Assembly (NCBI GenBank): GCA_017540175.1
Contig: JAFYBN010000031.1
Location: 7,481 to 71,480, forward strand
From: Clostridia bacterium
GTDB taxonomy: Bacteria; Bacillota; Clostridia; Oscillospirales; CAG-272
Direction of reading: 5' to 3'
Length of the DNA: 64,000 bases
The position numbers and the translations under genes were made by a program. The notes under the pieces were generated by a model. That model did no database searches. It was not told the DNA's origin and saw nothing but the letters and a program-made list of their open reading frames with translations. This document shows positions 1-64,000 of the stretch, one piece after another. The stretch's first letter is position 1. The number at the start of each line of letters is the position of its first letter.

Positions 1-1
1 C

Positions 2-1213
2 GGCTTCTGCGGCTTCCACACGACGGACATCACCTGGCACGCCTCGTTCGGGCTGCTTGCGCTCTTTCCCGATCTGCAGCTCGGGCAGATGGAAATGGGC
101 GCGGCGCACCAGCGGGAGGACGGGCGCGTCCACCACTTCTTCACGCCCGATCTCGACCACACGGACAACGGCTTCGACCGCGTGGACATGAACCACCAGT
201 TCGTCGCGATGGTCTGCCGGGATTACCTCTGCACGGGGGACCGGGGATATCTCGAGCGCCTCTGGGTGCCGGTGCAGAAGGCGATGGACTCCATGCTCGC
301 CCTCGATACGGACGGGGACGGCCTGCCCGACCGGGGCACGAAGCGCAACACCTACGACGCGTGGAATTTCTCGGGGACGCCCGCGTATATCTCCGTTCTC
401 TGGATCTCCGCGCTGAAGGCCGCCGCCCTGCTCGCCTCCGTTCTGGGGGACGAAGAAAGGCGGCGCGCGTGGGTAGAGCTGCGCGTCCGCTCACTCGCCT
501 CCCTCGAGAAGCGGCTCTGGAACGGGCGGTACTACAATCTCTGGAAGAGGGACGGCAAAGGAGAGGAAGGCTCCGAGGGCTCCGCTTACGACGCTTCCCT
601 CATGACCGCTCAGCTCGACGGAGAATGGTTCCTCCGGGTCTCGGGCATCGGCGGGAATCTTCGGGACGAGCGGGTGCGTTCGGTGCTTTCAGCCGTGATG
701 GAAAAGAACTACACAAGGGACGGCGGGCTTGTCAACGCGACGCCCGCTGAACCCGTCAGCCTGATGACCTACAAGAACTGTCAGGCGGAGGCAAACTGGA
801 CGGGGATCGGCTACGCCGTCGCCGCCCTCGCCCTCACCGTGGGCGACCGAGAGACAGCGGACAAGCTCGTCGGCACGATCCACGAGAATCAGAAACGGTT
901 CGGCGCGCTGTGGGATCACTGGGAATGCGGCTTCCGCTACACGCGCCCGCTGTCGTCGTGGACCACCATGAACGCGGCGTCCGGTCTCTCCGTGGACGCG
1001 GAGAAGAAGCTCCTCCGGCTCTCCCCCGCCATCCTCCCCCTGACCGTCCCGGTCGTCACCTGCTTCTGCTCGGCAACGGCGGTATTCGGCGAAAAGACCT
1101 GTGTCCTCACCGTGCACGAAGGATCGCTCGAGGGATGGGTCGTCGAGGGCCCGGCGGGGACGACCGTTGAAATCCGGTATGCGGATCCCGACGGGGTGAA
1201 GAGTGAAGGGTGA
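2..1213 (+). CDS. GH116-family glycoside hydrolase, C-terminal catalytic part (5' end outside window)
   Basis: Frame is open from position 2 (GFCGFHTTDITWHASFGLLALFPDLQ). Motifs DTDGDGLPD, NTYDAW, LWNGRYY, AQLDGEW, EANWTG and HWECG..YTRPLSSW match GH116/GBA2-like enzymes. Confidence 0.85.
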   Translation, partial: GFCGFHTTDITWHASFGLLALFPDLQLGQMEMGAAHQREDGRVHHFFTPDLDHTDNGFDRVDMNHQFVAMVCRDYLCTGDRGYLERLWVPVQKAMDSMLALDTDGDGLPDRGTKRNTYDAWNFSGTPAYISVLWISALKAAALLASVLGDEERRRAWVELRVRSLASLEKRLWNGRYYNLWKRDGKGEEGSEGSAYDASLMTAQLDGEWFLRVSGIGGNLRDERVRSVLSAVMEKNYTRDGGLVNATPAEPVSLMTYKNCQAEANWTGIGYAVAALALTVGDRETADKLVGTIHENQKRFGALWDHWECGFRYTRPLSSWTTMNAASGLSVDAEKKLLRLSPAILPLTVPVVTCFCSATAVFGEKTCVLTVHEGSLEGWVVEGPAGTTVEIRYADPDGVKSEG

Positions 1214-1269
1214 CCGGGGAGAGGCGACGCCGAAATCCACCGCGGGCGCTTTTCGACCCATCATTTCTC

Positions 1270-1298
1270 TTGACAGGCATTGTTCGATATGATATACT
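1270..1298 (+). promoter_or_regulatory. sigmaA/sigma70 promoter with extended -10
   Basis: TTGACA (1270-1275), 17 bp, TATACT (1293-1298) with TGn; GGAGG RBS before ATG 1342. Confidence 0.85.
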
Positions 1299-1341
1299 GA
1301 AATAGAAACTAAATCATCAAATCCGTCACGGGAGGTACGCC

Positions 1342-2907
1342 ATGTTTTGTCCAAATTGCGGACGCGCGCTGGAAGAAGGCACGCGCTTCTGCCCGGGATG
1401 CGGCAAGCCGGTTCAGGCAGGAACGCCGGCGCGGAACACGCCGCCCGCCTCTGCCGCCCCGGCCGCCGGACCCTCTCCGACCGCCGGACCCTCTCCGACC
1501 GCCGGACCCTCTCCGACCGCCGGACCCTCTCCCGCGGCTGCTCCGGTGTTCCAGGCAAATCCGGCCGTTCAGACAGCTCCGACCGTTCAGGCAGCCCCGG
1601 CGAACGCGGGGACCGGATGGAGGGCCGCGCAGGCACGGCCTCTCACACCCGAGGAACAGCTTCAGGCGCAGAGGATCGTACAGACACAGCCACTGAATCA
1701 GCCCGCGGCACAAGCGCAGCCGTTCGTTCAGCCGACGGCACAGGTTCAGACACCTGTTCAGCAGCCGTTTGTACAGCCTGCGGCGCAGGCGCAGACTCCG
1801 GTTCAGCCGCCGATGACTCAGCCGAAGCCGTTCGTTCAGCCCGCGGCACAGGTTCAGACTCCGGTTCAGCCGCCGATGACTCAGCCGAAGCCGTTCGTTC
1901 AGCCCGCAGCACAGGTTCAGACTCCGGTTCAGCCGCAGCCGTTTGTTCAGCCTGCAGCGCAGGCGCAGACTCCGGTTCAGCCGCCGATGACTCAGCCGAA
2001 GCCGTTCGTTCAGCCCGCGGCACAGGTTCAGACTCCGGTTCAGCCGCAGCCGTTTGTTCAGCCTGCGGCTCGGCCTCTGCCGCAGGTCCCGCCGCAGATC
2101 ATGCGCTTCGATGCGCTGAAAACAGGCGGAGAAGCGGCGCTCGGGCTGATGGGTGCGGAGATGTCGATCCCGTCCGCGGGCTCGGTCGTCAAAAGCGGCG
2201 TCGGGAGCTTTTTGAGCTCCTTCGTTTCGGTCTTCAAAAGTCCGGCGAAATGGATCCCCGCGGCGGTCCTCGCCGTCGTCTGGATCGTGCTTGCCATTCT
2301 GAAGGTCAAGGGAGTCGACGCCTTCCCCGTGAAGGGTCTGTCGTTTTTGACCTTCGGTGAGGGAGGGCTCGGCGGCGGGATCGTCGGGGTGCTCGGCGGC
2401 ATCGCCGGCAAGGGCGTCGTCGCGGGCGCGCTGGTCGCCCTCGTCGGGCTGTTCACGAAAAAAAGCTCCGACCGCTCCGGTCGCTCCGGCGGCGCGAAAT
2501 CCTCGCCGAGGGACCTCTTCGGCGTGAACGGGCAAACCGTGGGCGCGTATCTCACAGGGATGGGGGCCGCCGTGCTTCTCTATCTCTTCTTCTCGGGCGT
2601 GAACACCCGCTTCGCGTTCATGTGCGGGGTGGCGGCGTGCTTCCTCGCGGTGAGAGCCGCGATCGGAAACGGATTTTTAAAGAGCTTCCTTGAGGCTCTG
2701 ACCTCGAAGGGCAAAGCGTTTGCCTCCCCGACGGCGTCCGCCCTGATCGGCGGGCTTGCCGCGGGCTTTGCCGCGGCGGCGCTCCTCGGACTTCTGAACA
2801 TTCCCCTGATCCACTGGATCGCGGGCGGAGTCCTCTTCGTCGGCGGGATCGTTCTCATGATCGTTTTGGGTACTCAGAACCGCGGAAAGGAGGGTTGGGC
2901 GGCATGA
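1342..2907 (+). CDS. zinc-ribbon protein with Pro/Gln-rich linker and multi-pass C-terminal membrane domain
   Basis: N-terminal MFCPNCG..FCPGCG zinc ribbon, ~220 aa of P/Q/A repeats, several hydrophobic Gly-rich helices; RBS and promoter upstream. Confidence 0.85.
   Translation: MFCPNCGRALEEGTRFCPGCGKPVQAGTPARNTPPASAAPAAGPSPTAGPSPTAGPSPTAGPSPAAAPVFQANPAVQTAPTVQAAPANAGTGWRAAQARPLTPEEQLQAQRIVQTQPLNQPAAQAQPFVQPTAQVQTPVQQPFVQPAAQAQTPVQPPMTQPKPFVQPAAQVQTPVQPPMTQPKPFVQPAAQVQTPVQPQPFVQPAAQAQTPVQPPMTQPKPFVQPAAQVQTPVQPQPFVQPAARPLPQVPPQIMRFDALKTGGEAALGLMGAEMSIPSAGSVVKSGVGSFLSSFVSVFKSPAKWIPAAVLAVVWIVLAILKVKGVDAFPVKGLSFLTFGEGGLGGGIVGVLGGIAGKGVVAGALVALVGLFTKKSSDRSGRSGGAKSSPRDLFGVNGQTVGAYLTGMGAAVLLYLFFSGVNTRFAFMCGVAACFLAVRAAIGNGFLKSFLEALTSKGKAFASPTASALIGGLAAGFAAAALLGLLNIPLIHWIAGGVLFVGGIVLMIVLGTQNRGKEGWAA
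1465..1536 (+). repeat. 18-bp in-frame tandem repeat x4 (AGPSPT)
   Basis: gccggaccctctccgacc at 1465, 1483, 1501 and a variant copy at 1519. Confidence 0.95.
1699..2070 (+). repeat. in-frame tandem repeats of 63-bp and 48-bp units (PFVQPAAQVQTPVQP[PMTQPK])
   Basis: Repeated ccgttcgttcagcccgcggcacaggttcagactccggttcagccg blocks; repeat is also visible in the translation. Confidence 0.9.
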
Positions 2908-5900
2908 AAAGGACGAACAGGCGCATCCTTGCGCGCGTACTGCTGGCACTCTTCCTTTGTCCCCTTCTCTGTCTGCCCGTCTTCGCGGCCGACACGAGCC
3001 TGCCCGGCGGGTATATCACGCAGGGTACCGGAGGCTCCAAGCCGTTCGAATACGATTACCCCTCCACTTACTTCGATCTCGAAAAGGAGCTGACGCAGGA
3101 GGATCTCACGGGCGCGGACGGGTATTTCCTGCAGCTCGAGGGAGCGCGGAGCGATTTTCTCGAGCGCTTCATCGCCGCCAACATCGACGACGGCTCGCAT
3201 ACCTTCATCGGTACGGGCTGGACCGGCGCGTCCGACTGGGATCCGTACGTGGACTGGACCCGGACGCCGAGTATGACGGAGGCGTGCAGGATCGAAGGGC
3301 TGTACACCTACGACGTCTACCAGCCCGCAAACCTGACCGTAACAAAGAAGGACGGGGGCGAGGATTACCATTACGAAGGTCACTACGGCCCCAGCAGAAT
3401 GGAAGAGGCGTACGGGATCACATCCACCGACCGGGACGGCAATCCGGTCTACGGGAACTATATCATCAATTACAGAGTCACCATGCGGTGCGAGGTGGAT
3501 CTCAAAAACATCGTGTTCGAACGGGACGGCATCTACGTCGACATGGAGGGCACCCAGTGGGCGAGGGGCGCGATATCCGAAACTCTGAAACAGAACGCGC
3601 AGACGAAGGAGATCCCCGTGGAGGAGCAGACGATCTCCGCGCGAAAGGTCCCCGGCGTGCTTTTCCTCGACGAGGCTTCGGGTTATCCGATGATCTCTTT
3701 CTCCAGCAGCGACCTTACCCTTTATTTCCGCGTGATGGGCGTGCTCCCGGGCGCGGGCGGTCCGGTGCAGAGCGTCACCCATCAGGCCGAGGCGGAAGCT
3801 GGTGAGGACGAAGGCGTCGACATCTCGACCTCCATCGTGGAGGGAAGAAATGAGACGGGCGGCATCGGCGTACCCGCCGCGATCGCGGTGGGCGTCGGAG
3901 GCGCAGCGGCGGCTGCCGCGGGCGCCGCGGCGGCGACTGGCTCCGGCTCGGGTTCGGGCGACGAGAAGAGAAAGCGATACCGGATGCTCGTCTCGAAGGA
4001 CTTCGGCGACGCGATCCGGAGGGGCGGCAAGCCCGTGACGGTGCGGGCGCGCATCGTGGAGATCGATCCGTCCGGCGCGCAGCGCGACCGCCCTGATCTG
4101 AACGCGAAGATCAGCGTGATGAGCGAGGAGCTGGACGTCCACAGCGCGGCGCTGTCCGGACGATACGTTGAAGCGACGGTGAGCGCGCCGGAGAACGCCG
4201 AAGGAAATCAGGCGACCTTGACCTTCATCTTTGACGGACCCGGCGGGCAGTTCCACAACAATATCATCTTCAGGCTCGTGGACGGTCCCTCCCTCTGCTT
4301 CACTTACGAGGAGGTACCCGGACAGCTCACTCTGACCCACGAAAACTGCGGCATCGACGCCATCCCCGGCGACGGCTTCACCTACAGTGAGAAATTCGTG
4401 ATCGCGGACGCGGTGTACGAACCGGAGCTCTCCGATATCTCGGCGACTGCGGCACAGGGGCTCGACATCAGCTTCGCAAAGACCGGGACGCCGTTCTGCT
4501 ATCAGCTGACCGTAAAGAACAACACGCCTCCCGGACCGAAGCACGACGTCTTCGCCCAGAGAGAGGAGCGCAAATTCGAGATCACCGTGCTCGTCAAGGA
4601 CGAAAGGGAACCGCTGAAGGGCTACGTCTCCGTGTACCTCTATCCCGAAGGGATCACGGTCGACTCGGACATGAAGGGCGAGAAGAAGGGCGTGAAATAC
4701 GTCCGCCTGCAGTCCTATGAAAAAGAGAACGCGGGCGCGCTCGACCGGAAGTGGCAGGCTTCGCAGATGACCGTCACGTTCGCGGTCAAGGGCGAGAACC
4801 GGGCGATCATCAACCCGAGATCCATGGAAGTCCATGCGGAAGCGCTGCGGGGCGCGGGAGGGCTCGGCACGACGGCTGCCAAGGAAGATACCATCGTCGA
4901 AAAGTACAAATACACGGCGGGCGGCACCTTCTTGAACGACCGGTACATCTTCCAGGTCGAGCCCGGTTCCCTCCTTTACGAGCCGGACAACGGCACGTTC
5001 TTCATGAGCATTCTGCCCGTTTACGCGGAGTACGACGGGCGGCGGTATGACGCGGATATCCCCCTGAGACTGCGCGGCAAGGACCCCGACCCGATGGAGG
5101 AGTGGAACAAGGAATACGAAAAGACCCGTTCCCGCATCGAGCGGTTCAGCCTGCCCGGCGAGAAAGCCGTTCAGCTCATGAAGCTCGAGGAAATCGCCGT
5201 CCACGATCAGCTCAAGATCTCCGTGACCGAGCTCCGCCTGATGAGCAAGGACATCGTCCGGGGGTACATGGAGTACTGGACGGAGCAGCATTCGAAGGAC
5301 GAGTGGAACGCGAAAGCGCTCGACTGGGCAGTATGGGGACTCGAATGGGTCAAGTGGATCGGCGACTGCGCCTTCTCCATCGTCGTCAGCGCTTACACGG
5401 GTCCGCTGGAAGCGATCATTTCCCCTGCGAAGGACGTGCTTGTGAGCGCCATCGGCGAGGTCGGGGTCAACATCGTCTGGGGCACGAAATTCAACGTTGA
5501 AAATCTCGAGATCGCCAAGGCCATCAAGAGCGCGGGCGACAACTTCGTCTCGGGCGGCGCAGCCGAAGGCATCACCTGGCTCGCGTCCTCCGGCATGTCG
5601 AATCCCCAGCAGATCAAGTACGCCTGCTACATCATCGGGGGATATTTCGTCTTCGCGGTCTTTAACAATTACCTTCAGCAGCTGGAGGAGGGCAAGAACG
5701 ACTTCTGGGGCGCGATCATGTCGGCGTTCTCCGACCTGACCGGTCTCGCGCTCAAAGTCGCTGCGAGCATGCTCTTCAAGAAGTGGCTGGACAGCGAGAC
5801 CTTCAAGGAAAAAACCGGTCCGGCGATCCAGAAGTGGATGCAGAAGCATTTCGGCGACAATCTGACGGATCAGAAATTCAATCTCGAGGCGGAATACAAC

Positions 5901-6299
5901 GCGAACCAGCAGACCTACGGTATATTCACCCTGAAGGACAGCATCCTCGACGTCGACGTGGAGGTCACGCGCGCGGGCATCGTGGAATCGTATCTGACCG
6001 GACTTCTCGGCGAAGGCGTGAGCTACTGCTACGACAACCCCGAAAAGGCCCAGAAGCGCATCTTCTGGCGCAACCCCGCCGGAGAGTTCATGTTTACCTT
6101 CGGGATCCAGCTCGCGGCAGAGGCCGAGGAGAGTCCCGCCGCCGTGACGACCGCGTGCGACATCAATCTCTCAAAGGGCCTCGTGAACACGTCGAGCCAA
6201 TTCTTCTCGTGGTTTTACGATCTCTTCTTCAAGGGTCTCCCCGCGGCGCCCGCGCCCATCGAGATCCCGAAGGACCCGCCGCTGCCGCAGAAATCATGA
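2904..6299 (+). CDS. large hypothetical membrane protein (signal peptide, internal TM helix, ~780-aa C-terminal region)
   Basis: ATGA overlap with upstream stop and AGGAGG RBS. Signal peptide MKRTNRR..LPVFA; Gly/Ala TM IGVPAAIAVGVGGAAAAAAGAAAA followed by DEKRKR. No family recognised. Confidence 0.8.
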   Translation: MKRTNRRILARVLLALFLCPLLCLPVFAADTSLPGGYITQGTGGSKPFEYDYPSTYFDLEKELTQEDLTGADGYFLQLEGARSDFLERFIAANIDDGSHTFIGTGWTGASDWDPYVDWTRTPSMTEACRIEGLYTYDVYQPANLTVTKKDGGEDYHYEGHYGPSRMEEAYGITSTDRDGNPVYGNYIINYRVTMRCEVDLKNIVFERDGIYVDMEGTQWARGAISETLKQNAQTKEIPVEEQTISARKVPGVLFLDEASGYPMISFSSSDLTLYFRVMGVLPGAGGPVQSVTHQAEAEAGEDEGVDISTSIVEGRNETGGIGVPAAIAVGVGGAAAAAAGAAAATGSGSGSGDEKRKRYRMLVSKDFGDAIRRGGKPVTVRARIVEIDPSGAQRDRPDLNAKISVMSEELDVHSAALSGRYVEATVSAPENAEGNQATLTFIFDGPGGQFHNNIIFRLVDGPSLCFTYEEVPGQLTLTHENCGIDAIPGDGFTYSEKFVIADAVYEPELSDISATAAQGLDISFAKTGTPFCYQLTVKNNTPPGPKHDVFAQREERKFEITVLVKDEREPLKGYVSVYLYPEGITVDSDMKGEKKGVKYVRLQSYEKENAGALDRKWQASQMTVTFAVKGENRAIINPRSMEVHAEALRGAGGLGTTAAKEDTIVEKYKYTAGGTFLNDRYIFQVEPGSLLYEPDNGTFFMSILPVYAEYDGRRYDADIPLRLRGKDPDPMEEWNKEYEKTRSRIERFSLPGEKAVQLMKLEEIAVHDQLKISVTELRLMSKDIVRGYMEYWTEQHSKDEWNAKALDWAVWGLEWVKWIGDCAFSIVVSAYTGPLEAIISPAKDVLVSAIGEVGVNIVWGTKFNVENLEIAKAIKSAGDNFVSGGAAEGITWLASSGMSNPQQIKYACYIIGGYFVFAVFNNYLQQLEEGKNDFWGAIMSAFSDLTGLALKVAASMLFKKWLDSETFKEKTGPAIQKWMQKHFGDNLTDQKFNLEAEYNANQQTYGIFTLKDSILDVDVEVTRAGIVESYLTGLLGEGVSYCYDNPEKAQKRIFWRNPAGEFMFTFGIQLAAEAEESPAAVTTACDINLSKGLVNTSSQFFSWFYDLFFKGLPAAPAPIEIPKDPPLPQKS

Positions 6300-6330
6300 G
6301 CGGCGCGGTGCGGACATCAGCAATACGCGC

Positions 6331-6368
6331 GATCCCCGGAGACAAGTCCGTTCTCCGGGGATCTTTTT
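6331..6368 (+). terminator. intrinsic terminator
   Basis: gatccccggaga-loop-tctccggggatc followed by ttttt. Confidence 0.8.
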
Positions 6369-6461
6369 CGGAGGGAAACCGCACGCCGAAAAGGGCTCTC
6401 CGGGGATTCCCGTGTTCCGCGCCCGGGGCGGCCCGGGCCGCCGCTTTTTCTCCGGCACGTC

Positions 6462-6490
6462 TTGACAGCCCGCCGCCGATGTGGTAGAAT
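6462..6490 (+). promoter_or_regulatory. sigmaA promoter
   Basis: TTGACA, 17 bp, TAGAAT with TGn. Confidence 0.8.
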
Positions 6491-6543
6491 CGTTTCGGTC
6501 AAGCGGTGCTGAGAGCCGCACAGCGAAAGGACGTGACATTTTT

Positions 6544-7413
6544 ATGACTTATACGGGACCGATGCGCTTTGCGCACAGGGGTGTCGCGCAGGCGGCGCCC
6601 GAAAACACCGTCGGCGCGTTTCAGGCGGCGGTCGACGCGGGATATGAGGGGATCGAGCTGGACATCCGCCTCTCAAAGGACGGGGAGATCGTCGTCTGCC
6701 ACGACAGCCATTTCTCCCGCCTGACCTGCGGGCACCCTACGAAGTACACGATCCGCCATCTCGCGGACATGACCTGGGAAGAGCTCAGCGAAATCGAGCT
6801 GCCCTACGCGCTCCATCTTCTGCCCCGTGAACTGTCGCCCTATACGGAGAACGAAACGCTCGCCACCCTCCCGTGGAAGATGCTCGGAGACTACGAAAAG
6901 GCATATGCGGAGGAGCCCCGCATGGCGCGCCTGATGCGTTTTTCCGATTTCGACCGCTGGCTCTCGGAACAGACAGGCGGGATCACGGTCGAGGTGGAGT
7001 TCTGCGCGCCCGGCATGATGCCGCGGATGCTCGAGCTGCTCGACGTCTCCCCGAACCGGGAGCGCTACATCCTCTTTTCCGGGCACAAGGACATCCTCAA
7101 TGAAATGCAGAACGCCTGCCGCGCGCTCGGCAAGCCGAAGGACGTGCGGCTCGGCGCGAACATCCGCCGGCTCACGCCGGAAAACAAGGCGTATATCCGC
7201 AATCTCGATCTCTGGGAGGTCGGACTGAACGACCGGCAGTACACCCGGGAAGACGTGGAATATCTCGGGGAGCGGGGGATCGCCGTGTTCTCCAATCTCG
7301 GCGATTATCCGCTCTGGTGGGAGGAAATGTGCTCGACGGGCGCGGTCGGCTTCAAGACCAACTACGCCGAAGCCTTCACCGCCTGGTGGGAGAAGAAACA
7401 GACGGCCCGGTAA
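6544..7413 (+). CDS. glycerophosphodiester phosphodiesterase family protein
   Basis: FAHRG, PENT, GIELDIRLSKDGEIVVCHD motifs. Start placed at the ATG downstream of the promoter. Confidence 0.9.
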   Translation: MTYTGPMRFAHRGVAQAAPENTVGAFQAAVDAGYEGIELDIRLSKDGEIVVCHDSHFSRLTCGHPTKYTIRHLADMTWEELSEIELPYALHLLPRELSPYTENETLATLPWKMLGDYEKAYAEEPRMARLMRFSDFDRWLSEQTGGITVEVEFCAPGMMPRMLELLDVSPNRERYILFSGHKDILNEMQNACRALGKPKDVRLGANIRRLTPENKAYIRNLDLWEVGLNDRQYTREDVEYLGERGIAVFSNLGDYPLWWEEMCSTGAVGFKTNYAEAFTAWWEKKQTAR

Positions 7414-7519
7414 AACCCGTGCGGGAGACAACGCGCGGCGGGGTGAGGGAATACGGCGCGACCCTTAGAAAACCGCCGCAAATACGGACATTCACACAAA
7501 ACTTCATCGGAGGAGCATC

Positions 7520-8086
7520 ATGAAAACTTTGAATACCATTCAAACCCTGTCGAAAATCGGCAAAATCATCTCCAAGGTCATCCGCATTCTTTGTATTGTA
7601 GGCTTCTGCCTCTGCGTCGTCGGGATCGCGAGTTTTGCGTTCGTGGGGGACGGCATCCAGGTGGGCGGCGTCACCGTGCGCGGCCTCGTCGAGAAGGAAG
7701 CCGACATTACCGTGCCGACCGTCTACGCGGCGATGGCGACCGGAGCCGTTTTCTGCGCGGCGGAAGCCGTGCTGTGCGCCTTTGCCGAGCGATATTTCAA
7801 AAACGAGCTCGCCGACGGTGTGCCCTTTACCCTGCGCGGCTCGAAGGAGCTGACAAGGCTCGGCGTTCTGACGATCGTCATCCCGCTCTGCGCGACCGTC
7901 GTCTGCTCGATCGGCGGGGCGATCGCGGCGCATTTCTACCCCGAACTCAAAGAACTGGATTACGGCAGCGGCGCGTCCGTCGGGCTCGGCGTGATGATGA
8001 TCGTGACCGCGCTGATCTGCCGCCACGGCGCGGAGCTGACCGAGGCAGGGGCGGAGAACGCCCTGCCGACGGCATACCGCGAATAA
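7520..8086 (+). CDS. 4-TM membrane protein (DUF2975-like)
   Basis: GGAGGAG RBS, four hydrophobic segments, G(V)PFT motif and C-terminal ALICRHGAEL. Confidence 0.7.
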   Translation: MKTLNTIQTLSKIGKIISKVIRILCIVGFCLCVVGIASFAFVGDGIQVGGVTVRGLVEKEADITVPTVYAAMATGAVFCAAEAVLCAFAERYFKNELADGVPFTLRGSKELTRLGVLTIVIPLCATVVCSIGGAIAAHFYPELKELDYGSGASVGLGVMMIVTALICRHGAELTEAGAENALPTAYRE

Positions 8087-8141
8087 AAGCGCCGGAGTAC
8101 GCCCAGGACCGCGGGCCGGGCGGCGCGGAAAGGTGTGAAAC

Positions 8142-8789
8142 ATGGCGTTTGATTTCAAAAAAGAGTACAAAGAGTTTTACCTGCCGAAAGCCGGACCCGC
8201 CATCGTGACGGTGCCGCGCATGAACTATGCCGCCGTCCGCGGCAAGGGCGACCCGAACCGGGAGGAAAGCGGCTATTCCGCCGCCGTCGGGGTGCTCTAC
8301 GCCGTCTCCTATACCCTCAAAATGAGCAAAATAGGCGATCACCGAATCGAGGGATATTTCGATTACGTCGTCCCGCCGCTCGAGGGCTTCTGGCGGCAGG
8401 CGGGCGCAGCCGGCATCGATTACGCGCACAAGGAGAAGTTCGAATGGATCTCCGTCATCCGCCTGCCGGATTTCGTAACGAAGGCGGATTTCGAATGGGC
8501 GGTCGGGGAAGCGGAGCGGAAAAAGAAAATCCCCTGCTCCGCGGCGGAATTTCTCACCGTCGAGGAGGGGCTGTGCGTCCAGTGCCTGCACCTCGGTCCC
8601 TATGACGGCGAGCCCGCGACGGTGGACCTCATGCACCTCTTTGCCGCGGAACACGGATACGAGCAGGACTTCACCGACGAGCGGCTTCACCACGAGATCT
8701 ATCTGAGCGACCCGCGCAAAACCGCCCCCGACAAGCTGAAAACCGTGATCCGGCACCCCGTGCGCCCGACCGGAAGCGGCGCGGTGTGA
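8142..8789 (+). CDS. GyrI-like small-molecule-binding protein
   Basis: DFKKEYKEFY, YVVPPLEGFW, HLGPYDGE, HHEIYLSDPRK..KLKTVIRHP. Confidence 0.9.
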   Translation: MAFDFKKEYKEFYLPKAGPAIVTVPRMNYAAVRGKGDPNREESGYSAAVGVLYAVSYTLKMSKIGDHRIEGYFDYVVPPLEGFWRQAGAAGIDYAHKEKFEWISVIRLPDFVTKADFEWAVGEAERKKKIPCSAAEFLTVEEGLCVQCLHLGPYDGEPATVDLMHLFAAEHGYEQDFTDERLHHEIYLSDPRKTAPDKLKTVIRHPVRPTGSGAV

Positions 8790-8799
8790 GGAGGAACGC

Positions 8800-9483
8800 A
8801 TGCGGATCCTTGTTCTGAACGGCAGTCCCAAAAAAGAAAAAAGCGATACCCTGCTCGTCACCCGGGCGTTCCTTGAAGGGATGAACGAGGCGGCGCGGCA
8901 GGACATCGAGCTGATCCACGTCGTCGACCGGCACATTGAATACTGCACCGGCTGTTTTTCCTGCATGCGAAACGGCGGAACCTGCATGCTCGGAGACGAC
9001 ATGGGCGGAATCCTTGAAGAAATCCTGAGAAGCGATCTTCTGCTCTGGAGCTTCCCGCTCTACTGTTACGGCATGCCCGCGCCGCTCAAGGCCCTGCTCG
9101 ACCGGACGCTTCCCCTCTCTTCCATGGCGATGAAGAAGGTCGGGGAACGCTATGAGCACGTCGGGCAGGCGGACGTCTCCCATCTGCGCTGCGCGATGAT
9201 CTGCGGCTGCGGCTTTCCGAACGCGAAGCACAATTTCGAGCCCGCCGCGGCACAGTTCCGGCTGTGCTTCCCCGGCGATCCTCTGATCCTGACCGTTCCA
9301 GAATGCCCGATGTTCGGCGCGCCGGAGGCGGAGGCTGTGACGGGACCGCGGCTCGCGCTGGTACGGGAAGCCGGGCGTCGGTTTGCCTCGGCAGGTTCGG
9401 TCGACGAAGCGCTGCTCAAAAAGATCGCCTCGCCCATGATCCCGGAGGAACAGTACGCCGCCATCGTGAACGCGGGCGTCTGA
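8800..9483 (+). CDS. flavodoxin family / NADPH-dependent FMN reductase (iron-sulfur flavoprotein-like)
   Basis: LNGSPK, CTGCFSC..C, DDM, FPLY, KALLDR. Confidence 0.85.
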   Translation: MRILVLNGSPKKEKSDTLLVTRAFLEGMNEAARQDIELIHVVDRHIEYCTGCFSCMRNGGTCMLGDDMGGILEEILRSDLLLWSFPLYCYGMPAPLKALLDRTLPLSSMAMKKVGERYEHVGQADVSHLRCAMICGCGFPNAKHNFEPAAAQFRLCFPGDPLILTVPECPMFGAPEAEAVTGPRLALVREAGRRFASAGSVDEALLKKIASPMIPEEQYAAIVNAGV

Positions 9484-9530
9484 ATCGGGGAAAACGAGAA
9501 TCAAAACTGTGCATACCGTCAAATAGCGAA

Positions 9531-9573
9531 GAAGGGGCCTCGTTTTCCGAGCGAAAACGAACAGCCCCTTTTT
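9531..9573 (+). terminator. intrinsic terminator
   Basis: aaggggc..tcgttttc-loop-gaaaacga..gcccctttttt imperfect stem with T tail. Confidence 0.6.
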
Positions 9574-9793
9574 GGTGTCTGTCCGATTCCGACAGACCCG
9601 CGCCCCGTTCCGAATTGTTTTGTGCCGTTCCTGCCTCGGGTATAAGCCCCGATAGCCGCCGCAGGTCGAATGGATGGGGTCGTCGGATGTATTTTTACAC
9701 AATCCGGGCAGAAATTTACAAATTGCGCTTTTTTCTTTCCCGCAAGGGGCGTACAATGGGATCTGAAGAAATTCGCTTCCGGAGGGTGCATCC

Positions 9794-10057
9794 ATGAAAA
9801 AGGCCGCGGTTTTGTGCTCCGGTCCCAACGCGGACGGGCCGACTGCACGGCAAAGTGTGCGTTCGCGGGCGGTCTCCGGGACGGGGGATGCTCGAACGCT
9901 TCGCTCAGCCCGGAGGGGACTGACCCACATGGGAATGCGGGCATACGACCGGATCCCCGTGGTGCGCTACAACCGCGACTACATGCTCCCCGCCCTGTGC
10001 GAAGCGGGAAGGACCTACGCGGATCGGCTCGAGAACGGCTTCAACATGTACTACTGA
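9794..10057 (+). pseudogene. degenerate flavodoxin-family gene (frameshifted, internally deleted)
   Basis: Start MKKAAVLCSGPNADG resembles a flavodoxin N-terminus. Its continuation TAKCAFAGGLRDGGC lies in another frame, then the sequence jumps to a C-terminus-like GLTHMGMRAYDRIPVVRYN..AG. Only 87 codons. Confidence 0.5.
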
Positions 10058-10073
10058 TCAAGAGGACTGAAAC

Positions 10074-10976
10074 GTGAACCCTGCGCTTGAGAGGATCAAA
10101 TACATTCTTGCCGTCGTTCTGTACGGAACGATCGGGCTTTTCCTGCGCTTTGTCGGGCTTCCGAGCGAGATCGCGGCGCTGTTCCGCGGCATCCTCGGCT
10201 CGCTGTTCATCTATTTGTTTCTGCGGATCCGGGGCAGGCGTCCCGACCGCGGAGCGATCCGGGCGAACCGCAAATGGCTCCTCATCGGAGGGGCTGCGCT
10301 CGGGCTGAACTGGATCTTCCTCTTCGCCGCCTATATCAAAACGACGGTCGCGGTCGCCAGCCTGTGCAACTATATGGCGCCGCTCATCGTCGTGCTGATC
10401 GCGCCCGCGGTCCTCGGCGAGCGGACGGACGGGAGAAAACTGCTCTGCGCCGCGGCGGCGTTTGTCGGGATCGTGCTGGTTTCCGGGGTCTGGAAGGGTT
10501 CGGTCGGTTCCGTCACCGGTCTCGTCATGGGACTTCTCGCGGCGGCAAGCTTCGTCGTCATCGTGATCTCGAACCGCAAGCTGAAGGACATCTCCGCCTA
10601 CGACCGCTCCGTCGTTCAGCTCGCGGTCTCCGCCGCGACGATCCTTCCCTACGTGCTCGTGCAAAACGTCGGGAAACTGCTTGCGCTGGACGTCCGCTCG
10701 GTCCTGATCATACTCATGCTCGGCGTCGTCCACACGGGGATCGCCTACTGCCTCTATTTCAGCGGGATGGGCAGTCTTCCGGTGCAGGCGGTGGCGATCC
10801 TCGGCTACCTTGAGCCCGTTGTGGCGGTGCTGTGCTCGGCGTTCTTCCTGCATGAGGCAATGGACCTCGCCGGATGGATCGGCGCGGCGCTCATCATCGG
10901 CGCGGCGGTTGTGAGCGAGTGCCTGGGAGAGCAAAAACGCCCCGAGGGGGCAGCTGTTTCGAAAAAAGCCCGATGA
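10074..10976 (+). CDS. EamA/DMT family transporter
   Basis: About 10 TM helices in two repeats; YMAP..LGER and LGYLEPVVA..LHE. Confidence 0.9.
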   Translation: MNPALERIKYILAVVLYGTIGLFLRFVGLPSEIAALFRGILGSLFIYLFLRIRGRRPDRGAIRANRKWLLIGGAALGLNWIFLFAAYIKTTVAVASLCNYMAPLIVVLIAPAVLGERTDGRKLLCAAAAFVGIVLVSGVWKGSVGSVTGLVMGLLAAASFVVIVISNRKLKDISAYDRSVVQLAVSAATILPYVLVQNVGKLLALDVRSVLIILMLGVVHTGIAYCLYFSGMGSLPVQAVAILGYLEPVVAVLCSAFFLHEAMDLAGWIGAALIIGAAVVSECLGEQKRPEGAAVSKKAR

Positions 10977-11078
10977 GATCCCGATCCGGGAAACGGCGGA
11001 CGCGCAGACCCGCGGTGAAGCCGGAATCCGTTCCCGGCATTCGGCAGTCAAAAACTCTATTACTCTTTGGGAGGAAAT

Positions 11079-11672
11079 ATGGAAGCGCTTGAAGCGATTT
11101 TAACGAGGCGAAGCACGCGGAACTATAAGCCCGACCCTGTCGAGCCGGAAAAGCTCGAAAAAATCCTCTCTGCGGCGCGGCAGGCGCCGAGCGGGGGCAA
11201 CAGCCAGACGAACCACTTCCTTGTGATCCGGAACAGGGAGGTCATCGATACGCTGATCCGGATGACGGAAGAGGCTTTCGCGCGGATGGACTTTGACGAA
11301 AACACCTACCCGAGCCTGCGGCACGCGATCACGGCGTCGAAAAAGGGCGGGTATGTGTTCTGCTACAACGCGCCCGTGCTGATCGCCGTCGCCAATCGGA
11401 TCGATTACGGCAACAATATGGCGGACTGCGCGTGCGCGGTCGAAAACATGATGGTCGCGGCGAACGCGCTCGACCTCGGGAGCTGCTACATCAATCAGCT
11501 CCGCTGGCTGAACGAAAATCCGTCTCTCACCGCGTACCTTCGCTCCCTCGGCATGAAGGAAAACGAGCGGGTTTACGCGGCGGTGATCCTCGGCTATCCG
11601 GCAACGGAGAGCGGTCTGCCGAACCGCAGTCTCATGGTCCAGAAGGGAAACGAAATCACCTGTATCGACTGA
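11079..11672 (+). CDS. nitroreductase family protein
   Basis: AILTRRSTRNY, APSGGNSQ, NMMVAANALDLGSC, LGYP; GGAGG RBS. Confidence 0.92.
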   Translation: MEALEAILTRRSTRNYKPDPVEPEKLEKILSAARQAPSGGNSQTNHFLVIRNREVIDTLIRMTEEAFARMDFDENTYPSLRHAITASKKGGYVFCYNAPVLIAVANRIDYGNNMADCACAVENMMVAANALDLGSCYINQLRWLNENPSLTAYLRSLGMKENERVYAAVILGYPATESGLPNRSLMVQKGNEITCID

Positions 11673-11740
11673 GCTTCGCCGCGTGCCCCGTCTGAGGGAT
11701 GCGGTCAAACCCGATCCCCGATATATCAAGGAGGAAAACG

Positions 11741-12619
11741 ATGAAAATTCTTGTCACCGGAACATCCGGCTTTCTCGCCGCGCGCGTGCGCGATTATCTC
11801 TTGGAGGACGGCGGGCTCGAGGTGCTGTCCCCGTCCCACGCGGAGCTTGACGTCACTTCGTCCGACAGCTGCAAGGTCTATTTCGAGACGCACCACCCGG
11901 ACGCGGTCATCCATCTTGCCGCGATCTCCGACATCGGGGAATGCGCGCGGAACGAGGAGCTTTCCCGCGACGTCAACACAGGCGGTCCCATCCGTCTCGC
12001 TTCCTGCGCAAAGGAGTACGGCATGACGGGGAGATTCCTCTTCGCGAGCTCCGATCAAGTCTATACGGGCACGCACGAGCTGAGGCTCAACCGCGAAACG
12101 GATAGCCTCGCGCCGGAAAACCTCTACGCGCGGGAAAAGCTCGCGGCGGAGGAAGGCGTCGCGGCGATCCTGCCATCCGCGTGCGCCCTGCGGCTCGACT
12201 GGATGTTCGATCTCAAACCCGGGAAGTCGAACTTTCTCAAGAACATCATCCGCTCCATCCGGGGACAAAATCCCGTCCGCTGCGCCGTCAACGAGCTGCG
12301 CGCCGAGACCTACGCGCGGGAGGTGGCGGTCAATATGAAAGCCCTGCTCTTCTCCGACGCGCCGGGCGGGGCGTACAATTTCGGCGGACCCGCGTACGGG
12401 AACTCCTACGAAACCGCCCTCAGCGCGTACGAGCTCGTCGGGGAGGCGCTCGGTCTGCCGGTCGCGGGACTTGTCCTGCCCGCGGAATACGATACGCCCT
12501 GCAGTCTCGCGATGGATCAGGAAAAAATCAATTCGGTCGGGATCCGCTTCCGCGATACGGTCGCCTCCGCGGCGTTTTGTCTCGAGCGGGAAGCTGAGTA
12601 TCTGATCGAAATCCGCTGA
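11741..12619 (+). CDS. RmlD-like extended SDR (sugar-nucleotide reductase family)
   Basis: MKILVTGTSGFLA, HLAAISD, SSDQVY, YAREK (YxxxK); AGGAGG RBS. Confidence 0.8.
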   Translation: MKILVTGTSGFLAARVRDYLLEDGGLEVLSPSHAELDVTSSDSCKVYFETHHPDAVIHLAAISDIGECARNEELSRDVNTGGPIRLASCAKEYGMTGRFLFASSDQVYTGTHELRLNRETDSLAPENLYAREKLAAEEGVAAILPSACALRLDWMFDLKPGKSNFLKNIIRSIRGQNPVRCAVNELRAETYAREVAVNMKALLFSDAPGGAYNFGGPAYGNSYETALSAYELVGEALGLPVAGLVLPAEYDTPCSLAMDQEKINSVGIRFRDTVASAAFCLEREAEYLIEIR

Positions 12620-12689
12620 GCAGCGCGGGCAATCCCGAAAGAACTCACGCCGCCCGCAGGACCGGCTCGAAAACGCACGAGGGGAGAAC

Positions 12690-13664
12690 ATGATGGACAA
12701 ACCGATCATCCTTGTTTTGATGAGAACGGACGAAGAACAGAAAGCACAGCTTGAGGCTGCGGCAAACGGCGCAGAGCTCATCTGGCTGCCCGACCGCGAG
12801 GTGACGGACGAGCTGCTCGGCACGGTTGACGCCGTGATCGGCAATCTGAATCCGGCGCAGCTGAAAAACGCCCGAAGACTCAGATGGATCCAGCTCGGCT
12901 CCGCCGGAGCGGACGGGTACACGGAAAAGGGCGCGCTTCCAGAGGGCGCGGTCCTCACGAACGCCTCCGGCGCGTACGGGCTCGCCATATCGGAGCACAT
13001 GGTCGCCTGCCTCCTCTTCCTCATGAAAAAGCTCGACCGCTACGCCGCGGATCAGGCAACCCACACTTGGCAGGACCGCGGACCCGTTTCGTCGATCTGG
13101 AATTCGCGGACGATGGTCGTCGGGCTCGGCGACATCGGCGGGGAATTCGCCCGCCGGATGCACGCGCTCGGGAGCCGGGTGACGGGCATCCGGCGGCACG
13201 ACGCCCCAAAGCCCGATTATCTCGAAGCGCTGTGCCGCATGGATCGCTTCTTCGACTGCCTCGGGGAAGCGGACATCGTCGCGTCCTGCCTGCCGGGCAC
13301 GAGGGAGACGTACCGCCTGTATGACGCGAAGGCGTTTGCCGCGATGAAGGAGGGCGCGTATTTTCTCAACGTCGGACGGGGCTCGTCCGTGGATTCCCTC
13401 GCGCTGGCGGACGCTTTGAACAGCGGGCATCTCGCGGGGGCGTCGGTCGACGTGACGGACCCGGAGCCCCTGCCGCCCGAGCACCCGCTGTGGAGCGCGA
13501 AGAACATCCTCGTCACCCCGCACATCTCCGGCGGGGATCATCTCAGGGAGACGAAAAACCGGATCATCGGCATCGCCGCGGACAATCTCGGCCGCTTTGT
13601 GAGCGGGCGGCCCCTCAGAAACGTCGTGGACTGCGTGGCGGGGTACCGCCGCTTCGAGGGCTGA
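12690..13664 (+). CDS. D-2-hydroxyacid dehydrogenase
   Basis: SAGAD, GLGDIG, NVGRG, DVTDPEPLP, TPHISG. Confidence 0.93.
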   Translation: MMDKPIILVLMRTDEEQKAQLEAAANGAELIWLPDREVTDELLGTVDAVIGNLNPAQLKNARRLRWIQLGSAGADGYTEKGALPEGAVLTNASGAYGLAISEHMVACLLFLMKKLDRYAADQATHTWQDRGPVSSIWNSRTMVVGLGDIGGEFARRMHALGSRVTGIRRHDAPKPDYLEALCRMDRFFDCLGEADIVASCLPGTRETYRLYDAKAFAAMKEGAYFLNVGRGSSVDSLALADALNSGHLAGASVDVTDPEPLPPEHPLWSAKNILVTPHISGGDHLRETKNRIIGIAADNLGRFVSGRPLRNVVDCVAGYRRFEG

Positions 13665-13698
13665 GGGCTGAGAACATGACGCGGACCCCGAAAAAACA

Positions 13699-14709
13699 AT
13701 GAGCGAAAGCGGAAAGGAATTTGCCGTGAAAACCTTCAAAAATCCCGTATCCCCCTTTGACGCGCCGGACCCCTTCATGACGTACGATTCCGGGACCGGG
13801 TATTATTACGCCCTCTTCACCCGCGGACGAGTGCTCGAGCTCTTCCGCGCGAAGCATGCCGCCGAGATCTGCACAGGTGGGGACTCGAAGGTGATCTACC
13901 GCGCCGACGGTCCGCGCGACGGGATCTGGGGCGATATCTGGGCGCCCGAAATGCACCGCGCGCCCGACGGAACGTGGTACATCTACACGAGCGGCCGGAT
14001 CGCGGAGCAGAGGGGCGCGTCAAAGCGCATTTTCGTCATGGAAGCCCTCTCGCCCGATCCCTTCGGCGAATGGCGCTTCAAAGGCATTCCGACCCCCGAC
14101 GCCGCCTCCATCGATCCGACGGTCTATACGGCGGAGAACGGGCAGCAGTTCCTCTGCTGTGCGAAGGAAGGAAACGGGCTCGCCCTCGCGATCTGCCCCC
14201 TTCTCGATCCGTGGACCTTCGGGCCCTATGTCGTCATCTCCCGCGCGAAATACCCGTGGGAGACCGTCCCGCCCTATACGGGAGATTCCACCATCAACGA
14301 GGGACCCTTCTTCGTGGAGGAGCGGGGGCGGCTCTTCATCATCTATTCCGGCAACGGCTGCTGGTCGGATCACTATTCGCTCGGCGTGCTCGAATACAGG
14401 GGGGACGACCGGGGTGACCCCGCAAAGATGTGCGACCCCGCGAACTGGTTCAAGCACGAAAAGCCCATCCTCGAGATGGCAAACGGCGTCTACGGTCCCG
14501 GCCACGCCTCGTTCTTCCGCTCCCCGGATAAAACGGAGCTCTGGTGCGCGTACCACGGCATGAAGGAGCCGAACAAGACCGTCACCTACGCGCCGCGGTT
14601 CTTCCACATCCAGAAGGTGGATTTCGACGAGAGCGGCTTCCCGGTCATGGGAGAGCCCGCGGGATATGAAAAGGAGCTTGTGCCGCCGTCGGGAGAAGAC
14701 TGGGAGTAA
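13699..14709 (+). CDS. GH43 glycoside hydrolase
   Basis: APDPF, WAPE, SIDP, INEGP, GPGHASF five-bladed propeller motifs. Confidence 0.92.
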   Translation: MSESGKEFAVKTFKNPVSPFDAPDPFMTYDSGTGYYYALFTRGRVLELFRAKHAAEICTGGDSKVIYRADGPRDGIWGDIWAPEMHRAPDGTWYIYTSGRIAEQRGASKRIFVMEALSPDPFGEWRFKGIPTPDAASIDPTVYTAENGQQFLCCAKEGNGLALAICPLLDPWTFGPYVVISRAKYPWETVPPYTGDSTINEGPFFVEERGRLFIIYSGNGCWSDHYSLGVLEYRGDDRGDPAKMCDPANWFKHEKPILEMANGVYGPGHASFFRSPDKTELWCAYHGMKEPNKTVTYAPRFFHIQKVDFDESGFPVMGEPAGYEKELVPPSGEDWE

Positions 14710-14783
14710 ACGGCGGCAGATTCACAGAAAAAAGCCCGCGCTTTCCGCATTCCGCGGGAGCCGGACGGCAGAAAGAGAAAACA

Positions 14784-14834
14784 ACGGGCGGCAGGGTCTC
14801 TGAAAACGGGACCTTGCCGCCTGTTCGATTTTTG
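14784..14834. terminator. terminator hairpin between convergent genes
   Basis: aacgggcggcagggtc-loop-gaccttgccgcctgtt with T and A tracts on either side. Confidence 0.7.
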
Positions 14835-14913
14835 CGTGGTTCTATCCGCGGGCTCTCACCCGCCGCCCGGGAGCGAACGACCGCGCGGCCGCCGTCCGCG
14901 GACGCAAGGAGCG

Positions 14914-17079
14914 TTACAGCACCTTCTCCTTCTGTTTTCTCAGCACGCGGATCGCGTGAGGTGCCTCCGGCGCGAGGGAGCAGCCTTCGAGGTCCGCCGC
15001 CGAGACGATCTCTCGCCCACCCCAGCCGGTGATCACGTCGCCGGGGAGCAGCCCGGTTTTCTCCGCCGGGGAACCGGGTTCCACCGCCGTGACGAGCGCG
15101 CCCCGGTGCCCCGCCGTCCCGTAGACCGACATTTCGCCGTCGTCCTCGATATTCTTTGCCTCAAGTCCGAGGTCCGGGCAAAAAACGCGCGCGCCTTCGC
15201 CGCGGCTCTCCGCGAGGCGGATGCGGGGCAGCTCGGGCGTGTCGGCGAGGCGTCTGAGGGGCTCGTACCGGACGCCGAATTCCGAGGGAAAGCTCTCAAA
15301 TCCGGGCAGATCGACCGGGGTGAAGTCCCCGTCCTCCGGCGCGCGGAAGCGGACGGTCTGCTTCACCGAATGCTCATCCTGACCGGAGAGCGCGGAAAGC
15401 TCGTCCGCGTGAGCATGAGCAGGGTCAACGGGTCCGTCGGGCGCGTACAGGATGTTTCGATCCACGGAGTCCCCCCACCGCTCGGGCATTCCGATCGGGG
15501 CATAGGGGGAGAAGACGAGGTTTTCCTCCGCCCGGTCGCCGCTTTCGGGGTACCAGACGTGGAAATGCAGGGAGTTGTTCACGCAGATGTTGCGCCGCAC
15601 CGTGCGGAAAAAGCCCTCCCGCAGCTTGATCCCGCCGCAGAGGCAGAGGTTTTCTTCGATGAGGGTCCACGAGGAGCCGTCGTCGAGATCGATGTCCCAG
15701 CCCCGGTCACAGCGGAAGCGGTTTTTGGCGATGACGTTCGGTGCGAGCATGTCGAGCCGCGCGTACTGTCCCGCGTCCCGGTCGTCCAGTCCGCGAAGAT
15801 GCCAGTACCGGTCGCGGCCCCAGGAATTGAAGCTGCCGTGGTCCCCGGTCTCGCGCACGGTGTCGAACACGTCGCAGCCCTCGATCCGGTGCCCGCCGAA
15901 GGTCCCTTCGGAGATATTGATCCCGGCGCGGGAGGTGTGGCAGACCGTGCAGTTTTTCACCGTGATCCCGTACGACATGGAGATCTCCACGCCCGTCGCC
16001 TGTTTTTCGACCGTTCCCACGTGCTCGATGAGACAGTCCTCGACCGTACAGTTCTTCGGGTAACTGTCCGAGCGGGGACCGAGCGTGAGATCGACCGATT
16101 CGAGCGAATTCACCTCGCCGTATTCAAAGAGGGGCGAGCGCACGGCGTCCGGCCTTCCGACGAAGCAGACGCCAGACGCGCCGATCCCGCTGAAATGCGA
16201 GCGGGCGACGGTGATCCCGGAGCAGTTCCCGTCGACGAAGACCCCGTTCGAGCCGATGTCGCAAAAAACGCAGCGGTCGAGCGAGCAGTCCTTCGAGTCC
16301 CGAACCGTTACCGCGCCGCCCCGGTAAATCGTCCAGTCGCTTCTGAGAAGCGGCTCCTTTGTTTTCATGAACGTGCGGACCGTTCTCTCAAAGATCAGGT
16401 TCTCGAGAGCCACGTTTTCGCAGTCCTCGAGCACGAAAAAGCCCTCCGAGACCGCCGCCTCCGCCGCGTCGAGGTCGTCCCCGGGGAAGGGACGCACCAG
16501 AATGCGCATGGCTTTTTCGTCGAAATACCACTCGCCCGGCTCCGTGAGCTCCTCCCGGATGTTTTCGGCAAACCGGTATTCTTCGTGCATCCCCATCTGC
16601 CGGTTGTTCTGCCACCCGCCCTTGAGAATCAGCGTGCCGTCCGGGTTTTTGCCCTCGATGCGGTAGGAAAAGCCGCCCCAGAGATGCCGGTGCATAGCGT
16701 GGACATACCCGCCCGCCGGGTCCGCCCACTCTTTCGTCTTCTCCGGCAGAACAGAGTCCGCGGCATATCCGCCGAAGGGCGCGTCCGGATCGGACGCCTT
16801 CGGATATCGTGCCATCGTATAGCGGCGGTCCCCGACGAAGAAGCCGTCCGCTCTCCGCGGCACGGGCGCGGAGAAAACGCCGTCCGCGATCTCCTGAAAA
16901 TCCGCGCGGCGGAGGGGGACCGTCCCCCTGAAAACCGCGCCGTCCTCTCCGATCAGACGGAGATCCTTCTTTCCCGCGATCCGGATGGGGGATGTGAGCC
17001 GGTGAATTCCCGCCGGGATACGGAGAACCGCGCCGGGGGAGGCGCTTTCGATCAGTTCGCGCAGGGTGTGCTCGTTCAT
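14914..17079 (-). CDS. right-handed parallel beta-helix protein with C-terminal PDZ domain
   Basis: ARYP, ENIREELTEPGEWYFD, pectate-lyase-like beta-helix repeats, DHGSFNSWGRD, DIDLDDGS; C-terminal GALVTAVEPGSPAEKTGLLPGDVI (PDZ). Confidence 0.85.
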   Translation of the reverse strand: MNEHTLRELIESASPGAVLRIPAGIHRLTSPIRIAGKKDLRLIGEDGAVFRGTVPLRRADFQEIADGVFSAPVPRRADGFFVGDRRYTMARYPKASDPDAPFGGYAADSVLPEKTKEWADPAGGYVHAMHRHLWGGFSYRIEGKNPDGTLILKGGWQNNRQMGMHEEYRFAENIREELTEPGEWYFDEKAMRILVRPFPGDDLDAAEAAVSEGFFVLEDCENVALENLIFERTVRTFMKTKEPLLRSDWTIYRGGAVTVRDSKDCSLDRCVFCDIGSNGVFVDGNCSGITVARSHFSGIGASGVCFVGRPDAVRSPLFEYGEVNSLESVDLTLGPRSDSYPKNCTVEDCLIEHVGTVEKQATGVEISMSYGITVKNCTVCHTSRAGINISEGTFGGHRIEGCDVFDTVRETGDHGSFNSWGRDRYWHLRGLDDRDAGQYARLDMLAPNVIAKNRFRCDRGWDIDLDDGSSWTLIEENLCLCGGIKLREGFFRTVRRNICVNNSLHFHVWYPESGDRAEENLVFSPYAPIGMPERWGDSVDRNILYAPDGPVDPAHAHADELSALSGQDEHSVKQTVRFRAPEDGDFTPVDLPGFESFPSEFGVRYEPLRRLADTPELPRIRLAESRGEGARVFCPDLGLEAKNIEDDGEMSVYGTAGHRGALVTAVEPGSPAEKTGLLPGDVITGWGGREIVSAADLEGCSLAPEAPHAIRVLRKQKEKVL

Positions 17080-17120
17080 GGTTCGTTCTCTCTTTCGGGT
17101 TCAAGCGATCTGTTCGCTCT

Positions 17121-17149
17121 ATTATAACCTGCCCTGCCGGAAAAAGCAA
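17121..17149 (-). promoter_or_regulatory. sigmaA promoter
   Basis: TTGCTT, 17 bp, TATAAT on the minus strand. Confidence 0.75.
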
Positions 17150-17255
17150 GGGGAAAGGGGCGCGCGAAAAGCGGGGATAAGAGAAGACGCCCCGGGCACG
17201 AGCCGATCCCGGAAAGCGCAAATCTCCGAAAAACGCGGCGAATGCGCCCGAGGAG

Positions 17256-17284
17256 GGAACTTTTGCCTGGTCCGCGGCGTCTAA
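17256..17284 (+). promoter_or_regulatory. putative ECF-sigma promoter for the serpin
   Basis: GGAACT, 16 bp, CGTCTAA about 25-30 bp upstream of the start; no sigmaA boxes seen on this strand. Confidence 0.55.
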
Positions 17285-17307
17285 CAGACAGATTTCTTCC
17301 ATAAGGG

Positions 17308-18639
17308 GTGAATGAATTGAAGCTTTTGCGTTTGACTGCCGCTCTGCTCCTGTTTTCGTTTTTGTTCGGCCTCGCGGGCTGTGCTGAACCTGCCTCACCC
17401 GCCGATTCTCCCCCGACACCCGGATCGTCCGGAACGGGCGGCTCAAGCGGCTCGAGCGGCTCGTCGGATCTGATGGAGGGGATCGAGCCCTCCGCGGCGG
17501 CGGGCGCGACGGAGGAAGAACTCCGTTCGGGCGCGGCGAAGGAAGCGGATTTCGCCGTCCGGCTGTTCCGGAGATGCTTTGACGCGGAGAAGAACACGCT
17601 TGTCTCCCCGTTGTCCGTGCTTTCCGCGCTTGCCATGACGGCAAACGGCGCGAAAGGGGAGACGCTTGCTGAAATGGAGAAGACCCTCGGCATGAGCACG
17701 AACGAGCTGAACGCGTATTTCAAATCGATGCTCGAGCGGATCCGTGCCGAAGAAGGGGACACCTTCCGCTTCCATCTCGCGAATTCCGTCTGGTTCACCT
17801 CCGACGAGCGCTTCACGGTGAACCGGGATTTTCTGCAGACCAACGCCGATTACTACGGTGCGGACGTTTACCGCGCGCCGTTCGACGACACGACGCTTGC
17901 GGCGATCAACGGCTGGGTGAACGAGAACACGGACGGCATGATCCCCTCGATCCTCGACCGGATCCCCGCCGACGCGCTGATGTACCTCGTCAACGCGCTC
18001 GCGTTCGAAGCAGAATGGCCTGAGCCGTATGACGAATATCAGGTTTATCCCGGTGATTTCACGCTTGAGGACGGCACGAAGCGTAAAGTCGACTTCATGC
18101 ACTCCGAGGAAAGCCGTTATCTCGAGGACGGGGACGCCGCGGTCGGGTTCGTCAAGAATTACAAGGGCGGGAAATACGCCTTTGCCGCCCTGCTCCCGAA
18201 GGCGGGGAGAAGTCTTTCCGACTACGTCGCCTCCCTTGACGGAGAGAAGCTCATCGACATTCTGTCCTCTTCAGAGATCTGCACGGTGAACGCAGCCCTG
18301 CCGAAGTTTGAGGTCGAATTCAGCGACGACCTCGCCGAGGCGCTCGGAGACATGGGAATGTCCGCCGCGTTCGGACCTCAGGCGGACTTTTCGGGGCTCG
18401 GCACGTCGACCGGGGGGAATATCTCGATCACCCGTGTGCTGCACAAGACCTTCATTTCGGTCGCCGAACAGGGCACCCGGGCGGGCGCCGCGACGGTGGT
18501 GGAAATGAACGACGGGTGCGCGCCGGAATTCGAAGAACCGAAATACGTCACGCTCGACCGCCCGTTCGTCTATATGCTCATCGACCGCGAAACGAACGTG
18601 CCGTTCTTCATCGGCACGCTGACGGATCCGGAAAAATAA
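17308..18639 (+). CDS. serpin (serine protease inhibitor), lipoprotein
   Basis: Lipobox LAGC; NTLVSPLSV..ALAM, INGWV..T.GMI, LVNALAF..W, LPKF, hinge EQGTRAGAAT, DRPF. Start could be GTG 17308 or TTG 17317. Confidence 0.95.
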   Translation: MNELKLLRLTAALLLFSFLFGLAGCAEPASPADSPPTPGSSGTGGSSGSSGSSDLMEGIEPSAAAGATEEELRSGAAKEADFAVRLFRRCFDAEKNTLVSPLSVLSALAMTANGAKGETLAEMEKTLGMSTNELNAYFKSMLERIRAEEGDTFRFHLANSVWFTSDERFTVNRDFLQTNADYYGADVYRAPFDDTTLAAINGWVNENTDGMIPSILDRIPADALMYLVNALAFEAEWPEPYDEYQVYPGDFTLEDGTKRKVDFMHSEESRYLEDGDAAVGFVKNYKGGKYAFAALLPKAGRSLSDYVASLDGEKLIDILSSSEICTVNAALPKFEVEFSDDLAEALGDMGMSAAFGPQADFSGLGTSTGGNISITRVLHKTFISVAEQGTRAGAATVVEMNDGCAPEFEEPKYVTLDRPFVYMLIDRETNVPFFIGTLTDPEK

Positions 18640-18798
18640 TCTTGATCTGACAGGGGGAACGCGGCTTTCCCCGAAATGAAAGCTGACGCTGCTCCGCCTC
18701 GTGGGCAAAAAACCTTCAACAGTGAACCGCTCAAAGCGCAGCTCGGAGTAATGTGAAGCGCACGACGGACCGTTTTCGGATTCTTCATGTTGAGTGAA

Positions 18799-18871
18799 GA
18801 CGCAAAAAACAGCCCGCGGGGGCGTGATCGGTCCGATCCGATCCGTCCGGTACGGGCTGTTTTGTCGTTTT
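18799..18871. terminator. bidirectional terminator-like hairpin
   Basis: aaaacagcccg...cgggctgtttt between the convergent serpin and peptidase genes. Confidence 0.6.
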
Positions 18872-18921
18872 ATGGGTTTGCTGATACGGGCGGCCGCGGC
18901 GGCTTACGCGCGGGAGCAGGT

Positions 18922-19389
18922 TCACTTCCCTCTTCTGAGTATCTTTTTGCAGAGGGGCAAAATCCCCAGCCTGCGCGCGGCCTTCACCGCCAGGCGGCGG
19001 CACCCGTGGTACAGATACCGCAGCGGGTAGATCGCGTTCCAGAAGCGGACGTAAAACCGGTATCCTCTGCTTTGCGCGGAGATCGTCTTTCCCTTCCGCT
19101 GAAACTCGGTCAGCGCGCCGAGCACCGCGTCGTCCGGCACGGTCTCAAGGGCGAAGGTGTTGTCCCCGCGGATGAGATAATACCCGTCCTTCACCTTGAT
19201 CACCCGGTGCAGAACGTATATCTCTCCGCGCCGGTACAGCGCCGCGTCGAACCGTCTCAGGCGCGCGGCAGAGGGGCGGATCACGACCAGATCCCGGTTC
19301 TGCCTCAGCATCGGCTCCATGCTTGTGCCGCGGGTCCGGTAGACGAGGATGCCGTCGCGATCGAGAATTTCTTCAAACTTCATTTTCAT
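18922..19389 (-). CDS. S24/S26 family peptidase-like protein
   Basis: GTSMEPML, LHRVIKV, RGDN (Ser/His signal-peptidase-like motifs). Confidence 0.85.
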   Translation of the reverse strand: MKMKFEEILDRDGILVYRTRGTSMEPMLRQNRDLVVIRPSAARLRRFDAALYRRGEIYVLHRVIKVKDGYYLIRGDNTFALETVPDDAVLGALTEFQRKGKTISAQSRGYRFYVRFWNAIYPLRYLYHGCRRLAVKAARRLGILPLCKKILRRGK

Positions 19390-19512
19390 CCGTTCCGCGC
19401 CGGCAGGACGCGGCCGCGCAGCCGGTCCCGTCGGCAAAAATCGTATTTCTGCGATATGATACGATAGTCCGGGCGGATTTTCACCCGTTTTGTGTTTCGG
19501 AAGTGTTAAAGC

Positions 19513-21228
19513 TCATTCCGCAGAGGTGTAGCGATAACACAGTCTTCCGGCGGGCGCGCAGTTGCCGTGGAGATAGAAGTCCTCCGCCGTGCCGTCGTCC
19601 TCGACGCCGTCCGCCCACTTGAAATCGAACGAAACGGCTCCGGGTCTCAGCCCGAGCGCTTCCCTGCTGACCGTATAGAAGATCATGGCTCCCCGGACTG
19701 CGACCTCTGCCCGTCCCACGATGGTTTTTTGTTTGTTGAGGTATTTCGTCACCGCGCCGTCCGGTGTGAGGATGTAGGTTTCGGTGCGCCAGGGCGCGAG
19801 GACGCTTCCGTACTGCTTCTGCCCGGTCGGGACGATGTAGAGACGCATCCAGTTCCCCTCCGGTTTGATTGCCTCCCTTGCCGCCGCGGACAAGACGAAA
19901 TCCTCCCCCTGTCTGCGCACGGTCATCGTCAAAATGTCGTTCGCGCTTCCCTTTTCCCGGTAGACCGCCGTTCCGTATCCGCGGCAGTCGCGCGGCAGGT
20001 TCCCAAAGGGGAAATCCCGGTAAAAGAGCCCTTCCCCGTCGTCGGACGGGTCCGGCTCGGCGCCCTTGTAGCGGCGGACGTATTCGACGAGCTGCATGTA
20101 GTAATTGTCGGAATACCCGCCCTTCATTGGCTCGATGTCCCGGCTGTACTCGAGGGAGCAGCAGTCGCACATGACCCCTCTTTTCTCCGGGATCGCCGCC
20201 CGCGTATAAGTGCTCGTGCCTTCCTCGTTCGTCAGCACGGTGGTCGACGGCGAGGTGCGGTCAAAGGTCCAGCGCCCCGCGATCCACTCGTTCCATCCGG
20301 TGACGAAGACCATTTTCGGGTCGATCTTCAAGGCGTATTCCCACTGCTCGGCGAAATTGAAGCCGTATTCCCACGCGTTTTCGCGGATATCCTTCCCGCC
20401 GTTGTGCCAGCTCCTGCCCCACGCGCCGTACTCGCCGTAGAAGGCGGAGTCGCTGTGGGCGCAGTTGGGGTGCTGGGCGACGGAGACGTTCATGATCTCG
20501 GGCTGCCCGTCCGCTTCGCGGTACACGCGCTGGGGACGGATGAATTCCATCCACGGGAAGCCGCCCGGGTGCACGGGATCAAACGGCCACTGCGAGACGC
20601 GGTGGGTGAAAAAGTCCCGCACCTCGGGGCGGCATTCGTCCGGCTTGTCGATGACAAGGGGCTTTCCGTCGAGCAGGAACCACGATTCGGGATAGAGGTT
20701 TTTCGAATAAATGCGGTCGTACAGCTCGTTCACCGTCGCGCCGGAGTCGGTGTTGGTATAGAACGCGACCTTCGGGACGCGATACCCCGCCTTCGCGTAT
20801 TCCGCGATGATCCCCATGATCTTCGTCGCGTTCTCGAAATAGATGACGCGGTTGGTCGTGTCGAAGACGAGGAAATCCACGTCCGCGAACGCGAGCAGCT
20901 CGATGTGGCGGCGGATGACCCATTCGTCGCGCGTGAAATAATATCCGTAAAGCGGCTCGCCCCAGTGGTGCATCGTGCCGTTCAGGCTGCCCCACGCGGG
21001 GTGGTTCATGTCCGTCGCCGCCGTGGGGTCCTCCGCGAGGACCCGGCTCACGTCCCACGGACCGTCCGTGCCGTTCTGCTCGAGCCAGAGAAAATAGAAG
21101 ATCCCGACAAGGCGGTCACGCCTGCCCTCCCCTTCGCCCGACGGGATGACCCGTCCGAGCCTGTCCGCGCCATACACGGCGTTCATGCCGACCTCTTTCA
21201 TGGGATGTTCGCTGTACAAGGATTTCAT
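19513..21228 (-). CDS. hypothetical glycoside hydrolase (GH71/GH99-like TIM barrel)
   Basis: VGIFYFLW, HHWGEP..GYY, VDFLVFDTTN, DGKPL, VTGWNEW, YSRDIEP. GGAGG RBS at 21228; alternative start 21255. Confidence 0.7.
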   Translation of the reverse strand: MKSLYSEHPMKEVGMNAVYGADRLGRVIPSGEGEGRRDRLVGIFYFLWLEQNGTDGPWDVSRVLAEDPTAATDMNHPAWGSLNGTMHHWGEPLYGYYFTRDEWVIRRHIELLAFADVDFLVFDTTNRVIYFENATKIMGIIAEYAKAGYRVPKVAFYTNTDSGATVNELYDRIYSKNLYPESWFLLDGKPLVIDKPDECRPEVRDFFTHRVSQWPFDPVHPGGFPWMEFIRPQRVYREADGQPEIMNVSVAQHPNCAHSDSAFYGEYGAWGRSWHNGGKDIRENAWEYGFNFAEQWEYALKIDPKMVFVTGWNEWIAGRWTFDRTSPSTTVLTNEEGTSTYTRAAIPEKRGVMCDCCSLEYSRDIEPMKGGYSDNYYMQLVEYVRRYKGAEPDPSDDGEGLFYRDFPFGNLPRDCRGYGTAVYREKGSANDILTMTVRRQGEDFVLSAAAREAIKPEGNWMRLYIVPTGQKQYGSVLAPWRTETYILTPDGAVTKYLNKQKTIVGRAEVAVRGAMIFYTVSREALGLRPGAVSFDFKWADGVEDDGTAEDFYLHGNCAPAGRLCYRYTSAE

Positions 21229-21281
21229 CCGATGTCCTCCGTTTTCCATTGTCATGTGTTCCCCTTCCCCCTTCAGGCCGT

Positions 21282-22580
21282 TCAGCCGTAAACCGCGAGG
21301 TCGCGGATCGCCGCGCCGCCCGCGTCCTTCGTGATCTCGAGCGAGAGCTCCCGTACTCCGTTCAGATCGAGCGGGACGATGCGCTTGTGACCCACGCACT
21401 CGCTTTCATAGATCGACCTGCCGTCCGCCGTGATGCGGAAGCCGCGGATCTTCTGCCCGTCCGAAATGTCCTCCCGGATCACAACGTACTTTCCCGCCGC
21501 GCCTTCCGGAAGCGCGAGCGAGGTTCGTCCGTCGGTCAGCGCGGGGCCTTCGGCATAGGCGACGGGAGTTGAGAAGGTCTCGCGGATGAGCTTTCCGAAG
21601 GCGCGGAACTGTTCCTCGTCCTGAAAATCTCCGTCCGCGCTGATCGCCATGCCGAGCAGCAGATTGGAGTTGCGCCCCACCGAGCGGATGTAGCAGTCAA
21701 GGAGCTGTTCGGGGGTGAAGCACAGGTGCTCTTCGCCCGCTCTCCACGCCCAGCCGCCGCCGAACGCCGCGTGGGTGCGGTTCGGCATATCGGTTTCCGC
21801 GGGCCAGTAGTATTTCCCGTCCGGGTCGCCGACGCCCGCTTTCTCTTCCGGAGCGGTGCCGTCGTACCGGGCCTCCCCGGCGTTCGTCGTCGCCCAGCAG
21901 TTTTCCGGCGCGAGCCCGTCCTCGTTGCCCACCCAGCGGATGTTGTGCTCGTAGTCCCGCGGTCCCTGGAAGCAGATCGCGCGGGGCTGATATTTTCTCA
22001 GGATGGGCGTAAGGTCGGGTCCGCCCATCTCCGGCGGAACGATGCCGCCGTCGAACCAGATCTCAAAGAGCTCGCCGTATTCGGTCCAGAGCTCCGTCAC
22101 CTGCGCCTCCACGTTTTTGACGTATTCCTGATAGTACGGCGAACGGTAATCCCACCTCAGGCCGTCGTCGATGCCGTAATACCCGTTGCAGCCAGTGGAG
22201 TAGTAAAAGCCCGGCTTCAGCCCGTACGCGCGGCAAGCCTCGATGAATTCCCGGCAGATGTCCCCGCCGCCCCCGCGCCAGTCCGTCGACGCGATGGAAA
22301 AATCGTTGACCTTCGTGTTCCAAAGGGAAAAGCCCGTGCAGTGATTCGCGACGAGCACGGCGTACTTTGCCCCGAGCTGTGCGGCGCTTCTCACCCACTG
22401 CGCCGGCTCGAGCTTCTTCGGATGAATGCTCTGCGGCGGGATCTCTTCCCGGACGCGCTTCGTTTTATACCATGTCCCCGTCAGCTCCGGGCGGTAGATC
22501 TCAAGGCAATAGTGGATCAGGACGCCGAGCTCCATGTCCTGCCACACAAGCTGTTCGGCGGTCGGTTTTGCGACGTGCAT
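21282..22580 (-). CDS. alpha-L-fucosidase (GH29)
   Basis: PTAEQLVWQDME, H..GFSLW.T, EIWFDG, RWVGNEDG, SVGRNSNLLL. Confidence 0.9.
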   Translation of the reverse strand: MHVAKPTAEQLVWQDMELGVLIHYCLEIYRPELTGTWYKTKRVREEIPPQSIHPKKLEPAQWVRSAAQLGAKYAVLVANHCTGFSLWNTKVNDFSIASTDWRGGGGDICREFIEACRAYGLKPGFYYSTGCNGYYGIDDGLRWDYRSPYYQEYVKNVEAQVTELWTEYGELFEIWFDGGIVPPEMGGPDLTPILRKYQPRAICFQGPRDYEHNIRWVGNEDGLAPENCWATTNAGEARYDGTAPEEKAGVGDPDGKYYWPAETDMPNRTHAAFGGGWAWRAGEEHLCFTPEQLLDCYIRSVGRNSNLLLGMAISADGDFQDEEQFRAFGKLIRETFSTPVAYAEGPALTDGRTSLALPEGAAGKYVVIREDISDGQKIRGFRITADGRSIYESECVGHKRIVPLDLNGVRELSLEITKDAGGAAIRDLAVYG

Positions 22581-22592
22581 GTTTGTCCTCCC

Positions 22593-23431
22593 TCAAATGT
22601 CGTTTACTTTTCCGTCAAGCGTGGTCATGTCCGCCCGGAGCTTTTTCGCCGCCCCGAGCAGTCTTGTGAGAATGGCGTCCCGCTCGTCGTCCGGCGCGTC
22701 GAGGCTCTGGTGATGCGCCTCGAGCACGCAGTCGCCCGCGTAGCCGACCGCGGCGAGCGCTCCGACCACTTCGTCAAAATCCACCGTTCCTTCTCCGGGG
22801 ATGAGGTGCTCGTCCCCGCCGCCGTGATTGTCCTGCAGGTGCAGGGACGAGGGCGGCACGGCGCAGGAGCGCAGAACGTCCGGCCGATAGGCGAAGAGTT
22901 CGCGTGTCCCGTGTCAAAGCACCACCCGAACTGCTCCGAGCCGACCGCTGCGGCAAGCTCCGCAATGATGCGCGGGTCCTTTGACGCGCCCCAGAGCAGG
23001 TTTTCCGAAAGGATCACGACTCCCGCGTCCTTTGCCGTCGCGAGCCAAGGCTTCACGGCGTCGGCGTTGACGCGGATGAAGCGGTCACGGTCCTCGATGA
23101 TCTCGCCGTTTTCCCGCCAGATCGGGTGCAGCACCATAAAGCCCGCCCCCAGCGCCCCCGCCGTCTCGATCGAACGCGCGGTCAGTCTCCCGTCGGTTTC
23201 TCCGGGGGCATGGGAATGCGTATAGGGGATGCCGAGTCCCTCCGCCAGCTTCCGCAGGCTCTCGGCCCATGCGAGATAGGTGTCGGACAGGAAGGGCGAG
23301 CCGTCCCCCGTCCAGTAATCGAGCGCCATGTCCAGCGCCTCATATCCGAGCGTCGCCAGCCGCTTAGCGGCTTTTTCGGCGGGATAGCCCGGGTCAAATA
23401 CGGCTGTTGTCGTTACAATGCGTCGTTTCAT
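22593..23431 (-). pseudogene. sugar-phosphate isomerase/epimerase (xylose-isomerase-like TIM barrel), single-base frameshift near 22897
   Basis: N-part (SHAP, HP, EN, FDTGHAN) and C-part (LHLQDNHG..DEHLIPGEGTVDF..GY.G..LEAH) are in different frames; only 2 nt (tc) lie between the Asn and Phe codons. Could be a sequencing error. Confidence 0.8.
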
Positions 23432-23533
23432 AGTTGTCCTTTCCTGCGGGGCTGCGGGCAAGCCGGGCGCCGATTTCGTTCTGCGGAAAACCCGGGACAG
23501 GTGCGGTCCGCGCCCCGTTCCCGGGTCTTTTCG

Positions 23534-25018
23534 TTATTGCTGAGCTTCGTTGCTCTTTTCGTACGCTTCGACGATTTTTTGCAGCATCTTCGCCATGGGC
23601 TTGAATGCGCGGGTGGTGTAGGACGCGATGTCCGTGGATTTCTGTACCAGAAGATCGCGCACAAACTGCACGCCTGCCTGATCGTACATGTGGGAATAGC
23701 CGAGGTCGAAGACGCGGCACGCCATCACGAGGTCCATCATGCGGGTAGATTCCGGGTCGCGTGAGGATTTCGCCTTCGCCGTGACCTCAAAGAGCGCGTC
23801 GTAAACATGGCGGTAGGATTCCGCCGCGATGCCCTCGAGCAGAATGCCCGTTCGCTCGGGGTTCGGGCAGACCGAGGGGACGACGAGCATTGCCACCGCG
23901 CCGTTGACGAAGCTCATGTAGCGCTCCTGAAGCTCGTTGTATTTCGGCATCGGGAGCACGCCGTAGTCGTCCTCCATGTCGCGGAAGCGGTCGTCTCTCA
24001 GATGGAGCAGCGACGCTTCGACGAAGAACGCGCGTCCCTGCGTGAAGACCTCATAGGAGTTCGTATAGGTGCCGATATCCGTGTGATAGTTGGAATTGTT
24101 GTCGATGACGATCTTGTAGATCTTGTCGTAGATCGCGGAGTTGAGCTCAAGATTGTCGTTCAGGATCGGGACGCCGTCGGCGTCCTTCGTGACGATTCTG
24201 CCGCCCGCTCCGTAATAGAAGGAATACGGGCTGTCGAGGTACCACTGGGTGAGGCCCCAGAAGTCGTCCATTTCCTTGATCACGCCGTCTCCGTTGAGAT
24301 CGCGCGTCGTGTCCTTCGTGAGCTCGTACAGGGCGTCCAGCGTCCAGGTTCCCTCGTCCACCATGCCGTAGGGATATTCCATGCCGCTTTCCGTAAAGCG
24401 GTTCTTGTTGAACAGCATGCAGGACGAGCGCAGCATCGCCTTCGGGAGCATCATGCCGCAGAGCAGCTTCATGTGACCCGCGACGGTGAACGCGTCCACG
24501 CAGTCGGTGTCCCACCACGGCTTCGTCGGGTCGACCGCGTCAAGCAGGTCAAGGGAGTAGAAGAAGCCTCCCTGCGCCGCCCCCGCCGCGGACACCATGT
24601 GGAGCATTCCGCAATCGTAATCGTCCAGCCCGGCGTTGACGGCGCGCTTGACCGCTTCGGTCGCCTGCCCGTAATCGTCGAACTGCGCCGCCGCGAGCGC
24701 GATGTCAAAGCGCTCCTCGACGGCCTTGTCGCGCTCAAACAGCGCGTCGTTCAGCGCCTCGCCCGTGATCTCCTCCACCGCGATGCCCTCGCTGAAGGTC
24801 ACGGCTGTGAAGGTATATCCCTCATACTTGACGTCGGGAAGATTGTCGGAAAGCTCGGTTTCCTCCGGCTCGGTCTCCTCCGGCTCCGCCGCGCCGGGCT
24901 GCGGCGCGTTCCCCGTCCCGTCGTCCTGGACGTCGCTGTTTTCGCCGGATTCGCTGCACGCCGCGAAAGGCAGGACGAACAGCAGAAGGGCAAGAAACAG
25001 ACAGAGAATTCTTTTCAT
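23534..25018 (-). CDS. extracellular solute-binding lipoprotein (carbohydrate ABC type)
   Basis: Lipobox FAAC, acidic linker, KPWWD, FNK, EGTWTLD, DLNGDG, YGVLPMPK. Confidence 0.88.
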   Translation of the reverse strand: MKRILCLFLALLLFVLPFAACSESGENSDVQDDGTGNAPQPGAAEPEETEPEETELSDNLPDVKYEGYTFTAVTFSEGIAVEEITGEALNDALFERDKAVEERFDIALAAAQFDDYGQATEAVKRAVNAGLDDYDCGMLHMVSAAGAAQGGFFYSLDLLDAVDPTKPWWDTDCVDAFTVAGHMKLLCGMMLPKAMLRSSCMLFNKNRFTESGMEYPYGMVDEGTWTLDALYELTKDTTRDLNGDGVIKEMDDFWGLTQWYLDSPYSFYYGAGGRIVTKDADGVPILNDNLELNSAIYDKIYKIVIDNNSNYHTDIGTYTNSYEVFTQGRAFFVEASLLHLRDDRFRDMEDDYGVLPMPKYNELQERYMSFVNGAVAMLVVPSVCPNPERTGILLEGIAAESYRHVYDALFEVTAKAKSSRDPESTRMMDLVMACRVFDLGYSHMYDQAGVQFVRDLLVQKSTDIASYTTRAFKPMAKMLQKIVEAYEKSNEAQQ

Positions 25019-25055
25019 GGCAGTCCTCCTCAATTTCTTTTATTCTTCGAACGTT

Positions 25056-26159
25056 TTATTCTTCGAGAAACACTCTCCGCACCGCTTCGAGATAGCCGTA
25101 GCCGTACACGTCGTCCGGTTCGAGATAGCTCATTTCGGTCCATTCGTTCCACGAGTTGATCGTGACAAGCGGCACGGCGCAGTACCGGTCGACAAAGTCC
25201 TTCGCCATCCTCAGACCCTTTTCGAAGTTTTCCGGGGTATTGTTCTTCATGATCGGCAGGGTGAGGAAGTGATGCCGGGGGTTGTTGTCCCAACCGACGG
25301 TGACGTGGGGGTAATAGGGAACCTTGTAATCCCGGCGGATGCGGTCCCATTCCTTTTCCACGTCGGGCAGGATCTCGAGGTAATCCCGGTTGCAGTCCGT
25401 GAAGTGGACGAACTGATAATGGGTGACGGAATCGAAGCCGAGCAGATCCACAAGATCCTTTGTAGAGCCCGAATGCCCGCCGTCCACGCCGCTGACGTCC
25501 ACGGCACCCTCGCCGTAGATCGTCGCCTGCAGATGCAGTCCGGGGAAGCCCGCTTCCTTCACGAGGGAGCGGAACGCCTCCAGCGCTTCTCTCGTTTTTT
25601 CGATGCCGCCCAGCCCGCGCACGAGATTTGACATCTCGTAGATCATGAACACCGGGCAGCCGTCGATCTTATAGTAATTCGGCCGTTTGAAATAGAGGTC
25701 GATCACGCGGCGGCACACGCGGTCGAATTCCTCCCGCGGCTGCGAGCCGAGCCAAATCGTCCCGTCCCTGCCGGACTGCCGTTTGTCCCAGGTATAGCCC
25801 GCGTCGTGGTTCGCCCACATGAGGTAGAAGCTCATGTCCCCGTTGTTCGGCGCACCGAGGAATCCCTCGTCGAGGCACTGTTCGAGAAAAGGTCTGCGGT
25901 CATACCAGTACCAGTCGTAAATGAAGACGTTTACGCCGTGGCGCAACGCCTCCTTGATCTGGAACTCCATCACGGCGGGGTCCGCCTCGTCGACCGTTCC
26001 CCAAAGGGGCGTGCGGGGGAGGATCTGTCCCTCGATGCGGCTTTGTGCGCTGAGAACGGACTGCCATTCTCCTATTCCCTTTTCCCAGAACTGATAGGTT
26101 CGCGGCTCCCTGCCCGTATAGGACGGCCAGATATAGGCGGCGACGTCATACTTCTTCAT
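25056..26159 (-). CDS. GH99-like / WbsX-family protein
   Basis: VAAYIWP, GVNVFIYDWYW, LMWANH, YYKIDG.PVF, GWDNNPR, NSWNEWTE..YLEPD. Confidence 0.85.
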   Translation of the reverse strand: MKKYDVAAYIWPSYTGREPRTYQFWEKGIGEWQSVLSAQSRIEGQILPRTPLWGTVDEADPAVMEFQIKEALRHGVNVFIYDWYWYDRRPFLEQCLDEGFLGAPNNGDMSFYLMWANHDAGYTWDKRQSGRDGTIWLGSQPREEFDRVCRRVIDLYFKRPNYYKIDGCPVFMIYEMSNLVRGLGGIEKTREALEAFRSLVKEAGFPGLHLQATIYGEGAVDVSGVDGGHSGSTKDLVDLLGFDSVTHYQFVHFTDCNRDYLEILPDVEKEWDRIRRDYKVPYYPHVTVGWDNNPRHHFLTLPIMKNNTPENFEKGLRMAKDFVDRYCAVPLVTINSWNEWTEMSYLEPDDVYGYGYLEAVRRVFLEE

Positions 26160-26191
26160 TGTCAGGCTCCTTTCAGACAGCGTGCCGGGCG

Positions 26192-27694
26192 TCAGCCCTG
26201 CGCGATATGTTCTTCGATCTCTTTCGTGATCTTTTCGGTCATCTTCGAGAACAGCTTTTCAACCTTTTTCGCCGAGGAGGCATAAGTCCCTTCGTTGATG
26301 ACGGCGCTCAGATACGCGTCGAGCACGCTGTGCAGGGAGAACGCCTCGCAGAGGTCGAAGCAGCGGTTCTTCATCATCAGGCGGACCATTTCGGCGGACT
26401 TCTGGTCGCGCATGCCCTTGCCGATGACGGTGGTTTCAAGATAGACGTTCAGCGTGTCACTCAGCGTGTACGCGCCCATCGCCTCGAGGAAGGAGCCGAT
26501 CTCGGCGAAGTCCTGTACGCCGTCGCCGTTGTCGTCGCCGACCACGAGGGGCAGGAAAAGCGTCGTCGGGTTCTTCACAAAGTAAGCACAGTCCTCGTTC
26601 TCTTCCGCATAGCGCGGGAAGCACACGACGCCGTAATCGTCCTCGACCTCGCGGAGCTGGCGGAAGTCGCCGAGCAGGCGGGAGTAATAGAGCGAACGCC
26701 CGTCGGAGAACGCGATGCGCCCGGCGTCATAGTCCGAATAATCCACGGCGGGGTTGTTCTTGTTGTAGATCTTGCCGATGGCTTCGGATACGGCGAGGAA
26801 GTTGTCGTCCATCATGTGGAGCATGAATTTCTCTTCCGCGTTGTCCCATGTCACGAGCTGGACGCCGGAGCCGTACTGGAAGGGCTGGAACCAATACTCG
26901 CGCCCCGTCAGCCCGAGCACGTCGTCCTTCATCGTATACTTGCCGTCGCCGTTGACGTCGGTGAGCACGGCGTCAAGCTGCTCGGAGAATTTGTCGATCG
27001 TCCATTTCCCTTCGAGAACGAGCTCCTGCGGGTCCTCGATGTGGTAGTTGTTCAGCAGCGCGCCGTTGTAGAACAGCACGGCGAGAGAGTCGTAATGGTC
27101 GAAGCCGAAATCCACGAAGCCGAAGTACATCTGCCCGAGGATCTTCAGGTACCGCTGCGCGCCCTGATCCCAGTAGGGCTGGGTCATGTCAATGTTGTCA
27201 AGCTCGTTGAACGGCGTGAGGTAGCCCTTCTGAACCAGATTGCCGCCGCCGCTGATCAGGGAGTAGACAAAGTCCACGTCGCCCATGCCGGAATACACGG
27301 ACTGTTCGAGCTGACCGGACGGGTTGCCGTAGGTGACGACGAATTTGCAGTTGAGGGCATCCTCCACACCGCGGTTGCGGGTGTACATCGCGTCCTTCAG
27401 ACCGTCGCCCGAGGTCTCTTCCCAGTCAAGCACGTTGTAGAAGTTGGAATCGAAATAATCGGTACCCGCGTTCATCTCGATGCCGCCGAGGTCGGGCTTC
27501 GCGACGGCTTCCCAGTAGGTTGTTTCCTCCTCCGGTGCCTCGCCGCCTTCCGCGCTCGGCGTCGCCGCGGCTCCCTCTTCCTTCGGGGTGTCTGAATCGG
27601 CGTTTTTGCTTTCACCGCACGCCGCAAAGATCCCGGTCAACAGGACGAGGGCAAGAAACAGAGCAAGCGCACGCTTCAGGTTGTGCTTTTTCAT
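26192..27694 (-). CDS. extracellular solute-binding lipoprotein
   Basis: Lipobox FAAC, QPYWD, LVLEGKWTID, DVNGDG, YGVVCFPRY; GAGGAG RBS. Confidence 0.88.
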   Translation of the reverse strand: MKKHNLKRALALFLALVLLTGIFAACGESKNADSDTPKEEGAAATPSAEGGEAPEEETTYWEAVAKPDLGGIEMNAGTDYFDSNFYNVLDWEETSGDGLKDAMYTRNRGVEDALNCKFVVTYGNPSGQLEQSVYSGMGDVDFVYSLISGGGNLVQKGYLTPFNELDNIDMTQPYWDQGAQRYLKILGQMYFGFVDFGFDHYDSLAVLFYNGALLNNYHIEDPQELVLEGKWTIDKFSEQLDAVLTDVNGDGKYTMKDDVLGLTGREYWFQPFQYGSGVQLVTWDNAEEKFMLHMMDDNFLAVSEAIGKIYNKNNPAVDYSDYDAGRIAFSDGRSLYYSRLLGDFRQLREVEDDYGVVCFPRYAEENEDCAYFVKNPTTLFLPLVVGDDNGDGVQDFAEIGSFLEAMGAYTLSDTLNVYLETTVIGKGMRDQKSAEMVRLMMKNRCFDLCEAFSLHSVLDAYLSAVINEGTYASSAKKVEKLFSKMTEKITKEIEEHIAQG

Positions 27695-27754
27695 GACATG
27701 GTTCTCCTCTTCCGTGGAATACCGCCGTTCCTGTTTTCCGGCAGTTCTGCTTTC

Positions 27755-27783
27755 ATTATATTGTAAACTGCACAAAAAAGCAA
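27755..27783 (-). promoter_or_regulatory. sigmaA promoter for the glycan-utilisation cluster
   Basis: TTGCTT, 17 bp, TATAAT on the minus strand. Confidence 0.75.
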
Positions 27784-27867
27784 GTAGAAATGAGAAATTT
27801 CCGTTAAAACAGGACGGATAAAATCGGATTCGGTAAAGACTTGACAATATCCGCAAAGCAGAATCAT

Positions 27868-27894
27868 AAAGCCGCGCGCCTTGCGGCGCGCGGC
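27868..27894 (-). terminator. terminator of the SLH gene
   Basis: Perfect 10-bp stem gccgcgcgcc-ttgc-ggcgcgcggc with a short T run on the minus strand. Confidence 0.65.
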
Positions 27895-27924
27895 GGGATG
27901 ATCGTTCGTATTCGGTTTTTCGCG

Positions 27925-30594
27925 TTATTTCATCTGATTGTAAATGCAGTTCACGATCTCACTGCGCGGGCACGGTTCCCCGGCCGGGGGCAGATCGATG
28001 GAGCTGCCCCGGAAGAGCCCTTCCCTGCCTGCCCACGCCATCGCGTCGGAATACCAGGTTTCGGGATCCGCAGTTTCATCGGGTTTGCCCGCCGCCCGCC
28101 AGAGGAAGGTCACGATGTGCGCGCGGGTGCAGGTATCCTCCGGGTCGAAGGTCGTTTCGGAGGTACCGTTCGTGATGCCCCGCTCGACCGCCCAGAGCAC
28201 CGCCTTCGCGTACCACGAGTCGCCCGGAACATCCGCGAAGGGATTGTCGCCGGTCGTCTCCGGGCATCCGTACGCACGCCAGAGGAAGGTCACCGCCTGC
28301 GCGCGGGTCACGGTTTTCCCGGGTCCGAAATGCGTCTCGTCCATGCCGTTCGTCACCTGGGGATCGGCGTAATACGCCCACAGGACGGCGTCGTAGAAGG
28401 AATCGCGCTGAGTCACGTCGACGAAGGGATTCGTCAGCGCGGGAGAGACGGGCGCGGGGTTCACCTTGATTTTCACGGAGGCGCTCTTCGTGATGCGGCC
28501 CTCGGAATAGGTGACCGTCACGGTCTTGTCAGCCGCCGCGAGCCTGCCCGCGGGAGAGAACGCGTAGCCGTTCACGTTCTTCGTCGTTCCGTTCGAGAAT
28601 ACCGCCCGGACCGTCATGCCCGCCGGATCGAAGACCTCGCCCTCGGTATAGACGGTCTTTGTCGGCGCGGAAACGATCTCGACGCGGATGAGCGCGGAGG
28701 CGGTCAGGGGATCAAAGACCATGGCCGCGAAAAGCTCGCCGCCCTCGATCCGCACTTCGTTCGGGATTCTGCCGTTGACGGTCACGCCGCTCTTGCTTTC
28801 TTCCGTGAACTGCCAGCCGTCGACGGCTCTCAGGCGCACCGTCACGGAATAGGCCGTGCCGGACACATAGACGTCGGAGGAGGCAAGGTACTCTTCCCCG
28901 GTCCCCGTCGCGTTCGGTTCGGACCAGCGGACGCCATCGATCTCGGGCGCCGCGGTGTTTCGCGCGACCGCGCAGCCCTCCCCGTTCACCTTCGCGATAA
29001 AGGAGGGATTCTGCGAGAGCGCCGGGGCGGTCAGAACGATATCCGCTGCGGTGACGGTCTTCAGATCCATCGGCAGAGCGTCAAAGGCGCAGACGAGCAG
29101 GAGCGTCCCGGACGCGAATTCGTAATAGCAGTCGGCGGCCCATCCGTTCACCGTCGCGCGGACGCTGACTTTTCCGAGCGAGTCGGTGGAGAACTGAAAT
29201 CCCTCCTCCGGAACGACGGCCAGAGTGACGGTATAGCTCTTCCCACCCTCAAAGACAGAAAAAGGACTGAGCGTTGCGGAGCCGTCCGACCAGAGGATGC
29301 CGCCCGCGTAGGGATAGCGCCTCATATCGTCCAGACGGCAGCCGTAGCTGATCTGCGCCGTATAGGGAAGCGGATCGCCGACCCGCGGCTCGTTCATTTC
29401 GATCACGATCTCCGAGATCGTGCGGCCTGCGGCGGCCGAGCCCGTCCGGAAGACGACGCCGACCTCGGCATAGGAGCCGTAATTGCGGTAATAGCGCACC
29501 TCGCCCGCGTTCACGGCGATGTCGGCGGTCGAGAAGGAAAGATCAAAGCCCTTCTTCGGCTGAATCTTCAAAAGGAGGCGGTATTCGGTATTCGCCTCGT
29601 ACAGGGTTCCGACGGGCACGGCGGTCGTCGTGCCTGTGATCTTCTGCCATTCGGCGGAGACGATTTCCGCGCCGTCGCTGATCTTCAGTCCGGCAACCGA
29701 CGCGGGCTGACCTGCCGCGGGGACCCGGATGCCAGAAATTTCAAGAGCCCCGATGTCCGAGGTCGCCGAAAAGCGCCAGCGCGCGCAGAGATAGTGCTCA
29801 CTCACGTCGAAAACCTCGCCGGGGATGCCGCCGACGGTCAAAACCGCGCTTTCGTCAAAGCGGGCGTTCGGTTCGCTGACTTTCATGAACAGGGTCAGGA
29901 CAAGCTCGTAATCCTCGCCGACTTGAAAAACGCCGTTCTCTTCCATGGGAGAGCCGCCGCGGTACCACTGCGCCTCAATGTCAAAGGGATACGCGGCCGT
30001 ATCGAACTCCTCCGCTCTCCACGGCGTTTCCCCGTCGACGATGCCGGGGGCGGCCGAGCGGGGGGCGTCGAGGCGGATGGGCCAGGAGGCGTCGAACACG
30101 GTATCCGTCTCAAAGACAAGATAGAGCGCGATGCCGTAGATCCTGCCGTCCGTGCGGTGCGTCGTCTCGCGCGCGATCCCCTTCAGACGGGAGCGCAGCT
30201 CGGAGGAAACGTTCAAAGAAAAGCTCGAGCCGTCAAACGGGGTGTTTTCATCCGCCGTGACGAAGCAGAGACGGGCAAAATAGCAGTGTCCCCGCTGTGC
30301 CGCCTCTCCCGCCTCGAGCTTCGTGCCCTTTGAGAGCAGATTGCTCATGGACGAGGGAACCTCATAGCCGAGATCGTACCAAACCACCGGAGCGGTTTCG
30401 GGATCGCTCAGATAACGGACGTTTTCGTCCGGCTCCGGCAGGGTGATTTCCGTGTCGAGCGCCTTCCCTTCAAGGGGGGAATCGAGATCGGAGACCGAGA
30501 TCGAAGTGATCGTCCCGTCCCCGAAAACCGCGGCGGGCAGAGTTGCCCCGATCAGCAGAACGGAAAACAAAAGACCGATGAAGAGCTTTTTCAT
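27925..30594 (-). CDS. S-layer homology (SLH) surface protein with repeated beta-sandwich and bacterial Ig-like domains
   Basis: Signal peptide MKKLFIGLL..; several P..G/W/F..G..Y repeats; PTKTVYTEGEVFDPAGM (Ig-like); C-terminal NPFVDV..AVLWA..TRAQAVTFLWR SLH motifs. Confidence 0.9.
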   Translation of the reverse strand: MKKLFIGLLFSVLLIGATLPAAVFGDGTITSISVSDLDSPLEGKALDTEITLPEPDENVRYLSDPETAPVVWYDLGYEVPSSMSNLLSKGTKLEAGEAAQRGHCYFARLCFVTADENTPFDGSSFSLNVSSELRSRLKGIARETTHRTDGRIYGIALYLVFETDTVFDASWPIRLDAPRSAAPGIVDGETPWRAEEFDTAAYPFDIEAQWYRGGSPMEENGVFQVGEDYELVLTLFMKVSEPNARFDESAVLTVGGIPGEVFDVSEHYLCARWRFSATSDIGALEISGIRVPAAGQPASVAGLKISDGAEIVSAEWQKITGTTTAVPVGTLYEANTEYRLLLKIQPKKGFDLSFSTADIAVNAGEVRYYRNYGSYAEVGVVFRTGSAAAGRTISEIVIEMNEPRVGDPLPYTAQISYGCRLDDMRRYPYAGGILWSDGSATLSPFSVFEGGKSYTVTLAVVPEEGFQFSTDSLGKVSVRATVNGWAADCYYEFASGTLLLVCAFDALPMDLKTVTAADIVLTAPALSQNPSFIAKVNGEGCAVARNTAAPEIDGVRWSEPNATGTGEEYLASSDVYVSGTAYSVTVRLRAVDGWQFTEESKSGVTVNGRIPNEVRIEGGELFAAMVFDPLTASALIRVEIVSAPTKTVYTEGEVFDPAGMTVRAVFSNGTTKNVNGYAFSPAGRLAAADKTVTVTYSEGRITKSASVKIKVNPAPVSPALTNPFVDVTQRDSFYDAVLWAYYADPQVTNGMDETHFGPGKTVTRAQAVTFLWRAYGCPETTGDNPFADVPGDSWYAKAVLWAVERGITNGTSETTFDPEDTCTRAHIVTFLWRAAGKPDETADPETWYSDAMAWAGREGLFRGSSIDLPPAGEPCPRSEIVNCIYNQMK

Positions 30595-30658
30595 ACTTCC
30601 TCCTTGCGGGAAACGTGGAATGCGGAGCGAGGGGCGAAGCCGGGAATCGCCTATTGTC

Positions 30659-30687
30659 ATTATAGCACATTTTCCGTCGTTTTGCAA
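30659..30687 (-). promoter_or_regulatory. sigmaA promoter with extended -10
   Basis: TTGCAA, 17 bp, TATAAT with TGn on the minus strand. Confidence 0.8.
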
Positions 30688-30885
30688 GGGAAATCGCAGA
30701 AAAGCGCCGCCGGGACGCCGTGCGGACGTCTCGAAGCGGTCCGACGCCCGCGGCACGGCGGAATTCCCGAAAATCCGGGTTTGCCGTTCTTTGCGTAAAA
30801 AAGCCACGGACGGGAGAGGCGCGAAAAAGCCGCGGCGCACCTCCCGTCCGACTCCGGAGGCTCGCCGCGGCTGACGCCGTTCTCT

Positions 30886-31617
30886 TCAGTTTTCCACGTA
30901 CATTCTGCGGTAGGGGTTCGAGCTGTCGGGCGTGACGAGCGTGAACGGGGAAGCGAGGATCGCCTCAGCGTCCGCGCCGAAGAGGGCCGCGTACCGCTCG
31001 ACATACGGCCTCAGCGCCGCCATGTCCCGCTCGTCCGCCCCCCTCGCCGTGACCTGGGGCGGGAAGGCGATCCCCTCGCAGGTCCCTCTGAGGTAGACCC
31101 TGCCCCCGTGCATGCCGGCGCAGGGGAAGTCGCCGACGATCCGGTCCCCGCGGTCCTTGCCCGCTTCAAGTCCGAGCACGATGATGACGCCGCCCGCCTG
31201 ATATTCGCCGAGAAAGCTCCCGGCGCGCCCGCCGATCACCATGACCGGGATTTTTTCTTTGTATTCCTTCATGTGGATGCCCGCGCGGTACCCGGCGTTG
31301 TCGCGGACATAGATCGCCCCGCCGCGCATGGCGTAGCCCGCCGCGTCCCCGATGCTCCCGCGCACCGCGATGAGCCCGTCGTTCATGGTATCGCCGACCG
31401 CGTCCTGCGTGCTGCCGTTCACCGTGATCTCGGCGCCGTTGAGATACGCGCCGAGCGCGTTCCCGGGCACGCCGTCGATTTCAATGCTCCTGTTCCGCAT
31501 CCCCGCGCCGAGGAAGCGCTGTCCGAGGCAGTCCGTGAGGCGGCAATCCCCATCCTCCGCGCGGATCGCGTCGTTCAGGGCGCGGCTTTCCATTCCTTTC
31601 GCGCAAATCGTCTTCAT
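30886..31617 (-). CDS. gltB: glutamate synthase, GXGXG (GltB domain 3) subunit
   Basis: LGQRFLGAG, GVPGNALGAYLNG, GDAAGYAMRGG, FLGEYQAGG; ATGA overlap with the upstream gene. Confidence 0.9.
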   Translation of the reverse strand: MKTICAKGMESRALNDAIRAEDGDCRLTDCLGQRFLGAGMRNRSIEIDGVPGNALGAYLNGAEITVNGSTQDAVGDTMNDGLIAVRGSIGDAAGYAMRGGAIYVRDNAGYRAGIHMKEYKEKIPVMVIGGRAGSFLGEYQAGGVIIVLGLEAGKDRGDRIVGDFPCAGMHGGRVYLRGTCEGIAFPPQVTARGADERDMAALRPYVERYAALFGADAEAILASPFTLVTPDSSNPYRRMYVEN

Positions 31618-32861
31618 ACCGCACCTCCGAACTTCTGCCGTCTGACCTCCGGCGAAAAAGCCGCCGTGGTCGCGCCCCGCCTCATGAGATCGAAATCGAG
31701 CGTGGAGAGCGGGATTTTCTCCCGGATCAGCGAGGTGCAGATCCCCGCCCGCTCCATGACGCCGACGAGCTCGAATCCGATGAGCAGCCCGTCCTTCACA
31801 TAGAGCTTTTTCAGCCCGCCGTTCGTTCTTTCCTCGTAAATCTCCCCGCCCTCGTCCGGCGCGAGGGAGCGTCCCGCGGTCAGGGCGTGCAGACCGAAAA
31901 AGCCGATGGCGTTCATGGGGACGGCGTTGTCGAACACCCGATCCCCGCCCGCCATGTTCTCCCCCGCGCACTCGCCCTGCAGCCGGGCGTTCGGGAGGAT
32001 GGCGAGCACACGGTTCGCGCCGATGGAGGCGTCGTACCCCTCGGCGCAGTCCCCGGCGGCGTACACGTCGGGGAGACTCGTTCTCATGCGCGTGTCCGTG
32101 AGGATGCCGCGGTTCACCGCTCCTCCGGCTTCCCGGATCAGAGCGGTGTTCGCGCGGACGCCGACCGCGAGCACGAGCACGTCGAAATCGACCGTTTTCC
32201 CGCTCTTCATGACGGCGCGGCAGCCCTCGAATTTCGCCGCCGTGTCGCCGAGCAGAAAGGTAATCCCCCGCTCCTCGAGCTTCGCCTGCATGAGCGCCGC
32301 GCCCTCCTCGTCGAGGACGCTCGAGAGCACGCGGGGCGCGAGATCGCACACGGTCATGCTCTTCACCCGTCCGGCAAGGCCCTCCGCGCATTTCAGCCCG
32401 ATGAGCCCCGCGCCGACGATCATCACCGTGCTGTCCGGCTTTACCGCGGCGTCCAGAGCGAGCATGTCGTCCATCGTCATGAAGGTGAATTTCTCCTCCA
32501 CCGTGTCGAGCCCTTCGATGGGGGGCACGAACGGGGACGAGCCCGTCGCGGCGCACAGCTTCCCGTAGGGCAGGACCCGTCCGCTGTCCAGCGTCACCGT
32601 ATGCGCCGCGGGATCGAGCTTCACGGCCTTTTCCCCGTACAGAACGGTACACCCGTTTTTCTCGTAATAGTCGTCCGCCCGCGCGCCCATGTTCTCGGGC
32701 TTTGCCCGCCCTTCGAGGGCATAGGAGATGAGCGGGCGGCAGTAGGCGGGATGCTTTTCCGCCGAGATCACGGTGATCGGCGCCTCCCGGTCGACGTGCC
32801 GTATCCCGTCGATGCAAGCGAGCGCGGCGGCCCCGTTTCCGACGATGATATAATCCGCCAT
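31614..32861 (-). CDS. NAD(P)/FAD-dependent oxidoreductase (probable electron input to the split GOGAT)
   Basis: IIVGNGAA, YCRPLI, ATGS, VGAGLIG, VYAAGDC. Confidence 0.9.
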   Translation of the reverse strand: MADYIIVGNGAAALACIDGIRHVDREAPITVISAEKHPAYCRPLISYALEGRAKPENMGARADDYYEKNGCTVLYGEKAVKLDPAAHTVTLDSGRVLPYGKLCAATGSSPFVPPIEGLDTVEEKFTFMTMDDMLALDAAVKPDSTVMIVGAGLIGLKCAEGLAGRVKSMTVCDLAPRVLSSVLDEEGAALMQAKLEERGITFLLGDTAAKFEGCRAVMKSGKTVDFDVLVLAVGVRANTALIREAGGAVNRGILTDTRMRTSLPDVYAAGDCAEGYDASIGANRVLAILPNARLQGECAGENMAGGDRVFDNAVPMNAIGFFGLHALTAGRSLAPDEGGEIYEERTNGGLKKLYVKDGLLIGFELVGVMERAGICTSLIREKIPLSTLDFDLMRRGATTAAFSPEVRRQKFGGAV

Positions 32862-32865
32862 GTTC

Positions 32866-33330
32866 TCACCTCTCCTCATAAACGATCGCACGGTTCGGAC
32901 AGCCCGCGACGCAGGCGGGCTCCCCGACGGCGTTTCTCAGGCAGAGCTCGCATTTCTGCATGACTCCGTCCCCATCCGGCGAGAGCGCGCCGTAGGGACA
33001 GACGAGCACGCAGGTGAAGCACCCCACGCAGCGGCTTCGGTCGATGCGGATCACCCCGTCCTCCTGCGTCAGCGCGCCCGAAATGCAGGCCTTGACGCAG
33101 AGCGGGTCGGCGCAGTGCCGGCAGGAGACGGCGTAGCAGATTTTCTCCGTTTGTGCGGATTTGCCCGTCTGTGCCGTCTTTTCCGCCTCCTCGATCCGGA
33201 TGCGCGGATAGATCGGCTTTCCTTTGAGCGCGGACGCCATATCCGTCCTGCCGGAGTTGGCGAAGGCGCAGTTATATTCGCAGAGATGGCAGCCGAGGCA
33301 CCATTTCTCGTTCACGTAAATCCGTTTCAT
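32866..33330 (-). CDS. 4Fe-4S dicluster protein
   Basis: CLGCHLCEYNC, CRHCADPLCVKAC, CVGCFTCVLVCP, KCELC..PACVAGCP. Confidence 0.92.
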   Translation of the reverse strand: MKRIYVNEKWCLGCHLCEYNCAFANSGRTDMASALKGKPIYPRIRIEEAEKTAQTGKSAQTEKICYAVSCRHCADPLCVKACISGALTQEDGVIRIDRSRCVGCFTCVLVCPYGALSPDGDGVMQKCELCLRNAVGEPACVAGCPNRAIVYEER

Positions 33331-33331
33331 A

Positions 33332-34837
33332 TCATTCCCCCGCGTGCGCGATCCCAAGGATGCCGAGCTCCTTTTCCGTCATCCCGACGCCGCGCAGCAT
33401 CAGGCGGTTCCCTCTCAGGGCTTCGATGGAGTTGATCCCCATCCCGCCCATCATTTCCATGATCTCGTGCCGCCAAGCCGTCATGAGGTTGACGAGGCGC
33501 TCCGAGCCGACGTCCGGGTTGAGCCGCTTGACGAGCTCCGGGCGCTGGGTCGCGATGCCCCAGTTGCACCGTCCCGTCTGGCAGGTGCGGCAGAGGTGAC
33601 AGCCGAGGGCGAGCAGCGCAGCCGTGGCGATGTAGCACGCGTCCGCGCCGAGCGCGACCGCCTTCACGACGTCCGCCGCCGAGCGGATGCTCCCGCCCGC
33701 GACAAGGGAGACGTCGCCGCGGATGCCTTCGTCGCGAAGCCGCCGGTCGACCGAGGCGAGCGCGAGCTCGATGGGGATGCCCACGTTGTCGCGGATCCGT
33801 GTGGGAGCCGCGCCCGTGCCGCCGCGGAAGCCGTCGATGGCGATGATGTCCGCGCCCGAACGGGCGATGCCCGAGGCGATGGCGGCGATGTTGTGGACGG
33901 CGGCGACCTTGACGATCACCGGCTTTTTGTATTCCGTCGCTTCCTTCAGCGAATAGACGAGCTGGCGCAGGTCCTCGATGGAGTAAATGTCGTGGTGGGG
34001 GGCGGGAGAGATCGCGTCCGAGCCCTCCGGGATCATCCGCGTGCGGCTCACGTCCCCGACGATCTTCGCGCCGGGCAGGTGTCCGCCGATGCCGGGCTTC
34101 GCGCCCTGCCCCATTTTGATCTCGATCGCCGCGCCCGCGCTCAGGTAATCCTCATGCACGCCGAACCGCCCGGACGCGACCTGCACGACGGTATGCGCGC
34201 CGTACTTGTAGAAATCCTCGTGGAGCCCGCCCTCTCCGGTGTTGTAAAGGATGCCGAGCTCCTCGGCCGCCCGCGCGAGCGATTCGTGCGCGTTGTAGCT
34301 GATCGATCCGTAGCTCATGGCGGAGAACATCACGGGCATGGAAAGCTCGATCTGCGGAGGCAGGTCCGTATCGAGCGTCCCGTCCGCTTTTCTTTTGATC
34401 CGATCCGGCTTTTTGCCGAGGAAGACCTTCGTCTCCATCGGCTCGCGCAGGGGATCGATGGGGGGATTGGTCACCTGGGACGCGTTGATGAGCATCTTGT
34501 CCCAGTACACTGGCAGGGGCTTCGGATTTCCCATGGACGAGAGCAGAACGCCCCCGGACGCCGCCTGCTTGTACACCTCGCGGATCGCGTCAGACCCCCA
34601 GTTCGCGTTCTCGCGCAGGGCGTTCTGATTCTTCACGATTTTGAGGGCGTGCGTCGGGCAGAGGGACACGCACCGCTGGCAGTCCACGCATTTTGCCTCG
34701 TCGGACAGCATGATGCCTCTCTCCGCGTCGTACCGGTGCACCTCGTTCGCGCACTGCCGCTCGCACACGCGGCAGGCGATGCAGCGGTTTTCATTCCGCA
34801 CGACGTCGAATTCCGGCTGGATATATGCGATTCCCAT
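33332..34837 (-). CDS. gltB: glutamate synthase FMN-binding subunit (GltB domain 2) with N-terminal ferredoxin
   Basis: Two CxxCxxCxxxC, AMSYGS, NTGEGG, QVASGRFGV, EIKMGQGAKPGIGGHLPG, SPAPHHDIYSIEDL, C..CRTC.TG.C. Confidence 0.95.
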   Translation of the reverse strand: MGIAYIQPEFDVVRNENRCIACRVCERQCANEVHRYDAERGIMLSDEAKCVDCQRCVSLCPTHALKIVKNQNALRENANWGSDAIREVYKQAASGGVLLSSMGNPKPLPVYWDKMLINASQVTNPPIDPLREPMETKVFLGKKPDRIKRKADGTLDTDLPPQIELSMPVMFSAMSYGSISYNAHESLARAAEELGILYNTGEGGLHEDFYKYGAHTVVQVASGRFGVHEDYLSAGAAIEIKMGQGAKPGIGGHLPGAKIVGDVSRTRMIPEGSDAISPAPHHDIYSIEDLRQLVYSLKEATEYKKPVIVKVAAVHNIAAIASGIARSGADIIAIDGFRGGTGAAPTRIRDNVGIPIELALASVDRRLRDEGIRGDVSLVAGGSIRSAADVVKAVALGADACYIATAALLALGCHLCRTCQTGRCNWGIATQRPELVKRLNPDVGSERLVNLMTAWRHEIMEMMGGMGINSIEALRGNRLMLRGVGMTEKELGILGIAHAGE

Positions 34838-35931
34838 TACGCCGCACCTCCTTTCAGCCGCACGATCACGGGCTCGCCGCCGGACGGGGAGAAGACGTTC
34901 TCCGCCAAGGGATCCATGGCGCGGATCGCCGCTTCCTCGCTCGCGATGTAGACCCGGGAGCCGTGCTCCCCGACCACCATCGAGCGCAGCTTGAGCCGGT
35001 CGTTCAGCGCCATGAGCCCGCCGTCGAAGCCGAGGATGATCGAAAACGGTCCCGTGACGAGCAGGCTCGCGAACGCCGTCCGAAGCAGTCTCTGCTCCGC
35101 CGCTTTCTCCGCGTCCCCTTCCTCGTCGATCGCGGACCAGAACGGAGCCGCGACCACGGACGCCGCTTCCTCGAGCGTCAGTCCCTGACGGCGGAGCAGG
35201 TAATCCATAATATAGGTGATGACCTCGGTATCAGTCTGAAGCGTGCACTTGTAGCCGAACATTTCGATCCAGCGGCGGTTCGCGTCGTAGGACGAGATCT
35301 CGCCGTTGTGCACCACCGACCAGTCGAGCAGGGTGAAGGGATGCGCGCCCCCCCACCAGCCGGGCGTGTTCGTGGGATAGCGGCCGTGCGCGGTCCACGA
35401 ATACCCTTCATATTCATCGAGGCGATAAAACTCCGCCACGTCCTCCGGATAGCCGACCGCCTTGAATGCACCCATGTTCTTCCCGGAGGAGAAGACGTAC
35501 CCGCCCCGGTTTTCCGTATTGATTTTCGTGACCGTGCGGGCGACGAATTCCCGCTCGTCGAGCTGGGCGGCGGCGAGCGCGGATTTGAGCGGATCGACGA
35601 AATACCGCCAGATGACCGGCTCGTCCGTAATGGCCGGAGTTTTCTTGGTCGGGATGATCTCGCTCTTCACAATCTCGAAGCGGTCCTTCAGAAAGCTCTC
35701 GCATTCCTTGCGCGACGCGCGGTCATCGAAGAAGAAATGCAAGGCGTAATAATCCTTCAGCTCGGGATAGATGCCGTATCCGGCGAAGCCGCCCCCCAGC
35801 CCGTTCGAGCGCTCGCGCATGGGGCGCATCGCGTCGGCGGCGAGCGAGCCCGGGATTTTCCCGCCGTCCCGGTCGATCACGGCGGCAATGGCGCATCCGG
35901 AGGGGATGCGAACCTGACCTTCTCTTTCCAT
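34837..35931 (-). CDS. gltB: glutamate synthase class-II glutamine amidotransferase subunit (GltB domain 1)
   Basis: Propeptide followed by CAIAA, ERSNGLGGGF, AHGRYPTNT..GAHPF, HNGEISSY, TDTE. Confidence 0.92.
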   Translation of the reverse strand: MEREGQVRIPSGCAIAAVIDRDGGKIPGSLAADAMRPMRERSNGLGGGFAGYGIYPELKDYYALHFFFDDRASRKECESFLKDRFEIVKSEIIPTKKTPAITDEPVIWRYFVDPLKSALAAAQLDEREFVARTVTKINTENRGGYVFSSGKNMGAFKAVGYPEDVAEFYRLDEYEGYSWTAHGRYPTNTPGWWGGAHPFTLLDWSVVHNGEISSYDANRRWIEMFGYKCTLQTDTEVITYIMDYLLRRQGLTLEEAASVVAAPFWSAIDEEGDAEKAAEQRLLRTAFASLLVTGPFSIILGFDGGLMALNDRLKLRSMVVGEHGSRVYIASEEAAIRAMDPLAENVFSPSGGEPVIVRLKGGAA

Positions 35932-35945
35932 CTTAAAAGTCTCCG

Positions 35946-36000
35946 AAAACAGAAAACGCGCCCATCCCGACACACGCCGGAATGAACGCCTTTGCTCATT
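35946..36000 (-). promoter_or_regulatory. ANTAR-like hairpin overlapping an intrinsic terminator (attenuator of the glt operon)
   Basis: Minus strand AATGAGC-AAAGGC-GTTCATT (7-bp stem, A1/G4 hexaloop). Its 3' half is the 5' arm of GCGTTCATTCCGGC-GTGT-GTCGGGATGGGCGC-GTTTTCTGTTTT. Confidence 0.75.
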
Positions 36001-36007
36001 TGCCCGT

Positions 36008-36036
36008 ATTATAACGCGCCGCGGAGCCATTGTCAA
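36008..36036 (-). promoter_or_regulatory. consensus sigmaA promoter (glt operon)
   Basis: TTGACA, 17 bp, TATAAT exact, minus strand. Confidence 0.92.
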
Positions 36037-36124
36037 GAGGGGGAGACGCATTTTTCCGAAAAAAACGAATGAATTTTCAGAGAATTTTTATGCAGAATTT
36101 TTCGAGAATCTTTCGCGCACCCCC

Positions 36125-36153
36125 TTGACAGACGGCCCGGATGGGTGTATAAT
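36125..36153 (+). promoter_or_regulatory. consensus sigmaA promoter (glnA operon)
   Basis: TTGACA, 17 bp, TATAAT exact. Confidence 0.92.
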
Positions 36154-36162
36154 GCACCCCGT

Positions 36163-36313
36163 AAGGCAAAGGCGTCTTCGCGGGAGCATTCCCGGCGGAG
36201 GCGCTTTTCGTTTCACGCCTACATAATATTTATACACAAAAAGGCAAGGGCGTCTTTGTTTCCCCGTTCGCGCAAACAGCGCGGGGGAGACGGAGTCCTT
36301 GCCTTTGTGATTT
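36163..36313 (+). promoter_or_regulatory. two tandem ANTAR-like hairpin/terminator modules in the glnA leader
   Basis: AAGGC-AAAGGC-GTCTT (36163-36178) and AAGGC-AAGGGC-GTCTT (36241-36256). Each overlaps a longer GC-rich hairpin followed by a T-rich tail. Confidence 0.75.
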
Positions 36314-36331
36314 CCCGAAAGGAGAACAACC

Positions 36332-38428
36332 ATGAGTACGGTATCGGAAAGCTTCGGCAGTATGGTATTTGACGACCGCGTGATGCGGGCGGCGCTTTCG
36401 AAGGAGGTGTATGATTCCCTCCGCAAGACCATCGACGAGGGCGCGGAGCTGAACATCGGCGTGGCGAACGCGGTGGCGGAGGCGATGCGCGATTGGGCGG
36501 TCGCGAAGGGAGCGACGCATTTCACGCACTGGTTCCAGCCTCTGACCGGCATCACAGCGGAAAAGCACGACAGCTTCATCTCCCCCGCGCCGGACGGCGG
36601 CGTGATCATGGAGTTCTCCGGCAAGGAACTGATCAAGGGCGAGCCGGACGCCTCCTCCTTCCCGTCCGGCGGCCTGCGCGCCACGTTCGAGGCGAGGGGC
36701 TACACCGCCTGGGACCCGACGTCCTACGCGTTCATCAAGGGAAAGACCCTCTGCATCCCTACGGCGTTCTGCTCCTACGGCGGGCACGCGCTGGACAAGA
36801 AGACACCCCTGCTGCGCTCGATGGACGCTCTGAACCGCGCGGCACTGCGCGTTCTCAGACTGTTCGGAAACGCGGACGTCAAGCGCGTCACCACCTCGGT
36901 CGGACCGGAACAGGAATACTTCCTCGTCGACCGGAAGATGTATGAAGCGCGGCGCGACCTGCGCTTCACGGGGCGCACCCTTTTCGGCGCGAAGCCTCCG
37001 AAGGGGCAGGAAATGGACGACCATTACTTCGGCGTGATTAAGCCCCGCGTCGCCGCCTACATGGAAGAGCTGAACGAGGAGCTGTGGAAGCTCGGCATTC
37101 TCGCGAAGACGGAGCACAACGAAGTCGCTCCCGCCCAGCACGAGCTCGCCCCCATCTACCGCACCACCAACGTCGCGACCGACCACAACCAGCTCACGAT
37201 GGAGATCATGCAGAAGGTGGCGGCGAAGCACGGGCTCGTCTGCCTGCTGCACGAAAAGCCCTTCGCGGGCGTGAACGGCTCGGGCAAGCACAACAACTGG
37301 TCCATCGCGACGGACACGGGCGTGAACCTGCTCTCCCCCGGCGAGACGCCGTACGAGAACGCGCAGTTTTTGACCTTCCTCTGCGCCGTGATCGAGGCGG
37401 TGGACGAATACGCCGATCTGCTCCGCATTTCCGTGGCAACCGCGGGGAACGACCACCGGCTCGGCGCGAACGAAGCGCCGCCCGCCGTGGTTTCGATCTT
37501 CCTCGGGGACGAGCTGACCGCGGTGCTCGACGCCATCGAGGCGGACAAGCCGTACAGCGCGGCGGAGAAGACCGTCATGAAGCTCGGCTCGGACGTGCTG
37601 CCGAAATTCAACCGCGACAACACGGACCGCAACCGCACCTCCCCATTCGCGTTCACGGGCAATAAATTCGAATTCCGCATGCTCGGCTCCTCCAACTCCA
37701 TCGCCTGCGCGAACATCATGCTCAACGCCGCCGTCGCCTCCGTACTCGGCAAATACGCGGATCGGCTCGAAGGAGCGGACGATTTCGAGAGCGCGCTGCA
37801 CGACCTCATCCGCGGGACCGTGCGCGATCACCGCCGGGTGATCTTTAACGGCAACGGCTACGACGAGAAGTGGATCAAGGAGGCGACCGAGGTCCGCGGG
37901 CTTCCGAACTACCGCACCACGCCGGACTGCTTCCCCGAGCTGCTTTCGGAGAAAAACGTTTCGATGCTGACCGGCGAGGGGGTCTTCACCGTCGAGGAGC
38001 TGAGATCGAGATACGAGATCATGCTCGAGAACTACTGCAAGACCGTCTTGATCGAGGCGAACACCATGATCGACATGGCGCGGCATGAGATCCTGCCCGC
38101 GACGGAGAAATACGCCTCCGTTCTCGCGGCAAACCTCGCGCTGAAGAAGTCCGTGTCTCCCGCCCTCTCCTGCGGATATGAGGAAAAGACCGCCGCCGCG
38201 CTTTCCGCGCTGACCGACGGCATCGCCGAGCGCGTGGACGAGCTGGAGACCGCCGAAGCCAAGGCGAGAGAGATTTCCGAAATCGGCCCGCAGTCCTTCG
38301 CCATCCGCGACGAGGTGATCGGGAAGATGACCGCCCTCCGCTCCCTCTGCGACGAGGCCGAGGTCATCACCGCCTCCGAATACTGGCCCTTCCCGACCTA
38401 CGGCGATCTGCTGTTCGGTGTTAACTGA
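36332..38428 (+). CDS. glnA: glutamine synthetase type III
   Basis: [77 protein letters not shown]. Confidence 0.97.
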
Positions 38429-38560
38429 ACAGCGACTGTTCGGCGTGAACTGAATCGCGACTGTTCGGCGTGAACTGAACAGCGGCGGTTCGGCGTGAGC
38501 TGAACAGCGACTGTTCAGCGTGAACTGAATCGCGACTGTTCTGCGTGAACCGAACGGAGG
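38411..38560 (+). repeat. six tandem 25-bp palindromic repeats copying the glnA 3' end
   Basis: Unit ctgttcggcgtgaactgaacagcga at 38411, 38436, 38461, 38486, 38511 and 38536; no spacers. Confidence 0.95.
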
Positions 38561-38619
38561 CGCTTCGGCCCCGCCCGATCCGGCAAATAAACTTCAAATA
38601 AACTTAAGGAATAAGAATC

Positions 38620-40341
38620 ATGACATACTCATCCGTCAACACCATCTGGGTGCTGCTCGGCGCGGCGCTCGTCTTCTTCATGCAGGCCGGCTTCTCCATG
38701 TGCGAGGCAGGCTTCACCCGCGCGAAAAACACCGGCAACATCCTCATGAAAAACCTCATGGATTTCTGCATCGGAACCCCCGCCTTCTGGCTCGTGGGCT
38801 TCGGGCTCATGTTCGGCTCCGGCACGGCCCTCTTCGGACGGCTCGATCCCCTCATCATGGGGGACTACGCCGAAATCCTCCCCGCGGGCGTTCCGCTCTG
38901 GGCGTTCGCGATCTTCCAGACCGTCTTCTGCGCCACCTCGGCGACCATCGTCTCCGGCGCGATGGCGGAGCGGACGAAGTTCTCGGCATACTGCATCTAT
39001 TCCCTCTGCATCTCCCTCTTCATCTATCCCGTCTCCGGGCACTGGATCTGGGGCGGCGGGTGGCTCGCGGAACTCGGATTCCACGATTTCGCTGGTTCTA
39101 CCTGCGTCCACATGGTCGGCGGCGTGTGCGCGTGCATCGGCGCAGCGATCCTCGGTCCGCGCATCGGCAAGTACGGACGGGACGGCAAGCCGAAGGCGAT
39201 CCTCGGCCACAATCTGACCGTCGCCGCGCTCGGCGTGTTCATCCTCTGGTTCTGCTGGTTCGGCTTCAACGGGGCGTCCACCGTCGGCATGGATTCGGAC
39301 GAGCTCGTCGAAAGCGCGTCCCTCGTCTTCTTCAACACCAACCTCTGCGCAGCCGTCGCCTGCTGCACGACGCTCGTCATCACATGGATCCGCTACAAAA
39401 AGCCGGACGTTTCGATGACCTACAACGCGGCGCTCGCAGGCCTGGTCGGCATCACGGCGGGATGCGACGCGGTCTCTCCCGTCGGCGCGGCAGTCATGGG
39501 TCTCTGCTTCGGCGCGGTGATCGTCTTCTCCGTGGAGTTCTTCGACAAGATCGCGAAGATCGACGACCCGGTCGGCGCGATCTCCGTGCACGGGATCTGC
39601 GGCGCGCTCGGCACGATCCTCACCGGTCTCTTCGCGACAGGCGTCTCGACCGAAAAGGGGCTGTTCTACGGCGGGGGAGCGCATTTCCTCGGCGTGCAGA
39701 CCCTCGGCGTCGTCTCCGTTGCGGCCTATGTGGCTGCCATGATCACCGTCGTCTTCTTCATCCTCAAAAAGACCGTCGGGCTGAGAGCCGATCCGGTCGA
39801 CGAGATCCAGGGGCTTGATGTTTCGGAGCACGGGCTTCTCACCGCCTACGCGGGATTCGCCATGGCGCCCGATACCGCCAGCCTCGATCCGGAATCCTCC
39901 CCCGCGCCCGTTCTGGTGACGGGGGACACCCCGCCCGCCGAGGCGGTGGAGGTGAAGCGCGTTCCCTCCTTCGACGACGGACGCCCGAAATTCACGAAAA
40001 TCGAAATCATCTGCAAGGAAAGCCGTTTTGAATCGCTCAAGAACGCCATGACCGATCTCGGCATCACCGGCATGACCGTTTCCCACGTCCTCGGCTGCGG
40101 ACAGCAGAAGGGACGGACGGAATACTACCGCGGCGTCGCGGTGGAGGCGACGCTGCTGCCGAAGGTTCAGGTGGACATCGTCGTCTCGAAGATCCCGGTG
40201 CGCGCCGTGATCGAGACCGCGAAAAAGACGCTTTACACCGGGCACATCGGCGACGGCAAGATCTTCGTCTATGACGTGGAGAACGTCGTGAAGGTGCGCA
40301 CGGGCGAGGAAGGCTACGACGCCCTGCAGGATGTGGAGTAA
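38620..40341 (+). CDS. amtB: ammonium transporter fused to a C-terminal PII (GlnK/GlnB) domain
   Basis: FFMQAGF..E.G, SGAMAER, DFAGSTCVH, LWFCWFGFNG, DDPVGAISVHG; then ITGMTVS..G.G.QKG.TEYYRG..LLPKV..TGHIGDGKIFV..VRTGE in the same frame. Confidence 0.95.
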   Translation: MTYSSVNTIWVLLGAALVFFMQAGFSMCEAGFTRAKNTGNILMKNLMDFCIGTPAFWLVGFGLMFGSGTALFGRLDPLIMGDYAEILPAGVPLWAFAIFQTVFCATSATIVSGAMAERTKFSAYCIYSLCISLFIYPVSGHWIWGGGWLAELGFHDFAGSTCVHMVGGVCACIGAAILGPRIGKYGRDGKPKAILGHNLTVAALGVFILWFCWFGFNGASTVGMDSDELVESASLVFFNTNLCAAVACCTTLVITWIRYKKPDVSMTYNAALAGLVGITAGCDAVSPVGAAVMGLCFGAVIVFSVEFFDKIAKIDDPVGAISVHGICGALGTILTGLFATGVSTEKGLFYGGGAHFLGVQTLGVVSVAAYVAAMITVVFFILKKTVGLRADPVDEIQGLDVSEHGLLTAYAGFAMAPDTASLDPESSPAPVLVTGDTPPAEAVEVKRVPSFDDGRPKFTKIEIICKESRFESLKNAMTDLGITGMTVSHVLGCGQQKGRTEYYRGVAVEATLLPKVQVDIVVSKIPVRAVIETAKKTLYTGHIGDGKIFVYDVENVVKVRTGEEGYDALQDVE

Positions 40342-40344
40342 GCT

Positions 40345-41940
40345 ATGTGTTCCATTATGACCGCCTGCCGCTCCTCCGTCAGCGAAGACGAATTTCTGAA
40401 AGGCTTTGAACAAACGAAATCCCGCGGGCCGGACGATTCCCGCGTGATCGAGATCGGAGACGTCGTCATGGCGTTCCACCGTCTCGCGATCATGGGGCTG
40501 ACCCCCGCGGGGATGCAGCCCTTCGTGCGCGGCGGATGCGCGCTCGTCTGCAACGGGGAGATCTACGGCTTCCGCGCTCTGAAAAAGGAGCTCGCCGAAA
40601 AGGGCTATTCGTTCGAGAGCGATTCGGACTGCGAGATCCTGCTCCCCCTGTGGTTCGAGCACGGGGTCGGCATGTTCCCCCTGCTCGACGCGGAATTCGC
40701 GCTGATCCTTTACGACGGACGGACAAACTCGCTCGTCGCGGCGCGGGATCCCATCGGGATCCGCCCCCTGTACTACGGGTACGGGCGGGACGGAAAGATC
40801 CTCTTCGCGAGCGAGGCGAAAAACCTCGTCGGGCTGACGGAGGAGATACGCCCCTTCCCGCCGGGACACTATTACAAGGACGGCTCGTTCGTGCGCTACC
40901 GCGACATGACCGCGGTGAAATCCGTGCACCACGGCTCCCTTGACGAGATCTGCACCGCTATCCGCGAAAAGCTCGTCGCGGGCGTGGAGAAGCGCCTCGT
41001 GTCGGACGCGAAGGTCGGGTTCCTGCTCTCCGGCGGACTCGATTCCTCGCTGGTCTGCGCCATTGCCGCCCGCGCGTCGGACGAGCACGGTCACAAGCCG
41101 ATCCGCACCTTCGCCATCGGCATGGAGGGCGACGCGATCGATCTGAAATACGCGCGTCAGGCCGCGGACTTCCTCGGCAGCGAGCACACCGAGGTCACCA
41201 TGACGCGGGAGGAGGTGCTCGCCTCCCTCGAGGACGTCGTCGCCCTGCTCGGAACGTGGGACATCACCACGATCCGCGCGAGTATGGGCATGTACCTCGT
41301 GTGCAAAGCGATCCACGAGACGACCGATATCCGCGTACTGCTCACGGGCGAGATCTCCGACGAGCTCTTCGGCTACAAATACACCGACTTCGCGCCGTCC
41401 CCCGAGGCGTTTCAGAAGGAAGCGGAAAAGCGGATCCGTGAGCTGCACGCCTACGACGTGCTCCGCGCGGACCGGTGCATTTCGGTCAACTCCCTCGAGG
41501 CGCGCGTCCCGTTCGGCGATCTCGATTTCGTCGAGTACGTCATGTCGGTCGATCCCGCGCTCAAGATGAACAAATACGGCAAGGGGAAATACCTGCTGCG
41601 CCGGGCGTTCGCCGAGGGGAACTGGCTGCCGGACGGGATCCTGTGGCGCGAAAAAGCCGCGTTCTCGGACGCGGTGGGGCACTCCATGGTGGACGACCTG
41701 AAGGAATACGCCGAGTCCCTCTACACGGACGCGGAATTCGAAGAAAAGCGGCAGGCATACGAATACTGCCCGCCGTTCACGAAGGAATCCCTGCTCTACC
41801 GCGAGCTTTTCGAGAAGCACTACCCCGGCCAGGCGGGCATGATCCCGGACTACTGGATGCCGAACAAGACGTGGCGGGGCTGCGACGTGAACGACCCGTC
41901 TGCCCGCGTTCTGTCCAATTATGGAGCCAGCGGAACCTGA
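40345..41940 (+). CDS. asnB: asparagine synthase (glutamine-hydrolysing)
   Basis: MCSI, RGPD, FHRLAIM, NGEIY, ARDPIGIRPLY, LLSGGLDSS, GEISDELFGY, EARVPF. Confidence 0.95.
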   Translation: MCSIMTACRSSVSEDEFLKGFEQTKSRGPDDSRVIEIGDVVMAFHRLAIMGLTPAGMQPFVRGGCALVCNGEIYGFRALKKELAEKGYSFESDSDCEILLPLWFEHGVGMFPLLDAEFALILYDGRTNSLVAARDPIGIRPLYYGYGRDGKILFASEAKNLVGLTEEIRPFPPGHYYKDGSFVRYRDMTAVKSVHHGSLDEICTAIREKLVAGVEKRLVSDAKVGFLLSGGLDSSLVCAIAARASDEHGHKPIRTFAIGMEGDAIDLKYARQAADFLGSEHTEVTMTREEVLASLEDVVALLGTWDITTIRASMGMYLVCKAIHETTDIRVLLTGEISDELFGYKYTDFAPSPEAFQKEAEKRIRELHAYDVLRADRCISVNSLEARVPFGDLDFVEYVMSVDPALKMNKYGKGKYLLRRAFAEGNWLPDGILWREKAAFSDAVGHSMVDDLKEYAESLYTDAEFEEKRQAYEYCPPFTKESLLYRELFEKHYPGQAGMIPDYWMPNKTWRGCDVNDPSARVLSNYGASGT

Positions 41941-42053
41941 CCGCAGGACGCCGCGTTCCGCGCCCAACTGCGGAGCCGGCGGAACATAACCGCAGAACGC
42001 CGCGTTCCGCGCCCAACTGCGGAGCCGGCGGGACATGACCGCAGAACGCCGCG
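41903..42053 (+). repeat. about three tandem 49-bp repeats spanning the asnB stop codon
   Basis: ggagcc(a/g)gcgg.ac.t.accgcag.acgccgcg recurs at 41923, 41972 and 42021. Confidence 0.9.
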
Positions 42054-42183
42054 GGCGCGAACCGCGGGGAGGGCGTGACACGACCTGCCGGAGGCGCCGG
42101 GCAGCCGGGGACGGACTTGCCTTCCCCCCGGAAATACGGCCGCGGCACGGAAAAGAATAATAAGATCAACGAGAGGATCGGAT

Positions 42184-42933
42184 ATGTTTGACGCTCTCAA
42201 GACAAAAAATGAATGTGTCCGGTGGATACGGGACTTCTTTCACGAAAACGGGGAAGGCTGTCCCGCCGTCGTCGGCATCTCCGGGGGCAAGGACAGCTCC
42301 GTCACCGCCGCCCTCTGCGCCGAGGCGCTCGGCAAGGACCGCGTGATCGGCGTGCTGATGCCGAACGGCGAACAGTCCGACATCGCCTTCGCCGAGCTGC
42401 TCGTGAGGCATCTCGGCATCCAAAGCTATACCGTCAACATCCGCTCCGCGGTGGAGGGCGTGCGGGACAGCATCCCCTTTCCCCTCTCCCGGCAGAGCGA
42501 AATCAACCTACCGGCCCGCATCCGCATGGCGACTCTCTATGCTGTCTCCCAGTGCTTCGGCGGGCGCGTGGCGAACACCTGCAACCTGTCGGAGGACTGG
42601 GTCGGCTACGCCACCCGGTACGGCGACGGCGCGGGGGATTTCAGCCCCCTGTCCCGACTGACGGTGCGCGAGGTCAAGGCGATCGGGCGCTTGCTCGGTC
42701 TGCCGGAGGAACTGGTGGAGAAGCCCCCGTCCGACGGACTGACCGGAAAAACGGATGAGGACAATCTCGGCTTTACCTACGAGGAGCTCGACTCCTATAT
42801 CCGGGATGGGGTCATGGACGACGCGGAAAAGAAGGAGAGGATCGACCGGCTGCACCGGAGGAATCTCTTCAAGCTCCGTCCCATGCCCGCGTTTGATCCC
42901 GGAATCGGGGTCTCGGAGGCGGCTGAGTCTTGA
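42184..42933 (+). CDS. nadE: NAD+ synthase (single domain, NH3-dependent)
   Basis: GISGGKDSS, NLPARIRM, TCNLSE..GY.T.YGD, KPPSDGL..TDEDNLG. Confidence 0.95.
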   Translation: MFDALKTKNECVRWIRDFFHENGEGCPAVVGISGGKDSSVTAALCAEALGKDRVIGVLMPNGEQSDIAFAELLVRHLGIQSYTVNIRSAVEGVRDSIPFPLSRQSEINLPARIRMATLYAVSQCFGGRVANTCNLSEDWVGYATRYGDGAGDFSPLSRLTVREVKAIGRLLGLPEELVEKPPSDGLTGKTDEDNLGFTYEELDSYIRDGVMDDAEKKERIDRLHRRNLFKLRPMPAFDPGIGVSEAAES

Positions 42934-44369
42934 GCATCCATGAAGAATGCGGCGTGTTCGGCGTGATCTCCCCTGAGCCGACGAACGCCGCGGCCCTTTC
43001 GTATTACGGGCTGTACGCGCTCCAGCACCGGGGACAGGAATCCTGCGGGATCGTGGTCGGGGACGACGGGGTCTTTGTTTCAAAAAAGGACATCGGGCTG
43101 TTGAGCGAGGTCTTCCCGCCCTCCTCCCTCGGGACCTTTCCGCGCGGAACGATGGCGGTCGGACATGTGCGCTACGCCACGACGGGGGCGGGGAGCCGGG
43201 CGAACTGCCAGCCCATCGAGGTCAACCACATCAAGGGCCGGATGGCGCTCGCCCACAACGGAAATCTGGCGAACGCCGCGGAGCTGAGGCGGGAGCTCGA
43301 GCTCTCCGGGGCGATTTTTCACACCACCTCCGACACGGAGACCATCGCGTCCGTCATCATCCGCAAGCGGCTCGTCACGCCCTCCATCGAGGACGCGCTT
43401 TCCGCCGCAGTACCGACGCTCGACGGGGCGTATTCCCTCGTGCTCATGTCGCCGCAGAAGCTCCTCTGCTGCCGGGATCCCCACGGCTTCCGTCCCCTCT
43501 GTTATGGGAGAACAAAGGACGGGATTTATGTCGCCGCGTCGGAGTCCTGCGCCTTGAGAGCCGTCGGCGCGGATTTCGTGCGGGACGTCGAGCCCGGCGA
43601 GATCCTCGTTTTCCGGCGGGAGAACGGAGCGGTCACCGTGGAGTCGCGGCGGGAACACTGCGGCACGGCGCCGCGGCGTTTCTGCGTCTTCGAGTATATT
43701 TATTTCGCGCGTCCGGACTCCGTGATCGACGGGATATCCGTTCAGCGGGCGCGGAAAAAGGCCGGGATGCTCCTCGCCGAAAGCTGTCCGGCGGACGCGG
43801 ATATCGTCATCGGCGTTCCGGACTCCGGGCTGGACGCCGCGCTCGGTTTCGCGCAGCGCTCCGGCATCCCCTACGGGATCGGACTCATCAAAAACAAGTA
43901 CATCGGGCGCACGTTCATCTCTCCCGGAGAGGAGGAACGCTTCGATCAGGTGAAAATCAAGCTCTCCGCAGTAGAGGAAAGCGTGCGGGGCCAACGCGTG
44001 GTGTTGATCGACGACTCGATCGTCCGCGGCACGACGAGCGGCAGGATCGTCGGTCTTCTCCGCGAGGCGGGCGCGGCCCAGGTCCACATGCGCATCTCCT
44101 CGCCGCCCTTCATCGCCCCCTGCTATTACGGGACGGACGTCGACTCGAAGGAACACCTGATCGCCTGCCGCTGTTCGGTTTCCGAGATCGCGCGTCAGAT
44201 CGGCGCGGATTCACTCGGCTACCTGCCGCCCGAAGCCCTCGCGGAGATGGCGGACGGGCACGGGATCTGCTCCGCCTGCTTCGACGAGCGTTACCCCACG
44301 AAAATCCCGGCCGACACGCGCAAAGACCGGTTTGAACAGAAAATCAGCGCGGCGGGAGGTCCGTCATGA
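42930..44369 (+). CDS. purF: amidophosphoribosyltransferase
   Basis: HEECGVFG, LQHRGQE, GHVRY.T, HNGN, FEYIYFARPDS, VPDSG, IDDSIVRGTT; TTGA overlap. Confidence 0.96.
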   Translation: MSIHEECGVFGVISPEPTNAAALSYYGLYALQHRGQESCGIVVGDDGVFVSKKDIGLLSEVFPPSSLGTFPRGTMAVGHVRYATTGAGSRANCQPIEVNHIKGRMALAHNGNLANAAELRRELELSGAIFHTTSDTETIASVIIRKRLVTPSIEDALSAAVPTLDGAYSLVLMSPQKLLCCRDPHGFRPLCYGRTKDGIYVAASESCALRAVGADFVRDVEPGEILVFRRENGAVTVESRREHCGTAPRRFCVFEYIYFARPDSVIDGISVQRARKKAGMLLAESCPADADIVIGVPDSGLDAALGFAQRSGIPYGIGLIKNKYIGRTFISPGEEERFDQVKIKLSAVEESVRGQRVVLIDDSIVRGTTSGRIVGLLREAGAAQVHMRISSPPFIAPCYYGTDVDSKEHLIACRCSVSEIARQIGADSLGYLPPEALAEMADGHGICSACFDERYPTKIPADTRKDRFEQKISAAGGPS

Positions 44370-45478
44370 ATCCGAACACAAGAAAGCTCGTCACCGAGGA
44401 CGGGCAGATCTATACAGGCACAGGCTTCGGCGCGGCGCTGCAGAACGGCGTTTCCGCGCCTTTCGAGCTTGTATTCAACACCTCCATGGCGGGGTATCAG
44501 GAAATCGTATCGGACCCGTCCTATACCGATCAGGGCGTGGTTTTTTCCTATCCGCTGATCGGCAATTACGGGCTGAACCGTGACGACGACGAATCCGCCG
44601 CCCGTTATCTCTCCGCCGTGCTCGTGCGGGAGGCGTGTACCGCGCCGTCAAACTTCCGCTGCCTCGAAAGTTTTTCGGACGCGCTTGAGGCGTCCGGCGT
44701 CCCGGGTCTCGAAGGGATCGACACCCGATGCCTCGTGCGCTCGATCCGGGACGGAGGCAGCCGGCGCGCCGTGCTTGCGGACGCGGACACTCCGGCGGAG
44801 GACTGCCTGCGCGTCATCCGCGAGACCCCGGTCCCGCGCGACGCCGTATCCCGCGTCAGCCCGAAGGGGATCACGTCCGTGCCCGCGCGGGGAGAAGAGC
44901 GCTTTACGGTAGCCGCGGTGGACTGCGGGATGAAGGAAAACATCGTCCGCTCGCTCGCCGCCCTCGGGTGCCGCGTGATCCGCGTTCCGTGGGACACGCC
45001 GGCGGAGAAGATCATGGAATTTCGTCCCGACGGGGTATTCTTCTCAAACGGTCCCGGGGACCCGGAGGACGTGCCGCAGACCGCGCGGACTGCGCGGGCT
45101 CTGCGCGGGCGCGTTCCGATCTTCGGGATCTGCCTCGGGCATCAGATCCTCGCCCTCGCCTGCGGGGCGCGGACCTACAAGCTGAAATTCGGGCACCGCG
45201 GCGGCAACCACCCGGTGAAGAACCTTCTGAACGGGAAAATCGAAATCACCTCGCAGAACCATTCCTACGCCGTGGACGCGCAAAGCGTTGCGGGGACGGG
45301 GCTCTCCGTCACGCACGTGAATCTGCTCGACGGCACGGTGGAAGGGGTCGCCGCGGCGGAGGACCGGCTCTTTTCCGTGCAGTACCACCCCGAAAGCGCG
45401 CCGGGTCCGGTGGACAGCGAATACCTATTCAAGGATTTCATCCGAGCGATGGAGGCGTTGTATGCCGAAAAGAGATGA
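44366..45478 (+). CDS. carA: carbamoyl-phosphate synthase small subunit
   Basis: ELVFNTSM.GYQE..SDPSY, SNGPGDP, GICLGHQ, GHRGGNHPV, SQNH, QYHPE. Confidence 0.97.
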   Translation: MNPNTRKLVTEDGQIYTGTGFGAALQNGVSAPFELVFNTSMAGYQEIVSDPSYTDQGVVFSYPLIGNYGLNRDDDESAARYLSAVLVREACTAPSNFRCLESFSDALEASGVPGLEGIDTRCLVRSIRDGGSRRAVLADADTPAEDCLRVIRETPVPRDAVSRVSPKGITSVPARGEERFTVAAVDCGMKENIVRSLAALGCRVIRVPWDTPAEKIMEFRPDGVFFSNGPGDPEDVPQTARTARALRGRVPIFGICLGHQILALACGARTYKLKFGHRGGNHPVKNLLNGKIEITSQNHSYAVDAQSVAGTGLSVTHVNLLDGTVEGVAAAEDRLFSVQYHPESAPGPVDSEYLFKDFIRAMEALYAEKR

Positions 45479-48400
45479 CATTCACAAAATCATGGTGATC
45501 GGATCCGGTCCCATCGTCATCGGACAGGCGGCGGAATTCGACTACGCCGGAACGCAGGCCTGTCTCGCCCTCCGTGAGGAGGGATACGAGGTCGTCCTCG
45601 TCAATTCCAATCCCGCGACGATCATGACGGACACGGAGATCGCCGACCGGGTCTATATGGAGCCGCTGACCCTCGAATTCGCTGCGCGCGTCCTGCGCAC
45701 CGAGCGCCCGGACGCCATTCTGCCCGGCATCGGCGGGCAGACGGGGCTGAACCTCGCTGTCCAGCTGGACAAAAAAGGGATCCTCGCCGAATGCAGGGTC
45801 GAACTGCTCGGCACGAGGAGAGAGGCGATCGAGGAGGCGGAGGACCGCGAGCGCTTCAAGGCTCTGTGCGTGCGGCTCGGCGAGCCGGTTCTGCCCTCGG
45901 CGGTGGCACATACCGTCGGCGAAGGTATCGGGATCGCGCGGGAGATCGGATATCCCGTCGTGCTCCGTCCGGCGTTCACGCTCGGCGGCACAGGCGGGGG
46001 ATTCGCGGAAAACGAAGCGGAGCTTATTCCCCTGCTCGAGCGCGGGCTGGAGCTCTCGCCCGTGACCGAGGTTCTTGTTGAGCGGAGCGTCAAGGGGTAT
46101 AAAGAAATCGAATTCGAGGTCGTGCGGGACAAAAACGACACCGCCGTCGCCGTCTGCCACATGGAGAACATCGACCCCGTGGGCATCCACACCGGGGATT
46201 CCGCGGTCGTCGCGCCCTGCCAGACCCTCGCGAACCGGGAGCTTCAGCTTCTGCGCTCGGCGGCGCTGAGGATCATCCGCGCGCTCGGCGTGGAGGGCGG
46301 CTGCAACGTGCAGTTCGCGCTGGACCCGGATTCGTTCCGGTACTATGTGATCGAGGTCAATCCGCGCGTATCCCGTTCCTCCGCGCTCGCGTCGAAGGCG
46401 TCGGGTTATCCCATCGCGCGGGTCTCGGCGAAGATCGGCGTGGGGATGACGCTCGACGAGATCCCCCTCGCGAACACCCCGGCGTGCTTCGAGCCCTCGC
46501 TCGACTATGTGGTGACGAAGCTGCCGCGCTTCCCCTTCGACAAATTCTCCGACGCGGACCACCGGCTCGGCACGCAGATGAAGGCGACGGGCGAGGTCAT
46601 GAGCGTCGGGCGCACCTTCGAGGAAAGCCTGCTCAAGGCGGTGCGATCCCTTGAGACGGGGCACGACCACCTGTGGGCGGAGAAATTCGACGCCGTGCCG
46701 ACGGAAGACCTGCTCGCGCAGATCGCGGACGGCACGGAGGACCGCCTCTTCCTGCTTGCGGAGCTCTGCCGCCGGGATATGGACACGGAAGAGCTGCACC
46801 GCCGCACCGGGATCGACCGCTTCTTTCTCGAAAAGATCAAAGAGATCACGGAAACGGAACGCATTCTCGGGAAAGCCCCCTTTGACCCTGCGAGTCTGCG
46901 CGCGGCGAAGCGCCGCGGCTTTTCGGACCGCGCGGTCGCGCGGCTTTGGGGAACGGACGAGAAGTCGGTCCGCGCCGCGCGTCTTGAGCACGGGATCGTG
47001 CCGGTCTACAAGATGATCGACACCTGCGCCTCGGAGTTTGAAAGCTATGTGCCCTACTTCTATTCGACCTACGAGGAAGAAAACGAATCCGTCGTATCGG
47101 ATAAAAAGAAGATCCTCGTGCTCGGCTCCGGTCCCATCCGCATCGGGCAGGGCGTGGAGTTCGACTATTCCACCGTCCGCGCCGTGAAGACCATCCGCGC
47201 GGCGGGCTGCGAGGCGATCATCATCAACAACAATCCGGAAACCGTCTCCACGGACTACACCTGCTCCGACAAGCTCTATTTCGAGCCGCTGACCCCGGAG
47301 GACGTCATGAACGTCGTACAGCTCGAAAAGCCCTTCGGCGTGATCGCCACCCTCGGCGGGCAGACCGCGGTCAACCTCGCCGACCCGCTCGCGGAAATGG
47401 GCGTCCCGATCATCGGCACGAGCCGCGCCGCCATCGACCGGGCGGAGGACCGGGACGAATTCGAGCGGCTGCTGCTCGGGCTCGGCATCCCCCAGCCCGC
47501 GGGCAGGGCGGTGACTTCGGTGGAGGAAGGGCTCGCGGCGGCGCGGGAGATCGGCTATCCCGTTCTCGTGCGGCCGTCCTTCGTGCTCGGCGGGCGCGCC
47601 ATGCAGATCGTGGCGAAGGAAGAGGAAATGTCCCGCTATCTGAGAGAGGCCGTCGAGATCGACGCGGAAAAGCCCGTGCTCGTCGACCGCTACATCCGCG
47701 GCAAGGAGGTCGAGGTGGACGCGGTGTGCGACGGGCGGGACGTGTTTGTCCCCGGCATCATGGAGCTGGTGGAGCGCACGGGCGTGCATTCCGGCGATTC
47801 GATCTCCGTCTATCCTGCCTTCTCCCTCTCGGACAGGGTCAAGGGCGTTCTGCTCGATTACGCGAAAAAGCTCGGGGTGGGCATCGGGATCGTGGGGCTT
47901 TACAACATTCAGTTCATCGTGACCCCGCGGGATGAGGTCTACGTCATCGAGGTGAACCCCCGCTCGTCCCGGACGGTCCCCTTCCTGTCGAAGGCGACGG
48001 GGCAGCAGCTCGCGGACATCGGGACACGGGTCATGCTCGGCGTCTCGCTGAAGGAACAGGGCATCTTTTCGGAGTATCCGGAGGAGAAAAAACGGCATTA
48101 TGTGAAGGTCCCGGTGTTCTCCTTCTCGAAGCTCACGGGCATGGACGCCTACCTCTCCCCGGAAATGAAATCCACGGGCGAGGCGATCGGATACGACGAC
48201 AAGCTGCACCGCGCGATGTACAAGGCCCTCGTCGCCTCCGGGATGCGGGTTTCGAATTACGGCACGGTGCTCTTCGCGCTCGCCGACGAGGACAAAGCGG
48301 AGGCCCTTCCCCTCGCGCGCCGATTCGCGGCGATGGGCTTCAACATCGAAGCGTCGTCCCTCACCGCCGAGGTCTTTCAGAAAAACGGCATCCGGACGCG

Positions 48401-48644
48401 TCTTCTGCGCAAGCCGAGCGAGGGCTCTGAGGAGCTTCTCGACGCGATCCGCGCGGGATATGTGAGCTATGTGGTGAACACCCGCGCGATCCTCTCCGGC
48501 ATCCACTACGGCGACGGCGCGAAGATCCGCCGCTGCGCCGCCCAGAACGGCGTCACGATCCTCACCTCGCTCGACACGGTGCGGATGCTGCTCGACGTGC
48601 TCGAGGAAATGACGATGAGCATCTCGACGATCGACGCGGAATGA
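45462..48644 (+). CDS. carB: carbamoyl-phosphate synthase large subunit
   Basis: MPKRDDI..GSGPIVIGQAAEFDYAG, two ATP-grasp halves and a C-terminal MGS domain. Confidence 0.98.
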   Translation: MPKRDDIHKIMVIGSGPIVIGQAAEFDYAGTQACLALREEGYEVVLVNSNPATIMTDTEIADRVYMEPLTLEFAARVLRTERPDAILPGIGGQTGLNLAVQLDKKGILAECRVELLGTRREAIEEAEDRERFKALCVRLGEPVLPSAVAHTVGEGIGIAREIGYPVVLRPAFTLGGTGGGFAENEAELIPLLERGLELSPVTEVLVERSVKGYKEIEFEVVRDKNDTAVAVCHMENIDPVGIHTGDSAVVAPCQTLANRELQLLRSAALRIIRALGVEGGCNVQFALDPDSFRYYVIEVNPRVSRSSALASKASGYPIARVSAKIGVGMTLDEIPLANTPACFEPSLDYVVTKLPRFPFDKFSDADHRLGTQMKATGEVMSVGRTFEESLLKAVRSLETGHDHLWAEKFDAVPTEDLLAQIADGTEDRLFLLAELCRRDMDTEELHRRTGIDRFFLEKIKEITETERILGKAPFDPASLRAAKRRGFSDRAVARLWGTDEKSVRAARLEHGIVPVYKMIDTCASEFESYVPYFYSTYEEENESVVSDKKKILVLGSGPIRIGQGVEFDYSTVRAVKTIRAAGCEAIIINNNPETVSTDYTCSDKLYFEPLTPEDVMNVVQLEKPFGVIATLGGQTAVNLADPLAEMGVPIIGTSRAAIDRAEDRDEFERLLLGLGIPQPAGRAVTSVEEGLAAAREIGYPVLVRPSFVLGGRAMQIVAKEEEMSRYLREAVEIDAEKPVLVDRYIRGKEVEVDAVCDGRDVFVPGIMELVERTGVHSGDSISVYPAFSLSDRVKGVLLDYAKKLGVGIGIVGLYNIQFIVTPRDEVYVIEVNPRSSRTVPFLSKATGQQLADIGTRVMLGVSLKEQGIFSEYPEEKKRHYVKVPVFSFSKLTGMDAYLSPEMKSTGEAIGYDDKLHRAMYKALVASGMRVSNYGTVLFALADEDKAEALPLARRFAAMGFNIEASSLTAEVFQKNGIRTRLLRKPSEGSEELLDAIRAGYVSYVVNTRAILSGIHYGDGAKIRRCAAQNGVTILTSLDTVRMLLDVLEEMTMSISTIDAE

Positions 48645-48726
48645 GAAGCGTCAGAGAGCGGCTTTCTTCTCAAAGAAAGCCCCGCAGGGAGCATTCATAA
48701 AAAAACTCAAAGAACAGGAGCGCGGC

Positions 48727-49527
48727 ATGAAATTCATCAAAATGCAGGGGCTCGGAAACGATTACCTCTATATCTTCGGAGAGGTTCCGGAAAACGCCCC
48801 GGAGCTTTCCGTGAGACTCTCCGACCGCCATTTCGGCGCGGGCTCGGACGGCATGATCTACATCACAAAGTCCGCCGACGCCGATTTCGGCATGCGCATC
48901 TTCAACGCGGACGGCAGCGAGGCGAAGATGTGCGGCAACGGCATCCGCTGCGTCGGCAAATACGTCTACGACAAGGGCTATACCGACAAGACCCGCCTCA
49001 GGATCGAGACCGCCTCCGGCATCCGCACGCTCGAGCTTCACACCGCGGGCGGAAAGGTCGACCGTGTGACGGTCGACATGGGACGCATCCTCGTCTCGGA
49101 CGACCTCGCCCTGACGGCGGAGGGGGGAGACGTCGTCTGCACCCCCGTAAACGTCGGCAATCACCACGCGGTGGTCTTCACGGAAGACGCGGAAAACACG
49201 CCCCTGACGACGCTCGGTCCCGCGCTCGAGCATCACCCGGCGTTCCCGGGCGGCGTCAACGTCGAATTCGTCACCCTCTTCTCCCAAAACGCGCTTCGGA
49301 TGCGGGTCTGGGAACGGGGCAGCGGCGTCACAATGGCGTGCGGCACAGGAGCCTGCGCATCCGCGGCGGCGGCGGTCAAAAAAGGGTACTGCTCCCCGGA
49401 CTCCCCCATCTCGGTCGCGCTCGACGGCGGGGTGCTCGAGATCACGGTCGACGAAAACGGGTTTGCCGCGATGACGGGACCCGCGGAATTTGTCTATGAG
49501 GGGGAATGGATCGATGATGAGATTTAA
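48727..49527 (+). CDS. dapF: diaminopimelate epimerase
   Basis: KMQGLGNDY, NADGSEAKMCGNGIRC, NVEF, ERGSG.T.ACGTG. Confidence 0.97.
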   Translation: MKFIKMQGLGNDYLYIFGEVPENAPELSVRLSDRHFGAGSDGMIYITKSADADFGMRIFNADGSEAKMCGNGIRCVGKYVYDKGYTDKTRLRIETASGIRTLELHTAGGKVDRVTVDMGRILVSDDLALTAEGGDVVCTPVNVGNHHAVVFTEDAENTPLTTLGPALEHHPAFPGGVNVEFVTLFSQNALRMRVWERGSGVTMACGTGACASAAAAVKKGYCSPDSPISVALDGGVLEITVDENGFAAMTGPAEFVYEGEWIDDEI

Positions 49528-50701
49528 CGCACATTACGCGGAGCTGAAGGAATCCTATCTGTTCCGGCGCATTGCCGAAAAGACCGACGCCTTCCGCGCG
49601 CAAAATCCCGGCGCGCGCCTGCTCCGGCTCGGGATCGGGGACGTGAGCCTGCCCCTCTGCCCCGCGGTGATCGAAGCCCTGCATGCCGCGGCGGACGATC
49701 AGTCGAAAAAAGAGACCTTCCGCGGCTACATGCCCGAATGCGGCGCGCCGTTTCTGCGCCGGGCGATCCGGGATCATTACGCCGCGCGGGGGATCGCCCT
49801 CGGCGAGGACGAGGTCTTCGTATCGAGCGGCGCGAGCGACGAGCTCGGCGACATCCTCGATCTCTTCGACCGCTCCTGCGCCGCCCTTGTGATCGAGCCC
49901 GCCTATCCCGCCTACGTGGACGCGAATATCATGGCGGGCAGGACGATCCTGCGGCTTTCTGCGAACGAGGAGAACGGTTTTCTGCCCGCTCCTCCGAAGG
50001 ACGGGAACTGCGCCGCCGATCTCGTCTATCTCTGCTCGCCGAACAACCCGACCGGCGCGGTCTTTTCAAAGTCCCAACTCAAAGAATGGGTGGACTGGGC
50101 GAACGAACGCGGCGCGGTGATCCTCTTTGACGCGGCATACGAGGCGTTCATCACCGATCCCGCCCTGCCCCATTCGATTTTCGAGATCGAAGGAGCGCGG
50201 ACCTGCTCCGTGGAGATCTGCTCGCTCTCGAAGACGGCGGGCTTCACGGGAACGCGGCTCGGGTACACGGTGATCCTGAAGGCGCTCGAGCGCGGCGGCA
50301 TGAATCTGAACGCGATGTGGGTGCGCAACCGCACGACGAAGACCAACGGCGTGTCCTACATCATCCAGAAGGCGGGCGCGGCGGTCTTCACGCCTGCGGG
50401 TCAGCGGCAGATCGAGGACAATCTGAGCGTCTACCGGCACAACGCTCAAATCCTGACCGCCGTTCTCGACGAGCTCGGCGTGTGCTATTACGGCGGCAAA
50501 AACGCGCCGTACGTCTGGATGAAGTGCCCCCGCGGCATGGGAAGCTGGGAGTTTTTCGACAAGCTGCTCAAGGAGGCGCAGATCATCGCCACCCCGGGCG
50601 CGGGATTCGGCGAAAGCGGGGAGGGGTTCATCCGGTTTTCGATGTTCGGCTCCCCGGACGACACGCGCGAGGCGGCACAGAGACTGCGGGGAATGGTGTG
50701 A
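49514..50701 (+). CDS. dapL: LL-diaminopimelate aminotransferase
   Basis: SYLF, LGIGDV, ETFRGY, LCSPNNPTG, FDAAYEAFI, SLSKTAGFTGTR, TPGAGFG..GEGFIRFS. Confidence 0.93.
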   Translation: MMRFNAHYAELKESYLFRRIAEKTDAFRAQNPGARLLRLGIGDVSLPLCPAVIEALHAAADDQSKKETFRGYMPECGAPFLRRAIRDHYAARGIALGEDEVFVSSGASDELGDILDLFDRSCAALVIEPAYPAYVDANIMAGRTILRLSANEENGFLPAPPKDGNCAADLVYLCSPNNPTGAVFSKSQLKEWVDWANERGAVILFDAAYEAFITDPALPHSIFEIEGARTCSVEICSLSKTAGFTGTRLGYTVILKALERGGMNLNAMWVRNRTTKTNGVSYIIQKAGAAVFTPAGQRQIEDNLSVYRHNAQILTAVLDELGVCYYGGKNAPYVWMKCPRGMGSWEFFDKLLKEAQIIATPGAGFGESGEGFIRFSMFGSPDDTREAAQRLRGMV

Positions 50702-50787
50702 AGGGGTACGCGGCTTTCTGAAGAAAGCCCGGCAAAGACTTTTTTGAGCAGATCGGATCTCACGGAATGCTGTTTATGGTATGAGCA

Positions 50788-50830
50788 GAAAAAAGCCCGC
50801 CCGGGTTTGAATGGGCGGGTTGTTCTTTTC
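50788..50830. terminator. bidirectional intrinsic terminator
   Basis: aaaaaa-gcccgccc-loop-gggcgggt-tgttctttt between convergent genes. Confidence 0.7.
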
Positions 50831-50853
50831 GCGTCTTGTCCCTGTCCGGTTTC

Positions 50854-51828
50854 TCACTCCCGCGCGAGTTTATAAATCAGATCGTACGCGAAGGCGAGGT
50901 CATCGATCGAGCAGTGGTTCTGCACGAAATGCGTCGTGCAGCAGATCCACCGCCTGCCTCGGAGGAGTCCGAACACCCGGCGGATGTCTTCTTCGAGCTC
51001 GTCCCTGCCGACGAGCCCGAGCTTGGTCTGGATGCAGATGCCGCCGAGGATGGCGAATTTGTCATGATACTTGTCGAGATACAGATCATAGCTCATCCCC
51101 GCGCTTTCCTGCCACGGGTGCACGCAGTCCAGCCCCAGCTTTTCGATCCCGTCCGTGACCTTCGCGACGCATCCGTCCGAATGCAGGGAGCAGAGGCATC
51201 CGCGGGAGTGGACGTAATCCACCACGCGCTTCATGTGGGGGTAAATGATCTCCCACCAGAGCTTCGGGTTAAACATGAGGTCGTTCTGCGCGCCCCAGTC
51301 GTCGGAGATGTGCACCATGTCGATCCCGAGGTCGATGCAGTGTCCTGCGAACTTCACCGTCCACTCCGCCTGGCGGCGGTAGAGCTCGTCCAGCTCGTCC
51401 GGGTACATGGCGAGATAGAGAAGCTGGTTTTCGATCCCGAACACGCCGTTGAACTGCTCGAAGAAGCCCGGCGTCTGGATATAGCAGAAGCGCTCTCGCC
51501 CCTCCGCCTTGTGGAACGCCATGGCGTCCTTGATGTTCTGATACTGCCCGAGGATGTCCGGGTCGGTGAAGAAATCCTCGTCTACGAGCAGATCGGGGGT
51601 CATTTCCTCGTTTTCGGCGCGCAGCCGGTCAAAGACCTCGCCGCGGAACGAGCCGGGACCGCCGAAGACGTGGCTCATGTCGAACTCGTATTTGTCCTCG
51701 AACGCCGCGACCGAGCCGTACGCCTCCGTCAGCTCGTTCGAGAGATTCGCCGAGACCCAGCCGTAGATCGGCTGGCGGTCGGTCGGCTTGCCGAGAATGG
51801 TATTCCGTACTCTTTCCGTGCTGTTCAT
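50854..51828 (-). CDS. uroporphyrinogen decarboxylase / MtaA-CmuA family protein
   Basis: ERVRNTILGKPTDRQP, SDDWGAQ..LM, LHSDG, HPWQ, H.VQ. Specific function unknown. Confidence 0.85.
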   Translation of the reverse strand: MNSTERVRNTILGKPTDRQPIYGWVSANLSNELTEAYGSVAAFEDKYEFDMSHVFGGPGSFRGEVFDRLRAENEEMTPDLLVDEDFFTDPDILGQYQNIKDAMAFHKAEGRERFCYIQTPGFFEQFNGVFGIENQLLYLAMYPDELDELYRRQAEWTVKFAGHCIDLGIDMVHISDDWGAQNDLMFNPKLWWEIIYPHMKRVVDYVHSRGCLCSLHSDGCVAKVTDGIEKLGLDCVHPWQESAGMSYDLYLDKYHDKFAILGGICIQTKLGLVGRDELEEDIRRVFGLLRGRRWICCTTHFVQNHCSIDDLAFAYDLIYKLARE

Positions 51829-51898
51829 TTCTGCCTCCAGCGGTTCGCCGCCGTTTTTTCTCTTTCCTCCGTGCCCCCGTCCGTTTGCGTTTTCCGGC

Positions 51899-53440
51899 TC
51901 AGATCCGGAAAACTTCGGCCGAGAGCTTCCCGTTTTCCGACCGCGCGGCGGTGGGGGAGAGAAACTGTCCGTTCGTCAGGCGCAGTCCGTAGCCGACGCC
52001 CGCGTACCGCAGCGCAAGCTCCCGTTCGTCACACCGGGTGACCGCGGGCATTCCCGCGCTTTCCGCGCAGAAGCGGTATTCGAGCGTGAAGTCCCCGTCC
52101 GATCCCACGTCAAAGCCGTCCTCCCTCAGCAGGAAGGAAAAGCTGCCGTACCCGACCGTCGCCGTGCCGTCCCCGTTGTCCCGGAACGTCATTTTCCCCG
52201 CTTTGAGCGGCTCCCCGTCCCTGAGGATGCGGAGCCCGGCGAGCACGCCCGCGCCGCTGTGCCGGTTCCCCTCGATAACGGGCAGGGTCTCGTACGCTGC
52301 GTCGTTCGCCTCGCAGACCTTTTCCTCAAAGGGATCGGGCAGGTTTTCGCTGAAAACGTGCAGGTCGCGGACGCGGAAATCCCCGTGATCGGAGAAGAGA
52401 TTGATCCGATAGCGCTTCGTGGAGTACCAGACGGAATTCCGCTCTTCGTCGTCGTAAGCCGTATGCGCCGTGATAGCAGAAGGCGGGGTCTCGTTCCATG
52501 TGCTCTTGAACCACCGTCCGGTCTCCCCGAGGGGCTCGACGGTGATTTTTCCTTCCGCCTGCAGCCGCTCGAACAGGGCGAACTGATATTCCAGTCCGTT
52601 CTTCATGGAACTCCAGCCGAAGCTGTTTTCCTGCCCCGCCTGCGCATAGCCGAAGGTGAGGCAGTCACCGTTATAATTCTCCTTCATGTACCAGTCCACC
52701 CAGAAGGGAACGCCGCCGCCCCCGCCGCGTCCGGTGTAGACCGGCTCGAGCGTGACGACGCCCTGCGCGCCTGCCGCGCCGTTTTCCGTGCTCATGCCGC
52801 TGTCGTACTGATACACCGGGTCGGAGCCGAGCATGCGGAAGAGGGGAGCGGAAAGCTGCTCCGCCTTCGTCTGCGCGGGCATGAAGACGTTCGTCCGGCT
52901 GGGATAATACGCCTGTCCGTAATACCCGCCCCAGAGCGTGTACCCGTCCGTGCCGTACTGCTCCTTACAGTTGCACATGGCGTCAAGCCCGTACTTGTCC
53001 GTTATATACCGCGCGGTGTGGGAATCGAAGAACCACGAGCCGAAGACGCGGGGGTACACGCCGAAGATTTCCTTGAATTTCTCAAACAGCGCGTCCGCGA
53101 GGGCTTCCCGCTGAGGCTTCGTGTAGCCGACGGAGAAGCCGCAGTGGGCGTGCCAGTCCCACGGGAAGCGCCCCGTCCACGGAATGCCGCAGGCCTTGCA
53201 CTGCGGCTCGACGACCTCGAGCCACACGCCGAACTCAAACTGCGCGGGATCGAGCGCTTTCAGCAGTTCCGTGTAGACCGGGTCGATCAGCGCGTCGTAC
53301 TGGAGAAGGAAGGTCCCCCGCAGTCCGTGTTTTTTCATCAGCGCGATCTGCTCCCGCACCGGCTCGACGAGATCGCGCGGGCTCCGCGGCTCCACGTCGC
53401 GGATGAAATTGACTATGTTGACGATCTGGCGGTGATTCAT
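51899..53440 (-). CDS. conserved hypothetical protein (possible carbohydrate-active or deacetylase-like barrel)
   Basis: IVNIVNFIR..EPR, TFLLQYDAL, C.EQ.GTDGY..WGGY, RMLGSDP, GQENSFGW; GGAGG RBS. Confidence 0.7.
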   Translation of the reverse strand: MNHRQIVNIVNFIRDVEPRSPRDLVEPVREQIALMKKHGLRGTFLLQYDALIDPVYTELLKALDPAQFEFGVWLEVVEPQCKACGIPWTGRFPWDWHAHCGFSVGYTKPQREALADALFEKFKEIFGVYPRVFGSWFFDSHTARYITDKYGLDAMCNCKEQYGTDGYTLWGGYYGQAYYPSRTNVFMPAQTKAEQLSAPLFRMLGSDPVYQYDSGMSTENGAAGAQGVVTLEPVYTGRGGGGGVPFWVDWYMKENYNGDCLTFGYAQAGQENSFGWSSMKNGLEYQFALFERLQAEGKITVEPLGETGRWFKSTWNETPPSAITAHTAYDDEERNSVWYSTKRYRINLFSDHGDFRVRDLHVFSENLPDPFEEKVCEANDAAYETLPVIEGNRHSGAGVLAGLRILRDGEPLKAGKMTFRDNGDGTATVGYGSFSFLLREDGFDVGSDGDFTLEYRFCAESAGMPAVTRCDERELALRYAGVGYGLRLTNGQFLSPTAARSENGKLSAEVFRI

Positions 53441-53500
53441 GTACAGTCCTCCGATCTGTGTGAACAGTATTCTTCTGTTTGCCGTGCGGGGCGCCCCCGC

Positions 53501-54919
53501 TTATTTCTCAAACATCTTAAGAAGCTTCCTCTTCTTCTCCCCCGCCTTGCCGGAATAGGGGTGTTCTCTGAGGGGCAGGTTGAAACGCGTTTTGCCCGTG
53601 AGCACGGTCGTGGGGTGAGTAAATTCCCGGAAGCCCCATTCGCCGTGGTACGCGCCCATGCCGGAGTGCCCCGTCCCGTTGAACGGAACGCCCTTGACCA
53701 TCATGTGGATGCAGACCTCGTTGACGCATCCGCCGCCGTACTGTTCGGTCGACATAACGGCCTTCGCCCACTTTTTGTCCGCGGTGAAGACGTACAGCGA
53801 AAGCGGGTGTTCCCGCCCGGCGATCACGTCCATCAGCCGGTCGACCTCGGCGTCCTTGAACGGAACGACGGGGAGCAGGGGGCAGAACAGTTCGTGCTTC
53901 ACGATCTCCTCGTCCGCGTCCACCGGGTAGATCACGGTCGGGGCGAAGCGGCGGGACGCGCGGTCCCCCGTGCCGCCGAAGACGACCCGGTCCCTGTATT
54001 CCTCCATCAGCCGCACGCATTTGTCGTACACAGCGTCGGTGATGAGCTTGGGGTAGTCGGGATTTTCCTCTGCCCTCTCCCCGATCTGCCGGGTGAACTC
54101 CGCTTTGAGCGCCGTGAGAAACTCGTCGGCGACTTCCTCGGCGACGGCGATCTGGTTGATGTTGATGCAGATCTGCCCGGCGTTGACGAGCTTGAAAAAA
54201 GCGATCTTGCGCGCCGCGTCACGCAGGTCCGCGTCCGCCCGCACGACGCACCAATTCCCGGTCTCCCCGCCCAGCTCGAGCGCGACGGGAGTCAGGTTTT
54301 TCGCCGCTTCGGCGAGAACGTGCTTCCCGACCGCCGGGGAGCCCGTGTAGAAAATCTTGTCGAACCGCTCGGCAAGGCACATGTCCGCCACGTCGTGTCC
54401 GCCGTCGATCAGGGTCACGTAGTTTTCGGGGAAGATCTCGGCGATGAGCTTCTGAAGCGCGCGCGTGCTGGCGGCGGATTTGGAGCTCGCCTTGACGACG
54501 GCGGTATTCCCCCCGCAGATGCTCGCCGCGAGAACCCCGAGTGTTAAAAGAATGGGGAAATTGAACGGACTGATGATGAGGGTGACGCCGTAGGGCATTT
54601 TATAAACCCTGGTGGACGTGCTCGGGAAGCACATCAGCCCGCTGAAATGCCGCTCCGGTCTCGCCCATTTTTTCAGTCCTTTGAGGATCTCGTTGACCTC
54701 CACGATCACGGGACCGATATCGCACAGATATGCCTCGGTTTTGCTCTTGCCGAGGTCTTCGTACAGCGCGGTCTCGAGCTCTTCCTCATGCTCGATCACC
54801 GCCTGTTTCAGCTTTTTGAGCTGCTCCATCCTCCATTTTACGTCAAGCGTCGCGCCCGAGCGGAAAAACTCCCGCTGCTCCGCGACGACGGCGCTGATTT
54901 TTTCTTTGGTGTACGGCAT
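53501..54919 (-). CDS. aldehyde dehydrogenase (ALDH3-like)
   Basis: PYGVTLIISPFNFP, FYTGS, LELGG, NAGQIC, ELFCP.LP, PFNG.G.SGMG.YHG. Confidence 0.93.
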   Translation of the reverse strand: MPYTKEKISAVVAEQREFFRSGATLDVKWRMEQLKKLKQAVIEHEEELETALYEDLGKSKTEAYLCDIGPVIVEVNEILKGLKKWARPERHFSGLMCFPSTSTRVYKMPYGVTLIISPFNFPILLTLGVLAASICGGNTAVVKASSKSAASTRALQKLIAEIFPENYVTLIDGGHDVADMCLAERFDKIFYTGSPAVGKHVLAEAAKNLTPVALELGGETGNWCVVRADADLRDAARKIAFFKLVNAGQICININQIAVAEEVADEFLTALKAEFTRQIGERAEENPDYPKLITDAVYDKCVRLMEEYRDRVVFGGTGDRASRRFAPTVIYPVDADEEIVKHELFCPLLPVVPFKDAEVDRLMDVIAGREHPLSLYVFTADKKWAKAVMSTEQYGGGCVNEVCIHMMVKGVPFNGTGHSGMGAYHGEWGFREFTHPTTVLTGKTRFNLPLREHPYSGKAGEKKRKLLKMFEK

Positions 54920-54920
54920 G

Positions 54921-56129
54921 TCAGTCCCCCTTTTTGATTGCATCGAGCAGCGCGCGGATCTCTTCGTCCGTCAGGGTCTTCGGCGGCGAGTAGTTGATGG
55001 AATCCGCGTCGATCATCCCCACGAGCTTGTCGTAATCCTCTTCCTTCAGCGCGGCGCAGCCCTTCTCGAGCCCGCATTCCTCAAGCAGCTTTCCGAGCGC
55101 CGCGATGAGCTTGTCCGCGGCATCGTCCTCTCCGTCCGTCTCCGCCGCGAGACCGCAGTATGCGGCAAGCCCGGCGAGCGCGGGGAGGCAGAGCTTTTTC
55201 TGGAAGCGCGTAACGGGAATGAGGCACCACGCGATGGCCTTGCCGTGCGGAATGTGGTACAGCGCGCCGATGGAATGGGCGAAGGCGTGAACGTACCCGG
55301 CGAGCTGCCTGTTGATGGCGTTCCCGCCGAAATGCGCCGCCCGGCTCATGGCCTGCCGCGCGCCGACGTTGTGCGGATCCTCGAGAAGCACGGGCAGGTT
55401 TTCGAGCGCGAGCTTCACGCATTCGCGGCTTTCCCGCACGTTCTCTTCGCCCGATTCCGTGTCCGCCATGAGTCCTTCGAGCCCATGGCTCAGGGCGTCG
55501 ATCCCGCACCAGACCGTGACGTCGAGCGGCGCGTTCACCGTGAGCTCGCTGTCGAGCACCACGTGCTCCACGTCCAGCCCGACCACCACCGTGCAGGCTT
55601 TCACGCCGCGGTCGTTTTTCACGACCGCTCCGACCGTGAATTCCGCGCCCGTCCCCGCCGTGCTCGGCACGGTGACGAGGGGGAGGGTCTTGCCCGGGAC
55701 GAGAGCGAATTTGTGCAGATACCGTGTCACGCTCCGCTTCGGCGTCCTCGCGCCCGCGGCGATGATCTTGCTGCTGTCGAGCACGGAACCGCCCCCGAGC
55801 GCGACGACGCAGTCCGCGCCGCACGCGACCGCCGCCTTTTTCCCCGCGCGGATGATGTCCACGGTGGGCTCCGACGCGATGTCGCTGAAAATCGTGTACG
55901 CGATCCCGCTTTTCTCGAGGGACGCCGTGATCTTCTCATGAAAACCGAGGCCGAAGACGGTTTTGTCGGTCACGAGGAGCACGGAGCGGCACCCCATTTC
56001 CTTACAGATCGAGCCGATCTTCTCCCGCGCGCCGAACCCTTCCGTCACGACCGGATCGGGGATCGGGACCGCGTGGATGACCTTGCCGGGAAGCTTGCGG
56101 ATCATGCGTCTGAAACGATAGAATGCCAT
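54921..56129 (-). CDS. iron-containing alcohol dehydrogenase
   Basis: LVTD, ALGGGSVLDSSK, VPSTAGTGAE, DALSH, HAFAH..G..YHIPHG. Confidence 0.93.
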   Translation of the reverse strand: MAFYRFRRMIRKLPGKVIHAVPIPDPVVTEGFGAREKIGSICKEMGCRSVLLVTDKTVFGLGFHEKITASLEKSGIAYTIFSDIASEPTVDIIRAGKKAAVACGADCVVALGGGSVLDSSKIIAAGARTPKRSVTRYLHKFALVPGKTLPLVTVPSTAGTGAEFTVGAVVKNDRGVKACTVVVGLDVEHVVLDSELTVNAPLDVTVWCGIDALSHGLEGLMADTESGEENVRESRECVKLALENLPVLLEDPHNVGARQAMSRAAHFGGNAINRQLAGYVHAFAHSIGALYHIPHGKAIAWCLIPVTRFQKKLCLPALAGLAAYCGLAAETDGEDDAADKLIAALGKLLEECGLEKGCAALKEEDYDKLVGMIDADSINYSPPKTLTDEEIRALLDAIKKGD

Positions 56130-56161
56130 ATCAAAACCCCTTCGCTCAAATTGCTGATTTC

Positions 56162-56190
56162 ATTATACACACAAACCACGGCGAAGTCAA
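56162..56190 (-). promoter_or_regulatory. sigmaA promoter (ADH-ALDH unit)
   Basis: TTGACT, 17 bp, TATAAT on the minus strand. Confidence 0.8.
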
Positions 56191-56290
56191 GACGCCGCGG
56201 ACGCGCAAAAAACAAAACCCGACCTCTTCCTCTCGCGCGCTGTGCGCGGGGGCTGAGATCGGATCGGGTATGATGAGCGCTCCGGCAAAC

Positions 56291-56728
56291 TCAGCGTTTC
56301 TTCAGCAGGAGGATCTCCGGGTCGCTTCCGTCCGCGCCGAAGCGGCTGATGAGGATGAAGGTCGTGTCGGCGATCACGCCGATCATCTCCCCGGTGTCCG
56401 CGCAGGCGATCTGCGTGCCGAGATAGATGTCTTTGTCGTCGAGCAGCTTTACCCTTTCCCCACCCGGCAGGGGGTATTCGAGATTGACCGCCGCGCCGAC
56501 CAGCTCGACGAGCCCCTGTGCCGCGGGAAGAGAAAGCATGCCGAGCAGAACGTTGATCTCCTCGGTCAGCCGTTCTTTGAAGCTCCGGTACGCTTCAATG
56601 CCGCCGGTCTTGATGTACTCCGCGGCGACACAGCGTCCGCCGAACGGTGAGCCGCAGGTTGCCCGGCATCCGCGGCAGGTTTTTCGAAAGGAGCAGACCG
56701 TGCAGTCCGCTCCGCAATAGGTCGTCAT
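56291..56728 (-). CDS. DUF3795-like Cys-rich protein
   Basis: YCGADCTVC...C.GC..TCG.PFGG.C; GGAGG RBS. Confidence 0.75.
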   Translation of the reverse strand: MTTYCGADCTVCSFRKTCRGCRATCGSPFGGRCVAAEYIKTGGIEAYRSFKERLTEEINVLLGMLSLPAAQGLVELVGAAVNLEYPLPGGERVKLLDDKDIYLGTQIACADTGEMIGVIADTTFILISRFGADGSDPEILLLKKR

Positions 56729-56772
56729 GCCCGTCCTCCCGATTTCGCGCCCGTGGGCGCTTTATTCGTCCC

Positions 56773-56801
56773 ATTATACAGGATTATTCCCGCTCAGTCA
56801 A
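56773..56801 (-). promoter_or_regulatory. sigmaA promoter
   Basis: TTGACT, 17 bp, TATAAT on the minus strand. Confidence 0.8.
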
Positions 56802-56868
56802 GTGCAGGCGGCAAAGAAAGCGCAAAATATTATGGGGCGTTTTCCCGCCGCGAATTTCCCCCTTCCCA

Positions 56869-56897
56869 TTGCAATCCGCGCCGCAATCCTGTATAAT
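56869..56897 (+). promoter_or_regulatory. sigmaA promoter
   Basis: TTGCAA, 17 bp, TATAAT. Confidence 0.8.
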
Positions 56898-56979
56898 GGT
56901 TTATGATAACAAACGGCGCGCTCTCGGAGCCGCCCCGAACCCGTGCGCGGGTTCTTCGTGTGGAAAACGGAGAGAAGCT

Positions 56980-58848
56980 ATGATAAAAACAAGGGTGAAA
57001 ATCTATTTAACGCGTCTTCTGATCTGCGCGGTCTGCGCGGGAGCGCTCGGCTCCTGCTCCGCGCCCGCACCGAATCACAGCCAACCCGAAACCGCAGCCG
57101 CGGAGACGAAAAAAACGCCCGCAGCCGAAAAGGAGGAAATCGCCATGACCGAAACGGAAGCGATCATCGCTGCGGAGACCGAACCGACCTCCGCCGAAGC
57201 CGAACAGACAGCCGCAGAAGCATCCGAACCGACCGCCGCCGCAGAGCCGGAAAACACGGAACAGGAGGAATGCCGGATGACCCTCTTCGGCATCCCGCTC
57301 GGGCAGTGGACGCTCGTCTACTCCGAGAACTACGCCTATAAGGACATACTGGACATCCGCGCGTTCGCGAAGCTGCTCTCACAGCTCAGCGGACAGACCG
57401 TTTCCGCCGCGGACAAGCAGCCACAGACGGGGCACTGCATCCTGCTCGGACGCTCGTCCCCGCTCACGCCGCGCACCGACGATCTCAGCTATATTGTCCG
57501 CTGGGACGGGGAAAACCTGCACATCGGCGGAAACAGCTTTTGGGCGGACTGCCGCGCTCTCTACAACGAGCTGATCTACGGCGCGCTCGGCGCGGACTAC
57601 GCCTTAAATCCCCCGGAGAACCCTCCCGAGGACGTGACCCTCGCCGACCGGGACGTCTCCGACCCGTCCCACAGCCGCGCGTATTCGATCTCGGCGTGGT
57701 GCACCTCCGGCGACGCCTTTGACACGGAGGAGCTCGTCCGGCAGGCCGCGGAGGCGGGCTTCTCGAAGGTCAACATCAGCGGCGCGTCGGACGTGAAGCT
57801 CTGCCGCGACCTCATGAAATGGTGCGCGATCTACGATCTCGAGATCCTCTGGTCGGGTGCGGGCGTGTCCGCCTCGAACATGACGCGCCAATCGTGGGAG
57901 GAGCAGAAGTACATCCTGACCGCGCCCCACGTCTGGGGCATCTATCTCTGCGACGAGCCGAGTTCCTCGCAGTTCGAATCGCTTGCCGAGTCGGTCGAGA
58001 AATTCGGAGAGTACACCGACAAGGTGGCGTTCATCAATCTCTTCCCGACCTACGCGTCCGCGAAGCAGCTCGGGAATCCGACCTATCAGGCGCATGTGGA
58101 CGAGTTTTTCAGGACCGTGCCCGTCACATGGGCGTCGGTCGACCACTACCCGCTGAATTCGAGCGGCCTCAACGGCGACTACATGACGAACCTCGAGATC
58201 GTTGCGGCGGCGTGCCAAAAGTACCGCGTCCCGTTCAGCGTCTACCTGCAGAGCGTGTCCTTTGTCTCCTGGAAGCGGACGCCGAGCGAGCGCGATCTCG
58301 AGTGGCAGCTCTGGTGCATCCGCTCGTTCGGCGCGGCGGAGGCGATCTATTTCACCTATATGACGCCGTACAGCACCGCGGAGGACTTCAAGGACGCCCT
58401 GATCGACCACAACCGCGAGAGAACGGACCGCTGGTACGCCGCGCAGCTCGTCAACGGCGAGTTCGCCGCTCTGGACGGCGCGTTCGCCCGCTATCCCTCA
58501 TGGCTCGGCGCGTTTACGCTGGGCGCAGACCAGAAGAGCAGCAGCCGGTTGGATTTCATGCGGTTCGACGGCCAATATGATTTCAGCGCCGTGATCCCGG
58601 AAATCTCGAGCGACAACCTCCTGCTGTTCGGCTGCTTCACGAACACGGAGGGGAAATACGCCTTCACCGTCGTGAACTGCGAGGAGCTGCTCAAGGCAAG
58701 CCGCACCGCGTCCGCGCGGATCAAAACGAACGCTCCCGTCACGCTCTGGCAGAACGGGGCGTCCTCCCTCCTCGAGCCGGACGCCGACGGGTACGTCTCC
58801 GTGGAGCTTGCCTGCGGCGAGGGAGTCTTCTGCGAGATCGGGAACTGA
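56980..58848 (+). CDS. lipoprotein with putative glycoside-hydrolase TIM barrel
   Basis: Lipobox LGSC, E/T/A linker, GH20b-like N-domain, GIYLCDEP, FINLFP, SVDHYP, C-terminal beta sandwich. Confidence 0.7.
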   Translation: MIKTRVKIYLTRLLICAVCAGALGSCSAPAPNHSQPETAAAETKKTPAAEKEEIAMTETEAIIAAETEPTSAEAEQTAAEASEPTAAAEPENTEQEECRMTLFGIPLGQWTLVYSENYAYKDILDIRAFAKLLSQLSGQTVSAADKQPQTGHCILLGRSSPLTPRTDDLSYIVRWDGENLHIGGNSFWADCRALYNELIYGALGADYALNPPENPPEDVTLADRDVSDPSHSRAYSISAWCTSGDAFDTEELVRQAAEAGFSKVNISGASDVKLCRDLMKWCAIYDLEILWSGAGVSASNMTRQSWEEQKYILTAPHVWGIYLCDEPSSSQFESLAESVEKFGEYTDKVAFINLFPTYASAKQLGNPTYQAHVDEFFRTVPVTWASVDHYPLNSSGLNGDYMTNLEIVAAACQKYRVPFSVYLQSVSFVSWKRTPSERDLEWQLWCIRSFGAAEAIYFTYMTPYSTAEDFKDALIDHNRERTDRWYAAQLVNGEFAALDGAFARYPSWLGAFTLGADQKSSSRLDFMRFDGQYDFSAVIPEISSDNLLLFGCFTNTEGKYAFTVVNCEELLKASRTASARIKTNAPVTLWQNGASSLLEPDADGYVSVELACGEGVFCEIGN

Positions 58849-58953
58849 AATCGTAAGCCGTCAGAAATCTCTCCGAGCGACGGAACAGCCCCCCGCGCGG
58901 CGGACGTCAGCGGGCGCGGGGGAAGCGACCAAAAAATGAAAAGGGAACGAATC

Positions 58954-59235
58954 ATGGACAAAGCTTCGCTGATGCAATTTTTGAAAAGAATACTGGGAAA
59001 CGGGTCGGCGGAAAAATCCGCCGCGTCCCTCGGTCAGCTTCGCGACATCCTGAAGGCCCAGAACGCCGATGCGGACATGATCCGGCTCGTCGAGGCGACC
59101 CTTGCGAATATATCGGAAGCGAAACATGAGGTCATACAGACGACGTTTTCGGAAGCGACTCTGAGAACCGCCCTCGAAAGAGCGCAGAGACGGAAACAGC
59201 GGGAAGCGGAAATGGCAGACAGGGGACGGTGCTGA
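58954..59235 (+). CDS. small helical hypothetical protein ending ...DRGRC
   Basis: AAGGGA RBS; TGATG coupling to the next gene; alternative start 58936. Confidence 0.75.
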   Translation: MDKASLMQFLKRILGNGSAEKSAASLGQLRDILKAQNADADMIRLVEATLANISEAKHEVIQTTFSEATLRTALERAQRRKQREAEMADRGRC

Positions 59236-60233
59236 TGAGCGAGTATTTCGGAAGCACCTACGCGGCGGCGGACGGGATTATCCTTTCCTACACCGGATCG
59301 GACGTCTCCCTCTCCGTCCCGCAGACGCTCGCCGACATGCCGATCGTCCGGATCGGGGACGGCGCTTTCATGGAGTCGGCAAAGCTCCGCAGGGTGTTTC
59401 TCCCGGACGGGATCCGCGAGATCGGATCTCAGGCATTCCGATCCTGCCGCGAACTCAGGGAGGTCAGCATTTCCGGCTCGGACACCTCCTTCGGGGAACG
59501 CGCTTTTACGGCGTGCCCGAAGCTCGGCGCGCTGAGTTTTTCCGATTTTCCCGTGAGCGCGAGCATCTACGCGACGCTGAAAACCGCCTCGCAGCGCGTC
59601 AACGGTACGCAGTATCTCGCGCGAACTTTTCCGGACGACAAACGGCTGAGAGCCGCGCTTTCCTCGACCGGGATCCCGCCTGCGACGCTCGTCCCGGACG
59701 GGCTGCGCCGCTTGTTCGTTCATTGGGATCCGGACGAGCCGTCGAACGCTTCGGAGCCGGAGTCGGCGAACGACCTCTTTGCCTTCGGCGACGCCGATCA
59801 CGCAAGCGCAGCGGATGAACTTGCCGCCCTCGTGCGCGGCGGCGCGTCAATCGGCTCGGACCGGGAAACGGAACGAAAAAACGACGTTTTCGAGAGGACG
59901 GAAAAACGACCATTGCCAGTGAAGACGGCAGTCTTCTCATTCGACGACGCAAAGACCCGGAGGGAGAGCGGCGGGTATCGTCTTTCCGTCCGGATCAGCA
60001 TCGGCTGTCATTACTGGCTGAGCGCCGTCCCGATCCGGTTCCATGAAAAAACGTATTACATATGCCGCCGGCACGACCTTGCCGCAGAGCCGGATTTTCT
60101 GTACACCCGGCGCGAATTCGCCGTGTTTTCGGGAGATACTTCCCTTTCCCGGCCGCTCGGCGACGCGCTCGTCACGAACACGAATCTTGTGAGGGAAATC
60201 TATGCAAAATACCGACTCATGTCGATCCTGTAA
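59235..60233 (+). CDS. BspA-type leucine-rich-repeat protein with unknown C-terminal domain
   Basis: YTGSD..L.VP, IGDGAF...LRRVFLPDGIREIGSQAFRSC..L, FGERAFTAC..L; no signal peptide. Confidence 0.8.
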   Translation: MSEYFGSTYAAADGIILSYTGSDVSLSVPQTLADMPIVRIGDGAFMESAKLRRVFLPDGIREIGSQAFRSCRELREVSISGSDTSFGERAFTACPKLGALSFSDFPVSASIYATLKTASQRVNGTQYLARTFPDDKRLRAALSSTGIPPATLVPDGLRRLFVHWDPDEPSNASEPESANDLFAFGDADHASAADELAALVRGGASIGSDRETERKNDVFERTEKRPLPVKTAVFSFDDAKTRRESGGYRLSVRISIGCHYWLSAVPIRFHEKTYYICRRHDLAAEPDFLYTRREFAVFSGDTSLSRPLGDALVTNTNLVREIYAKYRLMSIL

Positions 60234-61158
60234 AAACAACGGAAAAACACGCGTCGTCGAGATCCTCGGCAAGCCCGTTCGGGTCAAAAGCTACGTCTGC
60301 TCGCCGGACGGCGTTCACTATAAGGACAAATCCGAACCGATCCGCCTGCAGCTCTCCGTATGCCCGACCTCCTTTTGCCCGGCGAACTGCCCGTTCTGCA
60401 TCGCTGGGGGAACGCAATCGCGGCGCAGGCTGGATCTTGCCGCGCTCGAGCGAACGATGAGACTGCTGAAGGCTGAGGACCGGGTCCGCGGGATCAAGCT
60501 CACGGGCGGCGAGCCCATGCTCGACGTCGTATTCTTCGACGAGATCGTGCACCTTCTTTACGAAGTGTTCGGCTATGAGATCGAGATCTCGGTCAGCACG
60601 AACGGGCTCGGGCTGAGAGATCTGCATAAGGTCCGGGATCTGAAGTACATCGAATCGATCCATCTCAGCCGCCACCATTACGACGACGGGGTGAACAAAC
60701 AGCTCTTCGGCGGCGCGGACGTGCCGTCCCGGGACGAGCTGAAAGAGATCGTCGGCTCCGTATCGTTCAAGGACATTTTCGTGCTCAACTGCCTTCTGCT
60801 CCGGGATTATATCTGCTCGCCCGAGGAGGCGCACCGCTTTCTCGATTTCGCGATCGACGTCGGCATCCCGAAGGTGGGATTTGTCACCTGCTCGCCGATC
60901 AACGCGTTCGCGAAGGCACAGCACATTTCGGACAAAACGGTCATCCGGGACGACGACCCCGCCCTCCTCTTCACGCGCGGCTTTTATGATTACGACGTCT
61001 GCCGCTGCCGGGACGGCGTGTATGTCTCGGCGGAGGGAGAACTCGTCGAGTTTTACACCCGGGACACCTGTACCGGCGGGTGCGGGTATTCGCGGGGACT
61101 GGTTTACGACGCGGACGATCATCTGCGGGACGGATTCGGCGGGGAGATCATTCTCTGA
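60202..61158 (+). CDS. radical SAM protein of unknown function
   Basis: CPANCPFC (Cx3Cx2C), LTGGEP, STNG, HLSRHHYDD, C-terminal CRC..C...C..RGLVYDAD..L..GF. Confidence 0.92.
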   Translation: MQNTDSCRSCKNNGKTRVVEILGKPVRVKSYVCSPDGVHYKDKSEPIRLQLSVCPTSFCPANCPFCIAGGTQSRRRLDLAALERTMRLLKAEDRVRGIKLTGGEPMLDVVFFDEIVHLLYEVFGYEIEISVSTNGLGLRDLHKVRDLKYIESIHLSRHHYDDGVNKQLFGGADVPSRDELKEIVGSVSFKDIFVLNCLLLRDYICSPEEAHRFLDFAIDVGIPKVGFVTCSPINAFAKAQHISDKTVIRDDDPALLFTRGFYDYDVCRCRDGVYVSAEGELVEFYTRDTCTGGCGYSRGLVYDADDHLRDGFGGEIIL

Positions 61159-61186
61159 ACATCATGCGAAGGAAGGAGGCGGGAGC

Positions 61187-62437
61187 ATGGACGTCGAGAA
61201 AGAAATCACGAAATTCAAAATGGATCTTCTCCGGAAGATGCCGTTTTACGGCGACATCGTCATGAACCTGCCCTTCGTGCCGAACAAAAAAATCCCGACC
61301 GCCCGAACAAACGGCGGGATGATCGAATACAATCCGGATTTCCTCGGTTCCATGAGCGCGGGAAAGCGGAATTTCATCCTGATGCACGAGGTCTTCCACG
61401 TCCTGCTGTTCCACTGCAGCCGCAAGAACGAAAGACACCCGCGGATCTGGAACGCCGCCGCGGACATGATCGTCAACGCGATGCTTCTTGAGCGCCTGTC
61501 CTTCATGAACGAAAACAGGATCGCGTTCGAAAAGCCGGACAGCGGCATTTTCACGTCCGTCGGCGCGTGGGACACCACCGAAAACCTTTACAACAAGCTG
61601 CTTCTCGACAACAGCACCCCGCAGTCGGGTCCGGACACGGTCCGGCGCTGCGTGAAAACATGGCGCGGCACGCTGAACGAAGAGATCTGGCCTGCGCCGT
61701 CCGACCTCATTCTCGTCGCCGCGCCGGGGGAGGAGAGTGATGACGGCAGTTCCTCTCCGCCGGCGCTGAGCCCGGAAGCGCTCCTCGAGCTCATCCGGGA
61801 ATCGGCGTCGAGAAACCGGTCCGACACGGCAAGCTGCATGGTGCCGCGGGAAATCTACCGGCTGACGGAGAGAAAAACGGTCAACTGGAAGACCCTGCTC
61901 AGGGAATTCTGCGAAGCGGAGCGGAGCGACGAGTCCTCTTATACGACTCCGGAGCGGAAATACATCCACATGGACCTGATCCTGCCGGGATACGGCATGA
62001 CCGAGGAGAGGCTTGAGGAAATCTGGGCGTTCGTGGATTCCTCCGGGTCGATCTCCAAAACCCAGATGGAAGAATTCTTGTCCGAGCTGTATCGCCTCGT
62101 GCGGGAATTCAAATGCAGGCTCAATATCTGTTACTGGGACACGAGCGTGACGGACGTTTACAAAAACCTCACGAAGGAGGCGGACGTGTTCGACAGCATT
62201 CCGCTCCACTCGGGCGGAACGGACATCAACTGCGTCTACCGCTGGATCCGTGAAAACAGGGCGGACCCGGACGTGATGCTGATTCTGACCGACGGATATT
62301 TCGGCAGACTGAACCCGCAGGTCTTTAAACCCTCTCTCGCAAAGAAAACCATCCTCGTTCTGAACGGGGAGATCGCCATAGACGACGATATGAAGCGGAT
62401 CGGAAAAATCACACGACTGGAGAAACAGAAATCATGA
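61187..62437 (+). CDS. DUF2201-like metallopeptidase (HExxH) plus vWA domain protein
   Basis: PFYG, PTARTNG..YNP.F, MHEVFH, WNAAAD..VN, VNWKTLL, FVDSSGS (MIDAS), GGTD, LTDGY; AGGAGG RBS. Confidence 0.9.
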   Translation: MDVEKEITKFKMDLLRKMPFYGDIVMNLPFVPNKKIPTARTNGGMIEYNPDFLGSMSAGKRNFILMHEVFHVLLFHCSRKNERHPRIWNAAADMIVNAMLLERLSFMNENRIAFEKPDSGIFTSVGAWDTTENLYNKLLLDNSTPQSGPDTVRRCVKTWRGTLNEEIWPAPSDLILVAAPGEESDDGSSSPPALSPEALLELIRESASRNRSDTASCMVPREIYRLTERKTVNWKTLLREFCEAERSDESSYTTPERKYIHMDLILPGYGMTEERLEEIWAFVDSSGSISKTQMEEFLSELYRLVREFKCRLNICYWDTSVTDVYKNLTKEADVFDSIPLHSGGTDINCVYRWIRENRADPDVMLILTDGYFGRLNPQVFKPSLAKKTILVLNGEIAIDDDMKRIGKITRLEKQKS

Positions 62438-63630
62438 CAATCAGGGAATTCGGTGAATGCGTCGAATACAATATCGAGCACAACATCAAGCACGCCATTC
62501 TCGGGCTGGGCGCGCCGGGCGTGGGCAAATCCCAGATCATCCGCCAGATCGGAAAAAAATACGGCTACAAGGTGATCGACATCCGGCTGGCGCAGATGTC
62601 CGAGGTCGAGATCGGCGGTCTAATCTATCCGAACGAGAGCCGCACGAAGACCGTCTGGCTCGCGCCGGAGATTTTGCCGGACGAGGAGCGGGACGGTAAA
62701 AACACGATCCTGCTGCTCGACGAGCTGACCTCCTGCACCAAGCGCGTGCAGGTCGCGGCCTACCAGCTCATTCTGGATCGCCGGATCGGACAGTACCGGC
62801 TTCCGGAAGGGACCTTCGTCGTGGCGCTCGGAAACCGCGAGGACGACGACGGCGTGTACATTCGGCTGGCGGGCCCGCTTGCCGACCGCTTCGAGATCCA
62901 CTACATCGAGCCGAATTTCGAGGACTGGAAAAACGATTTCGCGATCCCGAACAACGTGCATCCCCTCGTGGTGAATTACCTGAGCTTCAAGCCCGCGGCG
63001 CTCCACAACCAAAAGACGTCGGAGGGCAGCATGGTCTTCTCCACGCCGCGCTCCTGGGTTCGCGTAAGCGACATTCTGCATTTCGATTCGGACGTGACAA
63101 AGCCCGTGATCCGGAACAAAATCATCGGCAACATCGGCGAAAGAGAAGGCAATCAGTTCGTCGAATACTGCAAAAAGCACGCCCGTTTCGTCACGGCGGA
63201 CGATTTTCTCTCGAAAAAACTGCCCGCGCCCTCCGCACCGGAGGAGCTGTCGATCCTTGTTTCCTCCCTCGTGGACAAGGCGGGATTTCTGCGGAACGCG
63301 GGGGACGAGCCGAACGGGGAGCAGAAGGGTCTTCTCGAGGAAATCATCCTGGGACTCTTTCGGATGCCGAAGGCGGAATATACGGTCATCGGCCTCCGGG
63401 GACTGCTCGCGCTCAACCGCGAGGCGGTGAAGAAGGTCTTCTTTATGATGGACGACGAAAACATTCAGCGGTTCATCGAAGACAACGGGGGCGTCCTCGG
63501 GTTGGAGGAAAACATTCAGCGACTCATCCGGGACAGCGGCGGCGGCTCCGGTTCGGGGGAAAGAAAAGAAAGCTGTGCAAAGACGAGCTCCAGAAAAACG
63601 GACTGGAAAAAATGGCTGAAGGAGAAGTAA
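62434..63630 (+). CDS. MoxR/dynein-related AAA+ ATPase
   Basis: Walker A GAPGVGKS, IDIRL, Walker B LLLDEL, YQLILDRRIG.Y.LP, ALGNR, LADRF, TPRSW; ATGA overlap. Confidence 0.93.
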   Translation: MTIREFGECVEYNIEHNIKHAILGLGAPGVGKSQIIRQIGKKYGYKVIDIRLAQMSEVEIGGLIYPNESRTKTVWLAPEILPDEERDGKNTILLLDELTSCTKRVQVAAYQLILDRRIGQYRLPEGTFVVALGNREDDDGVYIRLAGPLADRFEIHYIEPNFEDWKNDFAIPNNVHPLVVNYLSFKPAALHNQKTSEGSMVFSTPRSWVRVSDILHFDSDVTKPVIRNKIIGNIGEREGNQFVEYCKKHARFVTADDFLSKKLPAPSAPEELSILVSSLVDKAGFLRNAGDEPNGEQKGLLEEIILGLFRMPKAEYTVIGLRGLLALNREAVKKVFFMMDDENIQRFIEDNGGVLGLEENIQRLIRDSGGGSGSGERKESCAKTSSRKTDWKKWLKEK

Positions 63631-63633
63631 ACG

Positions 63634-64000
63634 ATGTCCGCATTCAAAAAGGTGATGAATCGCGAGATCACCGGCTGGCGGGTATGGGACGCGGCATGGC
63701 TTTTCACGGCGCTCTACGCGGTCTGCGTCTGCTCCGTCATCGCCGGTGAGAACGACTGGATCAGCCTGACCGCCGCGCTGACCGGCGCCGCGTGCGTCGT
63801 TCTGACCGGCAAGGGCGTGCGCTTCTCCTTCCTCATCGGACTTGTGAACTCGCTCCTTTACGCATATATCGCGTGGAAGGCGAGGTATTACGGGGAGGTC
63901 ATGCTGAACCTCATCTATTACGTTCCGATGGGCGCGGTCGGCTGGTTCGCGTGGAAAAAACATATGAACGATGAGACCGGCGAGGTCGTGAAGGAAAGGC
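63634..64000 (+). CDS. pnuC: PnuC-family (nicotinamide riboside/vitamin) transporter, 3' end outside window
   Basis: Not in the ORF track because it has no stop in the window. My translation MSAFKKVMNREITGW..LTGAACVVLTGKG..GLVNSLLYAYIAW..YYGEVMLNLIYYVPM..GWFAWKK matches PnuC. AAGGAG RBS; starts 3 bp after the ATPase stop. Confidence 0.85.
   Translation, partial: MSAFKKVMNREITGWRVWDAAWLFTALYAVCVCSVIAGENDWISLTAALTGAACVVLTGKGVRFSFLIGLVNSLLYAYIAWKARYYGEVMLNLIYYVPMGAVGWFAWKKHMNDETGEVVKER

Follow-up and report, generated by a model that had tools for sequence, protein, structure and literature searches.

The PQQ (PqqA/PqqE/PqqD/PqqF) and mycofactocin (MftA/MftC/MftB/MftE) pathways lead to peptide-derived cofactors. 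The locus described here resembles them in that a dedicated radical SAM (rSAM) enzyme and a peptidase are encoded next to a candidate small ribosomal peptide whose C-terminal target residue is conserved, and in a product expected to act in metabolism instead of antibiosis. In contrast to both pathways, no SPASM or RRE/PqqD domain is detected at the locus in a Pfam search, the proposed target is a terminal Cys instead of Glu/Tyr or Val-Tyr, and the peptide is long (90 to 170 aa) and accompanied by LRR and MoxR/vWA accessories and by linked NAD genes. Viperin and MoaA, which abstract hydrogen from the ribose of a nucleoside triphosphate, match the rSAM enzyme best among solved structures, by sequence profile as well as by fold, but the enzyme scores far under the cut-offs of both families. 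To our knowledge, its SRHHYDD block and its obligatory Cys-tailed peptide neighbor have no counterpart there.

Salvage of nicotinamide riboside (NR) by the PnuC-like transporter and the NadR-like RNK/NMNAT of the phage NARP3 module has been established experimentally, and phages and bacteria are known to contend over NAD (Sci Adv 2026, PMC13464706). The main text of that paper contains neither the word "radical" nor the word "cysteine." As in NARP3 and bacterial PnuC-NadR salvage, the locus shows adjacent pnuC and HTH-less nadR genes with intact NMNAT and kinase motifs; the pair strongly matches phage families, occurs in phages, and is horizontally mobile. Unlike in NARP3, five further genes precede the two in a single seven-gene operon. 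MoxR AAA+/vWA pairs are described as remodeling targets and inserting metals (PMC13036017, PMC9976466). Similar to NorQ/NorD, CbbQ/CbbO, RavA/ViaA, and CobS/CobT, the locus combines an AAA+ protein with intact Walker motifs and a translationally coupled vWA/MIDAS partner, but this partner features an additional N-terminal HExxH metallopeptidase-like domain (DUF2201_N). Both proteins further differ from known MoxR/vWA pairs in belonging to phage-rich families (phrog_1297 and phrog_1314) without a solved sequence relative.

Gene order and boundaries of the locus

The window, the whole stretch of 64,000 nucleotides that was analyzed, covers contig positions 7481 to 71480, and features are numbered within it. 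From position 58954 onward, the ORF listing and a sequence check show six tightly coupled genes, all on the + strand. The first gene (58954..59235, with an alternative ATG at 58936) encodes the small Cys-tailed protein, and its stop codon overlaps the ATG of the LRR_5 protein gene (59235..60233; PF13306) as TGATG. The rSAM gene (60202..61158; PF04055 and PF13353) starts inside the 3' end of the LRR gene with an overlap of 32 bp and is followed, after a gap of 28 bp containing AGGAGG, by the gene of a DUF2201_N (HExxH) plus DUF2201 (vWA-like) protein (61187..62437; PF13203, PF09967, and phrog_1314). An ATGA overlap joins the latter to the gene of the MoxR-like AAA+ ATPase (62434..63630; PF07728 [AAA_5], PF00004, and phrog_1297), which is separated by 3 bp from pnuC (63634..64000 in the window, with the stop at window-equivalent position 64338; TIGR01528 and phrog_1880). 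The six genes and their junctions are present as described in the first-pass annotation, which also had the run of genes extend past the window edge and predicted a NadR-type kinase after PnuC. The contig sequence indeed contains the rest of pnuC, followed with an overlap of 11 bp by a nadR-like gene for an NMNAT and ribosylnicotinamide kinase of 354 aa (window-equivalent 64328-65392, outside the window). A GH31 glycosidase gene comes next on the contig.

The locus is one horizontally acquired seven-gene operon with the order small, LRR, rSAM, vWA-HExxH, MoxR, pnuC, and nadR. None of 36 same-genus genomes yielded the rSAM gene or nadR, which indicates a single acquired and coinherited island; PnuC is likewise absent from these genomes. 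The sole PnuC and the sole NadR detected in the genome are those at the locus. The genes flanking the cluster differ between loci and are unrelated to each other. Dozens of other genomes show this same order of genes, and chance falls far short of explaining the arrangement.

The rSAM enzyme and its Cys-tailed neighbor

The rSAM enzyme comprises 318 aa and matches PF04055 with 54.4 bits (cut-off, 29.5) as well as PF13353. Its motifs place it in an unnamed family, here called the SRHHYDD family, with the signature CxxxCxxC, GGE, an invariant S-R-H-H-Y-D-D..N..F block, and a C-terminal CxC (alignments A1 and A2). The family profile matches 244 clusters (50% identity clustering) at an E value of ≤1e-30. 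Among solved structures, the closest relatives are viperin-like enzymes (E 7e-15), MoaA (E 7e-12), YydG/EpeE, and SuiB, all of them distant; viperin and MoaA rank before the peptide maturases by both profile and fold. The AF2 model of the enzyme (pLDDT 85.3) accompanies a fold match to viperin/MoaA with a TMq of 0.58 to 0.63 across 286 to 296 columns. Every match to an NCBIfam model lies far under the cut-off, with 24 bits for viperin (cut-off, 180) and 40 for MoaA (cut-off, 284), and PqqE and the mycofactocin maturase are weak matches.

The small protein has 93 aa, or 99 aa if the alternative ATG is used, is helical, and ends in Arg-Gly-Arg-Cys-stop. It shows no family match in Pfam, NCBIfam, PHROG, or PADLOC. 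Members of its family have ~90 to 170 aa and share a conserved, helical, leader-like N-terminal domain and a tail ending in Cys. The terminal Cys is the sole invariant column among 34 aligned small proteins (alignment A3), and the Arg before it is at least 90% conserved. In distant members, the tails contain repeated S-Y-x-x-G-C-like units, and three loci (L011, L014, and L017) carry two copies of the gene. Bacterial exceptions end in GRCR (L074) or SDFL (L103), and the Cys-terminated ORF is missing at three distant phage loci (L055, L056, and L059). We propose that the small protein serves the rSAM enzyme as its substrate or as a scaffold peptide.

A census yielded 155 nonduplicate related loci, 81 of them well flanked, with at least 3 kb on each side. 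A Cys-ending ORF of 55 to 200 aa adjoins the rSAM gene in 77 of these 81 loci, even where rSAM identity falls to 25 to 30%, against a background of 184 Cys-ending ORFs among 4520 six-frame ORFs of this length. The organisms sampled, from gut and rumen, are related and their collections overlap, so that the counts are not independent events.

Accessory proteins, NAD salvage genes, and their distribution

The LRR protein (PF13306, E 1.1e-11; AF2 model with pLDDT 90.2) is cytoplasmic and carries an N-terminal BspA-type LRR of ~110 aa, which resembles the PDB structures 4oju (Z 13.7) and 6mlx (Z 13.0). Its C-terminal two-thirds show no recognized family and no clear PDB match in a cursory search. 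All 43 well-flanked Clostridia-type loci carry the gene, and Bacilli-type and phage variants lack it, except for 2 unrelated-looking LRR matches. The protein is probably an adaptor holding the small peptide.

The vWA-HExxH protein matches PF13203 (DUF2201_N) with 89.1 bits, PF09967 (DUF2201) with 45 bits, and phrog_1314 (E 3.9e-70); a PDB sequence search gives nothing at E ≤ 0.1. All 20 homologues keep the HExxH residues H, E, and H and the MIDAS (DxSGS) residues D, S, G, and S unchanged. DUF2201_N is a putative metallopeptidase domain, and the fused protein is the putative partner of the AAA+ ATPase. The latter matches PF07728 with 25.9 bits (cut-off, 22), PF00004 likewise weakly but above the cut-off, and phrog_1297 (E 1.5e-73), with nothing in the PDB at E ≤ 0.01 by sequence. 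A tblastn search gives matches in 836 phage records, each below 60% identity and several annotated as MoxR ATPase in GenBank, and the Walker motifs, A (GAPGVGKS) and B (DE), are unchanged in all 20 homologues. By these matches, the ATPase is assigned to a MoxR-like, phage-rich family.

PnuC scores 138.7 bits with TIGR01528 (cut-off, 42.45) and E 2.2e-55 with phrog_1880, as predicted for an NR transporter. NadR matches TIGR01526 (E 1.2e-53; 182 bits, under the cut-off of 341), NF005988 (E 1.4e-51), and, strongly, the phage family phrog_3462. The profile alignment starts at position 64, indicating that the N-terminal HTH is lacking. The GxFxPxHxGH motif and the P-loop are conserved in 22 to 23 of 23 homologues. 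It had been suggested before that PnuC might handle the product of the rSAM enzyme; instead, PnuC-NadR is an integral, cotransferred NR salvage module of the island, matching the characterized NARP3 module.

The seven-gene order is shared by Lachnospiraceae, Acutalibacteraceae, Ruminococcaceae, and other Clostridia MAGs, with identities of 50 to 65% for rSAM, 63 to 75% for NadR, and 66 to 80% for MoxR. The Clostridia layout is small-LRR-rSAM-vWA/HExxH-MoxR with or without PnuC-NadR(-NrtR). PnuC-NadR adjoins the rest of the cluster in 28 of the 43 well-flanked Clostridia-type loci, and the NAD regulator NrtR follows NadR in 7 of them; vWA-MoxR is missing from eight Clostridia loci and pnuC-nadR from many. 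Four of five genomes with a pnuC-nadR-less cluster have a close PnuC-NadR pair (55 to 72% identity) elsewhere, and the fifth has two rSAM genes of the family, each with PnuC and a short NMNAT gene as neighbors. Bacilli-type MAGs show NadE/NadD-PnuC-NadR-small-rSAM-PncC-NadK/NrtR operons and megaphage contigs the order TonB receptor-PnuC-NadR-small-rSAM, with the small/rSAM pair still together at 25 to 34% rSAM identity. In some variants, just a short NMNAT gene and PnuC adjoin the rSAM gene. An NAD metabolism gene (PnuC, NadR, NadD, PncC, or NrtR) lies nearby in 57 of the 81 well-flanked loci. The 24 loci with no NAD gene within the flank include clusters of the Butyrivibrio/Eubacterium type as well as variants that have Zn peptidases and a second rSAM gene. 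The peptidase varies (DUF2201_N HExxH, PrsW, M50B, or Zn_peptidase_2), and other variants carry additional HemN-like, RlmN-like, or MiaB-like rSAM genes, a variety commonly seen in peptide-tailoring clusters. Across loci, the cluster has no conserved exporter or immunity gene.

Proposed function and alternative explanations

With about an even chance of being correct, the rSAM enzyme would modify the C-terminal Cys or tail of the peptide in a function linked to NAD homeostasis, with the LRR and MoxR/vWA-peptidase proteins handling or processing the peptide. The ancient core would be the two-gene pair of the Cys-tailed small protein and its dedicated SRHHYDD-family enzyme, which would bind the N-terminal leader and perform radical chemistry on the C-terminal Cys or the adjacent tail. 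PnuC would bring in NR and NadR would convert it to NMN and then NAD, as in the homologous NARP3 pair. The product is proposed to act in pyridine nucleotide homeostasis because the pair is joined to NAD salvage genes across phyla and phages. Counting against this reading are the 24 well-flanked loci with no NAD gene within the flank, the exceptions to the Cys-tailed ORF, and the cost of making ~100 residues of peptide for each molecule of product, which bulk NAD synthesis could not bear. In Clostridia, the pair has recruited the LRR protein, probably as an adaptor, as well as MoxR and the vWA/HExxH-peptidase, probably for an ATP-driven remodeling and cleavage that frees or matures the modified tail. 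One model of the first-pass annotation, modification of the small protein by the rSAM enzyme and processing by the HExxH domain, is favored by comparative evidence, namely, the recurrent Cys-ended ORF, the invariant terminal Cys, and the differing peptidases. Gene content, coinheritance, co-occurrence, and the conservation of catalytic motifs are shown; we infer the substrate, the site and type of modification, the roles of the LRR and MoxR/vWA proteins, and the tie between the product and NAD.

Alternatively, the rSAM enzyme may act on NR, NMN, NaMN, or NAD from PnuC/NadR, with the small protein as a stoichiometric partner whose Cys donates sulfur or hydrogen or joins the nucleotide radical and with the MoxR/vWA-peptidase recycling or releasing the adduct. 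A nucleotide substrate is unlikely but stays a live alternative because the nearest solved relatives, concordant in fold, act on nucleotides and SPASM and RRE/PqqD domains are undetected. The invariant charged R-H-H-Y-D-D block and CxC would suit a polar or nucleotide ligand or an auxiliary cluster, and the position of the pair between NadR/NadD and PncC and the variants retaining just a short NMNAT gene and PnuC agree with such a substrate. Contrary to this, the viperin and MoaA models of NCBIfam score far under their cut-offs, 24 of 81 loci lack a nearby NAD gene, and a leader-like N terminus with repeated core-like tail units suits a substrate better than a cofactor.

The precursor-like peptide with rSAM enzyme and peptidase, its duplication in three loci, the additional rSAM methyltransferase-like tailoring genes, and the Butyrivibrio-type clusters without adjacent NAD genes would also fit an ordinary RiPP-type cluster for an antimicrobial or signal peptide, with PnuC-NadR as a functionally unlinked, hitch-hiking neighbor. 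This is improbable: hitch-hiking is inadequate because the NAD association recurs at 25 to 34% rSAM identity, in differing gene orders, and in three host groups including phages. Bacilli-type operons place the pair between NadR/NadD and PncC/NrtR, no conserved exporter or immunity gene is found, and genomes with unlinked clusters nonetheless have PnuC-NadR of the same type. More doubtful still is an antiphage defense or stress module, the other model of the first-pass annotation, in which the LRR senses a trigger and MoxR/vWA activates the rSAM enzyme to attack a nucleotide or NAD-related metabolite. MoxR and vWA/DUF2201 families are abundant in phages and conflict systems, and NAD is contested between phage and host as mentioned above. 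The PADLOC search suggested earlier matches no system, however, and its weak hits, pVip (E 5.5e-8) for the rSAM enzyme and PDC-S01/DolB for the ATPase, concern only the generic rSAM and P-loop cores. Moreover, no defense genes recur in the flanks across loci, most of the wider family lacks the LRR and MoxR/vWA genes, Bacilli-type genomes hold the pair inside NAD operons (NadD, NadE, PncC, NAD kinase) under NrtR, and phages carry it beside an NAD-restoring module. It is scarcely credible that a resident housekeeping pnuC-nadR unit merely abuts an inserted five-gene element. PnuC-NadR is a self-sufficient, characterized module, and the two modules are separable in the Clostridia loci lacking one or the other, but the 36 same-genus genomes lack NadR and PnuC just as they lack the rSAM gene, only 3 bp separate MoxR from PnuC, PnuC and NadR overlap by 11 bp, and the adjacency is repeated in 28 of 43 loci.

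Literature searches returned no account of the pair formed by the Cys-tailed peptide and the rSAM enzyme, nor of the LRR and MoxR/vWA proteins added to it. The earlier statement that no described pathway has this combination thus stands for the five upstream genes, but not for PnuC-NadR, which has its counterpart in NARP3. With a chemistry apparently undescribed in the literature searched, the pairing of a peptide/rSAM pair with NAD salvage spans gut bacteria and giant phages.

Layout of the island and its immediate surroundings

The six-gene layout proposed in the first-pass annotation was borne out in every detail by the ORF listing and by reading of the sequence. The small gene occupies positions 58954-59235 and encodes a protein ending in G-R-C-stop; an alternative ATG lies at 58936, and the homologues begin at the Met of 58954. 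Its stop codon overlaps the ATG of gene 2 as TGATG, genes 2 and 3 overlap by 32 bp, an AGGAGG lies inside the 28-bp gap ahead of gene 4, genes 4 and 5 overlap as ATGA, and gene 6 follows after 3 bp. Five of the six genes were assigned by family searches, whereas the small protein gave no match. Gene 2 carries a BspA-type LRR_5 repeat in about its first 110 residues, followed by the genes of the radical SAM enzyme, the vWA-HExxH protein, the MoxR-type ATPase, and PnuC. With the rest of the contig retrieved, PnuC has a full length of 234 amino acids. The NadR gene anticipated downstream is present past the window edge, encoding a NadR-like protein of 354 amino acids with NMNAT and ribosylnicotinamide-kinase domains and overlapping the end of pnuC by 11 bp. 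The next gene after nadR encodes a GH31 glycosidase.

Immediately upstream of the island lie a 145-amino-acid Cys-rich ORF without a Pfam match (window 56291-56728, minus strand) and a gene whose lipoprotein-like product matches GH42 weakly (56647-58848, plus strand; E value of 4e-5), neither of which recurs beside the cluster in other genomes. A promoter scan upstream of the small gene gave no convincing candidate, and a terminator scan gave one terminator-like hairpin right behind nadR in the collected locus L002 (6887-6904). An Rfam scan of eight loci detected neither a riboswitch nor any further RNA linked with the cluster, the only matches being a Clostridiales-1 sRNA (L088) and a tRNA (L118). 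Two poly(A) RNA-library runs from one study hold contigs 100% identical to parts of the LRR, MoxR, and PnuC regions and of the rSAM-vWA and vWA-MoxR junctions; as such libraries may contain DNA, these contigs are a weak hint of transcription only. At least half of the sampled words of window 58900-64000 occur in 12 runs from animal-gut and bovine-gut metagenomes, and at least part of this interval is held by 20 public runs from 14 studies, indicating that the organism or the island is widespread in herbivore guts.

The radical SAM gene was not detected in any of 36 same-genus genomes (69-97% complete), and 24 genomes from other families of the order gave only two weak, generic radical SAM matches. 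NadR was likewise not detected in the 36 genomes, with only weak matches to short adenylyltransferases elsewhere (E values of at least 1e-4). As neither gene was detected in the genus, pnuC-nadR is not read as a resident housekeeping pair next to which something else inserted; the pair arrived together with the other five genes, and the whole is one acquired seven-gene island. The source genome encodes a single PnuC and a single NadR, whose genes are those of this locus, as well as NAPRTase; NadA was not found at 93.5% completeness. In 12 same-genus genomes, the surroundings of the GH31 orthologues, examined out to 1.5 kb, contain no nadR/pnuC and no copy of the upstream lipoprotein gene; an empty site was not definable. 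In locus L013 of a Lachnospiraceae MAG, an insert of ∼4.5 kb (12508-16971) splits the operon between the vWA and MoxR genes; with three genes for tyrosine recombinases and one for a DUF6262 protein, it resembles a mobile element.

Related loci and their architectures

A search of metagenomic protein sets with the radical SAM enzyme returned 495 proteins at an E value of ≤1e-3; the 120 of these that were listed are 55-97% identical and about 318 amino acids long. A scan of genome contigs with the single protein found only one weak relative, and an alignment was therefore used as the query for locus collection. This alignment-guided scan yielded 30 and then 77 loci from genome contigs, 15 from viral contigs, and 207 from metagenome contigs, 80 of which were kept. 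The seven proteins were placed on the loci by tblastn and by HMMs derived from these same loci, and duplicates, defined by identical last 120 residues of the radical SAM protein, were dropped. The remaining 155 loci (radical SAM HMM E value of <1e-30), including 81 with at least 3 kb on both sides, are related and come from overlapping collections, so that locus counts are not independent.

The gene order, whose conservation the first-pass annotation had proposed to check, recurs in other genomes, and three architectures are prominent among the 155 loci, with unrelated genes flanking the cluster from one locus to the next. The Clostridia-type architecture (radical SAM E value of <1e-100) has the order small-LRR-rSAM-vWA-MoxR, with PnuC-NadR usually after and sometimes before these genes; relatives in Butyrivibrio and Eubacterium show the changed order rSAM-small-LRR-vWA-MoxR. 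The 43 well-flanked loci of this type contain LRR in 43 cases, vWA in 39, MoxR in 38, PnuC in 28, NadR in 28, and NrtR in 7, and vWA-MoxR is wholly missing in 8 of the first 30 loci collected. Cultured carriers are Butyrivibrio sp. VCB2006, B. proteoclasticus P6B7, and Eubacterium ruminantium FB3002.

The Bacilli-type architecture is found in MAGs labelled Bacilli, "Tenericutes," Coprovivens, Christensenella, and, in one case, Muribaculaceae. Its radical SAM proteins are 29-34% identical to that of the window, and its order is NadE/NadD-PnuC-NadR-small-rSAM-PncC, followed by an NAD kinase, NrtR, a PRPP-synthetase-like gene, or an ADP-ribosylglycohydrolase. The third architecture, TonB-dependent receptor-PnuC-NadR-small-rSAM, is carried by large viral contigs of 150-480 kb and, in GenBank, by records of 634-735 kb labelled "uncultured phage," with a G+C content of about 0.3. 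In L048 (2196-4211), L052 (6182-8164), and their relatives, the receptor, an outer-membrane protein with Plug and barrel, stands directly upstream of PnuC-NadR-small-rSAM, so that a phage may encode a complete two-membrane uptake route. A further locus, L126 (5758-9556), labelled Methanobrevibacter, combines NMNAT-PnuC-rSAM with two Cys-tailed small genes. A bacterial-type RecA directly upstream (PF00154; E value of 2e-101) indicates that this contig is probably bacterial and mis-binned, and no archaeal member is claimed.

The radical SAM enzyme, the Cys-tailed protein, and their accessories

The product of gene 3 belongs to the radical SAM superfamily (PF04055, 54.4 bits against a cut-off of 29.5). 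The family is marked by the CxxxCxxC motif, a GGE motif, an invariant S-R-H-H-Y-D-D..N..F block, from which the name SRHHYDD family is taken, and a C-terminal CxC. The three Cys residues of the motif (C59, C63, and C66) are invariant in both alignments of the family, A1 and A2; the further conserved residues C33, C197, C267, and C269 could bind a cluster or zinc. The AF2 model (pLDDT of 85.3) shows a partial TIM-barrel fold like that of MoaA and viperin, and fold comparison together with sequence profiles places viperin-like enzymes, viperin, MoaA, YydG/EpeE, and SuiB as distant solved relatives. The scores fall far below the curated cut-offs of the viperin and MoaA families themselves (viperin_w_prok, 24.4 versus 180 bits; moaA, 40.1 versus 284 bits). 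No curated NCBIfam model came near its cut-off, and Pfam reported neither a SPASM nor a PqqD domain at an E value of ≤0.01. Searching 1.84 billion representative proteins with a profile yielded 244 clusters of the family at an E value of ≤1e-30. One of these, P0132 (737 amino acids), is a natural fusion in which a second radical SAM domain precedes that of the SRHHYDD family (residues 436-736), echoing loci in which a HemN-like radical SAM gene adjoins the pair of radical SAM and small genes.

An ORF ending in Cys lies beside the radical SAM gene in 77 of the 81 well-flanked loci, counting ORFs of 55-200 amino acids on the same strand and at most 2.5 kb away; the background in the first set of loci is 184 Cys-terminal sequences among 4,520 six-frame ORFs of this length. 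The four loci without such an ORF are the distant phage loci L055, L056, and L059 and the locus L143, where the small gene is split and its C-terminal end still reads ...GRC. Two more bacterial small proteins deviate, that of L074 ending in ...GRCR and that of L103 in ...SDFL. Among 34 aligned Clostridia-type small proteins, the sole invariant column is the terminal Cys, preceded by an Arg conserved in at least 90%. The distant small proteins show a similar N-terminal helix (M-F-x-x-x-x-L-x-E-F-V...) and tails rich in Ser, Gly, Cys, Tyr, and Arg, some with repeated S-Y-x-x-G-C-like units, and Cys is always the last residue. The small gene is duplicated in three loci. Judged by its sequence, the predicted anatomy is that of a leader-plus-core precursor or scaffold peptide. 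Prediction of the complex between the radical SAM enzyme and the small protein, modelled together with SAM and a 4Fe-4S cluster, speaks neither for nor against their pairing (scores of 0.48, 0.18, and 0.11; mark, 0.32). A role as a GrcA-like glycyl-radical "spare part" was dropped since the Gly near the C terminus is not universal. In the Bacilli-type loci L107 (8926-9789) and L111 (8929-9798), a gene for a DraG/ARH-like ADP-ribosylglycohydrolase lies between the radical SAM gene and PncC, and the Ser/Arg/Cys/Tyr-rich tail may thus be linked to ADP-ribosylation.

The vWA-HExxH protein, a putative metallopeptidase, combines DUF2201_N (PF13203, 89.1 bits against 23.2) with the vWA-like DUF2201 (PF09967, 45 against 26.4); the H, E, and H residues of its HExxH motif and its DxSGS MIDAS are invariant in all 20 homologues. 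Its partner, encoded in the gene overlapping it, is an AAA+ ATPase (AAA_5, 25.9 bits against 22) whose Walker A and B motifs do not vary among 20 homologues and whose MoxR clade label is taken from GenBank phage annotations. Both proteins strongly match phage families (phrog_1314, E value of 3.9e-70, for the vWA protein; phrog_1297, E value of 1.5e-73, for the ATPase), and a sequence search found no solved relative of either. Among the papers that a literature search listed, none contains the term DUF2201. MoxR/vWA pairs are reported to remodel clients and insert metals (PMC13036017, PMC9976466). The LRR protein model has a pLDDT of 90.2; Foldseek and VIA-wide matches to solved folds cover the LRR part only, and for the C-terminal part the ESM Atlas gave only low-score leads (0.78). 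In other variants of the family, different peptidases (PrsW, M50B, or Zn_peptidase_2) or extra HemN-like, RlmN-like, or MiaB-like radical SAM genes adjoin the radical SAM-small gene pair.

The proposed link to NAD synthesis and its interpretation

PnuC scores 138.7 bits against a cut-off of 42.45 for TIGR01528 and is thus a predicted nicotinamide riboside (NR) transporter. The NadR-like protein combines an NMNAT domain (GxFxPxHxGH) with a P-loop kinase domain, both motifs being present and conserved; the N-terminal HTH is absent, and the scores for the curated models stay below the cut-offs, at 182 versus 341 bits (TIGR01526) and 176 versus 201 bits (NF005988). PnuC, NadR, NadD, PncC, or NrtR occurs in the flanks of 57 of the 81 well-flanked loci, an association that holds across different gene orders, radical SAM identities of 25-65%, and both bacteria and phages. 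Among five genomes whose cluster is without pnuC-nadR, four encode a closely related PnuC-NadR pair (55-72% identity) on a different contig. Eubacterium ruminantium FB3002 has two radical SAM genes of the family (loci L101/L140 and L141), each beside a short NMNAT-only gene and PnuC.

NrtR is a Nudix-related regulator of NAD genes, and its gene forms the operon end in several Clostridia loci and many Bacilli-type loci. Of 13 Clostridia-type loci encoding NrtR, 9 share a conserved element, TTGACATCATAATATCAAAATGATAATATCA, in which -35/-10-like hexamers overlap a repeat; these loci include L008, L009, L011, L024, L027, L148, L150, and L153. The element precedes the first small gene by 40-155 nt. 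A tenth locus, L017, has a partial copy without TTGACATCAT, and the window's own locus is without the element. The element may be an operator; its carriers are close kin, so that its conservation may reflect ancestry rather than function.

In NARP3, two phage genes import NR and rebuild NAD+ against Sir2-HerA, an activity shown only for the phage Bas30_86/87 pair (PMC13464706), and gut jumbo phages are reported to carry NAD-synthesis gene clusters (PMC11662467). By gene content, the layout here is NARP3-like, with adjacent PnuC-like and NadR-like genes of the same domain content matching this two-gene module. The earlier statement that no described pathway has this combination thus stands, in the literature covered, for the five upstream genes and falls for PnuC and NadR (PMC13464706). 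The main texts of both reports are without the word "radical," and that on NARP3 is also without "cysteine" (PMC13464706, PMC11662467). A literature search found no paper linking a radical SAM enzyme or peptide to PnuC, NadR, or NrtR; within the literature searched, there is thus no description of the five upstream genes or of how they couple to NAD salvage.

Two models had been proposed at first pass. That of a defence or stress module found no support: PADLOC-DB v2 covers no named system here, four of the seven proteins having no match and the radical SAM enzyme and the ATPase only weak generic ones, the pVip match of the enzyme (E value of 5.5e-8) being confined to residues 56-168. The other, modification of the Cys-terminated small protein by the radical SAM enzyme, is the better supported, given the Cys-tailed ORF at 77 of 81 loci; its second half, processing by the HExxH domain, stays conjectural. 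We give about an even chance to a reading in which the SRHHYDD enzyme would modify the C terminus of a Cys-tailed scaffold peptide. In Clostridia, the modified peptide would be handled by the LRR protein, presumably as its adaptor, and by the MoxR/vWA-metallopeptidase pair, possibly an ATP-driven processing or remodelling device. The system as a whole would have a functional connection to the uptake of NR and the synthesis of NAD.

The main rival lets the enzyme act on a pyridine nucleotide, with the peptide Cys as a sacrificial or covalent partner; it is kept since the nearest relatives of the enzyme act on nucleotides, and we consider it rather unlikely. Sulfur is donated by a sacrificial Cys in LarE, of the nickel-pincer nucleotide pathway, and in Thi4. 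By analogy, peptide and enzyme might build a new sulfur-containing pyridine nucleotide derivative, matured in Clostridia by a chelatase-like MoxR/vWA pair through metal insertion or proteolytic release, a proposal that we hold to be improbable. Such a derivative might consist of NMN or NAD joined covalently to the peptide through sulfur (peptide-S-NMN or peptide-S-NAD), or else be a released cofactor or regulator with sulfur from the terminal Cys. The idea that the pyridine ring is made de novo and in bulk from the peptide was dropped, the cost per molecule appearing too high. To our knowledge, bacterial NAD metabolism is regarded as fully mapped. If a sulfur-containing derivative is made, it would represent a missing NrtR-regulated branch of this metabolism in gut anaerobes, which megaphages would have copied beside their NAD-restoring genes.

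An uncharacterized radical SAM enzyme and its peptide stand amid NAD operons, with NadR or NadD on one side and PncC/NrtR on the other, in many gut Bacilli-type genomes, and the same pair accompanies NR-salvage genes in rumen Clostridia and in megaphages of >600 kb. Cultured carriers make its role directly testable. A peptide-derived cofactor, if made, would take its place beside PQQ and mycofactocin. Should the pair act on pyridine nucleotides, or through them, it would fill the place of a missing step or regulator in the NAD homeostasis of anaerobes, and the arms race that phages and bacteria wage over NAD would have a new player.
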